In this document: piece by piece, positions 1-64,000 of the stretch
How the letters are laid out: the number at the start of each line of letters is the position of its first letter
How positions within the stretch are numbered: position 1 is the first letter of the stretch
NCBI GenBank assembly: GCA_951406725.2
Contig: OX597817.1
Span: 45,446,001-45,510,000 of the forward strand
Length of the DNA: 64,000 nucleotides
Reading direction: 5' to 3'
Source: Octopus vulgaris
Taxonomy: Eukaryota
Notes under the pieces: model-generated
Databases searched by the model: none
What the model was told of the DNA's origin: nothing
The model's input: the letters and a program-made list of their open reading frames with translations, nothing else
Program-made: the position numbers and the translations under genes

Positions 1-118
<118 letters not shown>

Positions 119-128
119 CCTTAATAAT

Positions 129-535
129 GACCTTAACCAGTTGAGCATGTCCCTTAGTGGCTGACGATATGTGCATCTCTGATCACGAGCAGAAGTAGTG
201 GGGGAGCATCATAGCCATGTGTTGAGAGGGTTTCTTTGGGGTTTGAATAATTCACATCTGGAGACAGGGGTGGGTTTTTCAACATCCTTAAACAACCCTT
301 ATTCAGGGACCGTTTGAGCGGGATTGGCTACTCAACCTGAAGAAAATTCTAACTGGGCCCCACCTGCAAGGTCATGTGCAGTTTATCATGATATAAGATC
401 ACCATGCCGCGCACATATGGTTGTGATGCATGTGCCTGGTGTGCCCTTATCAGACGGGTAGTCATGATGGGTATATTGGGCCTCGTTTATTTTACACCAG
501 TGTCACTTTGATGGCATGCTCTGCTCGCTCACTCA
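129..535. mobile_element. Unclassified, relatively GC-rich insert bounded by (AAT)n arrays; probable interspersed repeat
   Basis: About 400 bp, more GC-rich than the background, sharply bounded by AAT arrays on both sides. No ORF and no second copy in the window. Confidence 0.4.
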
Positions 536-555
536 ATAATAATAATAATAATAAT

Positions 556-732
556 GATCTCTTCTACAACAGGCACAAGGCTTGGAATTTTGGGTGAGCG
601 GTTGAGTCGATTACATCGATGCCAGTGATCAACTGGTACTTATTTTACCGGCGTCGAAGTGGTGAAGACAGACAAAATACTGCTAAGCATTTTGTCCTGG
701 CTTGCTAACGATGCAGGCAGCTCACCGCCTTA
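556..732 (-). mobile_element. SINE family A (tRNA-derived, Meta/MESC-like core), internally deleted, tail type A2
   Basis: Matches the head and the aagtaccagt..actgg core of the other copies; tail reads aaaattccaagccttgtgcc on the minus strand. Confidence 0.75.
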
Positions 733-733
733 G

Positions 734-795
<62 letters not shown>

Positions 796-796
<1 letters not shown>

Positions 797-1176
797 GAAG
801 CACTCCGTTGGTCACGACGATGAGGGTTCCGGTTGACCGATCAACGGAACAGCCTGCTCGTGAAATTAACGTGTAAGTGGTTGAGCACTCCACAGACTCG
901 TGTACCCTTTACGTAGTTCTCGGGGATATTCAGCGTGACACAGAGAGTGACAAGGCCGGCCCTTTGAAATACAGGTACAACAGAAACAGGAAGTAAGAGT
1001 GAGAGAAAGTTGTGGTGAAAGAGTACAGCAGGGATCACCACCATCCCTGCCGGAGCCTCGTGGAGCTTTAGGTGTTTTCGCTCAATAAACACTCACAACG
1101 CCCGGTGTGGGAATCGAAACCGCGATCCTACGACCGTGAGTCCGCTGCCCTAACCACTGGGCCATTGCGCCTCCAC
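796..1176 (-). mobile_element. tRNA-derived SINE, group C (head H1 + body M1 + tail T1)
   Basis: Minus strand has A box tggcccagtggttagg and B box ggtttcgattcc; body shared with 12435-12738, tail shared with 3771-4088; embedded in (AAT)n. Confidence 0.9.
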
Positions 1177-1207
1177 TAATAATAATTATAATAATAATAA
1201 TAATAAT

Positions 1208-1790
1208 AAGGTACTGGAACCTATTTGAAAATGATACCTATTTCTTTATTACCCACAAGGGGTTAAACATAGAGGGGACAGACAAGGACAGACAAAGGGA
1301 TTAAGTCGATTATATCGACCCCAGTGCATAACTGGTACTTAATTTATCGACCCCGAAAGGATGAAAGGCAAAGTCGACCTTGGCGGAATTTGAACTCAGA
1401 ACGTAACAGCAGACGAAATACCGCTAAGCATTTCGCCCGGCGTGCTAACGTTTCTGCCAGCTCACCGCCTTACTGCAGACGAAATACCGCTAAGCATTTC
1501 GCCCGGCGTGCCAACGTTCCTGCCAGCTCATGCTTACCAGTCCTACAGGAAGTGCCAAAAGTCCTGTTAACTAGAACGACTCATATACTGAGGAGAGCAT
1601 TATCGCTGTGAAAACAACATCCATTCATGAATTTATTTATTTATTGAGTTTTTAAAATACATATTCTACCTGTGAATTTGCGTGTGTAATCTGGGAATGC
1701 ATATAATGAGCTTCTCTGCCCTAGGTGTACGGAAAGCACTCGGCGAGAAATGGAAGAAAATTTGAAGAAAGATGGAAAAAAATATAAGAA
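1208..1790 (+). mobile_element. 3' end of an R4/Dong-type (RLE) non-LTR retrotransposon, split by a SINE
   Basis: GTGTYLKMIP (1210-1239) joins across the SINE to PVLQEVPKVLLTRTTHILRRALSL* (stop at 1611), resembling the RLE C-terminus QKxxLLGTAHILRxxL; starts in an (AAT)n array. Confidence 0.7.
1238..1536 (-). mobile_element. SINE family A, full length, with a duplicated head (1473-1536)
   Basis: Near-identical to 15733-15965, including gtcgactttgcctttcatcctttcggggtcgataaattaagtaccag. Confidence 0.95.
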
Positions 1791-2488
1791 TTGTCATTAC
1801 AATATGTTTCAGAAGACGGTGATTAGGTGCATGAGTTATTAAAGATGTGTAAAATGGAATAAAATATAGAAAGACCACCAGTCAAAATTATATTATTTGC
1901 ATTGCTGTGCTTAGAGGGTGTTGAAATCCTTAACAGGGCTATCCCGATACCATAACAGTATGTGCTGACATTATTAATTGAATATGCGTCGATTACTCTG
2001 TATGCCAACCTTTTACAGAAAGCACTTTCGCCAGGATGATATACACTGTGTGGATTGTTGTTGTATGATTCTGTAAATAGTCAATTTAAAGACTTTACCA
2101 AATGGCTTAACTGTGTATTCATTGCAAAATAACTTGTAATAAATATGCATGTTAATGTAGTGTTGGTTTAGACATTTCATTATAACGTAAATGGTAGGTG
2201 CCATAGAGAATCATTAATAAGGCACAAGGTTATTTTGAAGGAAGTTGTCCAATCGGGAGTTGATGAACACTTTTTTACCAACTAAAAAATGTGTCTAAAA
2301 TTTCAGTTATAAGCTTCATTGCCACCAGTAGAATCTACCTCAAAGCAATACCCCATGGTATTCCTTAAGGGAGATACCTCTTTTTCAAGTATTACATTTT
2401 CATCCTGGTTATTGCCTTTTGCCGGAACAAAGTTCGAATTCCTAATCCCGTGAATGAAATGTTTGACACTCTGTTCTTTGAATCACCA

Positions 2489-2883
2489 TACTCTACTCTT
2501 TACTATTTTACTTGTTTCAGTCATATGACTGTGGCCATGCTGGAGCACTGCCTTTAGTCTAGAAAATTGACCCCAGGACTTATTCTTTGTAAGCCTAGTA
2601 CTTATTCTATCGGTGTTTTTTGCCGAACCGCTAAGTTACGGGGACATAAAAATACCAGCATCGGTGTCAAGCGATGTTGGGGTGACACAGACACACAAAC
2701 ATACACACACACACACACATATATATAAACATATACATGGACGGGCTTCTTTCAGTTTCCGTCTACCAAATCCACTCACAAGGCTTTGTTCGACCTGAGC
2801 CCAAGGTGCCACGCCGTGGGACTGAACCCGGAACCATGTGGTTGGTAAACAAGCTACTTACAACACAGCCACTCCTACACCTA
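2489..2883 (-). mobile_element. SINE family B (tRNA-like head, CORE-like ccttgggc motif, internal CA/TA microsatellite)
   Basis: Colinear with 50085-50503 and 38584-38995. Confidence 0.93.
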
Positions 2884-3770
2884 TATATTTATTGAGAGAA
2901 AGATAGAAAGTGAGAGACAGATAGCGAGGAAGAGAGAAAGAGAGAAAGAGAGAGAGGGGGGAGAGAGTGCACTTAATGATATGTTTCATCTATAAATGTT
3001 CTCTAAAGGAAACAATCAATCGTATAATGCGCAGGAATAGGTAAACGCTGGAGAGTTTATTGAGAAGGAAAATCAAAATTGGTGTTTTCCTGTTTTTCTT
3101 GCGTAATTAAGCCAAAGCAGTTAACCAGTTCATGCTGGAATCAAAACCTATTTCGTCACGGGAATCATCGAAATACGTATTAATGTACAGAATTTTTATT
3201 TACGTCGTGCATATTTATTTGATACAATTCAAATAAATATAATAATTTACCGATCAATAAATATAAATGGTCTTTTATCCTTAGTTCAGGATGATCTAAA
3301 TAAAATGACACTCCAATCGGTTTTATTCAAATTAAGTTTTAAGTGGAAATATTACAGTAGGGGATATATGTGTATGCTTTGGATATATATGATGTTTCTG
3401 CGTGTGTCTTACTTTTACACGAATAATTGTACCGGTTCTTGCAAGAGACTTCGCATACAGTCCGTGCCAATGCTCCCTAGATCACAAACGCACCAGTTAA
3501 CACATCAATGAGTGATGTGAAACACGGGCTTTAGATTGAGTGAATTCAATAAGCTGTCAAAGAATGAAATGCACGCACTTGAAATCTGCGGTGATTTTTG
3601 GTGTTGGTAGTAGAAATATGTTGTTAAAGTAGTAATAAGACTTGAGGTGTTTCTGAAAAGGGACTTGTGTGAATCCCTTATAAGGAATTGTCACAAAATT
3701 TACCGCAATAATGTAAACGACAGAAGGCAAATAGAGTATGTTATTTTATACGTCACTATGTTGCTTTATA

Positions 3771-4088
3771 CGCGTGGCTTAGTGGTTAGGGCATTTGGCT
3801 CACGATTGTAAGGTCGTGAGTTCGATTACCGGCGACGCGTTATGTCCTTGAGAAAGACACTTTATGTCACGTTGCTCCAGTCCACTCAGCTGGCAAAAAT
3901 AAGTTGTACCTGTTATTCAAAGGGCCGGCCTTGCCACACTCTGTGTCACGCTGAATTTCCCTGAGAACTACGTTAGGGGTACACATGTATGTGGAGTGCT
4001 CAGCCACTTGCACGTTAATTTCACGAGCAAGCTGTTCCGTTGATCGTATCAACTGAGACCCTTGTCGTCGTTACCACCGGAGTGCTCC
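3771..4088 (+). mobile_element. tRNA-derived SINE, group C (head H2 + body M2 + tail T1)
   Basis: A box tggcttagtggttagg, B box gagttcgatt; colinear with 24406-24696; 3' half shared with 796-981. Confidence 0.9.
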
Positions 4089-5189
4089 ATGCCACATTAG
4101 GCCACTCAGTCACTTTGTATATATTTGTTGGTGGAAAATACGTGTAGGATACAAAAATATTGAAAACAACTGTTACTAGTAATGTCATAAGAGCTCTTTT
4201 TTTTAGAATGATATGTCACATTAATTACAAATTGCTATCTCAAAGGAATTTAAATGTTATTAGTAACATATAGAGCACGACACCTATAGCCGGGATTTGT
4301 AATAATTGTTTTTTTAGATCCTTTACACACATACACACACGCATGTGTACATACATTCATACACACACACAAACACATAAATATGTCTATCAGAATGTAT
4401 ATATGAATGCATTTATGATCTCCGTGTTGACTAATGGGAATATAATTTAAAAGTCCTCTAGCATCTGTTCAAATCTTTGTATAATTAAATTAATTCTTCG
4501 AAATTTGATCTTGTCCTTTAATAGGCAATTTCCTCCATTATAAGCAACCTATACTAGAGGAAGTGATAAAATTTTATACTTTATAATTACGTTAGCTGTA
4601 GTGTTAATTCTTACCAGTTGTCCCTTTGATAAGAAATATGGTGATGCATTTACTAATATTTTCTACTTGTTACTCTCATTGTGGTATCAAATTTACTTGC
4701 TGTTAATTGGAATCACACACGCTTTCCATTATTATGCAAGATGCAGAGAAAAGAAGTAATATTCGTTACAAGGTACAATGTGAAACCGTTGTGATTGGTA
4801 ACCAACGGTTAGAGAGTGAACATTATTCATAAAATACCTAGTTTTATATTTATTGCAAAATAGCTCTATATCCAAAATATTATCTCAAATTTCAAAGAAT
4901 ATTCTCAAAATACAACCAGAACAAATAAATCGTACAAATGTTTTCAGTTGACTGAAGATTGGGATACCCCGATATCAATGAATTACTATATACCTATATA
5001 GGTATTGAATAAAATAATGACTAATATAATGATTCTTGCGATCGCAAGGAAGATCATAAAGACCCCTGATATCTAATGATTTGTTGCTCTTTTCTTGATC
5101 CATCATCCACCTATCTGGATTCAGGAGAATTGCAGTTATATTTGCGCCTATGTTGTTTTCGAAAGCGCTGTGTCATTTCTATTAAACCC

Positions 5190-5443
5190 GATCACTCGAT
5201 GGAGAAGGGATCAGGCCGTCACCGAGCGGTGGCCTATTATCTGGTGCGAAACGCGCGGTCCATGTCGAGCGCTTTTGCGGGCGCCGACGCCGCCGATGCG
5301 TGACCCTTAGTCGAGAACAATGTCGGTCGGAGAGTTTCACTGGGTCGGTATGTCTGTCAAACGGTAACGCAGGTGTCCCAAGGTGGGCTCAGTGTGGACT
5401 GAAACCACACGTCGTGCAAAAGGGCAAAAACTCGCTCGATCTC
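5190..5443 (+). pseudogene. Degenerate 28S (LSU) rRNA fragment, 3' half of the molecule, with a GC-rich expansion segment
   Basis: gagtttcactgggtcggtatgtctgtcaaacggtaacgcaggtgtcccaagg...aagggcaaaaactcgctcgatct resembles the conserved eukaryotic LSU sequence GGGAGTTTGACTGGGGCGGTACACCTGTCAAACGGTAACGCAGGTGTCCTAAGG...AAGGGCAAAAGCTCGCTTGATCT; isolated and mismatched. Confidence 0.9.
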
Positions 5444-5949
5444 AATAAAGAAGGAAAGGGAGCGAGTCTCAAACATGCTGTTAACATTGGCCTGATACAT
5501 CCAACTGGCATTCCAGCCACCACACCAACCGAAAGTCCGTGTATTTATATACTCTATACTTACGACGAATGTGGTTGCGAATCTTTGTGAAAAGTATCTG
5601 TAGGTTTGTTGAGCGTGGGCACGTCCGTTTGGGTCTCCTAACGTCATTCCAATTTTTCCAGTAGTTTGCTGGTTCGCATGAAAAACTGAATGTGTGGAAG
5701 CCATATTTGATTGTTTTATTTTTATTGCAAAACATATATTCTCCAACAAATTGCATGTGGTGCGTATAATAAATAGACCAGACTCTTGCAAATCTGCTCC
5801 GCTTCATAATAAAATGAAATTATTTTATATGCGTCTTGGAAATGAAAATAAACACACACTTAACGAGCCCCTTCAACTTCGTTTGTCTACGGTATTCAAC
5901 AGCATCACCAACACCAACAACAACCATAATAATATTTGTAATAATATTT

Positions 5950-6330
5950 AATTCTTTCTAATATAGGTACAAGGCCTGAAATTTCGGGGTAAGGAGTAAG
6001 TCGATTACCTATCTGGAAAGGATAACATGTAAAGTCGACTTCGAAGAAATTTGAACTTAGAACGTGGCGGCGGGCGTAATACAGCTAATCATTTTGCCCG
6101 GCGTGCTAACGATTGTGCTAGCTCGCAAATTAGTAATAGCAATCCGTTCTACTATAGGTAAAAGGCCTGAAATTCTAGGAGGAGAGGCGTAGTCAATTAC
6201 ATCGACCCGAATGTTTCACTGGTGAATAATTTATCAACCTCTAAAGAATGAAAGGCAGAGTCGACCTTGGCAGAATTTGAACTCCAAACGTGAAGACAAA
6301 CGAAATGCTCGGCGTGCTAACGATTCTGCC
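5950..6330 (-). mobile_element. Two tandem degenerate SINE family A copies (tail A2): about 5950-6127 and 6142-6330
   Basis: Both carry cggcgtgctaacgatt heads and aaggcctgaaatt tails. Confidence 0.85.
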
Positions 6331-6342
6331 ATTGAACTTCCA

Positions 6343-6420
6343 ACTTGTTGTCTCTTGAGGTCTCTGGGTGAGACTTGGAGAGCCAGCTTGTACAAATGTA
6401 AAGCAAAAGTCAAACATAAA
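6343..6420 (+). mobile_element. Probable 3'-tail-only RLE (Dong-like) LINE insertion
   Basis: tgtctcttgaggtctctgggtgagacttggag followed by an A-rich run into (AAT)n; similar layout to the 3' UTRs at 1710-1750 and 26095-26140. Confidence 0.4.
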
Positions 6421-6564
6421 ATAATAATAAGGATAATAATAATGATAATGATAATAATAATACTAAAGATAATAATAATAATGATGATGATGATGATGAT
6501 GATGACGATGATGATGATGCTAATAATAATAATGATAATGATAATAATAATAAAAATAAAAATC

Positions 6565-6607
<43 letters not shown>
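6421..6607. repeat. (AAT)n/(GAT)n compound microsatellite
   Basis: Directly visible. Confidence 0.97.
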
Positions 6608-6610
<3 letters not shown>

Positions 6611-7374
6611 TAACAGTCTCCGTATAAGAACAGAGAAGGAAGAAGAGAAAAGAATGAAATGAGAAATGAATAAGAGGAGGGAAGTGGGAGGCAGTGAACA
6701 CACTAGAGAAGAAATAACTTGATAAGAAAGCAAATGAAATGAATGTAAATGCTAAAGCCTTTAAGTCATAACCGACGTGAAAAAGTAAAAGAAATACAAT
6801 GGTGTAGAGAACATGTTTCTCTTTTAGATTTTCTCCCCGGTATTGTTCTCTTTAAGACGACATTTTCTCTCATTAGTTTGCCTTCTAGATTAGTTGATTG
6901 TTAATAACGTATAAAATTATGCATTGTGTTAACACGGCGAACAATTGCCGTGGAATAAATAATGTCTACTGAGGTTTCATATTTGATAATATTCATTAAT
7001 TCAATTACGTGTGAAGTTTGTACAAGGAATGGTAATGAGAAATCTCATAAGTCAAATTATCGAATCTCAGGCTACTAATAATGTTGAAAGACATTTTCAT
7101 TGATAAACAATATATTCACGTTTTGGTTCAGTATAGCGTGATTTAAACTTTTTTCCGTTGATTCACTCTGTAGGAGTAAACAGCAAGATCTTGGCATTGA
7201 CGTCTTATAAAATAATCGTATATTGACGACTTCGATATTGACTAATGCTCACCACTGATTCATCAGATGAGATACTTGTATTTTAACTGAATATACATGT
7301 AAATTATAAGAATAACCTACTGTAAACACAAAAGCACGGGGATTATGAATATAATAGCATATTATAATGGTATA

Positions 7375-7789
7375 GGTGGTGGGTGGTTAGGTAGTGGGCA
7401 GCGATTTTCTTCATTACTTCAGGGAGTGATGACCCCTGCGTGACACGATCCCGGGCTCAGATGGCTCCGGCTGACAGTACCTGGTATGGGCCCCTATCCA
7501 GGGTTACGGAAAGGAGACAACCTTCAAAGAAATCCGGAGTGGAGCCCCGTAGGCGGTTTAAAGTTCGACTCGACACTCTTCCAGCAACTCCTGCAACCAA
7601 GCTAGAGCCAAACGTAATGCTCTGCACTCCTTTGGACTACGTCAGCAAGGTCGAAAGAAGAATCCTGATGATTGGGCTACCCATGATTTTCTTAAATCTA
7701 GCCCAGGCTTGAGCAAAACTGGAGAGGACATGAAATGTAAAAGCCAGACTGGATTAGTTTATGCACAACTCCATTGTCTCCCAACAATA
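7375..7789 (+). mobile_element. Non-autonomous bipartite RTE-derived retroelement (5' UTR-like region fused to 3' UTR)
   Basis: Flanked by a 14-bp TSD with one mismatch (attataatggtata 7361-7374 / attatgatggtata 7790-7803). 7725-7782 matches the RTE 3' UTR at 43133-43189. The 5' part has RTE 5'UTR-like motifs (aaatccggagtggagcccc, gcaactcctgcaaccaagct). Confidence 0.85.
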
Positions 7790-8988
7790 ATTATGATGGT
7801 ATAATAACATATGATAAAATAATAGTGGGATAAAATTGACCTGCTGATAGGAAAAGAGAATAAAATCTCTCTGATATTCAGTAGTACAGGGGCAGATATA
7901 TGGCCCATGATATTCGAACTAAAATCATTTATGATATCTAGAATATTTATAAATAGTACGTGTGATTTTTGGTGTGGGGGCTGCTTTTTATTTGTAGCTG
8001 GTTGTACGGACGAGTAAATATTTTTAAGTTGCATTCGAACGTATAACGTCTTTGTATTGGAAGAATTAAAAGGAGACACATGAAAGGCAGAATATCCTAT
8101 TAACCTGTGAATACAATGTAATTGGGTTATGATAAGAGAATTCAGGTGAAATTTACTTTAATCACAATTGTTCTTCAGAAAATAATTTATGCGTGGGAAT
8201 AAATGAATTTTGAGTAGGTAGGTGCAGCCTTTATAAATTCTAAATTTTTAATTGCAGATAATTCAATGTTTAGAAGTTATTGCAAATCAATAGGGATGTT
8301 AACTGCTGTTGTAAGATGATTTATGGGATGGGCATCAACCATGAAGAATTACATGTAGACAAAGCGAGCATTTCGTCGTAATAAAAGGAGTGACAATCCT
8401 GACTAATGGAAATAAATGATGTATATAAAGACTACAATATAACTTATGAATTGAAAATGCAGATTATGAGATATTTTCAATATTACTTAAAGTTCCCGAC
8501 TGCGTAATTTGGTCACTCTCTTTTATTAGTGACGGCGCACAATGGAATGAACTTTACTAATGCATATATATATATATAGGACAGGATTAAGAAAATATCT
8601 CTGACGTGTAGAAAGTGAATTACGTTATGATTAGATTAGTATACACCTTTTGAAATTACAGTCCGAATGATATAGAATTTTAAACTGTAATACAAACACA
8701 AACATTAATTGTATGATGCGCATATGAACGATTTATATTTGAGATAATTCAAGTACAAAAGGCATCATACACAGTATACTGGTCAAATAATCATAACACA
8801 TGCACTTTATAACACATTAGTTAAAATATACGGTACTGTAGTGGTCCTACTTCTACTTCTACACAGTATGCTGGTCAATTAAACGTTTCACACTTAAATT
8901 AGTTCCAGGGAATTGCAACGTCAGATTGTATGACAGCCAACCACTCACGCATATATACAGCTAAAAACGATACATACACACGCACATG

Positions 8989-9028
<40 letters not shown>

Positions 9029-9070
9029 TACACACACGTGCGCGCAGAGGAAAATAAAGATATAAACACA

Positions 9071-9235
9071 TATCACCGTGATCACCGTGACCGACCAGAC
9101 TATAAGATGTTGCTACACATCGCTGGCCACAATGCGCTTCGCATTACTTTAGCCTCCAAATGACGTCACCCCACTGGCTAAGCGAGCAGGCCAAGAGAAG
9201 AAAGAGTGGGAGAAAGCTGTGGCGAAAGAGTGCAG
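9071..9235 (-). mobile_element. SINE group C fragment (partial body M1 + tail T3)
   Basis: gaaagagtgggagaaagctgtggcgaaagagt matches the M1 body at 990-1025; tail matches 51420-51534. Confidence 0.8.
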
Positions 9236-9882
9236 AGAGTGAGAGAGAGAGAGAGCGGGCGGGGAGAGAGAGAATGGATGTGTGAAAATGAGTGTGTGTG
9301 TGTTTTTGTGCGTAAGTCTACATGAATTGTTTGCGTTTGATTCTCACTACTCGACAACGAGAAATAATCATTTGTTGACTTTGTATCTTGGTTGTTCTGC
9401 AGATTTCAACGATACGCTAAGTATAAAATTACAAAAGAAGTAGCAGAGTCAATCTGATTGAGTAGACTGTTCAATGCACAGCATATTTGTCGACCTATAA
9501 TTAAAATATTTAAAAGTGTAATGCATGTACGCACGCTAACACATACACACACACACACGTACACACAGATACACGCACATAGAAAAATACACACATATAT
9601 ATATATATATATAGGAGAATTTTTTTAGGGCTTTGAAAATGCACCTGAATCTCAAAACGTGTAGTCGTTTATAAATTTTGTAATAAATACAAAATTCAAA
9701 TACCAAAGCCATTGACATTTCTGTCAACATTTGAACATTTGATCGTTTAAATATGTTTTCCAAATATAACTTCGTAACTCTAAACACTCCTAAACCATTT
9801 GTTTATTTATTTATGTTTACCTTAGGTAATCAAAACAATTGTCGAAACTGGTTTGCTATTTGAATAAATCTAAAGCAAAATA

Positions 9883-10115
9883 TGGCGGCTAACTGGCAGA
9901 ATCCTTAGTACGCCGAGCGAAATGCTTAGCGGTATTTCGTCTGCCGCTACGTTCTGAGTTCAAATTCCACCGAGGTCGACTTTGCTTTTCATATTTTCGG
10001 GGTCGATAAATAAAGTACCAGTTACGCACTGGCGGCGATATAATCGATTTAATCCGTTTGTCTGTCCTTGCTTGTCCCCTCTGTGTTTAACCCCTCGTGG
10101 TTGGTGAAGAAATAG
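9883..10115 (+). mobile_element. SINE family A, full length
   Basis: Colinear with 15733-15965. Confidence 0.95.
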
Positions 10116-10437
10116 AAAACTAAAACAAAATCCAAAAACGACAACATGTTTTGAGATTCCAGTGGATTTTCAAATCCCAAAACAAATTGTCCTATTTTTT
10201 TTCCTGAATGGGAATACACTCCTTCTCTCTCCAGACACATACACACACACACACACACATACAGACACACACACACACACACACGCATACACATATGTTT
10301 GTACTTGTGAGTTTTGTATTGATGCGCATATATCCACTGCATGTAACTATATATTTCAAAGTGTATTTGAAACATTTCAAAGGTGGGTTTGTAATAATAT
10401 AGGTGTTACCTTTAAGCATGGATGCAGAAGCTGTAAT

Positions 10438-10505
<68 letters not shown>

Positions 10506-11042
10506 CTATACACAACAAATAAAGCGATTGCATAATAAAAAATAAAAATAAAATATCTAAAAAATTTCCTAATTCAAAAGTACTGTAATTCTTCCACTGG
10601 TGTACCAATATAATCAGAAAATGAATATCGCCAAAAGATTTTGCGACAGTCACACGAGATATGTAGTCCAAGATTATACAAATGAAAAATAGTAAAAGAG
10701 AATGAAAAATCAGTTGAATAAAACATAGAACATTCGACACAATGCCTGTATAATTGAGCATGAAAGCGGATAATATCGTTTGTATTGTATATTTATTGTC
10801 AAGAGAGAACTTATATGTAATCAGTAGATACAATTTTTCGACTGTTCAACTTTCTTCAGACAGAATATGCCAAAACAGTCATAAAAATATTTCATAAATA
10901 TATTTGAAGGAGAGAGATGTACCAATAATATAAACATTTATGTTCATACACAGAGAACTCTATGTGTACAGATATATATTCATCCGTGTAGAACAGATTC
11001 AGATACAAATTTTCGCTGGAGGTGATGTATATATATATATAT

Positions 11043-11860
<818 letters not shown>

Positions 11861-12434
11861 ATTGTTTGTGGGCTTGTCTGCAGTGTGTAAATTTCAGCGT
11901 CTGATGACGTAAGATGCCCATATTGACGTCCTGCTTCAGTTATTTTCCTGTGGTTATCCCTTCTTCTTTTAAAAAGTCCCTCTCTCTCTTTCTTCCTCTC
12001 TCTCTGTTTTTCTCTCTTTCTTTCTTTCTGTATCTCTCTCTCTCTCTCACACACACACTCACCACACACATACACAGTGCTTTTAAATCTACTACTTTTA
12101 ACGCATTTCGTAAAAGCGCCAGACAGATTTACTTATATAACCGATTCTTATCACCTAGCTGGATGTTATATTGCTACCAGTGCGTTGGCAATGCTGTGTT
12201 TGAAAGTCATACAGCATTATAGAAAATACTACTGAAGTTAATCTTTAGATTTTAACCGCAAGAGAAGCATCAGATACAGATAAGAATTATGGTTTTATAT
12301 AAACATATATTCAAAGTTAATAATGATACGATGTTAGCATCTGTCTATTACGTAGGTTCATCTAAAATGTGTATAACTAAAATCTGTAGTCTCTTGTTCA
12401 TTGTAGCAATGAAAATATGTGTTATTTATTTATA

Positions 12435-12738
12435 TATGCGCCTTTTTCAAGCCTAGCCAGGTTCATGAGCCCGGCTTCCCGATTTCTGTGGCGTATGTGT
12501 TCTCCCCAGCTGGACGGGACGCCAGTCCATTGCAGCATTACTCAAGAAACAGGAAAAGAGTGTGAGAGAAAGTTGTGGCGAAAGAGTACAACAGGGGTAA
12601 CCTACCCCTGCCGGGGTCTCGTGGAGCTTTTAGGTGTGTTCGCTCAATAAAAACACGTAACGCCCGATCTTGAAATCGAAACCGCAATCCTCCGACCGCG
12701 AGTCCGATGCCCTAACTACTGAGCTATTTGGCCTCCAC
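12435..12738 (-). mobile_element. tRNA-derived SINE, group C (head H1 + body M1 + V-domain-like tail T2)
   Basis: Head and body match 981-1176; tail gcaatggactggcgtcccgtccagctgggg...cagaaatcggg resembles the V-SINE domain. Confidence 0.85.
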
Positions 12739-12998
12739 GACAATATATGTACTAATGCACAAAAGGTATATCAATGGGATTAGCTTGTCGAAATCATTTA
12801 GTTATACCAATCGATCCATTCGTTTTACTTAAGCTTTGGGTTTTGTAAAATTTATCACACTGAAAAGTGAAGCGGCGTACATTATAGAAATACCAGCACA
12901 GGATTGAACGCACTCTGCCTGCTCCGTTTCTTTCTGTCCACGAATAATTTGTATATAACGCCTAAGTGTAGATAAACTGGGTTTGCAGAAATCTATTC

Positions 12999-13787
12999 GC
13001 AGGCATGGCTATGTGCCTCCTCCCAACTCATTTTTACAGGTTCAGCCCCACTGCATGGAACCTTGAACAAGCGTCATCTACAATAGCCTTGTGGATGGAT
13101 TTGATAGCAAAAACTGAAAGAAGCAGGTCGTACACACATACACATACACACACACATACTTATATATGTATATACATATAAGAGAGATGACCACTTAGTG
13201 AACATCCGTTATGCTAGAAGGCGATCCCCTATAGTCTTAGCACTAAGAAAGAAATGTTCTCAAGAAAATTTAGCAAACGCCAAAACGTAGGCGAACAAGA
13301 CAAAGATAGAAAATATACAGATTAATCACAAATCCGGTTTCGTGGTTACTACTTACGTAATCACTTACGTAGATCTCTGCAACTAGTCAGTGTGATCGTC
13401 ATAGCAAAATATAATTTGTAGAACTATACACAAAACGTACGTATGAGATTGAACATGTATATAGTTGTACCAATTACATTTGGGGTTACGTTTCAAAAGT
13501 CTTCTTGGGAACATTCCTTCCTTAGTGGTAAGACCATATGGTGTCGTCTTCTAGCATAATGGATGCTCACTTATTGGTCATCTCTCTTATGTGAATGTAG
13601 TATAATTTTTCTGAATCTTCAGAATTGTCTATATGCAAGACCCTGGTTTTAAATTGATATTTATCAAATTAATATTCAATTTTTCACCCTTATTATTCTA
13701 AATTTATATATGTATATTATATATTTATATATGTATATATATATACACATATTAATACACATATATGTATGTGTGTGTGTTCAGAGA

Positions 13788-13846
<59 letters not shown>

Positions 13847-14058
13847 TTCTATATGTGGGTGTATCTGTCTCGCTGTATTTGCCCCCCGCTATAGGTTGAC
13901 AACTGCTGCTCCGATTTTACGTATCCGTAACACACCAATTCAGCAAAAGAGGACATCAGAGTGCCAGTCTTAAGAAAAATGTACTGGCGTCGGTTCGTTT
14001 GACTAAAATTCTCGAAGACGTTGTGCCAGCTTGGTTGCAGTCTTTTGACTGAAACAAG
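12999..14058 (+). mobile_element. Degenerate SINE family B split in two (5' half about 12999-13132, 3' half about 13855-14058) by an insertion in its internal microsatellite
   Basis: aactgaaagaagc in the 5' half; ttgacaac..cagcaaaagag..tgactgaaacaag in the 3' half. Confidence 0.65.
13179..13589. mobile_element. Element with about 95-bp imperfect inverted repeats enclosing a degenerate hammerhead
   Basis: 13179-13271 is the imperfect reverse complement of 13497-13589; minus-strand ATCACA-CTGACTA...GAAACCGG..TGTGAT at 13396-13325. Confidence 0.75.
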
Positions 14059-14421
14059 CATTCTATGCTGAATGGTGGAAGAGAATGGGCAGATTTTTGA
14101 AATCCAACGAACCTCTTTACAAAGATACCTTTTCAAAGAGATATGATAAACCTATTATAATGGGTACTACCACGTGTACTTTTTATTTTGTGATGTAATC
14201 TTTGGGCTAACAATGTTTGCGGCTAAAGAGAGCTTTAAACCATCTTTTATATCAATAATATACTGATGTAATAACAAATTGTTTATAAAGCTTAAAACAC
14301 GTATACCGCGATATCCTTTGTGTTCTGTTTTTAATTCATGTTTAATATATTCTCTCACGTCTGCCAATATCTGGCATATACAGGTGCTTACACTTATCAA
14401 GTATTCACTCTAAACTTACAG

Positions 14422-14482
<61 letters not shown>

Positions 14483-14484
14483 CT

Positions 14485-14537
<53 letters not shown>

Positions 14538-15499
14538 ATGTATGTATATATATATATTATATATAAATATATATATATATATGTGTGCGTGTGTGTATGT
14601 GTGTGTATCTATTTATATATATTTACTCACACACAGACACACATAGATATATGTATTGTGAATATATGCACAATGATACAGATAAAGATACATGTATATT
14701 AAATGAGAGAAAACAGAGAAAATGTAAATATACAGACGACATACGGCAGAAATGTTTCGATTGATCATTAATGTCGGACGCCTGCGTGCTCTCACGAACG
14801 CGCGTGCGCACTCTTACAGAACCACGGGCACATGTGCATGCACATACAGTACATGTATGTGTGTATATCTATGAGTGTGTACGTAGATCTATGCATTAAT
14901 GAGTCTAGACATACGCTGTAAGGACTGTTAAGTCCAGAACATGAATTGATGCTTGTCACTTGCAAAATATTGCTATCCAAATATTTCGAGCCATAACTCA
15001 TTAGGAAACCTAATTATGAGTTGTTTAAGACTGTTTTATACCAGACATACAATATTGTTAAGAAGCAGATGTAGACACAAAGAATTGGTGTAACACTTGC
15101 TGATCAATGCAATAAAAAGCTTGATAACTAATTACAGTAAGTTATATACATCTACGTCTGTAAACCCACATTCACTTGCGAATGAATCTTGTCATCAACT
15201 TTTCATCATACATAATTTCTTTTAAATATTCACCGATGTTCTTTCCTTCTGTGCTTCCGTATTTGTCTACTTCTCAGTGTGTGTATACAAACAAGGGAAC
15301 AACAAAAAGTATTTTCAGTTGTTGACTGCTATAGGTTCTTTTCATCGTTACGAATCATTTGTTTATTTTGTGAGTTTATTTAACAGTCATTACATAAAGC
15401 ATGTCTTCATCCATACGTTGTCTGATTGAATGTGGAGACGCAAGAAACTGACGTCGGCGAGGCTATGCGTCATCTGATTTTAACAGTTGTGTATATGTA

Positions 15500-16050
15500 T
15501 TGTTCTATATTTTGGAGATGAGGAATTCCGTACGATATTTCTATTTGATGGATATGTGTCCTCATCTTGTTTGTTGTCACCACAACGATTTACTCTCCAG
15601 CCTTCATCAGATCTGGTAGAATTTTGAATCCAACTCTTGGTTTTACTGATGTTATTATTATTCATTAAGGAATTGAACTCGCAATCTTGAGGTTTGTAGC
15701 CTGCGCTCCTAACCATTACGCTATATTCCCATAAGGCGGCGAGCTGGCAGAATCGTTAGCACGCCGGGCGAAATGCGTAGCCGTATTTCGTCTGCCGTTA
15801 CGTTCTGAGTTCAAGTTCCGCCGAGGTCGACTTTGCCTTTCATCCTTTCGGGGTCGATAAATTAAGTACCAGTTACGCACTGGGATCGATATAATCGACT
15901 TAATCCTCTTGTCTGTCCTTGTTTGTCCCCTCTGTGTTTAGTCCCTTGTGGATAGTAAAGAAATATATATTCCCATGGGCAATTATAGAGTGAATTTTAG
16001 TACTTATAAACGTAATATTTTTGTATCCTTCCTTAATACTGGTTCCCATT
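15500..16050 (-). mobile_element. tRNA-headed element carrying a hammerhead remnant, interrupted by a SINE A copy
   Basis: Minus strand has tRNA-like tagcgtaatggttaggagcgc...gagttcaattcc (15730-15669), then CTGATGA-A-GGCTG...CGTT (15610-15583). Confidence 0.55.
15733..15965 (+). mobile_element. SINE family A, full length, with 11-bp TSD
   Basis: TSD tatattcccat at 15722-15732 and 15966-15976. Confidence 0.97.
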
Positions 16051-16244
16051 TTCTACTCATATCTGAAACCATGAAAACCCAAAAGGAACTAAACTATTCT
16101 AACGATTTTCTTAACAGCTGGGAACCACCTTGAGTGTTACCTCGCAGATTTACTTGGAAGAACATTTATTCTTCGCAGAAATTTTGAAGCTCTACGGTGA
16201 TGCCGTTGTTTGAAACATCATGTGCTCTAATATCATGTGCTCTT

Positions 16245-16344
16245 CGATCTAGTTTAGATTCTTTGCCATCGAATTTGATTGCAAAAAATTCAAATTTGAT
16301 TGCAAAGCATTCAAAGTTGAGGGCAAAGAATTCAAACTAGATCG
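16245..16344. repeat. 100-bp hairpin with internal 21-bp tandem units
   Basis: cgatctagtttagattctttgcc pairs with ggcaaagaattcaaactagatcg; inner units resemble aaatttgattgcaaag.attc. Confidence 0.75.
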
Positions 16345-18394
16345 TAAACATCTGTAATATTGTTTGTTGAAATTCCAGATAAACACAACCACACAACATT
16401 TATACGTTTTATATTTTTTTGGTGGTGGTGGTGGTGGGTAAACATCTTCGAATTCTTGTTTTAAGTAAAAACGTTGTCCCAAACAGCAATTTTTCACCTT
16501 CGTTGCTTTTGCCTCACTTACTTTAACAGTTCTTACTTGTCGGCAACACTTTTTGCTTTCGAGATTCTTTCTAGAAGTATACGATCGAAACATCTGAAAT
16601 TGTGATTATACACAATAAAAACAGACCTAGCTTTGCGGTTTTGAGTTAAAAGTTAGGATTTAGGTTTAGGTTGTTGACTAGTATTAGGATTTATGTTCTA
16701 GGAATAAGATTATGATGGGAATTTAGAGTTAGACTTTAAGGTAAGGACTAAGAGTTAATAACTAATATTTGAAATATTTTTGTGTGTGAGCACTTAGTCT
16801 TACGCTTTCTATAAACAGAATGTGAGAAAATAGAAAGATTTGAATTTGCGTGCAATGTTCTACGGAACTGGAATCTGTATTTTAAAATTGGGATATCTGA
16901 CGGAAAAGTATTCTTAAAAGAAGGAAAAATCTTTTAAGTGTTCTTAGTCTGAAATTTTGCTGAGTATGTTTCCAAGCGATTTAGAATAAGCTAAATAAAG
17001 TGCTTTGCGACGTCATCACTAATTCCCCGATCCTTCATCTCTGGTATTCAGCTAGCTAGCTACTTTATGAAGTTGTAATGGACGGGTGGGCAACTACGAG
17101 TAAAGAGTGAGAGAAAAGGGGTAGGTAGATTTATGTGCAGTGGATATCTGACTGACAGAAAGATGGTAAATGAGAAAAGGAAGACTGAGGAGATTGTTGT
17201 GACGTGTCACACATAAACAAATTATAACGTCACACGCAAACAAATATATGTATACACGCATATACACCTTAAAGCACAAAATATATATATACACACACAC
17301 CATAGTTTCATATAAACGCGTGCGCTTATTGAAGTCTAAGTCTGATGGCTTCATAAACATACGTTAGATAGCCACACACACGCACATATACACATGCAGA
17401 CGTCCATACACACGTATACGTACGCATAAAAACACAAAAGTATACAGGTACACGTTACTTCATACACACTCCATAGCTGTTGGCATGCACATATACACAC
17501 GTACACATTAGTTTCTTATATACACTCGTGCTTGCTCACATAGACACACATATACTGGCCATTCGTTCACGCATACACCCCCGTACAAAACTTCGCGCGT
17601 ACAGACTTCATCTTCTTAGTCTCTCTCTTCAACATCTCTCTTTCCCTCTCTCTCCCTCTTTCACTCTCTCTTTTTCTCTCAACCTCCCCCTCTCTATATA
17701 TACGCACTGATACACATATACACAATCACTCTCAGAAAACACACACGTAAATGCAATAACTCAGCCACACACATTATGTGTGTATATATACATATGTAAT
17801 GTTTACCTTGTGTTAATCGGAAGGCAACCAATATAAGATAGTTTTCCATGCCATAAAGATTTTCAGTACCCCCTTATCGGTACCCGAAAAATGTACAAGT
17901 GTTTGTCTGGTACTTAATTTATTGATCCCGAAAATTCCCTGAGACTTGAAAATAAATTTTAACGCTATGCTTTGGTACCTCAAAAATATACCTGTAAAAG
18001 TAAGAAATCTTTATACTGCAAAGGCTTAAAAGTATCAATACTGTGAAAAATATGTCCTGGCACAGTTTGGTTTTACGGACACCTACACCCACACATTTTA
18101 AGGTCTGTCGGGCATTTTTGAGGGATTTTAAAGGGCTGTGGGCTCTTGAAGCCCAAGGTGTTACAGTATCTGGTCCTGTACAAATTGGAGATCTCTTCCA
18201 TCGTGGCTCAGAGGTCTTTGCACTTGTAAATTCCCGGGTGTCTAGAGATGCCATGAAAAGTTCACATTAGTGAAGAATTTACTAATTTGGATAACACTAG
18301 GATGAATACCGAAGGTCTTATTTAAAAATATATGTTATATATCTTGTGGTGAGTATCATTTTTAGTGAGTGCTTGTTCTACATAAAAGCATGGG

Positions 18395-18456
<62 letters not shown>

Positions 18457-18715
18457 TATATATAATATAAAAATATGCATATATACATACATGTATGTGC
18501 ATACCTACATATATATGTATATATACATGCATGGATGGGTACAGAACATAAAAAATACGTTGAACACAATGAGAAACGAAAACATAAAAGCAAAAACTTA
18601 GAAACGAAAATTTTTTCGAACAACGAAAAACAAAAATGGACAAACGAGACATGCAACATAAAGAATATACCCCTTCTTCAGTTGTCCCTGTTTCAACTAC
18701 TCCACATCCCGAAGT

Positions 18716-18870
18716 CAAGCTGGCAGAATTGTTAGCACTCCAGACGAAATGCATAGCGGTATTTCTTCTGCCGTTACGTTCTGAGTTCAAATTCTGCCGA
18801 GGTCAACTTAGCCTTTCATCCTTTTGAGGGTCGATTAAATAAGTACCAGTTATGCACTAGGGTCGATGTA
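18716..18870 (+). mobile_element. SINE family A, 3'-truncated
   Basis: gctggcagaattgttagcac...aagtaccagttatgcactagggtcgatgta. Confidence 0.9.
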
Positions 18871-18993
18871 GGGTGGAGTACTAGTATGTGGGTGCGGAGC
18901 GGTGCGGAAAGTTCGGAAAGTGGTTCAGAGATGCAAGTACGAAGAGTAGGAACTTCAGTCAGGATCAAATGGGAATAACTGAGATTGATCCTG

Positions 18994-19097
18994 ACTAGGC
19001 TCGAAACGTAGTTTCCATTTTTCCCTTGCGTGAAACTAATACATTTGCTTGTCGTTCATATACCTCTCTTCGCCATTTTTTCTACAAATTTCAACTA
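18994..19097 (+). mobile_element. 5'-truncated copy of the CUGUNGA hammerhead subfamily element
   Basis: taggctcgaaacgta followed by aaactaatacatttgcttg, matching 25611-25730. Confidence 0.65.
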
Positions 19098-20104
19098 TAT
19101 ATATTTCTTACTTCTTTTTCAATTTTCTTTCTCATTGTATTTTCGCTTCTGTATTAAGAAATACACACGGACATGGACTTCTTATCATTTCCTTATTTAT
19201 TTTAATGGAGGATTCATGCCCAATCATCGAGGGCTATTTTTTCTCCATTGCAGCGTAAAGCTTACTTTTTCCTGTATTTATCGCTTTATTATTTATAGTT
19301 TTTATACACCAGCTAGCGTGTACGTATGCCTATGTAAGTGTGGAAGCAGTGTGATTGTGCGTATTTTGGTAAATTCATTTCTATTTTGTTCAAATGATGT
19401 AAAATAAATATTAAACCTGTTGCTCTGATTGGCTGTAATAATTACTTTGCTTTATTTTACTGTTTTCTTGGAACTATACGTATGTATGTGTTCCCAACAA
19501 ATGACGATTTAGATGCGCATGTATTTGTATGTGTGTATTAACAATGTATCTATGTATTTATATATGCATGCGTGTATGTATTTTAACACGATCAATTATC
19601 GATTAATTTTATGATAACTAATGACACTATGAATCGCCAATCTAATTCTGGAAGTCGTTGCCGATGTAAACATATTTGTATATTTATGCCATCAAAGGCT
19701 AAACTACAAAGAATTGAACTTTAATTACTTCAGTTTCAATTAAATATAAGCACCTTTTTATCGTTTCCTGATATATATTTTATATATATTTTACAGATAT
19801 TTTTTTCTTGCATCAAAATGACCAATATTTATAGGTAAATAACATCAAACGTTGTTGACACATCTACATAATTATTGATTAGGGAAATAAAGAAAAATAC
19901 GTTAACTTTGCATGATTATTTGTTTAATACGCAGGCGACTTCTATATCCTATACCAAAACAGTGCAACCGAAATTTCGCATGTTTTCGAATGTTTGGTGT
20001 TGTACTAAGCAAATGTATTTTGCCAAACGAAAGAAAAAAGCACTTGTACTCGCTTTTTTCATGGCTATGATAGTGTTTGCGTTTTATTCTTTGATATGTA
20101 GCAT

Positions 20105-20492
20105 GCGGCGAGTTAGCACGCCGAATGAAATGCATTGCGGTATTTCGTCTGCCGCTACGTTTTGAATTCAAATTCCGCCGAGGTCGACTTTGCCTTTCAT
20201 CCATTCGGGGTCGATTAAATAAGTACGAGTTACGCACTGGGGTCGATATAATCGACTTAATCCGTTTGTCCTCTCTGTGTTTAGCCCCTTGTAGGTAGTA
20301 AAGAAATAGGTATTTCGTCTGCCGTTACGTTCTGGGTTCAAATTCCGCCGAGGTCGACTTTGCCTTTCATTCTTTCGGGGTCAATTAAATAAGTACCAGT
20401 TACGCACTGGGGTCAATACAATCGACTTAATCAGTTTGTCTTTCCTTGTTTGTCCTCTCTGTGTTTAGCCCCTTGTGGGTAGTAAAGAAATA
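20105..20492 (+). mobile_element. SINE family A head-to-tail dimer
   Basis: Second unit starts at the internal ggtatttcgtctgccg (20309), directly after the aaagaaata end of unit 1. Confidence 0.93.
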
Positions 20493-23349
20493 AGTAAAAT
20501 AAGGGATTGTGAAAATCTTCATACGAAGGTTAGGGCCGGTATGTCTCCTGCGTAGGGTGTAATGTTTTAAAAAATATCTGTAAATTTAGGAAGAAACCAG
20601 GTTTATGTTGATTGTTTAAAATTCAAATAAAGTTTATTATATGCTGCGCTTTCCTCTTATAGTGTATGATTATTCGGTTTATATCAGATGTCTTCTTTGC
20701 ATTATCATTTTCCTAATGATATTGCATTTAAGTGTGTTGATGTAATGTTTCTGATATATGTTATGTTAGCGAAGGACTTGATGGAATATATTATGCTAAT
20801 GTGAAACGTGTTCCTGTCTAACATTAGGAAAATTTTACTTTTGACAGTTATGCCTGTTTATTTGTTGTATAATTTATCTGAATGTTTCTTATAAGTATTT
20901 GTAAATTGTAAGATCACCAGCAATATTCAACCTATCTAAAAGTTTCAGCGATAAATCTGGGAACAAGAAAGTCGTGTTTCCTAGCTAAAATTTCACTTAT
21001 GGCTATCTCTTCCATAAAATAGGTTTTGAAAGCAATTGTGTTGTACCGTACGCGGTATTGTCTCGTGATTGCATACCTTACTAGATTTTAATGATGGTAA
21101 GTAAAGTCTTCACTAATTTCCTATATCAATGTGATGTTAAATTCGATGACATTTGGCTAATTTGTATCTCCTGATTTTAGGGTGTATATGTTTTACGAAA
21201 TAACGCTCTGACTATGGCCAGATGTATAAAGTTTGCGTTTCAAAGTATATTTAAAAGCTTTAGACTTTCTGATATACGAAGTGTTATTGTTGTGCTATTC
21301 CAGCCTGTTCATTAGTTTGTTTGGTAAATTTTCTTTGTATCCATCGTCCAATGACGTGTGAAGAATAATCATAATAATTAATGGACATAGTTTATTGTGT
21401 ATTTAAATTCTACTTCTATCGCTGTTTTTTCAGCTAAAGAAATATCGATTTTATATTCAGCTCTAGGCTCTATGTTGGAAACCATACAAACTATTTTGTG
21501 TCTTTTTCTTGTTAATTTTTCACTTTTGTTTGTTTAAGTACTATATTGTTTTTTCTAATATTGCTGTGGATATTATACATGATTCTGTATCTATATAACG
21601 GTGAACACAAATCTATGAATGGCAATTAAGGATTAAAATTCGTAATTCGTAACAAGTAATCAATTTACATTCAAGTTTTCACATTTTCTGTCCGTCCCAA
21701 TAATTTCAGCCTCATCAAGCTCAGTAAAAAATTAATATTATTGCGAAGAAATTCTATTCATTTCTTGAGGTTTCTGTTGTGTTCAAATTCTAAACTTCTA
21801 AATATAATTTGCGGTTGTTTCAGTATTGACTTTGAAAATTGCGAGTATTGGTTTTATACTGTTTTTTGCCGATACATGGCATAGAATGTGAAACTACATA
21901 TTAAATGCTACACCCTCTTCAATCTTTAATCATTTAAATCATTATGTGAAGCGAATCATGATATCATGTTGTATTACATAGCAACATAGAATATGCAAAT
22001 TTAAATTTCACATTTATTCGTGTATCAAATGGCTGTATTTATATCATCAAGTTATTTATTTCGAACAAAGTGGTCCTTAGCTAATTAGAATCAATCATTA
22101 GCTTCTGAATACGACGTAAAATAAATAATGACATAGAAATGGAGAAACTGTTTAGAAATAGAATGGTTTACTAATTAAGGTTTTAATTGTTTTTCTTCAC
22201 AGCTTAACTTTGTGTAAATAGTATTCATGCATTTTAAACTCTGCTCGCAGTTCCGTCTTGAATATTATCTATTCTAGGTTCCTGCCACCTTCTTGCAAAA
22301 GAGTTTAACCCGCTCCACCTGGGTAGTTAGTCTTCAATATAACGGTTTACTAAACTTCTCACCTTGGAGACGTAGAGAGCCGTAAGCTATTGCAGATCAA
22401 TACGGAGTTAATGTAACTCACTGATAATCGTAAACGCTTTACCATAAGTTATGCAATTATCTTAATTTACACAACTGCAGAGGCAGTAATTATAGGATTG
22501 TTATCGATTAGTTACGATAAACCACGTGTATTTATTTAATATATCTTGAAGCAATGAATGTATTGGCTAATTACTGGTAATTCCTATAAAAACATGTTTA
22601 TTTGAGTGTATCACCGAAGATATATATATGTAGAGAGACACACACATATATGTATATGTACACGTGAGACTCTGCGTGTGTGTGTTTGTGCGTGTGTGTG
22701 TGTGTGTCTGTGTTTGTGTGTGTGTGTGCGTGTGTGTGTGTGAAGTGAAAGTGTATAATACACCTTAGGGTCAAAATTTGTTTAATATAGTGATGAAACA
22801 GGCAATATCTGCTAATCTGTTTTGTTCTCAGATATTTTACTATCGAGTCGTTTCCACTCAGAAATGATATCTCAGATAAGATTTGAATACGTTATAACAA
22901 TTCAAAGAGAAAAGCAATTTTATCCTCTACATTTTCCCTGTTCAACAGCCTAATAAAAATGAAACATATTATGTTATGGCTTTTATTATTGAAAAAAGTA
23001 TTGGCTGGGAAATAATACAGACAAATAATTGGTTTAGAAGTAATACGGAAATCTTTATGTCGCAGTTCCCTGCACTACTCAATAAAAGAATCCTGCAGTT
23101 CAACTGTTAATAATGTGATTCTTTATTTTTTCTAGATTCTTTAGAAAAAAAATTGAAATCGTCTATTGATTTAAATGTTTTAAACTTTTCTCTAAAACGA
23201 TTCATAGATTTTATAGATGCATTGAACTCTGAAAAGGAAGTAAATAATATCGAACATTTTTTTCTAAATATGAACAAAATATGAGGGTTGTGCGTATAAT
23301 TACCAAACGCGATACGGCAATTGTTATTAGCTAGATATTACCCATATCT

Positions 23350-23683
<334 letters not shown>

Positions 23684-24405
23684 GGATGTTCTTACTTTAG
23701 AGTTCAGGTTAGAATTTCTAAGAAAGCATGAAATCACCAGCTAGCAGAAAGTAACGATATATTGATATATTCCTGCCAATATTTGCAGTGACAATTGATC
23801 AAAATAGAAATCGATTACGAAAAGGATTTGAGAAAGTTATATTATCTTTTATCAGTATTTAAGTCAAGAAGAATTGCTAAGGGATTCGACTAACTACGTC
23901 GTGAGCACTATTGGCAATCCAAATATTAAACAGTATGTTTAAGCGATGAGTACTCTATATTAAAGCTATTTGTCAGATAATAATAGGTTCAATACATGCA
24001 AGTATCACAAATACACGAATTATTCATCGCGTAATAACTAAACGAGTTTGTGAAGGAAATGTTTCAGTGATATATCTGCGAAATATCAGTAAAACACTTA
24101 TGGAATCAGAGATTACATGGATGATAAATATCGAACAGAATAGAGGGAGACAAAACGAAGAAGAGAGAGCGATAGAGTCATAGAGTGGAGAATTTTTAAG
24201 AAAGATACCATTATATACAAAACGAAAATAATAAATGTTATACTGATGAATATGTAAGTATATATTATCAGTACTTGGTATGTTGTAAAATGATTGTCAA
24301 ATGAATACTTTAGTGTTGACAAAAAGTAATAAATAAAATAAAAAAATAAGAAAAGAGCGTGTTCCCGATCTCAAAATATGTTTCAGGATTAAGTGTAAGT
24401 TATAA

Positions 24406-24696
24406 GTGGCTTAGTGGTTAGGGCATTCGGCTCAAGATCGTAAGGTCGCGATATCAATTCTAGGTGAGGTATTGCGTCCAGGAGCAAAACACTTTATTTC
24501 ACATTGCTCCAGTCCACTCAGCAGGCAAACATGAGTGGACCTGTAATTCAAAGGGCCAGCCTTGGCATACTCCGTGTCAAACTGAATCTCCCTGAGAACT
24601 ACGTTAATAGTACATGTGTCTGTGGAGTGCTCAGCTACTTGCTCGGTAATTTCACGCGCAAGCTATACTGTTGATCGTATCGGCTGGGACCATCGT
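24406..24696 (+). mobile_element. SINE group C (H2+M2+T1), degenerate
   Basis: Colinear with 3771-4088. Confidence 0.88.
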
Positions 24697-24927
24697 AAGT
24701 CATGTACTAAAATCATTGCATAAATATATAAATTGTTTCCGAATGCTATCAATGTTAAACCATGCAGAGGAAATAACGGTCTCGTGAAAAACGAGGCTTT
24801 GAAATACACAGTAAATATAATCTCTTCTTGCGGAAAAGCAATTTATCCATTATTCGAAATGCGCTCAAAAGTATCTCTAGCTTTCATAATATTTGTTTAC
24901 ATATAACACACACACACACTCACACAC

Positions 24928-24961
<34 letters not shown>

Positions 24962-24989
24962 GTGTGTGTGTGTGTGTGTGTGTGTGGGG

Positions 24990-25032
<43 letters not shown>

Positions 25033-25082
25033 AAATACTAAATTTCTAAATCTCTCGTAGAGACATGTACGGTGGTGGGGCG

Positions 25083-25374
25083 ATAGAATGGTTGTATACT
25101 GTCAATCTAACACGAACTTGACAGTAGGGGTACACCACCGCTGTATAGCCCTAGGAAGCATTGACGCCTCCTGATGGCTTTGACACATTTTTTCCTGTGT
25201 CCTTATATACATTTACGAAGGGAGTTTGTCTCCCCTTCGTAAATGTATATAAGGACACAGGAAAAAATGTGTCAAAGCCATCAGGAGGCGTCAATGCTTC
25301 CTAGGGCTATACAGCGGTGGTGTACCCCCCTACTGTCAAGTTCGTGTTAGATTGACAGTATACAACCATTCTAT
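25083..25374. repeat. Near-perfect palindrome, arms about 140 bp, loop about 5 nt
   Basis: 25083-25224 is the reverse complement of 25230-25374, differing only in the length of two G/C runs. Confidence 0.97.
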
Positions 25375-25445
25375 ATATATATATATAATTGATATATGTA
25401 GATAGATTGATTGGTAAATTAATAAATAGGCAGACAGACAAACAA

Positions 25446-25516
<71 letters not shown>

Positions 25517-25559
25517 TGGAATGTGAGAGTGAGAGTGATAAATACATATATATGTATAT

Positions 25560-25730
25560 ATGTGTATTTTCTCTCTCTGCTTATTTCTGTGTTCCTTTTT
25601 GTTAAGAGCGTAGGCTCGAAACGTAAAAGACTCTCTCACTTCCCGAGCGTCAAACTAATGCATCTGTTTGCTGTTTATACACCCGTCTCCGCCTTTTCCA
25701 TTTTTGTTTGTTTTTGTAAATTCCAACTAT
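25560..25730 (+). mobile_element. Hammerhead-bearing element, CUGUNGA subfamily (core degenerate)
   Basis: cttt-TTGTTA-AGAGCGTAGGCTCGAAACGTA-AAAG; flanked by TA-rich arrays. Confidence 0.75.
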
Positions 25731-25741
25731 ATATGTGTATA

Positions 25742-25796
<55 letters not shown>

Positions 25797-25840
25797 TAAT
25801 ATTAATAATAATAATGATGATGATGATGATGATGATGATG

Positions 25841-26177
25841 ATACTTGATGTAGCCATACCAAATGACCTGAATTTTGTGAGTAAGGAGGTTCAAAATATC
25901 ACCAGGTACTCCGAATTGAAAGTGGAAATGGCAAGACTGTATGGAATGCGAGACGGTAATGTAAAATTACACTAGTGGGCGCAATCCCTTGGAAACGTTA
26001 AAACTTCTTAAGGCAACTGGAATCCTATGCAAGATCCATGCCTTGCAAAATGCAGCCTTATTGGGTACAGCGCACATCTTAAGGAAAGTATCATCTGTTT
26101 GAGGTTCTCGTGACTTGATAGATAACTTATGACTCCGGTGCATTTGTATCTACACTGTGTTACGAAGTAATAATAAT
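25841..26177 (+). mobile_element. R4/Dong-type LINE 3' end (restriction-like endonuclease), decayed
   Basis: ILDVAIPNDLNFVSKEVQNITRYSELKVEMARLYGM...LQNAALLGTAHILRKV; begins in (AAT)/(GAT)n and ends in taataataat. Confidence 0.85.
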
Positions 26178-27356
26178 GGAAGGATGTGTACGTATTGTCA
26201 TTGATATATGGATATGTCACAATGGGCAAATACGCACAAATGGAAAGAGAAAGCACCTTCAGTTGACCGAGACATACAGAAGGGACGGAATATGAATGCT
26301 GCATATTTGAGAAACTAATGTTTAACATTCGTTCAAGAAAAAATAGAATTTAGCGTTGCGCTGTCCTCTTGCAACACATAAATTGATCCATGCCCTTAAT
26401 AAAGCTAGATACGTTAAGTATTCCATTTATCTAATACACAGATATAGGCTGTGAAGAGATGATCGATTTTGTTAACTGAAGCAGAAGAATTTACGGTACA
26501 ACTAGGAATCATGCAATGTTCAATTACTTATCGAATTCCAGGAAACGACACTTGTCAGATATAGAAAACCATTGCATGTACAGGTAATTGACATCTGACC
26601 TTTCATTGCTATATTGGGATTGTTCTTAAGATATTTGTTTCCATCTCTTATTATGAAGTATGATATCATGAATCAAGTAGCATTTAAGTGTTATAAACAA
26701 TCATACTCAAAGTAGAAATGTATATCAAAGTTCTTATACTGCTTATTCAAAGAATCCAGATATTCAAATTATACAGTTACTCGACTGGAACTATAAGGCA
26801 TTTGATTAAATGCTTTATAGTATTCTGTTTAGTTTCTTACAGATGTATCGATAAGTCTTTTTTAACGATGAAGTGATCAGCGAAGGGACAAGCACTTTGA
26901 TTTTATGCGAAAATTAGGTGATGCTAAACGTATTACATCTTTGTTAATTAACACAAAACTACGCAATGGTACCTAACGTTGTTTATGTCCTAATAGTTAC
27001 AATAATATACGTTTGGATTTAAATTTATGTCGTGTTCATGTATGTTCGCATAGTCTGAACCCAATTGTGAACATACTTCGCGCTATACAAATTATGTTAA
27101 CGTCTTCACATCTTTCCTTTTTTTGCAGCTGGTGGTGATAATTCTGAATCAACATTCACTCTCAGAAGAAAACATTTAATAACTAACCCATCGGCCAATC
27201 GAAAGCTCTTCTCTTATTACTTTAGACGAATCTCGTCTCAAATATTTCCAACAGTGATCATCCCGAAAAAATAAACAGTAAACTAGATCTTAGCCACGAC
27301 ATCCTATCCTGCGCTGTAACAGCTCTCAATCCATCGAAAATCTTTATATATTCAGT

Positions 27357-28045
27357 ACGGGAGTGGCTGTGTGATAAGAAGTTGCTTCCCAACAACGAGG
27401 TTCCGGGTTCAGTCGCACAGCGTGTCTCCTTTTGCAAGTGTATTCTACTATAGCCTCGGGCTGACCAGAGCCTTATGAGTGGAATTGGTAGACGGAAACT
27501 AACAGAAGCCCGTCGTATAAATTTAATTCCAATCATAAATTTAAATCCATTCATAAATATTTTAAATATCAGGAAATAACCATGGTTAGGTATCATTGTG
27601 TAATTTTGTGTTAACTAACAAATTTGTAATACGTTTAGCCTTCATATATATGTGCATTTATATATGTCTGTATGTATGTATGTATATATCTATATATATA
27701 TGTGTGTATATATATATATCTATATCTATGTGTGTGTGACTTTATGTCTGGGGATAGCCTACCCCATCACTGCTTGACATCCGGTGTTGCTGTGTTTATG
27801 ACCCCGTAACATAACGGTTCGTGGAAAAAAGAACGATAGAATAAAAAAAATAAGTATGTCCCTCTGCCATCGCTTGACTACCGATACTGGTGTATTTATT
27901 TACACGTAAATTAGTGGTTCGGCAAAAGAACCGAAAGAAGTACTAGGCTCACAAAGAATAGGCCCTTGGACTGATTTCTTTGACTAAAACCCCTTTAGAA
28001 CGTGCCTCAGCATGGCCTTAGTCAAATGAGTGGAACAATTAAATG
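27357..28045 (+). mobile_element. SINE family B with extra internal sequence and a duplicated 3' half
   Basis: 5' half at 27357-27518; the cgcttgac..tggtgt..ggttcg 3' module is present twice (about 27765-27855 and 27860-28045). Confidence 0.8.
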
Positions 28046-28072
28046 AATAAAAAAAAAGAATATATATATTTA

Positions 28073-28198
<126 letters not shown>

Positions 28199-28235
28199 TA
28201 AATATATATATAGGATCTAATCCATCTCACAGATT

Positions 28236-28723
28236 TTTGCGATAGTAATCGAAGAGGAACAACTTCCGGGTTATCTCTACTAAATGCCACCACTCTGCCC
28301 TATTCGTATGTCATGCGAAGACGATGCCACCTTTATCCTTTCTTCCTCTGTAATCATCACCGTGCATTCCTTATTCTTTCCCCTTTCTTCTACACTATCA
28401 GCTAGGAAGCAGCGAGCGAACTTGTCACTGCCACTACAATTACCATCTGTTTTGGAGTATAAGCTGCTATTTATCTTGTTTTACCGTCATATTTTTAATA
28501 ATGTTATTTTTTTCATCTAATACAGACTTTTATATTTACGAAATGTGTTTTTTGCTGATTATACTAAGATAAAATCATGAAATTAACAATATCCTTCATA
28601 GTTGTAAAATAAGGCATTTTGAAACTACATATACGTCAATAAGAAAAAAAGCTAAATCTGGAATCGTCGTGACATTTAGTAGAGATGATCTGGAAGTTGT
28701 TCCTCTTCGATTACTATCGCAAA
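28236..28723. mobile_element. MITE-like element with 55-bp inverted repeats
   Basis: tttgcgatagtaatcgaagaggaacaacttccgggttatctctactaaatgccac (28236-28290) is the near reverse complement of 28669-28723. Confidence 0.75.
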
Positions 28724-29007
28724 CAGCAGTAGCTTTCTTCAACCAAATACACGTCGTTGATTGGTTGAAATTACCCAAATACGACAACTTTAACACGAAA
28801 TGAATTCTAAAACAAAAGAAATTTTGTCAAAAACGTTCAGAGTAAATCCTGCTCTCCTTAAGAAATTCTAACAGTATTCGAAGTATCAAACTTTTCAGTT
28901 TAAAAAAGCTACTAAAGAAATCTATGATTGAGATGGAATAGATCGTATATATAAACTAATTTATATGTTTGTTGTTTACTCGTTTCCATCGTTTAGTTTT
29001 TATAAAT

Positions 29008-29060
<53 letters not shown>

Positions 29061-29129
29061 GTATGTATCTATCTATGTATCAATCTATCTATCTATCTAT
29101 CCATATATCTATCTATCTATCTATCTATC

Positions 29130-29161
<32 letters not shown>

Positions 29162-29182
29162 CATACATACATATATATATAT

Positions 29183-29245
<63 letters not shown>

Positions 29246-29692
29246 CAGATAGCTAAGTAGCTTGCTAGCCAACCAGGTAAATATTTGCTAATTGAAAATG
29301 CACTCGATCATATTACATGATTCGAAACGGGTAGACGCCGGATGGATAGAATCGTACAAACGCAGCGTCATGCTTAAATAGGGTATGAAATCGGAAAGTG
29401 TACAACGAATTTCTGTTGAACCAGTGAACTTGTGTATATGTTGATGTGATATTTAATATACGGAAATTTGAATTCGTTGACATTCGTCACGAGATAAGCA
29501 GAATAAATCAAATCGGAAGTTCAAACAATCTAATGAAAAAAATGGCTAGAGGTTAGATATTGTTTTGTTGAAGTACAGTAGGCGTGACTAACAATCAAAT
29601 AATAGAGTGGTGGCGGGTATACATTGAATATCCTTCATAAAACACAAGATCTTATATACTAAAGGCCACGTTGCGAAAATGTGAGTTTGTAT

Positions 29693-29741
<49 letters not shown>

Positions 29742-29780
29742 CATATATATGTGGATATATATATATATATATATATATAT

Positions 29781-29999
29781 AACGGGAAGCTTTATAAAAA
29801 TAAACAAAAGACGAAGGCAGGTGGAATACATACAAACAATTGTATTAGTATGGCGCTCAGGAATATAAATAGAACAAGTCTTTTACGTTTCGAGCCTACG
29901 CTCTTCAACAGAAAGATACACAGAAAAGAAACACAGAAAGAAAGAAGGAGAGAAAAAAATGCGTGCAGAGGCTAGCGATTCAACATGGCGTTCTGGCGA
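29781..29999 (-). mobile_element. Hammerhead-bearing element, CUGUNGA subfamily, in (TA)n
   Basis: Colinear with 25560-25730 and 47466-47590. Confidence 0.8.
29879..29916 (-). ncRNA. Minimal type-I hammerhead fold with variant core CUGUUGA
   Basis: TCTTT-CTGTTGA-A-GAGC(gtag)GCTC-GAAA-C-GTA-AAAGA; stems I and II perfectly paired, GUA triplet. Confidence 0.7.
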
Positions 30000-30150
30000 T
30001 ATATATATGGCGATATATATATATATATATATACAATACATAATACATAAATACATATACGTTCATATATACACCCATATATCCATGCATATGTATATAT
30101 GCATATAGCATACGTATATATATATATAATATAGATGCATATACATATAC

Positions 30151-30190
<40 letters not shown>

Positions 30191-30293
30191 AGAAACAATT
30201 GTAGTGGTGGTTTTTTTACTATTTATTAAAATTTTATGTATTGATTAAGTCTTTCCTTGTTAGTTTTGCAAAATAGTGGTTTTGTCTCTAATA

Positions 30294-30744
<451 letters not shown>

Positions 30745-30746
<2 letters not shown>

Positions 30747-31556
30747 ATTTCCCTTCCTTCAGGTGAAACTCTCGCGGCGTCCAACAACATCAGAGACTTG
30801 GGAGTAATTGTGGACAACAACGTAAGCTGGGCCACTCATATAAACACCAAAGTTGACATGGCCCGCAGAATGTGTTCCTGGATTCTCAGAACTTTCCAGT
30901 CGAGAGATATCCACACCATTATCCTTCTCTTCTCCACTTTTGCCCGACCCCACCTTGAATACTGTTGTCCACTGTGGTCTCCCCACACAATACAAGGTAT
31001 CATAAAAGTCGAAGCACCTCAAAGGCCAATCACAAAAAAGATAGATGGCATGACAGGCCTCGACTATTGGGGTCGACTAGAAAAGCGAAAAGCTAAAACT
31101 CTATTCTCTCCAACGTCGTCGTGAGCGCTACATCATCTGCATGATGTGGAAAATATTCCATCAGCATTGCCCAAATGATGTTGGCATCACCTTTAAGGTA
31201 CATCCAAGGCTTGGGCCCCGTGCCATCCGCCCAAAACAAAAATCGCACTCTCATCTCATAACAACAATACGGCACAATTATTTCACCTCAATTGGCCCCG
31301 CTCTCTTTAACATTACACCAAAACACATTAAAACAGAAACTGACCCTATAGGGTTCAAGAAGTCTTTGGACAAATTCCTTCAAGAAATCCCGGATAAACC
31401 CCCTACACCCGGATATGTCTCTGTAAACAATAACTCTCTACTTGAGTGGGCCATAGTGCCCAAATTCTGACTTGAAAGACTTCACCAGGTGGTGCTATTA
31501 AGTTAGACATGGCCTGGGCCAATAATGGCCGAAACCTATCAAAGTATATCAAAGTA
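30745..31556 (+). mobile_element. 5'-truncated CR1/L2-type LINE (C-terminal RT/thumb region plus 3' UTR), frameshifted
   Basis: [18 protein letters not shown]...[14 protein letters not shown]...[24 protein letters not shown]...FKKSLDKFL, stop at 31470. Frameshift from a 7-bp duplication gaaaagc (31080-31093). Tail is (tatcaaagta)x2. Confidence 0.93.
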
Positions 31557-31629
31557 TATATATATATACATATATATTTATATATATATATATATACATA
31601 TATATTTATATATACATATGTAAAAATAA

Positions 31630-31706
<77 letters not shown>

Positions 31707-32523
31707 CCTATATACATACATACACATATACATGCATAATATTCATATTCATTTGTAAATATGGCTTCCAGTTGTTCTGTTATTGACCATCCGCCTACTG
31801 AAAAATTTAAAAACCTTTATGCATCCAAGCTGACTCAGGAAGCCAACAATTTTCTTTGACGGTAATGAAATAGGGTACAAGTCTTTCTCTCGCTGAAGTG
31901 CTGTGTAAACTGAACTAAATAGAAATGATTAAAAACGCACGGAACCCGGAGAGAAGAATACGTACTTATCACGCTAAGCTATGCATTACTTGGTGAAAAG
32001 TCACATTCCTTTACTTATTCCTCTTGTCACTTGCATCCTACACAAACACGCAGATAATTGCTCTGCTTCTCAGGAACTATTTAAAAAAACATGCTGGTGC
32101 TTCTATTTGCATACATCTATTCACGCAATTATATGTGTGTATGCGTGTCTTTGGTTGTATGTCAATTTGTTTGTGTACTTATGGATGTTTATATGTATGT
32201 GGGAACGAGAAAGAGACAGTCAAATACGCATTAATGATTGTGGAGTTATAAAATATATTTCTTTGCAAAATCAGAACTGTTCGAACTATTACTCCGAGTT
32301 ACTGAGTGGCTGTCGAGGGAGGGATGTACTCCCTTGTCCGAAAAATTATTCACATAATTACTTCTTGCAGGGAAGAAGCTGAATAGCTTATAGACTGGCA
32401 ATAAAAATTGTCATTTCAGAAAGCAAGTGCTAATAGGATTCATAATACATGATTATACATACGAAAATATATATGTAGATAAACTTGGACGATGAGGAAC
32501 GCACACACACACACACACACATA

Positions 32524-32582
<59 letters not shown>

Positions 32583-33273
32583 TAAAAACATAGCAAATTT
32601 TCTATTTCTCTGGATACTGGAAATTGAAAAATGTCCATTTTGAGGGTTTAGTCTGAGATCTCTTCATCATTTGTCTAAATTAAGAGAAAAAATAAGCATA
32701 TCCATTTTATGCGTTTCTATGCACAAGAAATATCAAAATATTTGAGCTACTAACATGCGTACTATGTGTATATGTTTGTATATAAAAATCAAAAGGTGTA
32801 CGTGCGTGAATGTCAGCAAGATAAATGACCCAAACAAAATTAAAATATTAAACACCAAAGATGGAAGATAAAGGTAATCAAATCATATCAACATTATTTT
32901 TGAAATTATCTTGAATTCTTCGATTGGTGATATTTAGTAAAAGCGTAATTTTCTACATGCTGACCAGCTGACAACACCTTGTATCATTCATTTTTCTCTA
33001 TGAGGTAATTGTATATACGATTAATAAGTTTTCAATTCACGATAACTTGCAAATGATATTAACATGAATCCTGGTGACCTGATTAGATACAAATGTTATA
33101 GTACAGAAAACATGCATGCTAGGCACTGCAACACACACAAATATTCAAAGGGATTCCGTGGAAATTCTCGGTACTAAATGTACTAAAACACAATGGTTAC
33201 CAGCAACCGAGTTAATATACACACAAACAAACATAATTGCAGACAATACATACTCAGAAATATATATTTTTAA

Positions 33274-33480
33274 TTTTTACTTGTTTAAGTCATTGAAATA
33301 CACCTATGATGGATCACCGCCTTGAAATGCTCTACATACCGAATCGAACCCCGTACTTATTGATGAAAGCCTGGTAATTATTCTATCGGCTCCTTTTGCC
33401 GAACTTTACACGAACTTGAACAAAAGAACACATGGTTTTAAAGCAGTAGTGTGTGACAAAGAAAAGCACACACACATACG
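33274..33480 (-). mobile_element. SINE family B, 3' half, degenerate
   Basis: tttacttgtttaagtcatt...tattctatcggctccttttgccgaac. Confidence 0.7.
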
Positions 33481-33512
33481 TATATACATAGACACAAACA
33501 TACATACGTATA

Positions 33513-33578
<66 letters not shown>

Positions 33579-33601
33579 ATCTATATATATATATATATAT
33601 A

Positions 33602-33632
<31 letters not shown>

Positions 33633-33797
33633 AAATTCTGTAGAATCTTCGTTCAGCTCCATTTCTTTCCTTCACTAAATATATTAAACTTCAATTATCC
33701 GCGCTAAGGCACGGTTGCGACACCCCAAGGTCGTAACTTCAACCGTGTTTTTTCTGTTGTGATTTTTGCTAACCAGGTATCGGTTAAATTTTGAATA

Positions 33798-33897
33798 NNN
33801 NNNNNNNNNNNNNNNNNNNNNNNNNNNNNNNNNNNNNNNNNNNNNNNNNNNNNNNNNNNNNNNNNNNNNNNNNNNNNNNNNNNNNNNNNNNNNNNNN
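33798..33897. other. Assembly gap (100 N)
   Basis: Run of n; true size unknown. Confidence 1.
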
Positions 33898-35323
33898 AAC
33901 GCAATTGTTGTTAATGGAGAAAAGTGGTTACATATTACTTGTTATATTACAATAACATGATGGATGCTCAACTATTAGGCATGAAATGAAACAAGGGTCA
34001 GAACAGAAGCAGGTTTTATACATAGAGTAAAATATTCGTATTACCGCTCATATAACATGCAAACTGTGATGGTTAAAATCTGAAAACTTTGTTGTAACAG
34101 GGAATGCTAAATAACTGTTATTTAAAATATTATCTTTTTTTTCTTTATTTTCAGATAGTACTAAACCTGAAAATGTCAATGGAATTCGTCACCGAAAAAG
34201 AAATTGAACATTAAGAGCAATCAATGATCCTTGCACATTCCGAAACGAAGTGGCGCCTCGAAACAGAGTCTATTTCTTTGACTCATTTTTACAAATAACT
34301 ACACTACTATACCCATGTAAATATAAGAACCACAAACGTAACAGCAGTTAAAATAAAAAACAACAAACACACCACAGGACAAATTTTATTTAACTTACAA
34401 ACATTATGTCGCAACTGCAAGTGACAGTGATTCACATAAGTCATGAGCAAGGGTGTAGTCCTGTTTGTAGGATGTCATTCCTGCGTGAAGTGGTTGAAAA
34501 CACATTATCTGCCGACATTTCGGAGTCAGCCTATTTGTGACGCATTCATTCCATTTGTGATTTTTTAAAACTATAAACGGTTCTGTAAATTAACAACTAC
34601 CCACTGTCTGTCACCTGACGCTTCAATGTTCTTATACATAACAACAAAATCCTTTTTTTTCCCGAGATAGCTTCTCCTGACTGCTGTGTCTCGATGATAA
34701 AACTACTATTGCCATCAACAATGTAGACATGTGCTCGAGTGGTCTGCATAGCATCAGTACATTTGACGGAAGCACCATTCGAAAGCTAGCTGAATCGACG
34801 AACAAGTACAAATACATTAGTCAAACAACACCACTGAGAAATTACACTCTAGGGATTTTACTGTTACTATCAATGCACCAGAGCATATCATTTGCAATTT
34901 GAGGATCAAAGAAACCATTCTCATTAATAAAATGAAATTATCGATCAACAACAAATTAGAGTTACATAAGGCCGACTGGTGAATGTATAAAATACTACAT
35001 TTTGCATGTTACAAACCTCACCCTTTTCTCAAGTATCTGATCGAACGTTTGCAATTCGACAGCCTCCACCTTATTCTCCAGAGGAAGGGGTATTAAACCT
35101 GATATATAGAAATATGAGGCAAAGTGTAAATAGTTGTTTTGTCTGCTGCACATTCCTTTTCACACCTCTTGCTCAATTTTATAGCATTAAATTTTCAACA
35201 ATTTAAATCTTAACTATATATTCTCTCTCTCTCTCTCTCTCTCTCCCCTCTCTCTCTCTCTCGCTCTCTCTCACACACACACACATACAAAAACACACAT
35301 GCGTATATACACATATATTTATA

Positions 35324-35888
35324 TTGGGTAGTCCGAAAAGTTCGCGCCCATTTTTAAAGGAATGAGAAAGATCAATAAATACTTGCCATTACATTTTTAA
35401 TCAACCAAATATGAACCATTTTGTTGCACAATGCGTCTCCATCTTTCGTTTACTTCAAAATACCCTCTTCCCAGAATTGAGGTGGTTTCATGGCAAAGAA
35501 TTCATCAAGGTATCGTTTTACGTCATCCAAGGAATTGAAATTTTTACCATTAAGAATATTCTGCAGAGATCTGAATAAGTGGAAATCCGAAGGAGCAATA
35601 TCTGGTGAATATGGAGAGTAGGGTAACACATCCCAGCCGAGCTGCAGCAATTTTTGTCTGGTTCCCAAAGCATCAAGTGCCGAAAATGAACTTTCTTATC
35701 TTCCATTTTAAAGGGTTACAGAATTAACACAGGTTATAAGAACATAGACCTTCTTCGACGAAAAGATAGCTTAAACTGTGCTCTAAATGGAGGTGTAGTC
35801 AAATCCTATTTTATAGACTTAACCATGTTCTAAAATAGATCGAAAGGTAAGCTATTATAAATCGGCACGAACTTTCCGGACAACCCAA
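35324..35888 (-). mobile_element. Internally deleted mariner (mellifera-subfamily-like), TIRs and TA TSD intact
   Basis: TA-ttgggtagtccgaaaagttcgcgcccattt ... aaatcggcacgaactttccggacaacccaa-TA; MEDKKVHFRHLML fused to GTRQKLLQLGWDVLPYSPYSPDIAPSDFHLFRSLQN (YSPDLAP motif). Confidence 0.95.
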
Positions 35889-37633
35889 TACATATACATG
35901 CACACACTGATGCCCGTCTCACACATATATCCTTTAACACGTGATGTCAAATTGACATACCTAATGATATACTTTTTTAGTCTACCGATGAGGGACGTGG
36001 TGAAGACTCATTGAATTATCGAGTTACAGCGGAAGGTAGATGGTGTTAGATATATCTTATTTTTGTTTCAACTTAATCATTCCCAGTCACATGAACATAT
36101 ATAAACATATATAAACATACAGTAGCAAATATACATGACAGAGACCGTGGGGTGTTTTTATACCTTTTGTAAGTATTCTTGTCAACGACATGGTTTCGTT
36201 GAGTTGTAATGAAAAATTTGATATTTAATATCAGTTTAGATTCAAATATGGTTATTACACCAGTATGAATTACAGTGCTGCTATAGTTATTTGATTTCAT
36301 ATTGCTCATATATTCATGCAAAGACATATCAAACACTATTGGTTTTCAATATGCTTTGACTTAGCGAGCTATCTTTATTCATAAATATATCATTGAAGTT
36401 AAAACCCATGCTTGATAAATGCATTATATAGCAAATTTAACATATTAACTAATAATGAGTAAAATAGGAACTAAAAAAAAGGACGAAAAATATTAGCAAT
36501 TACCTAAATAGTAAACTTAAAGTATTATCGTTATGTTGAAAGATAATGTACGATTCTTTAGATATACTCAACATTTCAGACTTTTCTAAACGAGATCATC
36601 TCTATATCTGTGACCAAACTGGACATATCTGTTCTAAGAAATCTCATTAAGTCAACAATTACAATAGGTAATTGCCTTTTTAATCACCGTTAGCATCGAC
36701 AAAAGTCAGTCGCTTCGTATATGAGATCGCATTAAATGCTCCAATTAGAATAAACAATTCTATACGTAAATAGAGTTTATGGTTTATTAAAAACGTTTTC
36801 ACGTATAAAATTGCTTAAAACGAACTCCGACATTACGACGGAATGGGTATTAATCTTCAAACCAATTTCATTCAAGAAGCAGCTACCCCTCCTCCTCCCC
36901 CGGCGATTAAAGGTTACTTTCATCGATATTTCTTAGTGTTTCTGAATTAATCAGTTTTCAACGTTAGTCAAATTTAATTTTTATGCTACGTTTCCTATGA
37001 ATTATGAATGAAATAACCTACATAAAACACATACATAGAACGAAACAAACAAAGACTCATACACATATACTGACAGTCAAAAATATCAAAGGAACATTTT
37101 CCTACTGATCTTCCTCAGCTAAGTTATTCCTCGACGATAGTGTATATAATAAAACTCTTATGAAAGTCAAATAGCTATCGTACTTCTTTTAACAGTTTAT
37201 TTATTCTTCAGTCTTTTAAATAAATTCATACTTGTGGTGGCAGTAGGAAGAAACTACGTATCATTGATAAAGGAGCTGGTAACGATAAAGTCGAGGATGT
37301 TAAAATCATGACAAGATGTGGATGATCAAGGTGGAGAAGAAGACGATGAAGATGACGGTGGGGAGTGTTCATAGCGCTGGTTATAAAGAAAGTATCTATA
37401 ACTTTTAACACTATCACAATGTTTTGTTATTCATCGTGAAGAGAAAAATTTTCTAATTAGCGTCTTTCATTTCATTGTCAATAAACATGTGACTAATCTA
37501 GGATTATGTGCAATGTTCTAGCAGCAAAACTTAATTATTCTTAGTCACTTCAACGTATATAAATTTAATGCAAGTTTTAAATCAACTTTCACAGGAAACG
37601 TAGCTAGGCTTCTTTTACATAATACAGCACATA

Positions 37634-38521
37634 CGAAGGGGTACCCAAACGAAATCAGAATTTTGAAGTGTTATTTTATTCACTTTGTTTAACATGTTTA
37701 CTTTTTTTATCGCTTTTAAAGAAATTCTCCAGGCGCATTTTCCACTGTTCGAAGCTGTGCTGGAACTCTTGCGAAGTGGTGCTTTTAACACCTCCTTTGT
37801 TTTTTATTTCTTCACCTCTTCCACATCTGCAAATTACGCACCACCACCATTCGTCACCAGTGATGACCTTCCAAAAAAGGTCCGGATCAACTTCCAACCT
37901 TACTTTTAATTCACAAAACGCATTCAGTCGTGACTGATTTTGATCTTCTGTGAGCAAGCGAGGCACACATTTTGCCGCAACACTATTCATTCGCAATTGC
38001 TCGCTTAAAATTGTTTGGCAGGAGCACCAGAACACATCAGTTACATCAACAATTTCATCAAATGTTCCGGAACAGTCCTGCAAGATCAGTTCATTTATTT
38101 TCATGATGTTTTCATTCGTTCTGGTGGTCGACGCTCGTTCTCAACGTAGTCGGTCTCCAGACGACAAGTGACCATTCCTAAAGCGTGGAAGCCACATATA
38201 AACATGTGTTTTCCTTATGACAACATTCTTGTAAGTTGTTTCAAGTATGACAACCATTTTGGCCGCTATTGTCCCTAGCAGAAAACAGAATTTCAGGAAA
38301 GCACGCTATTTCTTCGTTTAATCCATCGCAAAACTCGACGAACAGGAGAAAAACACTGCAAAAACAAAGATGCATCACATTACAGTACGACCCAATAGAG
38401 GATGCTGGTCGACAGACTGATACCTGAGGGTTGCATCAAGTGTCTTCTGTCTGTGGAAGTCTGAACTACAACGGGTTTGCTCCACAGAGAATGTTTCCGG
38501 TTACTTTTAGGTACCTAGTTG
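37634..38521 (-). mobile_element. Decayed, internally deleted mariner-type transposon (different subfamily)
   Basis: AAKCVPRLLTEDQ...KVITGDEWW (WVPxxL and TGDE motifs), then FEQWKMRL; degenerate TIRs ta-cgaaggggtacccaaa / tttaggtacctagttg-ta. Confidence 0.85.
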
Positions 38522-38583
38522 TATACGTCTATCAGAGTTGTAGTTAAATTATTAGAAGCTCTAAATATTTCGTTGAAATTTCA

Positions 38584-38995
38584 TTTACTCTTACTCTTTA
38601 CTTGTTTCAGTCATTTGATTGTGGTCATGCTCGAGCACCGCCTTTAGTCTAGTAAATCGACTACAGGACCTATTCTTTGTAAGCCTAGTACTTATTATAT
38701 CGGTCTCTTTTGCCGAACTGCTAAGTTACGTTGACGTAAACACACCAGCATCGGATTTCAAGCGATTTTGGTGGGACAATCACAGACACAGAAACATATA
38801 CACACACATACATATATATATACATATATACGATGGGCTTCTTTCAGTTTCTGTCTACTCAATCCACTCATAAAGTTTTGGTCTACCCGAGGCTATAGTA
38901 GAAGATACTTTCCCAAGGTACCACGCCGTGGGACTGAACTCAAAACAATATGGTTCGTAAACAAGCTACTTAGCACACAGCCACTCCAACACCTA
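38584..38995 (-). mobile_element. SINE family B, full length
   Basis: Colinear with 50085-50503. Confidence 0.93.
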
Positions 38996-39155
38996 TATTG
39001 CTTATGATTATGATCGAAGCATCTTTCGTAAGACACGACATCCTTCGCTGAGGATCGCATTATTATGACATAGAGGGCATTGAAGTCCACTACTAGTTCT
39101 GTTTCCCACTTGTCCCGAAGAATTAAATAAACTGCCGCTGAAGTGACATCTCGTA

Positions 39156-39567
39156 TTTTTTATACTTATTTCAGTCACTGGATTACATTCATGCTGGGCT
39201 ACCACCTTGAAATATCTTTTAATTAGAAAAAGTTTTTTCAGTAGTTACTGCAATTATTCTATCGTTTTCCCTTTGTCGAGCTGCTAAATTTCGTAGGGGT
39301 AAAGAAACCAACAACGGTTGTCAAGTAAAAACAGTAAGAGCAAACACGCACACGCATATACGTACACACACACACACACACATACACACACAAACGCACA
39401 CATACACACACGTACATATAGGAATGCTTTCTTTCAATTTCCAGCTACCAAATCTACTCTCAAAGCGTTAGTAGGAGATACTTGCCCAAGGTGTCAAGAG
39501 TGGTACTGAACTGAAAGCTATGTGGTCGGGAAGCAAGCTTCTAACTACACAGCAACACCTGCACCTA
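39156..39567 (-). mobile_element. SINE family B, degenerate
   Basis: gatacttgcccaaggtg, ctaccaaatctactc and an internal CA array. Confidence 0.8.
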
Positions 39568-40818
39568 TAGATTTCTCTTGAATTGAGGACAATAAACACA
39601 TCCAGGTCCATTAAAACCGAACGTTTGCATTACACAGTAGTCACAGTAATACACGGGACCACGGTGCACTTTTCCTACCTTTGAGTCTAAAATAATCTTT
39701 CATGGGGAAGAAATATTTGTAGGCCATCACTGCTATCGCGTTGAATGTAATGCTTTAACTAGTCGACTTTTCAAATTTAATCTTTTTTCTTTAGCTAAAA
39801 TATCGTTATTTTAGCTAAATGCTCTTTATTCTGTTTTGATTATACTGCCATTCAGCGGAGTGTATCGGTAGTTTTTAATGTCAACATCTGTTTGTGACCT
39901 TTATCTTACAGTCACATGTTCAGAGCAAGCACATTTCATCAAGCCATTATCGCCCTTTGTATCCAGCGCTCACATATAGTTTCAAATGAACAGAAATCTC
40001 CACGGAAACCGAGTTCGGTAGTTTGTCGAACACAATTGCTCATAATTAAAACTGTTAAATTAGTCCTCCTCGATGCCAGGTTCAAATTCAAGAGTAATTG
40101 CATTCTATGATAAAAATTTATATCCCCATCGACACAACATTCGCCTCAGAAGAGCGAGATGAAAAGTTATGGAATACAATTGGGGACACAATTGGCTGTT
40201 AGAATATAAAGAGAAGCAAAAACAGTACCAAAATTGATCGCACAATTTTTGATACAAAATAAGTTGAACAAAGACATTATGAATGCCCTCTTATCTCCAG
40301 ACAAGCTTGTCTTTTTCCTTAATTATTTCAATTTTGGGGAAATTCTTGGTCCTTGAAATTATTTTCCGTTATGTAGAGATGATCTTAACTGCATTTTGCT
40401 TAAATATGACACTCCCTCTCGAGTCGGATATGAATTTAATAAATCAAGAATTTAAATTAAATTATGTTAATTGACATATTTGTATTTGTCTACGATATGC
40501 AAATACATGTCATTGAACAAGTTGAATCATTTCTCTTAGGTTAATAATTGTTCAAAAGGAACAGTATATCTTTATAGGTTCCGTTTAAAGGAAGTTTAAT
40601 AGGTCCCTTGAAAGGGAACCATATACGTTTTAAAAGGTGCCCTATAAGTCACAATCAATATTCTCCGTAAAAACAATTTGAAACCAAGAGCACAACTTAC
40701 CTAGTACAACTTCTTTATAGCTCGCATAACACGTTCTGTACAATAGCTAGACAGCTGTCAAAGCCCGAACACGACAGATGCACCATCCACTAAAGCGTCA
40801 TAAACCACACAGTATACA

Positions 40819-41213
40819 TCTATATATATATAAAGCTGAAGTTGTCTGTGTATGGCAGGTTAGGTAGCCTTCAACTAACACTATCTCCTCCGAGACCCTA
40901 CGCCGCAAGTTGACCAAAATTGAGATTATGATAGAAGAAGGCTTGCTCTTCCTTCCGTACAAGAAAAAACTTCAAATCGGACCAGGTTAACACCAAAAAT
41001 AATTTACATCAAAAAGGTGCTTTTTTTTCTATGAAAATCCCTATTTTTTTACGATTTTTTGACTGCTATGTCGTCATTTTTCAGTGTATTGCAACCAGAA
41101 AAATGTTCACTTAAAGAGAATAACAAGCTACATAATGCAAAATTTTTACAATTCAAAAGTTCCAATTCTAAAGGGTCGAAATAAACCCTGGCAACGCCGG
41201 GCGATACAGCTAG
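40819..41213 (+). mobile_element. Non-autonomous Helitron
   Basis: A|TCtatatatatataaag 5' end; 3' hairpin cctggc-aac-gccggg followed 8 nt later by CTAG|T; inserted between A and T with no TSD. Confidence 0.88.
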
Positions 41214-41670
41214 TCATCTATAAATATACGAACGACAAAGGTGACAGCAATCAAGAGGAAGAAAAAACGTCACTACATGACAAATTAGATGTAACAGTCA
41301 AACACCGATTCACATCTGCAAATGGCAATGTTGTTCATACGACAAGAACATGGGTGTACATCTGTTTGCTGGATGTAATTTCGCGTGAAATCATTGAAAA
41401 CGACAATAATTACAATTATGATTACAGATTATCGCAGGTGTTTCATGGCTGTTTTTGTTATACATCAGCGGCTGATTAGATTTGGATTTTAACGTACCCG
41501 TTCTAGAGATGCTTTTCTGTAGCTTATTTTTTAACATGATGCACTTTTATATTTACACTCTCGATTTATATTTCAGAATTTATCACGATGCCAAGGGATT
41601 GTGTGGAATATAAACTACGTGAAATATTTTAGATAGGAAGGGTCATGAGTAGATTGTTTGTGTTGCATTG

Positions 41671-41710
<40 letters not shown>

Positions 41711-42660
41711 ATTTTGTATAACCTCGCAAGCCCTGGCATGACATTTATATATTTCGATGTCGTTTTGTCATACTCAAAATATCAATGGCTATAAATTCTA
41801 CCTTCATATCTTGTTCTTTCTACTCGAACAGCTTTGTTACATTCTTTCGTGTCATAATTTGGAGTTGCCTGTCGAATGCATATCTTTTTCTTTTAGCTTT
41901 CTTTGTAAAATCCGAGCAGTCCTATTTGACTTGCATGTCAGTTTGGACAAACACGAGTCAAAGTATTACTTCTATGCCCTTGCTAAAAATCGGATTTTCT
42001 GCGCGCTTTTACCAATTATTTTTAGTTCATATATGGAAGCTTCTTCCGACTATTGAGAGGATATAACTACTTATTCGGTCGTGCCTAAAGACATATTCTG
42101 GGTTGCTGGAAATTAAGTATTGACTTGTTTTTATGGTGATTGCATAATCTGAAGTAGGTTTTAGCCTTTATATTTTTCTTTTTCTGATATTTTTTCTCTT
42201 AGCTTTTTATACAGTAATATCCATATGATCCCTTCCTATCATGGAATAAAATTGAATATGGAAACAATTTCGTTGCTATTTATACCTTAGCATATTTATA
42301 AGAAACCTTTCATATTACTTCTCTGCTCAGTTTTATCATATATTCTTTTTTTGTTGGATTCTTCATTCCTAAAACCGTTCCCTCTGTGTTATTATCGTAT
42401 GTATTTATAATCCGTCTACTTTCCTTACGGTTATTCTGGATACGCAATAGCTTGTACATCTCTCATCAAGTACATCTCTCATATTCGGTTATGTCTGTTC
42501 GTCTGTGGAAGACAGTAGTAATACAGAGCTAAGTGGCAGACAAAGAAAAGAAATAGAGAAATCGGTTTTGCGGAAATAGGTTACAATCAGCAGACAGAGA
42601 AAGGAAATAAGGTATACTATACAGACAGAAGTATGTAGAATATATATGGGGCATACGAGG

Positions 42661-43209
42661 AGAAGTCCAGAGAGCAGAAAATGCCATTATATATGGCCTT
42701 CATTGATCTGACAAAGGCATTTGACTCGGTAAGTAGAAAAGGCCTCTTCCTCCTGCTCCAAAAAATCGGATGTCCACCAAAGCTGCTGAGGATCATACTC
42801 TACGGAGAGCTTGCTAGGGGTACTAGGTCTGTGGGAAGACCGTTCTTACGTTACAATGATGTTTGCAAAAGGGACATGGAGGCCTGCAACATCAATATTA
42901 GCAATTGGGAAGCAGTTGCCAGCAACTGTGGAGATTGGCGACGTACCGTTAAAGAGGGGGAATACAAAGGAGTGGAAGAGGGAGAGAGGAGAAATGGAAA
43001 GACAAGAAAAGACGTCAACAAGAAACTATGACATTACAACCAGCCGGGAACAGTCTTCGCTACTTTTGCGGTACCTGCCAGAGGGAGTGTCTGTCCAGGA
43101 TAGGACTGCACAGCCACAGCAGGAAATGTATCAGGACATGAAATGTAAAAGCCGGACTAGACTATTTATGCACAACTCCATTGTCTCCCGAGACAAAAAG
43201 GATGCCAAC
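42661..43209 (+). mobile_element. RTE-clade LINE remnant, 5'-truncated and internally deleted, with 9-bp TSD
   Basis: PLYMAFIDLTKAFDSVSRKGLFLLLQKIGCPPKL fused to LYGELARGTRSVGRPFLRYNDVCKRDM, then CGTCQRECLSRIGLHSH; TSD catacgagg at 42652-42660 and 43210-43218. Confidence 0.93.
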
Positions 43210-43213
43210 CATA

Positions 43214-43410
43214 CGAGGGGGTGCTGAAAAGTTCCTGACCTTAAAAGTATAGAGAACGGCCTGGTTCAGGGCCCAAACTTTCGAATTCTTTTTTAAATTT
43301 TAGCAAAATACAAGGACCGCTGCAATAATTGTGTGAATTTGAAATGGGGATATATTGAATTAAATCATAATTAAGTGATCAAAAGCCAAGACATTTTTAT
43401 CACTCCTTCG
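43214..43410 (+). mobile_element. Mariner-derived MITE
   Basis: TA-cgagggggtgctgaaaagttcctg ... caagacatttttatcactccttcg-TA; residual DRCNNCVNLKWGYIE resembles a mariner C-terminus. Confidence 0.8.
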
Positions 43411-43415
43411 TATTT

Positions 43416-43637
43416 TATTTCTTTATTGCCCACAAAGGGCTAAATACAGAGGGGACAAACAAGGACAGACAAACGGTTTAAGTCGATTATATTGATCCCA
43501 GTGCGTAACTGGTACTTATTTAGTCGACCTCGAAAGGACGAAAGGCAAAGTCGACCTCGGCGGAACTTTAACTCAGAACGTAGCGGCAGGCGAAATACCG
43601 CTAAGCACATTGCCCGGCGTGCTAACGTTTCTGCCAG
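43416..43637 (-). mobile_element. SINE family A
   Basis: Colinear with the other copies. Confidence 0.95.
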
Positions 43638-43952
43638 TATTAGGAAATTTAGTACTTCTTTTCATAAAGTTAGAGGGAAGCAGGCAAGGAGGTAAGCTAG
43701 TGTAGGTGGTGGGGGTCGTGGTGTTACTATTACATAGGTGATGATACAAATGTTTTTCCTAATATCAGCAACTAATTAAAGTTTAAAGGCCTTAATAATT
43801 TACTGTTTGTCGTCTGTACAACAAAGCGCGCAAAGGTTATACTTTGCATTTTTAACGTGAGATGAAAATACGATATATGCATTAATAGGTGAGGGAACAG
43901 AACGATATAGTTGATAGTTAAGACAATATCAGACAGTTAGATCTGTAGATCA

Positions 43953-44015
43953 GGGACGTAAGCACACCAACATCGGTTATCAAGTGAGGTTGGGGGCAAA
44001 CACAGATACACAAAC

Positions 44016-44061
<46 letters not shown>

Positions 44062-44262
44062 TCACACACATATATATATATATATATACATACATGTATA
44101 CGATGAGCTTCTTTCAGTTTCCGTCTACCAAATCCACTCACAAGTCTTTGGTCAGCCCGAGGTTATAGTAGAAGACACTTGCCCAAGGTGCCACGTAGTG
44201 GGACTGAACCCGGACCCATGTGGTTCATAAGCAATCTACATACACACAGCCACTCCTACGCC
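43953..44262 (-). mobile_element. SINE family B, 3'-truncated
   Basis: Well-preserved head and gacacttgcccaaggtgccac. Confidence 0.92.
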
Positions 44263-44732
44263 ACTCTGTCGAACAGATTTTATCAGATGTGCAATGAATT
44301 CGGCTCTCAATGAAGTCTTTCGTTAATATTAATCTAATGGTTTTCTTTGCAGAGAAATAATTTGAGGTTTCCGTTACCATTTATGTGAAATATAAGAAGT
44401 AAAGTGGTAGGTGGTGTTGGAATGATGGAGGGCTAAAATTTCCTCCTTGGAGAAGATGTCTCATCAGCTTTCTCATTTAACATTTAAATTGGTAGGTGAA
44501 ACTAAAGAGATAAAAGGTTCAGTGTTGTGAACCTTTGGAAATGTCGACAGAAAGTACAAACTGATGCTGTGCGATAAGACCACTCTTCCTGGGTAACGGA
44601 GTTTGGTTCCATGAAACAGGGAATGAAATTCCTCCTGGTGTATAAAGATAATGTGAAAAGGTGTGATGTAATCCGTCGACATTCTGTGGTTGCATTTAAT
44701 TTGGTTTAAATGTTCTGATGGTTATCCATAAT

Positions 44733-45326
44733 AATCCTTTCTACTAAAGACACAAAGCCTCACATCTGCGGAGATGGGACCACTTGATTATATCGACCCC
44801 TTTGTTTTTACTAATACTTAATTTATAGACTCCGAACGATTGAAAAGCAAAGTCAACCTCGGCGGAACTGGAACTCAAACTCATAGACGGGCAAAAGAAC
44901 TTTAAGCATTTCCAGTGTGATAACGATTCTTATTTCTTTGCTGGCCATAAGCGGCTACACACAGAGGGGACTAACAAGGACAGACAAACGGACTAAGTCG
45001 ATTATATGGACCCCAGTGAGTAATCGACCCCGAAAGGATGAAAGGCAAAGTCGACCTCGACAGAATGTGAACTCAGAACGTAGCAACATACGTAATATCT
45101 ATTTCTTTATTACCCACAAAGGGCTAAACACAGAGAGGACAAATAAGGATAGGCAAACGGATTAAGTCGATTACATCGACCCCAGTACGTAACTTGTACT
45201 TAATTTATCGACTCCGAAAGAATGAAAGGCAAAGTCGACCTTGGCGGGATTTGAACTCAAAACGTAGCGACAGACGAAACACCTCCAAGCATATTGCACG
45301 GCGTGCTAACGATTCTTCCAGCTCAC
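44733..45326 (-). mobile_element. SINE family A tandem trimer (45326-45099, 45098-44926, 44925-44733)
   Basis: Three successive aaagtc(g/a)acct cores; the last unit has tail A2. Confidence 0.85.
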
Positions 45327-45397
45327 TGTCTTTGGTTATTCTAACAATATTTGTAGCGTTATACATAATTGTGCTTTTTTACTCGAAGTAATTATTA

Positions 45398-45600
45398 TTG
45401 GCAGAATAGTTTGCAATTAGGGCAAATGCTTACTAGTATTTCTTCCCACTGTATATTCAGATTTCAAATTCAGCCGAGGTTGTCACTGTATTTCGTCTTT
45501 CCTGGGACAATAAATTTAAGTAACAGTTGAGCACTAGACTAAATCTAATGGACTAACTCTTCCTCACCAAATTACTGGTTTTGTGCGAAAATTTAAAACA
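45398..45600 (+). mobile_element. Old, degenerate SINE family A copy
   Basis: tggcagaatagtt...ttcaaattcagccgaggt...aagtaacagttgagcact. Confidence 0.6.
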
Positions 45601-46635
45601 ATATTTTGCAGAATCCTGAGTGAGCAGGAAGCTTAACATTTTCTTTCCGGAAGCAAAAGTTTGAAAACATTATTTTCACTTAGGCTTTGAACTCGCAAAA
45701 TTTTTTACTCCCCTCTTCTTATGATATAAGTTTCTTTTGTTATTTAACTGTACTCTCTTCAAACTATAATTCGATTGTTACTAGCGCTAGCAAGATAGGT
45801 TATTATGTTAATTTACAACAAAGTTACGTGTTCTAATAAGCATTATTCTGTAACTATGACAAAGGCTCAGGGAAATAGGTTCTGTTTTATGAGTGGAAAT
45901 AACGCAACAATTAATGTATAAATTAACCACTACACAATTATGTTTCAGTGAGATAGGCCGGCATTTGGAGGGGCACCAGATGGCAGGATGATCTGTTTAT
46001 CGATTACACTACAGGTAACCTGCTAATCCTTATTTTATTCCGTATTTACTTCAGGATGTGTATTTGCAGAAATTTTCTCAGATAAACGTTCAGTATCTAA
46101 GAATGAACTTCTCATTTCTGTTCGTTGTTTTTTTTTTTTTTTTTGTTTTTATATTTTAAAATATGCACTCTTCCATGTATTACATGAACGAAACATCTAC
46201 TCAGACGTCCTTGATCCTATAATATTTACTCAAAAACCTTTCCCTTCCTTTTTGTTTCCTTTATATTTAATCTAAAATATATCTATTGCATTCAGCTTTA
46301 AGACTTGCTTGAATAAGTTAGAATCGATTACGTTTTAAATTCCTTTTGTTCGATCGTTTATCGTTCATTATCGATGTGTGCAACAATTCATATTGCTTTC
46401 ACAGAAATATTGTTGAACAAATTTGAGCAAATTACATTTAGAAGTTATTTCTTGTGCACTATATTTACAAGTACATTTCAGATATAAGATTACTACAGCG
46501 TCTGAAATTCATGTTCTCTCTGTGTATATTTCTAGATCTATTCACACAAACAGACACACTACACACACATATAGGTACCTGCATAACAATATATATATTC
46601 AACACCATTCAAACATACACACTCACACACACGCA

Positions 46636-46695
<60 letters not shown>

Positions 46696-47465
46696 GACGC
46701 ACATAAGCATATTATTACAAGTATATACATTATGTATCTAATAAGCACAAAGACAACTGTATCTGTAAGGCAATTAAACAGTAGTAGAATTATTATTTTC
46801 ACTTATCATGCAATTGTAATATTATACACACACGTGTGTGTATGTGGCCAATGTGTGTTTCATAAGTGCATTGACAGTATATGTCTGTATAACAATTAAA
46901 CAAGCGTACAATTATCGGTTTCGCATATGCAATTATGAAAGTAAATGTTTGAATTTTAAGTCTATTTTGGACTATAATTATCTTTTTAGATTAGTTCGAT
47001 AACAATAAAATGTTTTCCACAAAATTGTCTGTGTATGTATCACGTTTAAAATATAGGACGCCTGCCTTTATGATCATAGGCAATCATTATAAATAACATC
47101 GATAATGGTAAACACATTTTGTTTTCCATTGATGAGCTTTGGGCTAGGTTTGCTTTAATATATTGTTCTCATTCATTAAAAGTAATATATAATACATATA
47201 GTAGTAAATGTGTATGTATAGGTACATGTGATAGCGTAATATACCTCAGAAGCTTCCACGTGAACTATATAACTGTCATATAGGGAGGAATAATTCTAGC
47301 ATTTGTTTCTTTCTTACAAATTTGCACATTTCGTATACGCAATGTATTACTCATTTGGTAACAATTCTTCAAGATTTAGGTTCGAAAGTTACATATAATA
47401 TATGATGCAAAAATATAGCAAAATACAATATATATACGTACACGCACAAATGTACATACATACAT

Positions 47466-47628
47466 GAGTCGCCATTGTTAGCCACTACACACATTTTTTC
47501 TCCTTGTTTCTCTCCTAGATTTTTCTCTGTCCCTTTCTGTAGAAGAGCGTAGGCTCGAAACGAAAAATACTTTTTCTTTTCCTGAGCGTACATACATCCA
47601 TGCACACATAGTAATATAGATACATAGA

Positions 47629-47691
<63 letters not shown>

Positions 47692-47830
47692 ATGGATATA
47701 TGTATTTGAAAATCATACAAAGACAAAGGACGAAGACAGGTGTAAGAACAACAAACAGGTGTATTAGTTTGATGCTCCGGAAATTGAAAAAAGTATTTTA
47801 TATTTCGAGCCTACATTCTACAACAAAAAT
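47466..47830. mobile_element. Two convergent copies of the CUGUNGA hammerhead subfamily (47466-47590 +, 47703-47830 -) around a (TA)n array
   Basis: cttt-CTGTAGA-AGAGCGTAGGCTCGAAACG at 47533-47562; tttcgagcctac at 47803-47814. Confidence 0.75.
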
Positions 47831-48509
47831 GAATGTGAGAAAATACACCTTGCAGGTGTATATTTTATACTTGAGGTGACCACTGAGCAAACGATGTGTG
47901 TCTGATCGAATAGGCAAGTCTCTGGGTCTTTTATGTTACATATTGCAGTAGGCGCCTAAGTTGTGACCAAACTGTAATAATGTATTTCATGTTGAGACAG
48001 CAGCCCTAAAAAGCATTCAGTCAACGTCCATTAAAAATGTTGTTATACCTATGGCTGTCCGGGAAATGCTTATCAATCGAGGTAAGGTATTTTCTACTTA
48101 CATTTTCATAAACATTGAAAGAGAAAAATGGGCGTTGAAAGACTGGCGTTAAACCAAACAACATTTCCATTTCTAATTTTAAGTGTCCTATTTTTTAAGT
48201 GTCGGTGTGTAAGCTATTTTGTTTCCGAAACCAATGTTACCCAAGGCGTTATTATTGTAGGGAGCTGCCTTATTGAAAATGTCCTTTCAGAAGCGAAGAC
48301 TTGATATCCTATCAATCATATTTGATATAAGATTTTCAAGGTTTATAGAGATGTGATAAGACTTTATGTAGATACGTCAGTTTTTCATTATATTCGGAAG
48401 CGCACAAGTTTAGGTTTAGTAAAGCCTCTACCCAACAAAAAGAATTGAATCTAGAGAAGATTCTTGCTACTGCCACATTGAGCTCTAATTTTCTAGAGTT
48501 AGATACCTT

Positions 48510-48750
48510 TTTCTCTCTTTTCTTTTCTTGTTTCAGTCATTGGATTGCGGCCATGCTGGTGCATCGACTTGAAAAATCGTTAGTCGAATGTATCCCCCAC
48601 CACTACGTATTTTTGTTGAAGTCTTCTGTTTATTCTATAAGTCTCTTTTGCCGAACCCCTAATTTAGGAGAACATGCTGATACCGATATATATATATATG
48701 ATCAGTTAATTTTAGTTTCTGTCATCCAAATCCATACACAAGGCTTTGTG
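48510..48750 (-). mobile_element. SINE family B, degenerate
   Basis: cttgtttcagtcattggattgcggccatgctgg...tctcttttgccgaac. Confidence 0.7.
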
Positions 48751-49433
48751 ATTCACTTTAGTGATTCACTAAATGATCCATACATTTTTTATGGAAAATA
48801 CATATACTCTGACGATAGATTAAGCCCGGAAATAGTCGAACGATCAGTTTCAACTAATAGCGTAAGAAAATAGTCGAAACTGAAACGTTCAGTACAGCGC
48901 ATTCTTGACTCGGTGGTTTTAGGGGAATACAACCTCTGTGAGTATATTTGTATAAAATTATGGGCTTTTACTATAGCATTAGTTAATCTTAAACCCTTAT
49001 TTCCAGCAGTGTAGGTCTCTTGATGCTTTTAGACGCATTTAGTGACAATTATAATTTCCCTGGCTGTTTATAGTAATTTATGCACACACACACACACACG
49101 TACACAGACATGTAATCATTAAACTTTGTTTAAATCTGAACTCATACGTTCAAATTATTTATTATTTAGAAACAGAGATCTCAAGATTTTCTGCGATTTT
49201 TTGTTGACCATGTTCACTTTCAGAATGATCCAAAATACGGCCTCTTTAAAATTCGGACAGTTCTAAGGTTTCTTTTGTGGGTGGCTTGATTAAATAGTCA
49301 CATATTGAACCTAAAACATTAAAAAATGTCAGTTAATGAAAAATATAAATCTTTAAAAGTACGAACAAACATAAACCGATGCCTGATGCGGTGTCTATTT
49401 ACCTTTGTCTTGTCTATTTATATATACTTGTGT

Positions 49434-49480
<47 letters not shown>

Positions 49481-50084
49481 TTGTGTCTGTGTATGTACGT
49501 ATATATCTTACGTAGAACCACACATGCACATACATATGAAATCATGTTTTTGTATGTAGAAGAAATATGTAGACAAGTAGAGTGAGAGTGAGAGAGAAAG
49601 ATGGAGAGAGGGTGTGTGTGAGAGATAGAGATAAATAGTGAGGGGGGAAAGAGAGAGAAAGAGAAAGAGAGAATGAAATGTTAATTGATATAACAGATGC
49701 AAGGATGTCAAAAACCTAAATTGTTCTCTCTGATTATTAATGGATTTTTGCACGGTTACCGAAGTAAAAGAACTAATTCAGTGAAGTGTGTCTATTCATA
49801 GATCCATGCCATAATTAAGAAATCGTAGGATCGGAGACCACTTAAGACTGTGATGCAACCGAGTGGAAGAGGAGTTAATTCAAGATGAGTACTTTCGAGA
49901 TTCTGAAAGGATAATTGATAAGTGAACAAAGGGAGATAATTGATATGGAGAACAAGAAAATAAAACTGATACGGATCAATAGGAATGAAGACAGGAAACA
50001 TAGTTTCCAAGAATCCCTAAATATCGTTTTGTATAATGCTTCTTGATATTATCTTCATATATATGTAAAATGTCAAACAACCTC

Positions 50085-50258
50085 ATAGGTGTAGTAGTGG
50101 CTGTGAGGTAAGTAGCTTGCTTACGAACCACATGGTTCCGGGTTCAGTCCCACTGCGTGGCAACTTGGGCAAATGTTTTCTACTATAGCCTCGGGCCGAC
50201 CAAAGCATTGTGAGTGGATTTAGTAGACAGAAACTGAAAGAAGCCCGTCGTATATATG

Positions 50259-50295
<37 letters not shown>

Positions 50296-50503
50296 CTGTG
50301 CTTGGCCCCCAATATTGCTTGACAACCGATGCTGGTGTGTTTACGTCCCCGTAACTTAGCGGTTCGGCAAAAGAGGTCGAATATAATAAGTACTATGCTT
50401 ATAATGAGACCTGGAGTCGATTTGCTTGACCAAAGTCAGTGCTCCAGCATGGCTACAGTCAACTGAATGAAGCAAGTTAAAGAGTAAAAGAGAATAAAAG
50501 AGT
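50085..50503 (+). mobile_element. SINE family B, full length
   Basis: tRNA-like head tggctgtgaggtaagtagc..gggttcagtccc, cttgggcaa motif, internal TA/TG array, aagagtaaaagag tail. Confidence 0.95.
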
Positions 50504-51274
50504 ATAAGCTCATTTTTGACCTGTTAGTGCCGGCTTGCCATTTTCTGATAAACACATCCCAGGACACTATTACTTCAAGAATCCTTGTCGTTTGTGGATT
50601 CAAATGTAATTGTTTATAGCCGAATCGATGTTGATTATTTGTTCCGTCATCAGTCTCCCTAAAACAAAGTGCTAAATATCGACGGAGCATGCACCAGACG
50701 TTATTCCGCTGCAAATTTTGCGTATAAACAAAGCATATACACAATGTACTTGCGACCGATTACGTTTACCTTTGTAGGTCTACTTGCTGTTAGTAATTCC
50801 TTGTCCTACACATGTGCTACGCCACAGCACATCAGCAAATTATCTTCACACTATTTGCATATGTCATAGGCCAGCGGTTCACTTCATTATGAGATGATCC
50901 GAATACATAGTATAGATAAACCACAATTGTGGCAAATCTACCAGTCTCGGCGATTCGGAAGTGAGTTGTCTCGTCATGTTTGTGGCATTCAGGTTTTCTT
51001 TAAGATCCAATGTCATCTCGGAAGCTTTACCCAAACGCTTTCTCGGAAAATTTGGTTTATAAATAAATCACACACACTGTACGTGCGACCGATTATGCTT
51101 ACATTACTATAGAAGCTTTTAATTGGTAAAATATACATATATGTACAAGAAACACTCATATTTTATATATTTTACAATATCGCGACATATCTCACATCTA
51201 CTTCCTTTCCTCCACCTCACTCTCTATTTTGTATCTTATCTAAATTAACTATTACCTAAGCATCATTTCACACC

Positions 51275-51322
51275 GTCTCCGATGAAGGAATATAATAGAT
51301 ATCCTGGAAACAGCTGTAAAAC
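51275..51322 (+). ncRNA. Type-I hammerhead-like motif (second family) in a TA-flanked element (about 51143-51385)
   Basis: GTCT-CCGATGA-AGGA(A)TAT..ATATCCT-G-GAAA-CAGCTG-TA-AAAC; palindromic stem III ACAGCTGT, GUA triplet; U4 is C and stem I has one mismatch. Confidence 0.6.
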
Positions 51323-51419
51323 CTATCTATTAATGTTCTAAAATCTACACAGCCTTGGTTCTTTTTATCTCATTACGAAAAAACATATATACATATATAT
51401 ATATATATATATAAATATA

Positions 51420-51534
51420 TTGGCCTGCTCGCTTAACCATCGGGGTGGCGTCATTTGAAGGCTAAAACAATGCCACGCGCATTGTGACCAGCGATGTGTA
51501 GCAACATCTGATAGCCTGGTCGGTCACGGTGATA
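51420..51534 (+). mobile_element. Solo SINE tail T3 in (TA)n
   Basis: Matches the reverse complement of 9071-9193. Confidence 0.85.
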
Positions 51535-51565
<31 letters not shown>

Positions 51566-52475
51566 ACACACAAGATCTTTTATCATGGAGGAGAAAATAC
51601 ACTTAAATCACTTCCCAAATACTAGAATCTCACAGTCTGCGTAAATGGCGCAACTATCTGATTTATACATGTTTAACCCTTCCTTCTACAGCGAGAAATT
51701 TTTTTAAAGACAAAACACAGCGAATGGCTTGCGTGGGTTCGAAAGTGCCACAAGCATATTTAATCTGGTAATAGCATTGCATTTATACACATCACAACTT
51801 AGCGCTCTCCCTCCGGAATTTCTGTGTATAGTAGATGACATTTCTGTGTATATTACTTCACATGAATGCAAATTAAATTGCCGCATTCATTTTACCCGTT
51901 CATACATAATTTGCACTTGTGGCAACTAATGAGGCAAACGGGCTTAAATTGTTATGACTGCTTCTACTTACTTGAATAAATCCGAGAAATTATGAATAAT
52001 ACTGGTTGATCAGTAGTTCAACGGATTAGCATAGTACATCCGTTCTATTGCCATTTGATATAATTATGCAAAACTTAAGATAATGAAAAACTGCATAATT
52101 TTTCAGGAATAACAAAGAGCTGTGTAATGTATGCTTGGAGTTTGGAGTCATTGGAACTGTATAATGGTGTAAGTTGCCACAGCGACTTGCAGTTCATTGG
52201 TTTGTACACGCTTCTTAGAGCTATTAATATATGTAATTATTAATATAGTATTGCACATCGGTGTAGCTGATTTATAAGAATATATTTCGCATCGCACTTA
52301 TTACAATGAAATTTTCATATCTGCGTGCAGTTGCGAGTTGTTTCATATGATTTCAAATATGGATGTATGGGTGTATGTACGGACGTATGGATGTATATGT
52401 AACAATATATAAATGTATATGTGTATATATCTATCTATCTGTCTATTTATCTATCTCTCTATCTCTCTCTCTATG

Positions 52476-52526
<51 letters not shown>

Positions 52527-52613
52527 TTATATATACATATATATATATATACACATATATATGCATATCTATATATACATATATATACATATATATATAT
52601 ATACATACATATG

Positions 52614-52654
<41 letters not shown>

Positions 52655-52970
52655 TTACATACATACATACATACATACATATATACATATATATATACTT
52701 ACATATACTCATATGTGAACACATGTACATATGAAGTGTGTGTTTTGTGAGTGTCGTTACGCCGATGAACACATATGTACCTGTTGCACTTCAATATTGT
52801 TAATTAAATAATTAATTAATTAAGTAATTGATTAAATAGTTTGTCAAAACATTTCGCTATAAACTGCCCCATGCAATTATTCAACTGGCAAATATTGTTA
52901 CCTGGTTTACGTTTGCTATTTTGGTTGCGTTGCTGTTATTCTCATTATATACATGGTCATTAACAGACTC

Positions 52971-53067
<97 letters not shown>

Positions 53068-53112
53068 CACATATATATGCATATATACATATCTACATCT
53101 ATCTCTCTCTCT

Positions 53113-53154
<42 letters not shown>

Positions 53155-53519
53155 GAACCAATTCCGTATGGTTTTTATTCATTAGCAATATGTCAATTAA
53201 TTAATTAACACTGGATAAATGAACTATAACCACTGCATGTTATAGGTAATATATCTTAGCAGCGTATATAAATATATGTAAATATATGCCAGCGTGTATT
53301 TATACACTTGTGCATATATATATTTATATATATATATATATATATGTGCGTGTGTGTGTGTCAATGTGTGTGTGTTTAAATAAGTGTATGATATGAATTA
53401 TGTGTTTGATATGGAGGAGGTATCTGTCACTTCTGTTCAATCCCTGCTTTTCTCTATATCTCCTCACACCTTTCTCTCTCAATTCTTTCTGTCGATCAAA
53501 TCCACCCTGGTACTATAAA

Positions 53520-54920
53520 TTTTACTCCCTGTATAAAGTTTTACGGATTTTGCAGTTCCACTGATGGATTGGATCTGGAGTCCTCAGATGAACTTTCTTT
53601 TTCTGGTTTTGAGAAGCCTAATTTCTCAAGATTCGTATTTAGGCAGTGATTTACATATGTCAGAGCCCCAATAATTAGTGGTGTAAACCTGAAATTATAA
53701 TCTAAATAGAGTAACTGCAGATTTCGCAGTTCAGTGTAGGTGTTCTCTTTTTCACTGATCTTCAGCTTTATGTTAACATCCGCTGGGCAGCCAATTTCCA
53801 CAACTGTACACAGTTTCACTTCCCTATCACAAATCATTATTACAGGTCTGTTGTGCTTACATTTTATTGAGGCTTTCACTGGGATGTTCTACCAGTATTC
53901 TTTTCTAATACAAGTGGATATGGCTTCTACCATATTGTGGGTTTTTATTTCTTTGTCCGCGGGTTTTCCTTCCGGCGTATGAATACTGACGCTACAAACA
54001 CATTCTGGGCCACTGTTTTATTGAATGCAGAGAGATACTAGGCCAATTTTATTTTGCTGTAATATTCTTGAATATGTATGTATGCATGTATGCGTACATA
54101 TAAATATAATCCATGCCGATAGAAAAAATTATAGAGTGCCCTAGTTTTAACATCATGACTATCCTATAGATTATACTGTGATGATATTTTCGGACAACTG
54201 CTTATCATGTAGATAATATCTTAGGTGTTAATTCCACAAAGTTTGCATCGTTTGTCACCTTTAAATGCTTTTCTTGCATCTCTATCCATTTTGTAGCTCA
54301 GGTACTTGGTTGATATTTCCTCTTCCTGGATTGCAAACGCAGTAATCCGGCTATTGTTCCATCATAGACTGCTTTGATGATCAATGTTACTATCATCTCG
54401 GGGCATTCTACTAAAATATCAATGCATAGTTTTCTACTCATATATGCTCATCGTTACATCTGATGTCACATTTCGGTAGAGACGTGCGACTTCTTTAGAC
54501 ATGTATTTAACATTATCAGAGAAGGAATACTGCTCAAGGAGCTGCCTTCCACTTCTTAGGATGTTATCAGCCTCACGCATGCGAACTTTTCAATGGTTGT
54601 ACTTCGACAATTGGTGGTTAAAATACGTTGCCGAATGGATATGATACGACATTCAAAGGCATTTTAGATCGATGTTAAGCCTATACCGCCTTGTTTTCGT
54701 TTTAGGTAGATGCGATCTATATCACTGTTTATGAGGAAATGAAATTTTGTTTGCTTTTTAGTATTTTACAGGTTTTCACATCAATGGTTCGGATCCCATC
54801 AAGAGTCCAATCAAGCAGCCCAAATGTTCGTATGATTACTTACACTGCAAACACTTTCTGAGCCACTTTGTTTTTGAATACAGATATGAGGTCCAAATTT
54901 TCTTTATTTGCATGTAATAT
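53520..54920 (-). mobile_element. Decayed R4/Dong-type (RLE) LINE: RT thumb, CCHC knuckle and endonuclease
   Basis: NSDIDRIYLKRKQGGIGL, FAIQEEEISTKYL, CKLCG..MISSCPK, HNRPVIMICDREVKLCTVVEIGCPADVN...PLIIGAL; several stops and frameshifts. Confidence 0.88.
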
Positions 54921-55039
54921 TTTAAAATATGTGTGTATGTGTATATATACATATAATATATACCAATGGAAAAATATGTTTCCGGTTTTCTTCAAGTGTT
55001 TCATGTCTCCGTTATATTCTACCAGTGTCACAGTTGTTA

Positions 55040-55456
55040 TCTAATCTATAAAAAAAAGAAGGCAAACGTTGATTTTTATGTAAAAAGAAATCTAAATTGG
55101 GCTGGAAGGGGATTAAAATTTACAGGGTGGGGTACATTGAGGTGAGAAATTGATTGGGATACGTTTTGGGGCGCTACAGTGGTTGCTTTGGTGTGAAAAC
55201 GGGGATTTTATTTTCTTTCTCAACTTACTCAAGATCTCTTGTTTTTTTATAAATGGGAGACAGATAGATAGAGAAAGACAGAATAGGAGAAAGCGAGGGA
55301 GAGTCCGAGAGAAAGAAAGATTAAGAGATTGGGAAAGTTAGAGAAAAAGGAGAGAGTAACAAAGAGGAAGAATGTGACGATAAGAATCAGAAAGGAAGCA
55401 ACAGAAAGTAACAACCACATCCTCACCTGCGCGTAGAGCGGGTCACCTTAAACTAC
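55040..55456 (+). mobile_element. Probable degenerate non-autonomous Helitron
   Basis: a|tctaatctataaaa 5' end; 3' hairpin acctgcgcgtagagcgggt followed by ctac|t (degenerate CTAG). Confidence 0.5.
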
Positions 55457-56256
55457 TTATATATAAAATTCGAAAGAATAGATTGTAAATGCAAACAGCT
55501 TATATCCCTTTTTTATAATTACATGGATTATGGCAACGAGAAAATTCGCATAACGATTTAGAAACTTCAAGATGCGATAAAGAGTACGTATATGTGACTT
55601 ATTTTTTTGTAATACTTCTTCAGAACACATTATTCTCAGGTTTTCTCGAAGGCAATTAATCCGTTGAAATTATTTGTGAATCTGAATTTTAAATTTTATT
55701 CGAAACTCAAAAATTCGATAATCAAAAAATATGTGAACGGCTTTTTTTAAATATTAGCAACGCTTGCTTGGCTTTCGTTTGTTTCATTTATAATCAAGAG
55801 ATACGTAGTTCGGAAATTTCTACTCTTCTCATCGTTTACCACATATTCTCATTGATATGATGGCAATAATGTGTGTCTCTTCATCAATATAACGGGAATA
55901 ATCTGTGTCTCTTATTATTTCTAAGCTATTTAAAAAACATACTGCTACGAATATGACTTTCGACTGTTTTATGAAGGATATATTTTGTTGAGATTCATGT
56001 GACTCCTGAGATGTTCGTCGAAATTAAAAGCGATGTTAAAGGTAGAACATTTTTGTACGTCGAACATCAGAAAATTATTTTTATTACTTTTGCGTTTATT
56101 CCGCAATTTCAGCTTGCGAAATATTACAAACATAATGTCACCGTGAGTTTATAAATATGTTGGTGTATATACATACAGACTTACATATATATAAACATAC
56201 ATATATTGATACGTACAGTACATATACACGCGTATATCTCTCTCTCCCTCTCTCAC

Positions 56257-56300
<44 letters not shown>

Positions 56301-57149
56301 CAGTACATGTAAGTGTATGTGTTTATAAATGCATATATGTATATCCATATATGCATGTATATATGTATGTCTCGGAATGTGACTATGAGTATCGTGTGTG
56401 TATATGTGTCTGTCTTGTATATATGGACCGAGTGCACTATAATCTCAAAGATTCATCTAAAACATACAAACTAATATCCGCTTGATTTGAGCGTAAAATA
56501 CACACACAAACACACGAATACAAATAGAAAATACGCACACACATATACAATCACAAAATCCCACACTCCGTGGTTATTGTGTACTTCGTGGTCATCATAT
56601 AGTCTCATTAATATAGGGCTAAAACACTTACAATTTGCATGCGTATAGTTTGTCTATGAAAATAACGAATTTATACAGCCTCAGTAGATAGTGAATTTCA
56701 TCTTTATATCATACGTTACATTTGTTATTACACTAAGAATAACTACAAATTCTGTGAATTGTTACTTTTCAGAGCTCTGCGCTCTTGTTATTTCCATTCT
56801 AAATGAGAAAATATTTCATACGGTGCCATCTTCTAAAAGGCTCCATGTAACTCTTTAATGAATAGTTTTTTTTTAATTTGTCAAACATACTAATGGCGGT
56901 GCCCTAGCATGACCACAGCTCGTGAGCTGAAACTAGATAAAAAAAATTATCTATTGCCCCGGTAGCGTATGTAATCTATATCGAGAGCTATAACAATGGG
57001 TGTCAGGCATTTATCAAAATACTCTTGTCACTAATTTCTGCAACATTTAAGGATGGTTGTAAAAGTATGAAAATATTTATGAAAATATTTTTGAAAATAT
57101 TTACTCAGATACATCACGCACTTCAAACTACGCCATTAACTCAGTGATC

Positions 57150-57970
57150 ATTTGTCTATAACGTACTCACTCTTATTATGTAGCATTCCTAATACTGGGG
57201 TCGTCGCGTATTGTCATCATTTATTTTTCCTGGGGTCTTCCACCTATAAATAGATAAGAGCACTTGATAATGTTTTATTTACAATTATCTAACTGAAAAA
57301 ATGCAGCAATTTTAATGTTCCAAGTAAACAATTATATTATCCAGTCTCTTTCGTTATATTTTCATTGTCTTCATAACGATTCTACTGAACACATTTCCCA
57401 TTATATTTCAAATTTGTTTTGACTACCTTTTCACAGTTCCTACTATTGTTGGCATTTGATTATATCGTCTGGTCTTTTAGACATTTCACTTTTTATCATT
57501 GTTCACAACGTGTTACTATAAGCTCATCATCACATGATGTCTGTCTTTCAAGTCAATGCTTTTTTCTCCTTATTTTTTGAAATACAATTAAACTTCAAAG
57601 ATGTTACCCATCTGGAGCAAGAGTACGAAAGTTTCTTTTATATATTTTTCTAGCTTTCAATCCAAATATTCATGGGTAATTCTATTCACATCCTATCAGA
57701 TTGATTTCATTTTTATTATCTTATTTTTTAATCAGCGAAGAGCAGAATTTACCGATTGTAATCTTTCCTTTTTTTAGTGGTTCTGCTGACGTGGAGGGGG
57801 GTCCAAATATACCAGATAATAATATTGAGTGCTTTATTGAATATCTGAGAGATTCTGCTGTTGCCTGTAGTTTGATATATTCGCGGTGTTGGACATTTGT
57901 TCCCCCAAATTTTTATTGTATGGCTTCACTATCTCGTTTGGCTTCCCAAGTCCATATTTTCGGGTAACGT
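57150..57970 (-). mobile_element. Highly decayed Penelope-like (RT to GIY-YIG linker) coding remnant
   Basis: Fragmentary minus-strand translations IIWY/PPST..IGKFCSSLIKK and KLSYSCS/MGNI resemble the PLE linker IIWFNPPF..NIGK.FL.LI.KH..VKxSYSC; heavily broken. Confidence 0.45.
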
Positions 57971-60372
57971 TCATTCAGTATCTCCTCATCTGTTGGAAGT
58001 AAAGTGACATTCATAAATAGCGCTCATACGATGTATATAAATTCTCTATCTTTCATATCCCTCATCTTTTAATGTTATTCTAGATGAATATATGGTAACG
58101 TATATTTCCAGTGAATTGCCTGAGTATAAATAAGTTTTAGTAACAGAGAGAACGGGAATTTATCACATGTCATTTTAGCGACTAGTTTTTGTGGTTGATG
58201 TTGGTGGTTAAGCGTAGTTATTAGTCGTTAATCATTCCAGTTTATAATAATTATCACCGGGATATTATTCACAGCCGCTTTTTAAAGAGTTTTTGGAGGG
58301 AAAACGGTTTCTTTTTTCTTTGCATTCATTTTTATTAAATACACTAGATTTTACGCTCTTCTGATACAGGTGTTAATGAAACCTTTCTATAGCATCTTAG
58401 TAATTTGTTGTCTTGTGTTATTTTGGGAAATCATTGTGACATAGGGTAAAAGGAGAGCATCACTAGAAGTAGTAAAGTAGCGAGCTACATGCTTCATATA
58501 TACGTTCTGTGTTTTGTGTTCAAATCACACAATGTTCAAAGATACACATGAACTCCGATAATAAAAATCACCTTCTTACATTCAGATTGTTTGTTTCCCT
58601 TATAGATATGCCAAGAATTCTTTTAGGTCGTTCAGTTGTTAACAATCATTTTATGTAAATTAATGGCAACAAATATTTTTAGCAAATGAACATCTATACA
58701 TGTCGGAAACGTCTGGATATAGCAGGATTGATATTTCAATGTTTTTTTTGTTTCCTTCTACAGAACAATATAATTAAACATTTATAAATCACTTGCATTT
58801 GTTCAAGTATCACTAATAATCATACGGTGCATTTGACAATCGTGATTTTATTCATTTTCCATCATAAAAGTAGTTATGTCTTTTAAAACTTAATCGGGGA
58901 TATATATTTGTTTTAAAAATGATATAAGTTTTTTAAACAGTTATCGAAAATTCATAATTGTCTGTATTCAAAAATTCCAAAAAAGAGATAATATTTCAGT
59001 TACTTTAATAAGCAGAGAAATCTTAAATGTCGGTTCTTATGTATTTTATATTATTTTCCTGAAACAAAAACAACATATAAATAGTAATCTCATTTGTCCA
59101 GTGACATATTTTTACTGTAAATATGTTGTCAGATAATTTACAGCGCGTTTCCTTATATTGTAACATATCTAAAACAGGTGTCAAAGATTCTCAATCTGTT
59201 ATTTGTTTTAAGTGTCTTTCACTCTAGATTTAGAAGTACAAATTACGTCATTACTTATGGAAGAATAATTTAGAATATACCACGTAGTGTATAAGTAAAT
59301 TCGCAACACACCGAATCATTGATCCTGTTCCACTTCTCCCTTAAAGCCCATTCACTTACGTAGGATGAAATGTTATGTACTTCAAAGTTTTTGACCTCTT
59401 TGATAAATTTGCAAAACGGAGATTGGAAATCAATAATTTTATCGATACACATTGAATTTATGAATTAATAATGTATTAAATTCGGTACACCTTCATTTGT
59501 TGTATTACTTTGCATATATTTAACTATTGCATTCCTGTAATTTGTGATAATATCGGAAACCATTAAATCAACTTCCCTTGTTTATTTGCGTTTTATTTTT
59601 CTCTTTTTCATTTTCTGATGTCATTTACTTCGTAAATAATTTGCATATTGTTTTTTTTCCTGTAACGCTACTAATCATGCATGCGCATATTTAAGCAAAC
59701 GTAGTTTTCTTCATTAACCTTCTTAAATAAATATTTCTTTTAAATTTTAATTGATGATATTCTTAATACATTTATTTCAAATGCCGCGAGATAAGATTCA
59801 CTAGAAAAACATGGAATTATTTCATTTGAATTTTACATTTTAAACTTCCGGAAGCAAATCTTTTAATTTTACTATTTCTTTAACATAGAGAACGTCTAAT
59901 ATATTAGCCGAAAAAAAAAATTAAACAGAGATGAATTTAACAGAATTCCATTCTTGTGGGCTGAAATTTCTTTCATTATTACTGGGTTTCATTTATAGAT
60001 TGTTACTATTAATTTTCTTTTCCTACAATTTTCGGTATTTTCATTTCTGTAGTTGTTTTGATATATAGTAAAGCAGTTAAAAGTTTATATTATTTTGTAG
60101 ACTGTTTGCTATGTCGTTATTAGCCAATGGCATTATGCATTAGGAATAATAGGAAAGAGAATATCAACGGATAGAGTTAGCAAATTAGTAAACGAGAGAA
60201 CTCTCCTCAAGGAAAGAATTGTAATAGTTTTGTTCTTTAACAATAACTCACGAATTTATTGATGTATATTAGAAGAAACTTTCTTCAATATTCATAACCA
60301 TATATATATATAAATATGTGTGTGTGTGTGTGTGTGTGTACGCATATATATATATATGCATATGTGCATATA

Positions 60373-60452
60373 TATAGTTCATCGAAACATGAAAACAAAT
60401 AGAAAACACAACGCGAGGACGTGGAACAAGTATACTGTTATTGGAGTTCAGG

Positions 60453-60454
<2 letters not shown>
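60373..60454 (-). mobile_element. Partial copy of the 11043-11232 element, lacking the hammerhead
   Basis: aacgcgaggacgtggaacaagtata..ttattgg..tcaggaa matches the reverse complement of 11144-11228; TA flanks. Confidence 0.8.
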
Positions 60455-60507
<53 letters not shown>

Positions 60508-60950
60508 TATGTGTATGCATTCATATATGTGCGTGTGTGTGTGCATACGCATATACACATATGGATTTCTCTATATAATATCATTTCATATATATCAATA
60601 TATTACTATCATAAAATATTTAGTGAGGAAAGTGAGATAAATTTCTTTACGGTTTCTGATAGAGCAATGCGGAATCCAACATTTTTCGACAAGATAAAGC
60701 ATCTTACACGTAGAGTTCAGTATTCTAACGTCTTTCAATATTCCTCGATATCACAAGCTGTGTAAACCAAGTAATTTCCATTTATTACCCAACCCATTGG
60801 ATTGAAATGGCTGTGAATATGGGATTGATAATTCGTTCAACTCAATGTACGATAGTCAATAGTATAACGTTATTACGATATATCTATCTGAACACTTAGA
60901 GTAGCTGTGTAAACAACAATTATATTTATCATTTCTCACCAGACCATGGC

Positions 60951-61250
60951 TTGAAAGCCACGGTTTCCAATCTCTGCTGGTACCATGCCAGATTTAAGGA
61001 CAAAGTCCGTCGATGCATCCAGCCCTTGTTCTTTCAAGCTGTCGGAAAACTAGTTGGGGAAAATTTGGGCACCTCAATTTCTTCCCGCAATATTTCATCT
61101 CAATGTGCATTCTTTGTTAAGGATCGCGTGCCTCACGAATTGTTTCTGGTTGACACTGGATCCAGCTGTTCTGTTTGGCTTTGCGTCTTACTTCAGAGAA
61201 GCCGAGGCAATCAGCCATTAACCTGCACGCGGTGAATCTGTCCCCTTACA
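60951..61250 (+). mobile_element. Ty3/Gypsy gag-protease junction fragment
   Basis: LCWYHARFKDKVRRCIQP (gag knuckle-like), then FFVKDRVPHELFLVDTGSSCSV (DTG aspartic protease) and a frameshifted INLHAVN; no LTR seen. Confidence 0.85.
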
Positions 61251-62999
61251 GACGGTATGAGTGTTTGTTCTACATATTCCGTCTCTTTATTTTTCAGATT
61301 AAAAATCAACCAAGGTGGACTTGTTTTACATTCTTTCGGAATCGATAAAATATTTTACTTCTGAAGCAGTTCTTTAGACGGTAACGACTCACCCTCTGTC
61401 GTCCAAAACTGCTGGTCTTGTGCCCATGTAAAAAAGACCAATTAATGGTCATCACCTAGAAATACCCATGTTTCAATGTCAATGTTTTTCATTGGCCATA
61501 AGGTTTTTTGTCTATGACAAGATAGCAAAATTTGTTATTTGTTTCTTTCGGTATTATATATGTTGTATATTATAAGGCGTACGGCTTATTAAATTATACA
61601 ATAAAATATTTAACGCTTACGAAATTTAATTAAAATCTATCGTAATTAATAATAGAAGGAAATGGTAAGAGAAAACTGAAGTTTTATGCTTTATGCAAAA
61701 CTATCTAAAATATATATATACGTAAGACAGTCCTTCAATAACTTTCAAAGATTCACTCTCCATATAAGTTAAGAGCAAGCTCTATGACGCGCTGTTGCTG
61801 TCTGTATATATACTTCTTTCACTGTGCCGCGAGGATGATCATGAAATTTTAAATAAAAGTTTGTCACTCGTTCCAGACACGATTTATATATCCACTCTTT
61901 CATATTTTAAAGCCTAAGCAAAAATATGTTTTCCAACGTTTCATGTAACATCCCTGCAATCTAATAAAAATTTTAAAATAGGAAATTCTCTAATTCTGTA
62001 TTTAAAAATTAGACAAATAGAGAAACCGCTTCGTGCCTGCTGGACCAAGAGAGAACAGCCAAATTCTTTAAAACCACAATCAATCGTCTTTAAAAACGAA
62101 TGCACCAACTGATTCGGTGCAAACTTTCTTACATGAGGGATTAATAAAAAAGATGTTCTGATTGGAATCACTTCCAATAAAATTTCTGCTTGATCTTAGG
62201 TGATCTCAATATGGAAGGATGGATATTGCAACAACAGTAATAGCTTACAAAAGTCATGCATTCTGCCGCCACTCTCTCCTAATTTTCCTAAAAGAGTCCG
62301 TGATTAGTCTCTTACATCTTCATTCTTCCTATCAATTAATTGGTGACATAGGTTCTAATATCAGACTGTAATATAATTAAACATTTGTTAATCAATTATT
62401 GTTGTTAACGTACATGATAATGATATCAAGTAGTATTTACATGAAAAGAATGCGTAAGGTTCGAGTGGCATATTTAGTGACAAAAGCCATACTTTGAAAG
62501 TACTCCCACTACTCAAATGCCGTTTAGAATCTTGAATATATAAATTGAATAAGATTCTTTTCAATTTTCTTTCATTTCTTATTTTTCTATTATTTCCAAA
62601 CGCTGAATAAAATATATTATTTCTAATTATCACTTTAGGAGTATTTCGCTTAAAATAGAAGTAACATAAATATTTTTATATAGATACTTAATTTCAGATA
62701 TTAGCGACAATTAAATGAAAAGAAAATATTAATTCAGGACAGTAATTAAAACAAACAATTATGTAAGCAGTCTAATGAAAACTAATACGTTTAGAAATTG
62801 AATACTGAATAAATTTTATGAAATAATAGTAACCCAAGGAGATAATTGTCGAATAATAGAGGCAGACAGGGAGAAAGTAGAGAAATTAAAATATTGTTGA
62901 AATTGAGAAAAAAAAAACATTGCTTCTTGAGATATTCAAATAAAAATATTATCGCGCATGCGCAGATGGTAGCAGAAAACTTTAAATGTTTTTTCAGAC

Positions 63000-63135
63000 G
63001 TTGCAGTGTGGTGAGAGGCTTGTTTCAAAACTAGGTAATCCTGAGTTCAGACACACTGAGTGGCATCTGGGGCAAGTGTCTTCTACCATAGCCTCGGGCA
63101 GTAATAGAAGCTTTCTGACGGAAACTGAAAGAAAC
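63000..63135 (+). mobile_element. SINE family B 5' part, degenerate
   Basis: ggggcaagtgtcttctaccatagcctcgggc...gacggaaactgaaagaa. Confidence 0.75.
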
Positions 63136-63364
63136 CATATGTAAAGATACATGTAAAATTGTAGAATAACGATAATCCTTGGATGGAATTTATAAATATT
63201 TAATGCATCGCAACGCGCGTTTCCACAAATCACATGTCTCTTAAGATTAAGGCCCGTATTCTTGGGATAATTAGTGTACTCCGTAGTATGTGTGGGTATC
63301 TGTTTGATCATCATCATTGATTCATTTCTTCTGCAGATATGAAATTAGTTCATGTAAAACTATT

Positions 63365-63409
<45 letters not shown>

Positions 63410-63420
63410 CTATATATAAT

Positions 63421-63454
<34 letters not shown>

Positions 63455-63578
63455 TAATTATATATAACATATATATATATATATATAATTACACACATAT
63501 ATAAATATATATATATATAGTATATAGTTATATATATATATATACATATATATATAATTATATATATATATATATACT

Positions 63579-63633
<55 letters not shown>

Positions 63634-63668
63634 TGTATGTATGTGAGTGTGTTAATATATATATATAT

Positions 63669-63900
63669 ATTTCTTTATTGCCCACAAGGGGCTAAGCACA
63701 GAGGGGCCAAACATGAACATACAAAGGGTTTAAGTCGATTACCTCGAACCCAGTGTGAAACTGGTACTTTATTTATCGACCCCGAAAGGATGAACGGCAA
63801 AGTCGACCTAGGCGGAATTTGAACTCAGAGTGTAGCGGCATCGAATTACTGCTAAACATTTCGTCCAACGTCCTAACTATTCTGCCAGCTCGCCTCCTTA
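63669..63900 (-). mobile_element. SINE family A, full length
   Basis: Colinear with the other copies; follows a long (TA)n array at 63367-63670. Confidence 0.93.
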
Positions 63901-64000
63901 TAGTGTAATGTTAATAGCAACAAAATAATATCTCCGATGCCTGGCCAATAATCCAACGTCAACAACACATAATCCGTGTGTGCATAACAGAATCGTTACT

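Follow-up and report, generated by a model that had tools for sequence, protein, structure and literature searches.

A decayed octopus repeat joining a tRNA-like head to the remnant of a minimal hammerhead motif

Described systems and the layout of the octopus element

The described repeats closest in layout to the element reported here are Sm-alpha and Sj-alpha of Schistosoma, which occur in high copy number and in which a tRNA-derived Pol III promoter is followed by a type I hammerhead (PMC2770079, PMC8490949, PMC6765202; literature statements here and below refer to the accessible sections of the reports cited). The octopus element lies on the minus strand of a 64-kb stretch of Octopus vulgaris DNA, the whole of which was analysed and is called the window, and an earlier note on this DNA had likened it to Sm-alpha. 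The comparison holds for the layout, seen in the window copy and in one other copy in each of two sequencing runs, but not for the type of hammerhead. Sm-alpha has a canonical hammerhead with demonstrated cleavage and is often tandem, whereas the octopus family has a minimal motif of the Penelope-like element (PLE) type, is a monomer in the window and has ends that look PLE-like; the 6-bp helix I, 4-bp helix II and capped helix III of the canonical form are lacking in the octopus family. Because the hammerhead types differ, and the likeness is one of layout only and not of sequence homology, we have not filed the octopus family as a member of Sm-alpha.

The minimal hammerheads of PLE pseudo-LTRs share with the octopus family the core, the extra base, the G-C closing pair, the palindrome and a short stem I (PMC4209133; PMC11167929), as well as a position near the 3' end and AT-rich flanks (PMC11167929), and the two classes of ends in the octopus family may correspond to the optional tail of these elements; in contrast to PLEs, the octopus element has no ORF and no pair of pseudo-LTRs, and carries a tRNA-like head upstream. 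Animal non-LTR retrozymes are likewise short, non-coding type I hammerhead repeats (PMC7229834; bioRxiv 10.64898/2026.07.22.740005), and are argued to be non-autonomous PLE derivatives or passengers, without a tRNA promoter (bioRxiv 10.64898/2026.07.22.740005), but they are defined as tandem repeats that yield circular RNAs. The words 'tRNA' and 'promoter' do not occur in the 2026 retrozyme preprint, nor do 'octopus', 'SINE' and 'Pol III' in PMC7229834. Helenus, a group of non-autonomous LTR elements, combines a tRNA-derived promoter with mobilisation by a non-LINE route (Kojima 2024, PMC10886601). It differs in having LTRs, a PBS, a PPT and TSDs of 4-5 bp, none of which is seen in the octopus element. 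The octopus retroposons OK, OR1 and OR2 were reportedly described as tRNA-derived by Ohshima and Okada in 1994; they resemble the element in this derivation, OR2 is a CORE-SINE, and the window family may be identical to one of the three.

No octopus hammerhead repeat and no PLE-mobilised tRNA SINE was found in the papers searched, and 'ribozyme' does not occur in the accessible text of two octopus repeat papers (PMC13282606, PMC8967140); the family may be catalogued already, under a SINE or Penelope name, in repeat libraries such as Repbase, Dfam or SINEBase. We regard the Sm-alpha layout with a minimal PLE-type hammerhead, which was not found in that literature, as a new variant.

The hammerhead motif in the window copy and in the family

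The element in the window is a dead member of a high-copy repeat family of octopus, about 240 nt long (Table 1). The family is short, non-coding and dispersed, with many copies as judged from contig depth and mixed flanks, and the interest lies in the family, the dead window copy being of none alone. All of the motifs described in the earlier note are present on the minus strand at the positions given there, although the AAT run and the CTGATGA that it had placed in succession, both of them present, are separated by a linker of 40 nt. We place the 5' end of the decayed copy, provisionally, at tRNA position 1, and at the other side the depth in contigs of public runs drops to single-copy level below about 15484-15501. 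The window copy is a monomer with no tandem neighbour, its hammerhead and 3' part do not recur elsewhere in the 64-kb window, and no TSD of at least 7 nt flanks this one old copy, the longest flank-to-flank match being 6 nt.

Table 1. Positions of the parts of the element and of the neighbouring SINE A copy within the 64,000-nucleotide window.
Feature	Positions	Strand	Basis
Decayed copy as a whole (from the tRNA-like head to the tail)	15501..15730	-	contig depth and piece ends
tRNA-like head, type 2 Pol III promoter layout	15669..15730	-	box scan, head alignment, multi-copy depth
A box TAGCGTAATGG	15713..15723	-	fits TRGCNNARYGG
B box GTTCAATTC	15670..15678	-	45 nt after A-box start
Short AAT run	15651..15662	-	sequence; linked to 3' part in other contigs
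Linker, 40 nt, strongly decayed; its end is the 5' strand of stem I	15611..15650	-	contig tables; reading of P0008 and P0009
Hammerhead core CUGAUGA, extra A, 5' arm of stem II (GGCUG)	15598..15610	-	sequence; minimal hammerhead consensus (PMC4209133)
9-nt deletion site (stem II 3' arm and GAAA)	15587..15588	-	loose ends of all four runs; P0008 and P0009 longer by 3 codons
CG palindrome, U-H cut site (after 15584) and stem I 3' strand	15579..15587	-	sequence and consensus
3' hairpin, 9-bp stem (15567-15559 with 15524-15516), A-rich loop	15516..15567	-	fold z; loose ends before 15536 and 15543
Optional 3' tail, in the window copy and a minority of copies	15501..15525	-	depth; also read in P0008
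SINE A copy, head-to-head with the element, likely later insertion	15733..15965	+	17 further matches in window; TSD; orthologous contig
SINE A TSD, copy overlapping the tRNA-like head	15722..15732	.	repeat family D12, 100% identity
SINE A TSD, outer copy	15966..15976	.	repeat family D12, 100% identity

Other copies were sampled by way of the contigs of four of 24 public runs, representing organisms A, B (run X4) and D together with a possible RNA run of A (X23), with the stretch 15250-15760 at 80% likeness; X8 was the only one used of the runs with small word shares. Contig depth is not copy number, contigs in general show no starts, strand or cuts, and those of X23 show presence only.

In the window copy the CUGANGA core with one extra base before stem II is present at 15610-15603 and CG-UU occupies 15587-15584, while CAGCC-GAAA is absent and with it essential core bases. 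Stem I has CAGAT as its 5' strand and is reduced to 2 bp. Without GAAA, one arm of stem II and the greater part of stem I, this copy cannot form the core. The family differs in each of these respects. In all four runs the loose ends behind 15587 open with the reverse complement of CAGCC-GAAA and then rejoin the window sequence (52, 49, 85 and 8 contigs among the loose-end rows listed, with agreement of 0.69-0.9), and several of 32 listed pieces span the deletion site with 11-12 gap letters. In other copies the letters beyond 15610 give GACAC for the corresponding strand, which pairs with GUG or GUGUU after the cut, variants at 15580 giving a stem of 3-5 bp. The prediction that other copies would restore the GGCTG/CAGCC stem, GAAAC and stem I thus holds in four of four sequencing runs, and bears out the reading of the locus as a decayed copy of a family, here one of high copy number.

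The same nine nucleotides are reflected in protein annotations. The open frame of the element has only two convincing relatives, P0008 (Octopus bimaculoides) and P0009 (Octopus sinensis), each an annotation of another copy of the family. Both have three extra codons at the deletion site and read T-P-D/E where the 5' strand of stem I lies; the T-P-E-E of P0009 implies that the free core position has changed. A first protein search with the open frame gave no candidate, and of the eight matches of a later one, seven are likely due to chance, being to long or repetitive proteins (two of the seven were inspected), which left P0008. As a separate observation, residues 1-36 of P0009 (LOC115224785 isoform X2) derive from a family copy and stand ahead of a signal-peptide-like stretch in a cysteine-rich membrane protein; they represent either an exonised repeat in the 5' UTR or an annotation error.

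The family motif is that of a complete PLE-type minimal type I hammerhead and fits the consensus CUGANGAH-G..C-GAAAN-palindrome-NUH (Cervera and de la Pena 2014, PMC4209133). The G10.1-C11.1 closing pair followed by GAAA is found in the family (four of four runs, two of two proteins) and is missing from the window copy, and the palindromic 15.2-16.2 pair, the U-H site and the short stem I are all present in the family. The CAC/GUG stem I and CG-UU are shared with a Lottia motif (PMC4209133 supplement). The stem II of the octopus PLE Hydra-1_Obim differs from that of the family. Rfam gave no match for the element, and the family motifs do not appear in the Octopus PLE consensus sequences supplied by Craig et al., in a text whose line breaks can hide matches.

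A search with the restored hammerhead pattern returned 48 metagenome loci (L001-L048), none of them homologous to the window family, and pattern scans of viral and prokaryote collections gave no confirmed occurrence. The 48 loci represent 35 distinct contexts for a hammerhead with the GGCUG/CAGCC stem II, and two of them (L003 and L022) have an inverted partial copy just upstream, as in PLE insertions. Four of them (L005, L012, L022 and L024) have tRNA-like heads downstream of the hammerhead, which we rejected as support; the heads look like neighbouring SINEs, because three represent one locus and its 84%-identical counterpart.

The 3' end of the element and its probable mobilisation

The 3' hairpin has a fold z of -3.83 (0 of 200 shuffles as stable) for 15500-15575, and of -2.05 (7 of 200) for the wider stretch 15495-15590; the lack of listed variants in its arms is not significant, with a chance of about 0.18 by our own estimate. 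Two classes of ends are apparent, about 20-35 nt apart, as judged from depth, loose ends and 32 of 38,030 pieces. First, many copies end inside the hairpin loop. In the three large runs the depth is 223,000-1,980,000 at 15538-15591, 20,000-41,000 at 15502-15537 and 49-150 in the flank beyond, with that of the tail 5- to 35-fold below the bin 15538-15555. Among the loose-end rows listed, 156, 198, 241 and 31 contigs part from the window sequence before 15536 (agreement 0.5-0.68). In the 30-letter consensus of these ends the 9-bp repeat goes on for 10-20 letters and is followed by AT-rich sequence of low agreement, without the 3' stem arm. Secondly, 19 of the 32 pieces listed, from a list that favours long pieces, end at 15498-15506, 11 of them sharply at 15501.

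These ends can be set beside the optional tail of 30-40 bp in the Poseidon PLE of anole, where reverse transcription starts inside the RNA at an AC-rich stem-loop, two starts define the tail, and targets are AT-rich (PMC11167929). By our own subtraction from that report, the stem-loop start lies 85-92 nt past the cut; the octopus family ends about 60-90 nt past the cut site, with the far end of the window copy at 83 nt, which puts the hammerhead near the 3' end. The position is like that in other PLEs, for example Hydra-1_Obim with its hammerhead at 2403 of 2507 (supplement of PMC8557442). By this analogy the 3' end would look like a PLE end. The tail itself looks integral, because the 9-bp repeats lie inside the loop and the sequence beyond them pairs over 9 bp with upstream sequence.

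We consider it probable that the family is a SINE-like, Pol III-transcribed, non-autonomous passenger of a PLE and not of LINEs, and infer PLE mobilisation from the layout. The presence of the 9 nt in other copies, the fit to the consensus, the two end classes, the missing TSD and a second copy with a head count in favour of this explanation; the missing partner, the thin head linkage, the low head depth, the L2-like repeats and the backward joints (see below) count against it. The narrower proposal, of an octopus 'PLE-SINE' in which a tRNA promoter is fused to a hammerhead-bearing PLE 3' end and which reaches very high copy number through internal priming by the PLE protein, we put forward tentatively, at slightly less than even chances. 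Annotated PLEs account for 6.83% of O. vulgaris DNA and include families that were active recently. By eye, none of the open frames of the 64-kb window could be recognised as a PLE ORF, and neither these frames nor the Octopus PLE consensus supplement yielded an autonomous partner.

In such a passenger, transcription by Pol III would run from the head on through the hammerhead, and the RT/GIY-YIG protein of a PLE would bind the PLE-derived 3' part and nick AT-rich DNA, with reverse transcription starting inside the RNA at the hairpin and producing both kinds of ends. The hammerhead itself probably travels as part of the captured PLE 3' end. Efficient cutting would strip off the promoter, as has been noted for Sm-alpha (PMC6765202) and for SINEs in general (PMC5786205), but the minimal hammerhead tested did not cleave as a monomer (PMC4209133), and the Poseidon hammerhead requires protein, although insertion in vitro can do without this ribozyme (PMC11167929). 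If the octopus motif likewise cut only as a dimer or with the help of protein, uncut, promoter-bearing RNA would be copied, and a minimal hammerhead that is silent as a monomer would avoid the loss of the promoter. The results for these two hammerheads make it doubtful, by analogy, that single copies are self-cleaving, as the earlier note had proposed for the family.

The principal alternative is an ordinary LINE-mobilised tRNA SINE that has captured a hammerhead, with the 9-bp repeats as a LINE-type tail. A 3' stem-loop with short repeats is an L2-type signature, UnaL2 ending in TGTAA repeats (PMC3747384), and RTE-like and CR1/L2-like open frames are present in the window, as judged by eye. 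However, the repeats lie within the hairpin loop, the tail beyond them looks integral, there is a second sharp end at 15501, the element copy lacks a TSD whereas SINE A has one, and the hammerhead is of the PLE type, and we consider LINE mobilisation unlikely.

A passenger of PLEs would have several consequences. SINEs are defined as passengers of LINEs, and a tRNA-headed element carried by PLEs would widen this rule as Helenus did for LTR elements, adding a third kind of Pol III parasite to the LINE-dependent SINEs and the LTR-dependent TRIMs. The need of a PLE for an upstream tandem promoter would be solved, every uncut monomer being a possible source, and the family would offer a model for how Sm-alpha moves and a natural 240-nt minimal substrate for PLE insertion. 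Because efficient cutting would remove its promoter, the element would also test the purpose of PLE hammerheads. Octopus genomes, known for their SINE expansions, would hold a large set of ribozyme motifs unmentioned in repeat annotations.

The tRNA-like head, its linkage to the hammerhead and neighbouring repeats

The earlier note had described Pol III-type A and B boxes on the minus strand, and these are confirmed at the exact spacing of a tRNA, the 45 nt between them corresponding to the distance from tRNA position 8 to 53. This is the only A/B box pair at tRNA spacing on either strand of the 64 kb (200 block shuffles gave a mean of 0.11 and a maximum of 2), in a scan that used the standard consensus but was designed after the site was known. 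The head, which may resemble tRNA-Arg, can be aligned with the head of SINE A and five further SINE-like heads in the window, giving 11 invariant columns in the seven rows. It is too decayed for ARAGORN or Rfam, neither of which finds a match, and a cloverleaf fold is unsupported (fold z of -0.9 and -1.3); the head is therefore called tRNA-like by its boxes and alignment and not by a cloverleaf. No TTTT occurs from 15730 to 15308, which counts for little, as 426 of 2296 control windows (18.6%) also lack one. The depth of the head is 3,000-26,000 in the three large runs compared to 0-150 in the flank, and part of it may come from the heads of other SINEs.

That the tRNA part and the CTGATGA part belong together in other copies, as the earlier note had supposed, is suggested by a single joint, from 15614 to 15669, which links the head (56 letters on its side) to the hammerhead and tail and is found in one contig each of X4 and X23, that is, in two of the four runs. 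The X23 contig (record 11) is another copy, since 16 of its letters differ from the window; the two contigs may represent one locus. The AAT run is also joined to the 3' part in other contigs, by joints to 15641/15642 in three of four runs.

It is less likely again that what is abundant is a solo PLE 3' end without a head, the tRNA head being part of a minor composite subfamily, or a neighbour. In the three large runs the head depth is about 20-500 times below that of the 3' part, a difference that could stem from mapping or from a majority of copies without heads; few joints span the head, both protein matches begin in the linker, and other animals commonly have solo hammerhead remnants with this stem II in their DNA (the 48 loci above). 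The depth cannot give the headed share, however, because it drops as far, to 4,200-7,100, over the 5' half of the hammerhead, whose attachment is plain; moreover, the same order is found in an independent copy, three of four runs have joints between the 3' part and the AAT run and linker, and spanning contigs would be expected to be rare where contigs break inside young repeats.

The least likely of the alternatives is an Sm-alpha-like or non-LTR retrozyme, with tandem arrays, cleavage as a dimer, circular RNA and rolling-circle copying, and with monomers as dead ends: backward joints suggest that some copies are tandem, the AACGUU palindrome permits a dimeric helix III and the route is that of Sm-alpha (PMC6765202), but the window copy is a monomer, tandem joints are a very small share of the depth with the clearest unit headless, and ends cluster at two places downstream of the cut and not at the cut itself. 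The backward joints run from 15609/15610 to 15551 in run X2 (depth 966 and 557), with one each in X8. Those of X2, with a summed depth of about 1,500, describe a head-to-tail unit of about 75 nt that comprises the hammerhead part only, perhaps a very short retrozyme-like array.

The SINE A copy beside the head was described in the earlier note as a later insertion, and this is likely from its TSD and from a contig of organism B that ends its match at 15732. The TSD is an exact 11 bp as proposed, but overlaps the head instead of abutting it, covering tRNA positions -2 to +9 and thus the first two bases of the A box. The orthologous contig (X4, record 24) matches 15563-15732 with one difference and no gap; the match stops exactly at 15732 and the remaining 83 letters do not continue into SINE A, which points to an empty site in organism B. 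As the contig has no gap at the deletion site, organism B shares the 9-nt loss, and as it also does not run on into SINE A, either the loss is older than the insertion or the insertion is polymorphic.

Other repeats in the window were noted in passing. The earlier note had compared the hammerhead remnant with one at 11096; the CTGATGA-A-GGCTG of the remnant is confirmed at 15610-15598, but the 11096 hammerhead belongs to a different family, and we rejected it as a member of the element's own family in the absence of any sequence match between the two. This second, unrelated hammerhead-like family is present at 11041-11179 (+), 29838-29954 (-), 47501-47594 (+), 25603-25657 (+) and 60419-60455 (-), with several copies beside (TA)n runs and no tRNA head seen. 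Four copies cover the core, which reads CUGACGA in one, has U for the conserved A in two (CUGUUGA and CUGUAGA) and is more decayed in the fourth; three of the four have GAGC/GCUC as stem II. A further decayed hammerhead element may lie at 48809-48890 (+), where CTGACGA precedes a duplicated GAAATAGTCGAA motif that ends in GAAAC. Frames at 30800-31467, 37679-38140, 42639-43028 and 53544-53888 read, by eye, like fragments of CR1/L2, mariner, RTE and R2/Dong type, and an imperfect palindrome of 21-bp repeats at 16245-16344, with 38-nt arms of 84% complementarity, is perhaps a MITE or Helitron-type remnant.

What the first reader, a model, noticed from the sequence alone, without database searches (positions are those of the whole stretch)
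29879..29916. Hammerhead subfamily with a recurrent non-canonical core (CUGU-N-GA instead of CUGA-N-GA)
Seen: the minus strand reads TCTTT-CTGTTGA-A-GAGC-GTAG-GCTC-GAAA-C-GTA-AAAGA, with perfect stems I and II and a GUA triplet. The same T at core position 6 recurs at 47537 (CTGTAGA) and about 25599 (TTGTTA), while stem II GAGCGTAGGCTC and GAAAC are invariant. Partial copies lie at 18994 and 47803. Established: A6 is a conserved hammerhead core base, and minimal type-I hammerheads mark Penelope-like element (PLE) pLTRs. Inference: the A6U change predates amplification. The family is then either an active variant ribozyme or a catalytically silent fold kept as an RT-recognition signal by a successful non-autonomous retroelement.
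Basis: partly seen in the sequence, partly recalled or inferred. Interest (0 to 1): 0.8.

Follow-up and report, generated by a model that had tools for sequence, protein, structure and literature searches.

The report
Jumping genes with a throttled hammerhead
An intact Penelope-type jumping gene carries, in over 17,000 genome copies, a hammerhead self-cutting RNA motif with one supposedly essential core letter swapped, and its sister element carries a different swap, which likely turns the ribozyme down because the element has to copy itself through it.

Summary
Observation confirmed; 'non-autonomous' refuted. The motif at 29879-29916(-) is a minimal type I hammerhead fold with U at core position 6, in a 5'-truncated 3' pLTR of a Penelope-like element. 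Genome-wide exact counts at position 6: T 17,610, A 226, C/G 497. Among copies found only by a downstream motif, 57 of 58 have T. The motif sits in both pLTRs of full-length copies with open RT plus GIY-YIG frames, about 99% identical. Across 8 subfamily consensuses the 11 core positions never change (6.9 expected); only the two free positions N7 and H17 do. The intact copies of the sister lineage (60-69% protein identity) carry another U-turn change, U4C (9,087 matches); its canonical copies look older. Insertions read through the cut site (2 of 66 end there). Best reading: a conserved but throttled ribozyme (0.5); a silent protein-binding fold is the main rival (0.33). Cleavage is untested. 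No natural A6U found in 9 paper searches, but Lünse 2017 was unavailable. The scan earlier noted a different (U3-A8) variant on other DNA.

The parts
29879..29916 (-). Minimal type I hammerhead fold: stem I UCUUU/AAAGA, core CUGUUGA, extra A at 9.1, stem II GAGC-GUAG-GCUC, GAAA, palindromic ACGU in place of stem III, GUA triplet
29908..29908 (-). U at core position 6 (A in the hammerhead consensus)
   Evidence: genome counts
29782..29990 (-). 5'-truncated 3' pLTR of the U6 Penelope-like element, subfamily c4 (97% to its consensus, 91% to the pLTR of full-length L121); the 3' end lies about 100 nt past the would-be cut
29727..29781 (.). (TA)n microsatellite at the 3' junction (insertion target); TA-rich repeats also lie at 29994-30188 on the other side
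25533..25717 (+). Older U6-lineage copy (best match c10, 90%); C3T and G8 deleted, T6 kept
47457..47609 (+). U6-lineage copy (best match c9, 87%), core CTGTAGA, U16.1 lost
47712..47867 (-). Degraded copy of the oldest subfamily (best match c6, 83%)
18995..19091 (+). 3' half of a copy (best match c6, 79%), truncated inside stem II
11092..11126 (+). Canonical-core (CUGACGA) minimal hammerhead of the sister PLE lineage (subfamily s7, 94%), within a pLTR remnant of about 11030-11230

Best explanation
The motif is the hammerhead fold in the terminal repeat of an autonomous Penelope-like retrotransposon with intact copies, and its A6-to-U change likely throttles self-cleavage while selection keeps the rest of the catalytic core. 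Shown: the element (about 4.5-kb unit; RT, CX4CxxC linker, C-terminal GIY-YIG; inserted in (TA)n) carries U6 in both pLTRs. A series of subfamilies kept every other core base while only N7 and H17 changed. Insertions end about 100 nt 3' of the cut site, so reverse transcription has to pass through the hammerhead, and nearly all copies did. Inferred: a cut in the 3' pLTR would sever the template from its priming end, so variants that cut slowly are favoured as masters. A6U lowers the rate by weakening the CUGA U-turn and, as predicted by folding, by letting U4-G5-U6 pair with the ACG needed for the dimer helix. Some protein-assisted, dimer-dependent cleavage remains useful, which is why C3, G5, G8, G12, U16.1 and a non-G H17 are kept. 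The sister lineage reached the same state through U4C.
For: Position 6 counts. U6 in both pLTRs in 9 of 20 fetched stretches, with frames up to 1214 codons; 8 intact copies 98.9-99.9% identical over 28 pairs. Parsimony on 8 consensuses: 0 changes at 11 core positions against 6.9 expected at the downstream-flank rate; 4 changes at N7, 2 at H17. 2 of 36 hammerhead columns vary against 78 of 139 outside. H17 is A or U in all 8 consensuses (A, U or C in the sister clusters of 3 or more), never G. The oldest cluster holds A, C and T at position 6 (9, 10, 11 of 30 best hits to an A6 query; 6, 14, 79 plus 1 G of 100 listed, counted by eye), and the outgroup has A6. Sister lineage: U4C in the pLTRs of all 11 fetched stretches with unbroken RT-EN frames, 9,087 exact matches. 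Read-through: 58 of 66 copies span the whole motif, 2 end at the cut. Published: A6C and U4C lower but do not abolish cleavage (PMC7151607 Table 1; PMC3088659); the anole PLE hammerhead cleaves only with the element's protein, and uncleaved RNA is the dominant template (PMC11167929). U4-G5-U6 pairing with ACG is the predicted MFE in 6 of 8 U6 consensuses.
Against: No cleavage was measured. In pairwise mutagenesis of a type III hammerhead all single CUGA-turn mutants had low activity, with no second-site rescue except C3G/G8C (PMC9901934 passage). The U-turn positions alone (C3, U4, G5, U6) show 0 changes against 2.5 expected, which is not significant, so the conservation may reflect fold or protein binding rather than chemistry. 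Canonical sister copies also read through the motif (4,838 exact matches), so attenuation is not required for amplification, and the sample held only 2 canonical full copies for comparison. Many copies behind the consensuses were fetched with hammerhead-containing patterns. The order of U6 subfamilies rests on divergence and terminal branch length; neither tree fixed the root. In the youngest U4C subfamily stem I is also weakened (AAAC to AUAC), which looks like decay.
Confidence: 0.5

Rival explanations
1. The U6 motif is catalytically silent. The fold (stem II with its tandem G-A pairs, stem I) is kept because the RT protein binds it or uses it to position priming about 100 nt downstream, so the ribozyme has become a protein-recognition element.
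For: Low activity of CUGA-turn mutants; predicted rod misfold with U6; no excess of 5' ends at the cut site (2 of 66, both at TA microhomology); none of 13 longer copies checked starts at the 5' cut site; hammerhead catalysis is dispensable for anole PLE insertion in vitro; Naiad PLEs thrive without canonical hammerheads; both intact lineages changed only the U-turn; stem II is identical in sequence across lineages.
Against: Each lineage fixed exactly one core change and then none; H17 never became G and U16.1 stayed; natural A6C and U4C variants keep measurable activity.
Confidence: 0.33
2. The conservation acts at DNA level (internal promoter or endonuclease recognition in the pLTR) and A6U and U4C simply hitchhiked with successful masters.
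For: PLE pLTRs contain the promoter (PMC6765202 passage); loop 2 (GTAG) is also invariant in the U6 lineage, which the hammerhead does not require; hammerheads may merely parasitize PLEs (PMC8557442).
Against: The only variable positions are the two that RNA catalysis leaves free (all 6 changes at N7 and H17), and a stem I pair changed on both sides between lineages.
Confidence: 0.1
3. U6 is a fully active variant, compensated by the GUAG loop, flanking tertiary contacts, Mn2+ or the element's protein.
For: The GTAG tetraloop is specific to the lineage in which position 6 changed; A6C reaches 0.2-0.4 per min in Mn2+.
Against: Read-through of the cut site in 58 of 66 copies; published mutagenesis; predicted competing fold.
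Confidence: 0.07

Closest known systems
Minimal type I hammerheads (min-HHR) of metazoan Penelope-like elements (Cervera and De la Pena 2014, PMC4209133)
   Same: In both pLTRs; no loop 3, palindromic 15.2-16.2; extra base at 9.1; G10.1-C11.1; mostly solo truncated copies; dimer expected
   Different: All entries of their Fig. S3 list that I read have A6; the core change they report is U3-A8, a compensatory pair; no cephalopod entry. Their descriptor would miss U6 and C4 cores.
A6C hammerhead of phage Bcep176 (PMC3088659, PMC7151607)
   Same: Natural pyrimidine at position 6; low Mg2+ activity retained
   Different: A single phage sequence, C not U, with full stem III; here the change is fixed in a family of over 17,000 copies with intact elements
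U4C viroid hammerhead variant (as cited in PMC3088659)
   Same: The same substitution as in the sister lineage; reduced in vitro activity, still infectious
   Different: A viroid variant, not a fixed retrotransposon family
Poseidon element of Anolis carolinensis, PAc (PMC11167929)
   Same: RT starts downstream of the hammerhead and copies through it; AT-rich targets; uncleaved RNA is the template
   Different: PAc's hammerhead cleaves with protein and overlaps the start codon; here the ATG is about 730 nt downstream and the protein has the CX2-5CxxC linker of Neptune/Nematis
Neptune/Nematis-type EN+ PLEs (PMC8557442)
   Same: RT, CX2-5CxxC linker, C-terminal GIY-YIG with CCHH, partial tandems, (TA)n targets
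   Different: Described with canonical hammerheads; clade placement by tree not done here

Membership tests
Hammerhead ribozyme (type I, minimal PLE form) | Stems I and II closing the core | tested here: met
   Stem II 98.7% of cells paired, invariant; stem I four pairs, one with a change on both sides, in 19 hand-picked copies
Hammerhead ribozyme (type I, minimal PLE form) | Core C3 U4 G5 A6 N7 G8 A9 | tested here: not met
   U6 in 57 of 58 copies; the other six positions conform. Filed as a hammerhead-derived variant, not a canonical member
Hammerhead ribozyme (type I, minimal PLE form) | G12 A13 A14, A15.1/U16.1 and NUH triplet | tested here: met
   Invariant in 8 consensuses; H17 A or U
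Hammerhead ribozyme (type I, minimal PLE form) | Base at 9.1, G10.1-C11.1, palindromic 15.2-16.2 without loop 3 | tested here: met
   against the features in PMC4209133
Hammerhead ribozyme (type I, minimal PLE form) | Match to an Rfam hammerhead model | tested here: inconclusive
   No hit, but the canonical sister copy at 11096 is missed too
Hammerhead ribozyme (type I, minimal PLE form) | Self-cleavage 3' of H17 | not testable with these tools
   Needs a bench assay; only contigs, no raw RNA reads, were offered
EN+ Penelope-like element | Single ORF with RT (DKG, YxDD) and C-terminal GIY-YIG with CCHH | tested here: met
   Pfam RVT_1 E 1.4e-7 (no GIY-YIG Pfam hit, EN read from motifs); Atlas neighbours RVT_1/HTH_animal/GIY-YIG at 0.96-0.97
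EN+ Penelope-like element | pLTRs from partial tandems, hammerhead in each | tested here: met
   9 of 20 stretches with two or more motifs around the ORF; four-motif array in L124-L125
Neptune/Nematis clades | CX2-5CxxC linker before the endonuclease; (TA)n targets | tested here: met
   CSRPRCRTC in the L121 translation; TA junctions
Neptune/Nematis clades | Placement in the RT tree with reference clades | not tested
Non-autonomous retrozyme / SINE | Short unit without coding capacity, amplified on its own | tested here: not met
   Short copies share the element's 3' end and extend upstream by variable lengths into its 3' UTR, EN and RT

The most novel reading that the evidence does not exclude
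Penelope-like elements are selected to silence their own ribozyme: two sister lineages in one genome independently fixed single U-turn substitutions (A6U, reached through a stage where A, C and U coexisted; and U4C) and then out-amplified their canonical forms, turning a catalytic RNA into a rate-limited or purely protein-binding fold. A large class of such hammerheads would be invisible to every CUGANGA-based search.
Probability: 0.35. Interest if true: 0.78.

Novelty: new variant of a known kind. Interest (0 to 1): 0.6.

Why it matters
What the hammerhead does for Penelope elements is an open question (PMC8557442, PMC11167929). This genome holds a natural series: canonical, A6C, A6U and U4C cores in related elements, two with intact proteins, so cleavage rate can be tested directly against retrotransposition. 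It also shows that the commonest hammerhead-like motifs found here (17,610 U6 and 9,087 C4 exact matches against 4,838 canonical; these counts favour young copies) fall outside standard descriptors, so reports that some PLEs 'lack' hammerheads may need relaxed cores.

Tried and rejected
Independent decay of A6 copies: rejected; A at position 6 is 1.2% of exact matches, and the pattern-selected A copies mostly scatter among T-majority subfamilies, except in the oldest cluster. Non-autonomous element: rejected. Linked diagnostic sites separating A6, C6 and U6 copies in the oldest cluster: essentially none found (one site, p 0.01 uncorrected), so separate masters are inferred from frequency only; part of the C and A excess can be age. 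Rooting the U6 series: the pLTR trees and the EN tree left the root unresolved, and three EN rows were flagged for atypical composition, one also for a long branch. Fossil test of cleavage: no pile-up at the cut (2 of 66; about 0.8 expected from neighbouring truncations, my estimate), and too few canonical copies to compare. Expression and cut ends: no RNA holder listed; runs were contigs of guessed type, so nothing follows. Other species: contigs under four organism labels hold the stretch and list no other letter at position 6, but the same table also misses the common N7 variants, so it is not used. Rfam: no hammerhead hit. Folding z-scores of the motif are unremarkable (-0.4 to -1.3). Metagenome scan: 3 records, 2 distinct U6 motifs, single copies without PLE ORF; family status unknown. 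[quoted passage not shown]

Full report
Observation. The stem II-GAAAC 17-mer has 5 matches in the window at up to 3 mismatches, against 0.03 by chance; one of them (15692) is unrelated. The other copies are real but more decayed than stated: 47537 lacks U16.1, 25599 has C3T and no G8. The five copies best match four subfamilies, and a sixth, missed copy at 11092-11126 has a canonical CUGACGA core and a different loop 2. Rfam finds no hammerhead, including the canonical copy. The genome has 2.8 Gb in 227 contigs; an octopus host is my inference from size, chromosome-like contigs and microsatellite content, not a tool result.

U6 is the family state. Exact genome-wide patterns differing only at position 6 gave T 17,610, A 226 and C or G 497, with 0 matches to reversed controls. 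With all core positions free, 19,333 places match, and 94 of the 100 listed have T6 (counted by eye). In a sample anchored only on a motif downstream of the hammerhead (34,653 matches; 94 of the first 100 places analysed, 6 dropped for short flank or duplicate flank), 66 belong to this lineage, 58 span the whole motif and 57 of these have T6; N7 is A 19, C 9, G 10, T 20. Forty arbitrary 10-kb stretches held 7 copies with the motif, roughly 50,000 per genome with wide error.

The element is autonomous. Upstream of some copies lie GIY-YIG and RT fragments. A protein search found many near-identical long open frames. Of 20 stretches fetched around such hits, 9 have the U6 motif on both sides of the ORF, L124-L125 is a four-motif tandem array of about 4.5-kb period, and frames of 1200-1214 codons hold DKG, YxDD and YIG. 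[quoted passage not shown] That is the Neptune/Nematis layout of PMC8557442 (passages); no reference tree was built. Eight intact copies are 98.9-99.9% identical. The window copy is a 5'-truncated 3' end inserted in (TA)n.

The rest of the core is under selection. 217 of 245 collected copies (those with a recognisable motif and at least 140 nt) were clustered with the motif masked. After removing copies fetched by A6 or C6/G6 patterns, 8 U6-lineage consensuses are 62-92% identical outside the motif. Only 2 of 36 motif columns vary, N7 and H17, against 78 of 139 outside and 30 of 81 downstream. By parsimony there are 0 changes at 11 core positions against 6.9 expected, 4 at N7 and 2 at H17. H17 never becomes G, although A-to-G would be the easiest change. 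Limits: many members were fetched with motif-containing patterns; the four U-turn positions alone give 0 against 2.5 expected, which is not significant; stem II is invariant and so shows no covariation, while one stem I pair swaps C-G/G-C between lineages (7 of 19 hand-picked copies, probably one or two events).

Origin. The 30 best hits to an old A6 copy are T 11, C 10, A 9 at position 6, and a pattern for this old group lists T 79, C 14, A 6, G 1 of 100 (575 matches, by eye). No linked sites separate the three states convincingly. With A6 in the sister lineage, the likely history is A6, then a stage with A, C and U masters, then U6 in all later subfamilies. The order rests on divergence (about 10-16% for old clusters, 3-5% for the two youngest) and on terminal branches in the EN tree; the root is unresolved. 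If the calibration quoted in PMC13282606 (passages; distance 0.09 about 25 million years) applies, U6 has lasted tens of millions of years.

A parallel case. The canonical sister family (4,838 exact matches, a few of them GTAG-loop A6 copies) led to a second PLE with 60-69% protein identity and a 6.2-kb unit. All 11 of 20 fetched stretches with an unbroken RT-EN frame carry CCGACGA, that is U4C; 9,087 places match, and 19 of 21 full sister copies in the downstream-anchored sample have C4. Canonical clusters are 9-16% diverged, C4 clusters 0.8-13%, and the youngest also has a weakened stem I. The sister shows 1 core change against 7.7 expected. A few older unrelated copies also have C4, so it may have arisen more than once. 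I did not find an intact element with a canonical core among these 40 stretches, but I did not search other PLE clades.

Does it cut? Insertions end about 100 nt past the cut site, so RT must copy through the motif, as in the anole element, where uncleaved RNA is the dominant template, catalytic mutants insert normally in vitro and cleavage needs the element's protein (PMC11167929, passages and the second part of its main text). Here 2 of 66 copies begin at the cut, both at a TA microhomology, 5 begin downstream and 1 inside; none of 13 longer copies begins at the 5' cut. So there is no fossil sign of cleavage, and too few canonical copies to compare. Published rates: natural A6C gives 0.004-0.05 per min at 1-3 mM Mg2+ and 0.3 in Mn2+ (PMC7151607, passages and Table 1); U4C lowers activity but supports viroid infection (PMC3088659, passages and section 8); CUGA-turn mutants of a type III ribozyme are of low activity without rescue (PMC9901934, passages; supplement listed, not read). 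Folding predicts that U6 pairs with A15.1, giving a rod 2.4 kcal/mol below the open form for the window motif and the MFE in 6 of 8 consensuses; canonical versions have competing folds too, so this is a weak argument.

Verdict. Most likely a throttled ribozyme kept under selection (0.5); a silent protein-binding fold (0.33), DNA-level constraint with hitchhiking (0.1) and a compensated active variant (0.07) are the rivals. It is built like a minimal PLE hammerhead but fails the A6 criterion, so it is a variant, not a canonical member.

Prior art. Nine full-text searches returned no natural A6U hammerhead and no cephalopod PLE hammerhead study. In PMC4209133 (first half of the text, supplement parts 1-2 of 3 and a term search) every listed core has A6 and Octopus is absent. 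PMC13282606 has no mention of ribozymes. Also seen: bioRxiv 10.64898/2026.07.22.740005 (part 1 of 5 and passages; supplements closed), PMC6765202, PMC6962438, PMC12192606, PMC11014351 (passages). Lünse et al. 2017, which I recall reporting about 150,000 PLE-linked variants, could not be read and may contain such cores. Earlier scan notes: none on this DNA or genome; one on a U3-A8 variant elsewhere. Hammerhead numbering, the roles of G8 and G12 and the rule that H17 is not G are established knowledge, partly seen.

Noticed in passing
L334-L343, L347 (e.g. L338 1891-1926 and 8093-8128, +); window relative at 11092-11126: Sister PLE lineage whose intact copies carry a U4C core (CCGACGA), C17 and a weakened stem I, with a long AC-rich 3' UTR; 9,087 exact matches
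   Followed up: yes
L138, core at 9887 (+) and at position 285 of the reverse strand: A different hammerhead-like motif with a 6-bp stem I, short stem III and core UUGACGA (U3 without the compensating A8), two copies in one 10-kb stretch; possibly a retrozyme family with a third core variant
   Followed up: no
L040 and L080 (reverse strands); window about 15586-15610 (-): Other canonical-core (CUGAUGA, CUGAAGA) hammerhead-like motifs with different stems; the window holds what looks like a partial copy of the L040 type
   Followed up: no
L321 and L323 (same sequence) and L322, metagenome records: Two unrelated minimal hammerhead motifs with U6 and their own stems I and II in AT-rich, apparently animal DNA; single copies, so family state or decay is unknown
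   Followed up: partly
L024 848-1590 and L200 1218-1530: RT-region fragments joined directly to the 3' pLTR, skipping most of the element (internal deletion or template jump), one in each lineage
   Followed up: no
window 15660-15730 (-): The 3-mismatch hit at 15692 lies in a tRNA-like stretch with a B-box-like GAGTTCAATTCC, probably a tRNA-derived SINE head, not a hammerhead
   Followed up: no
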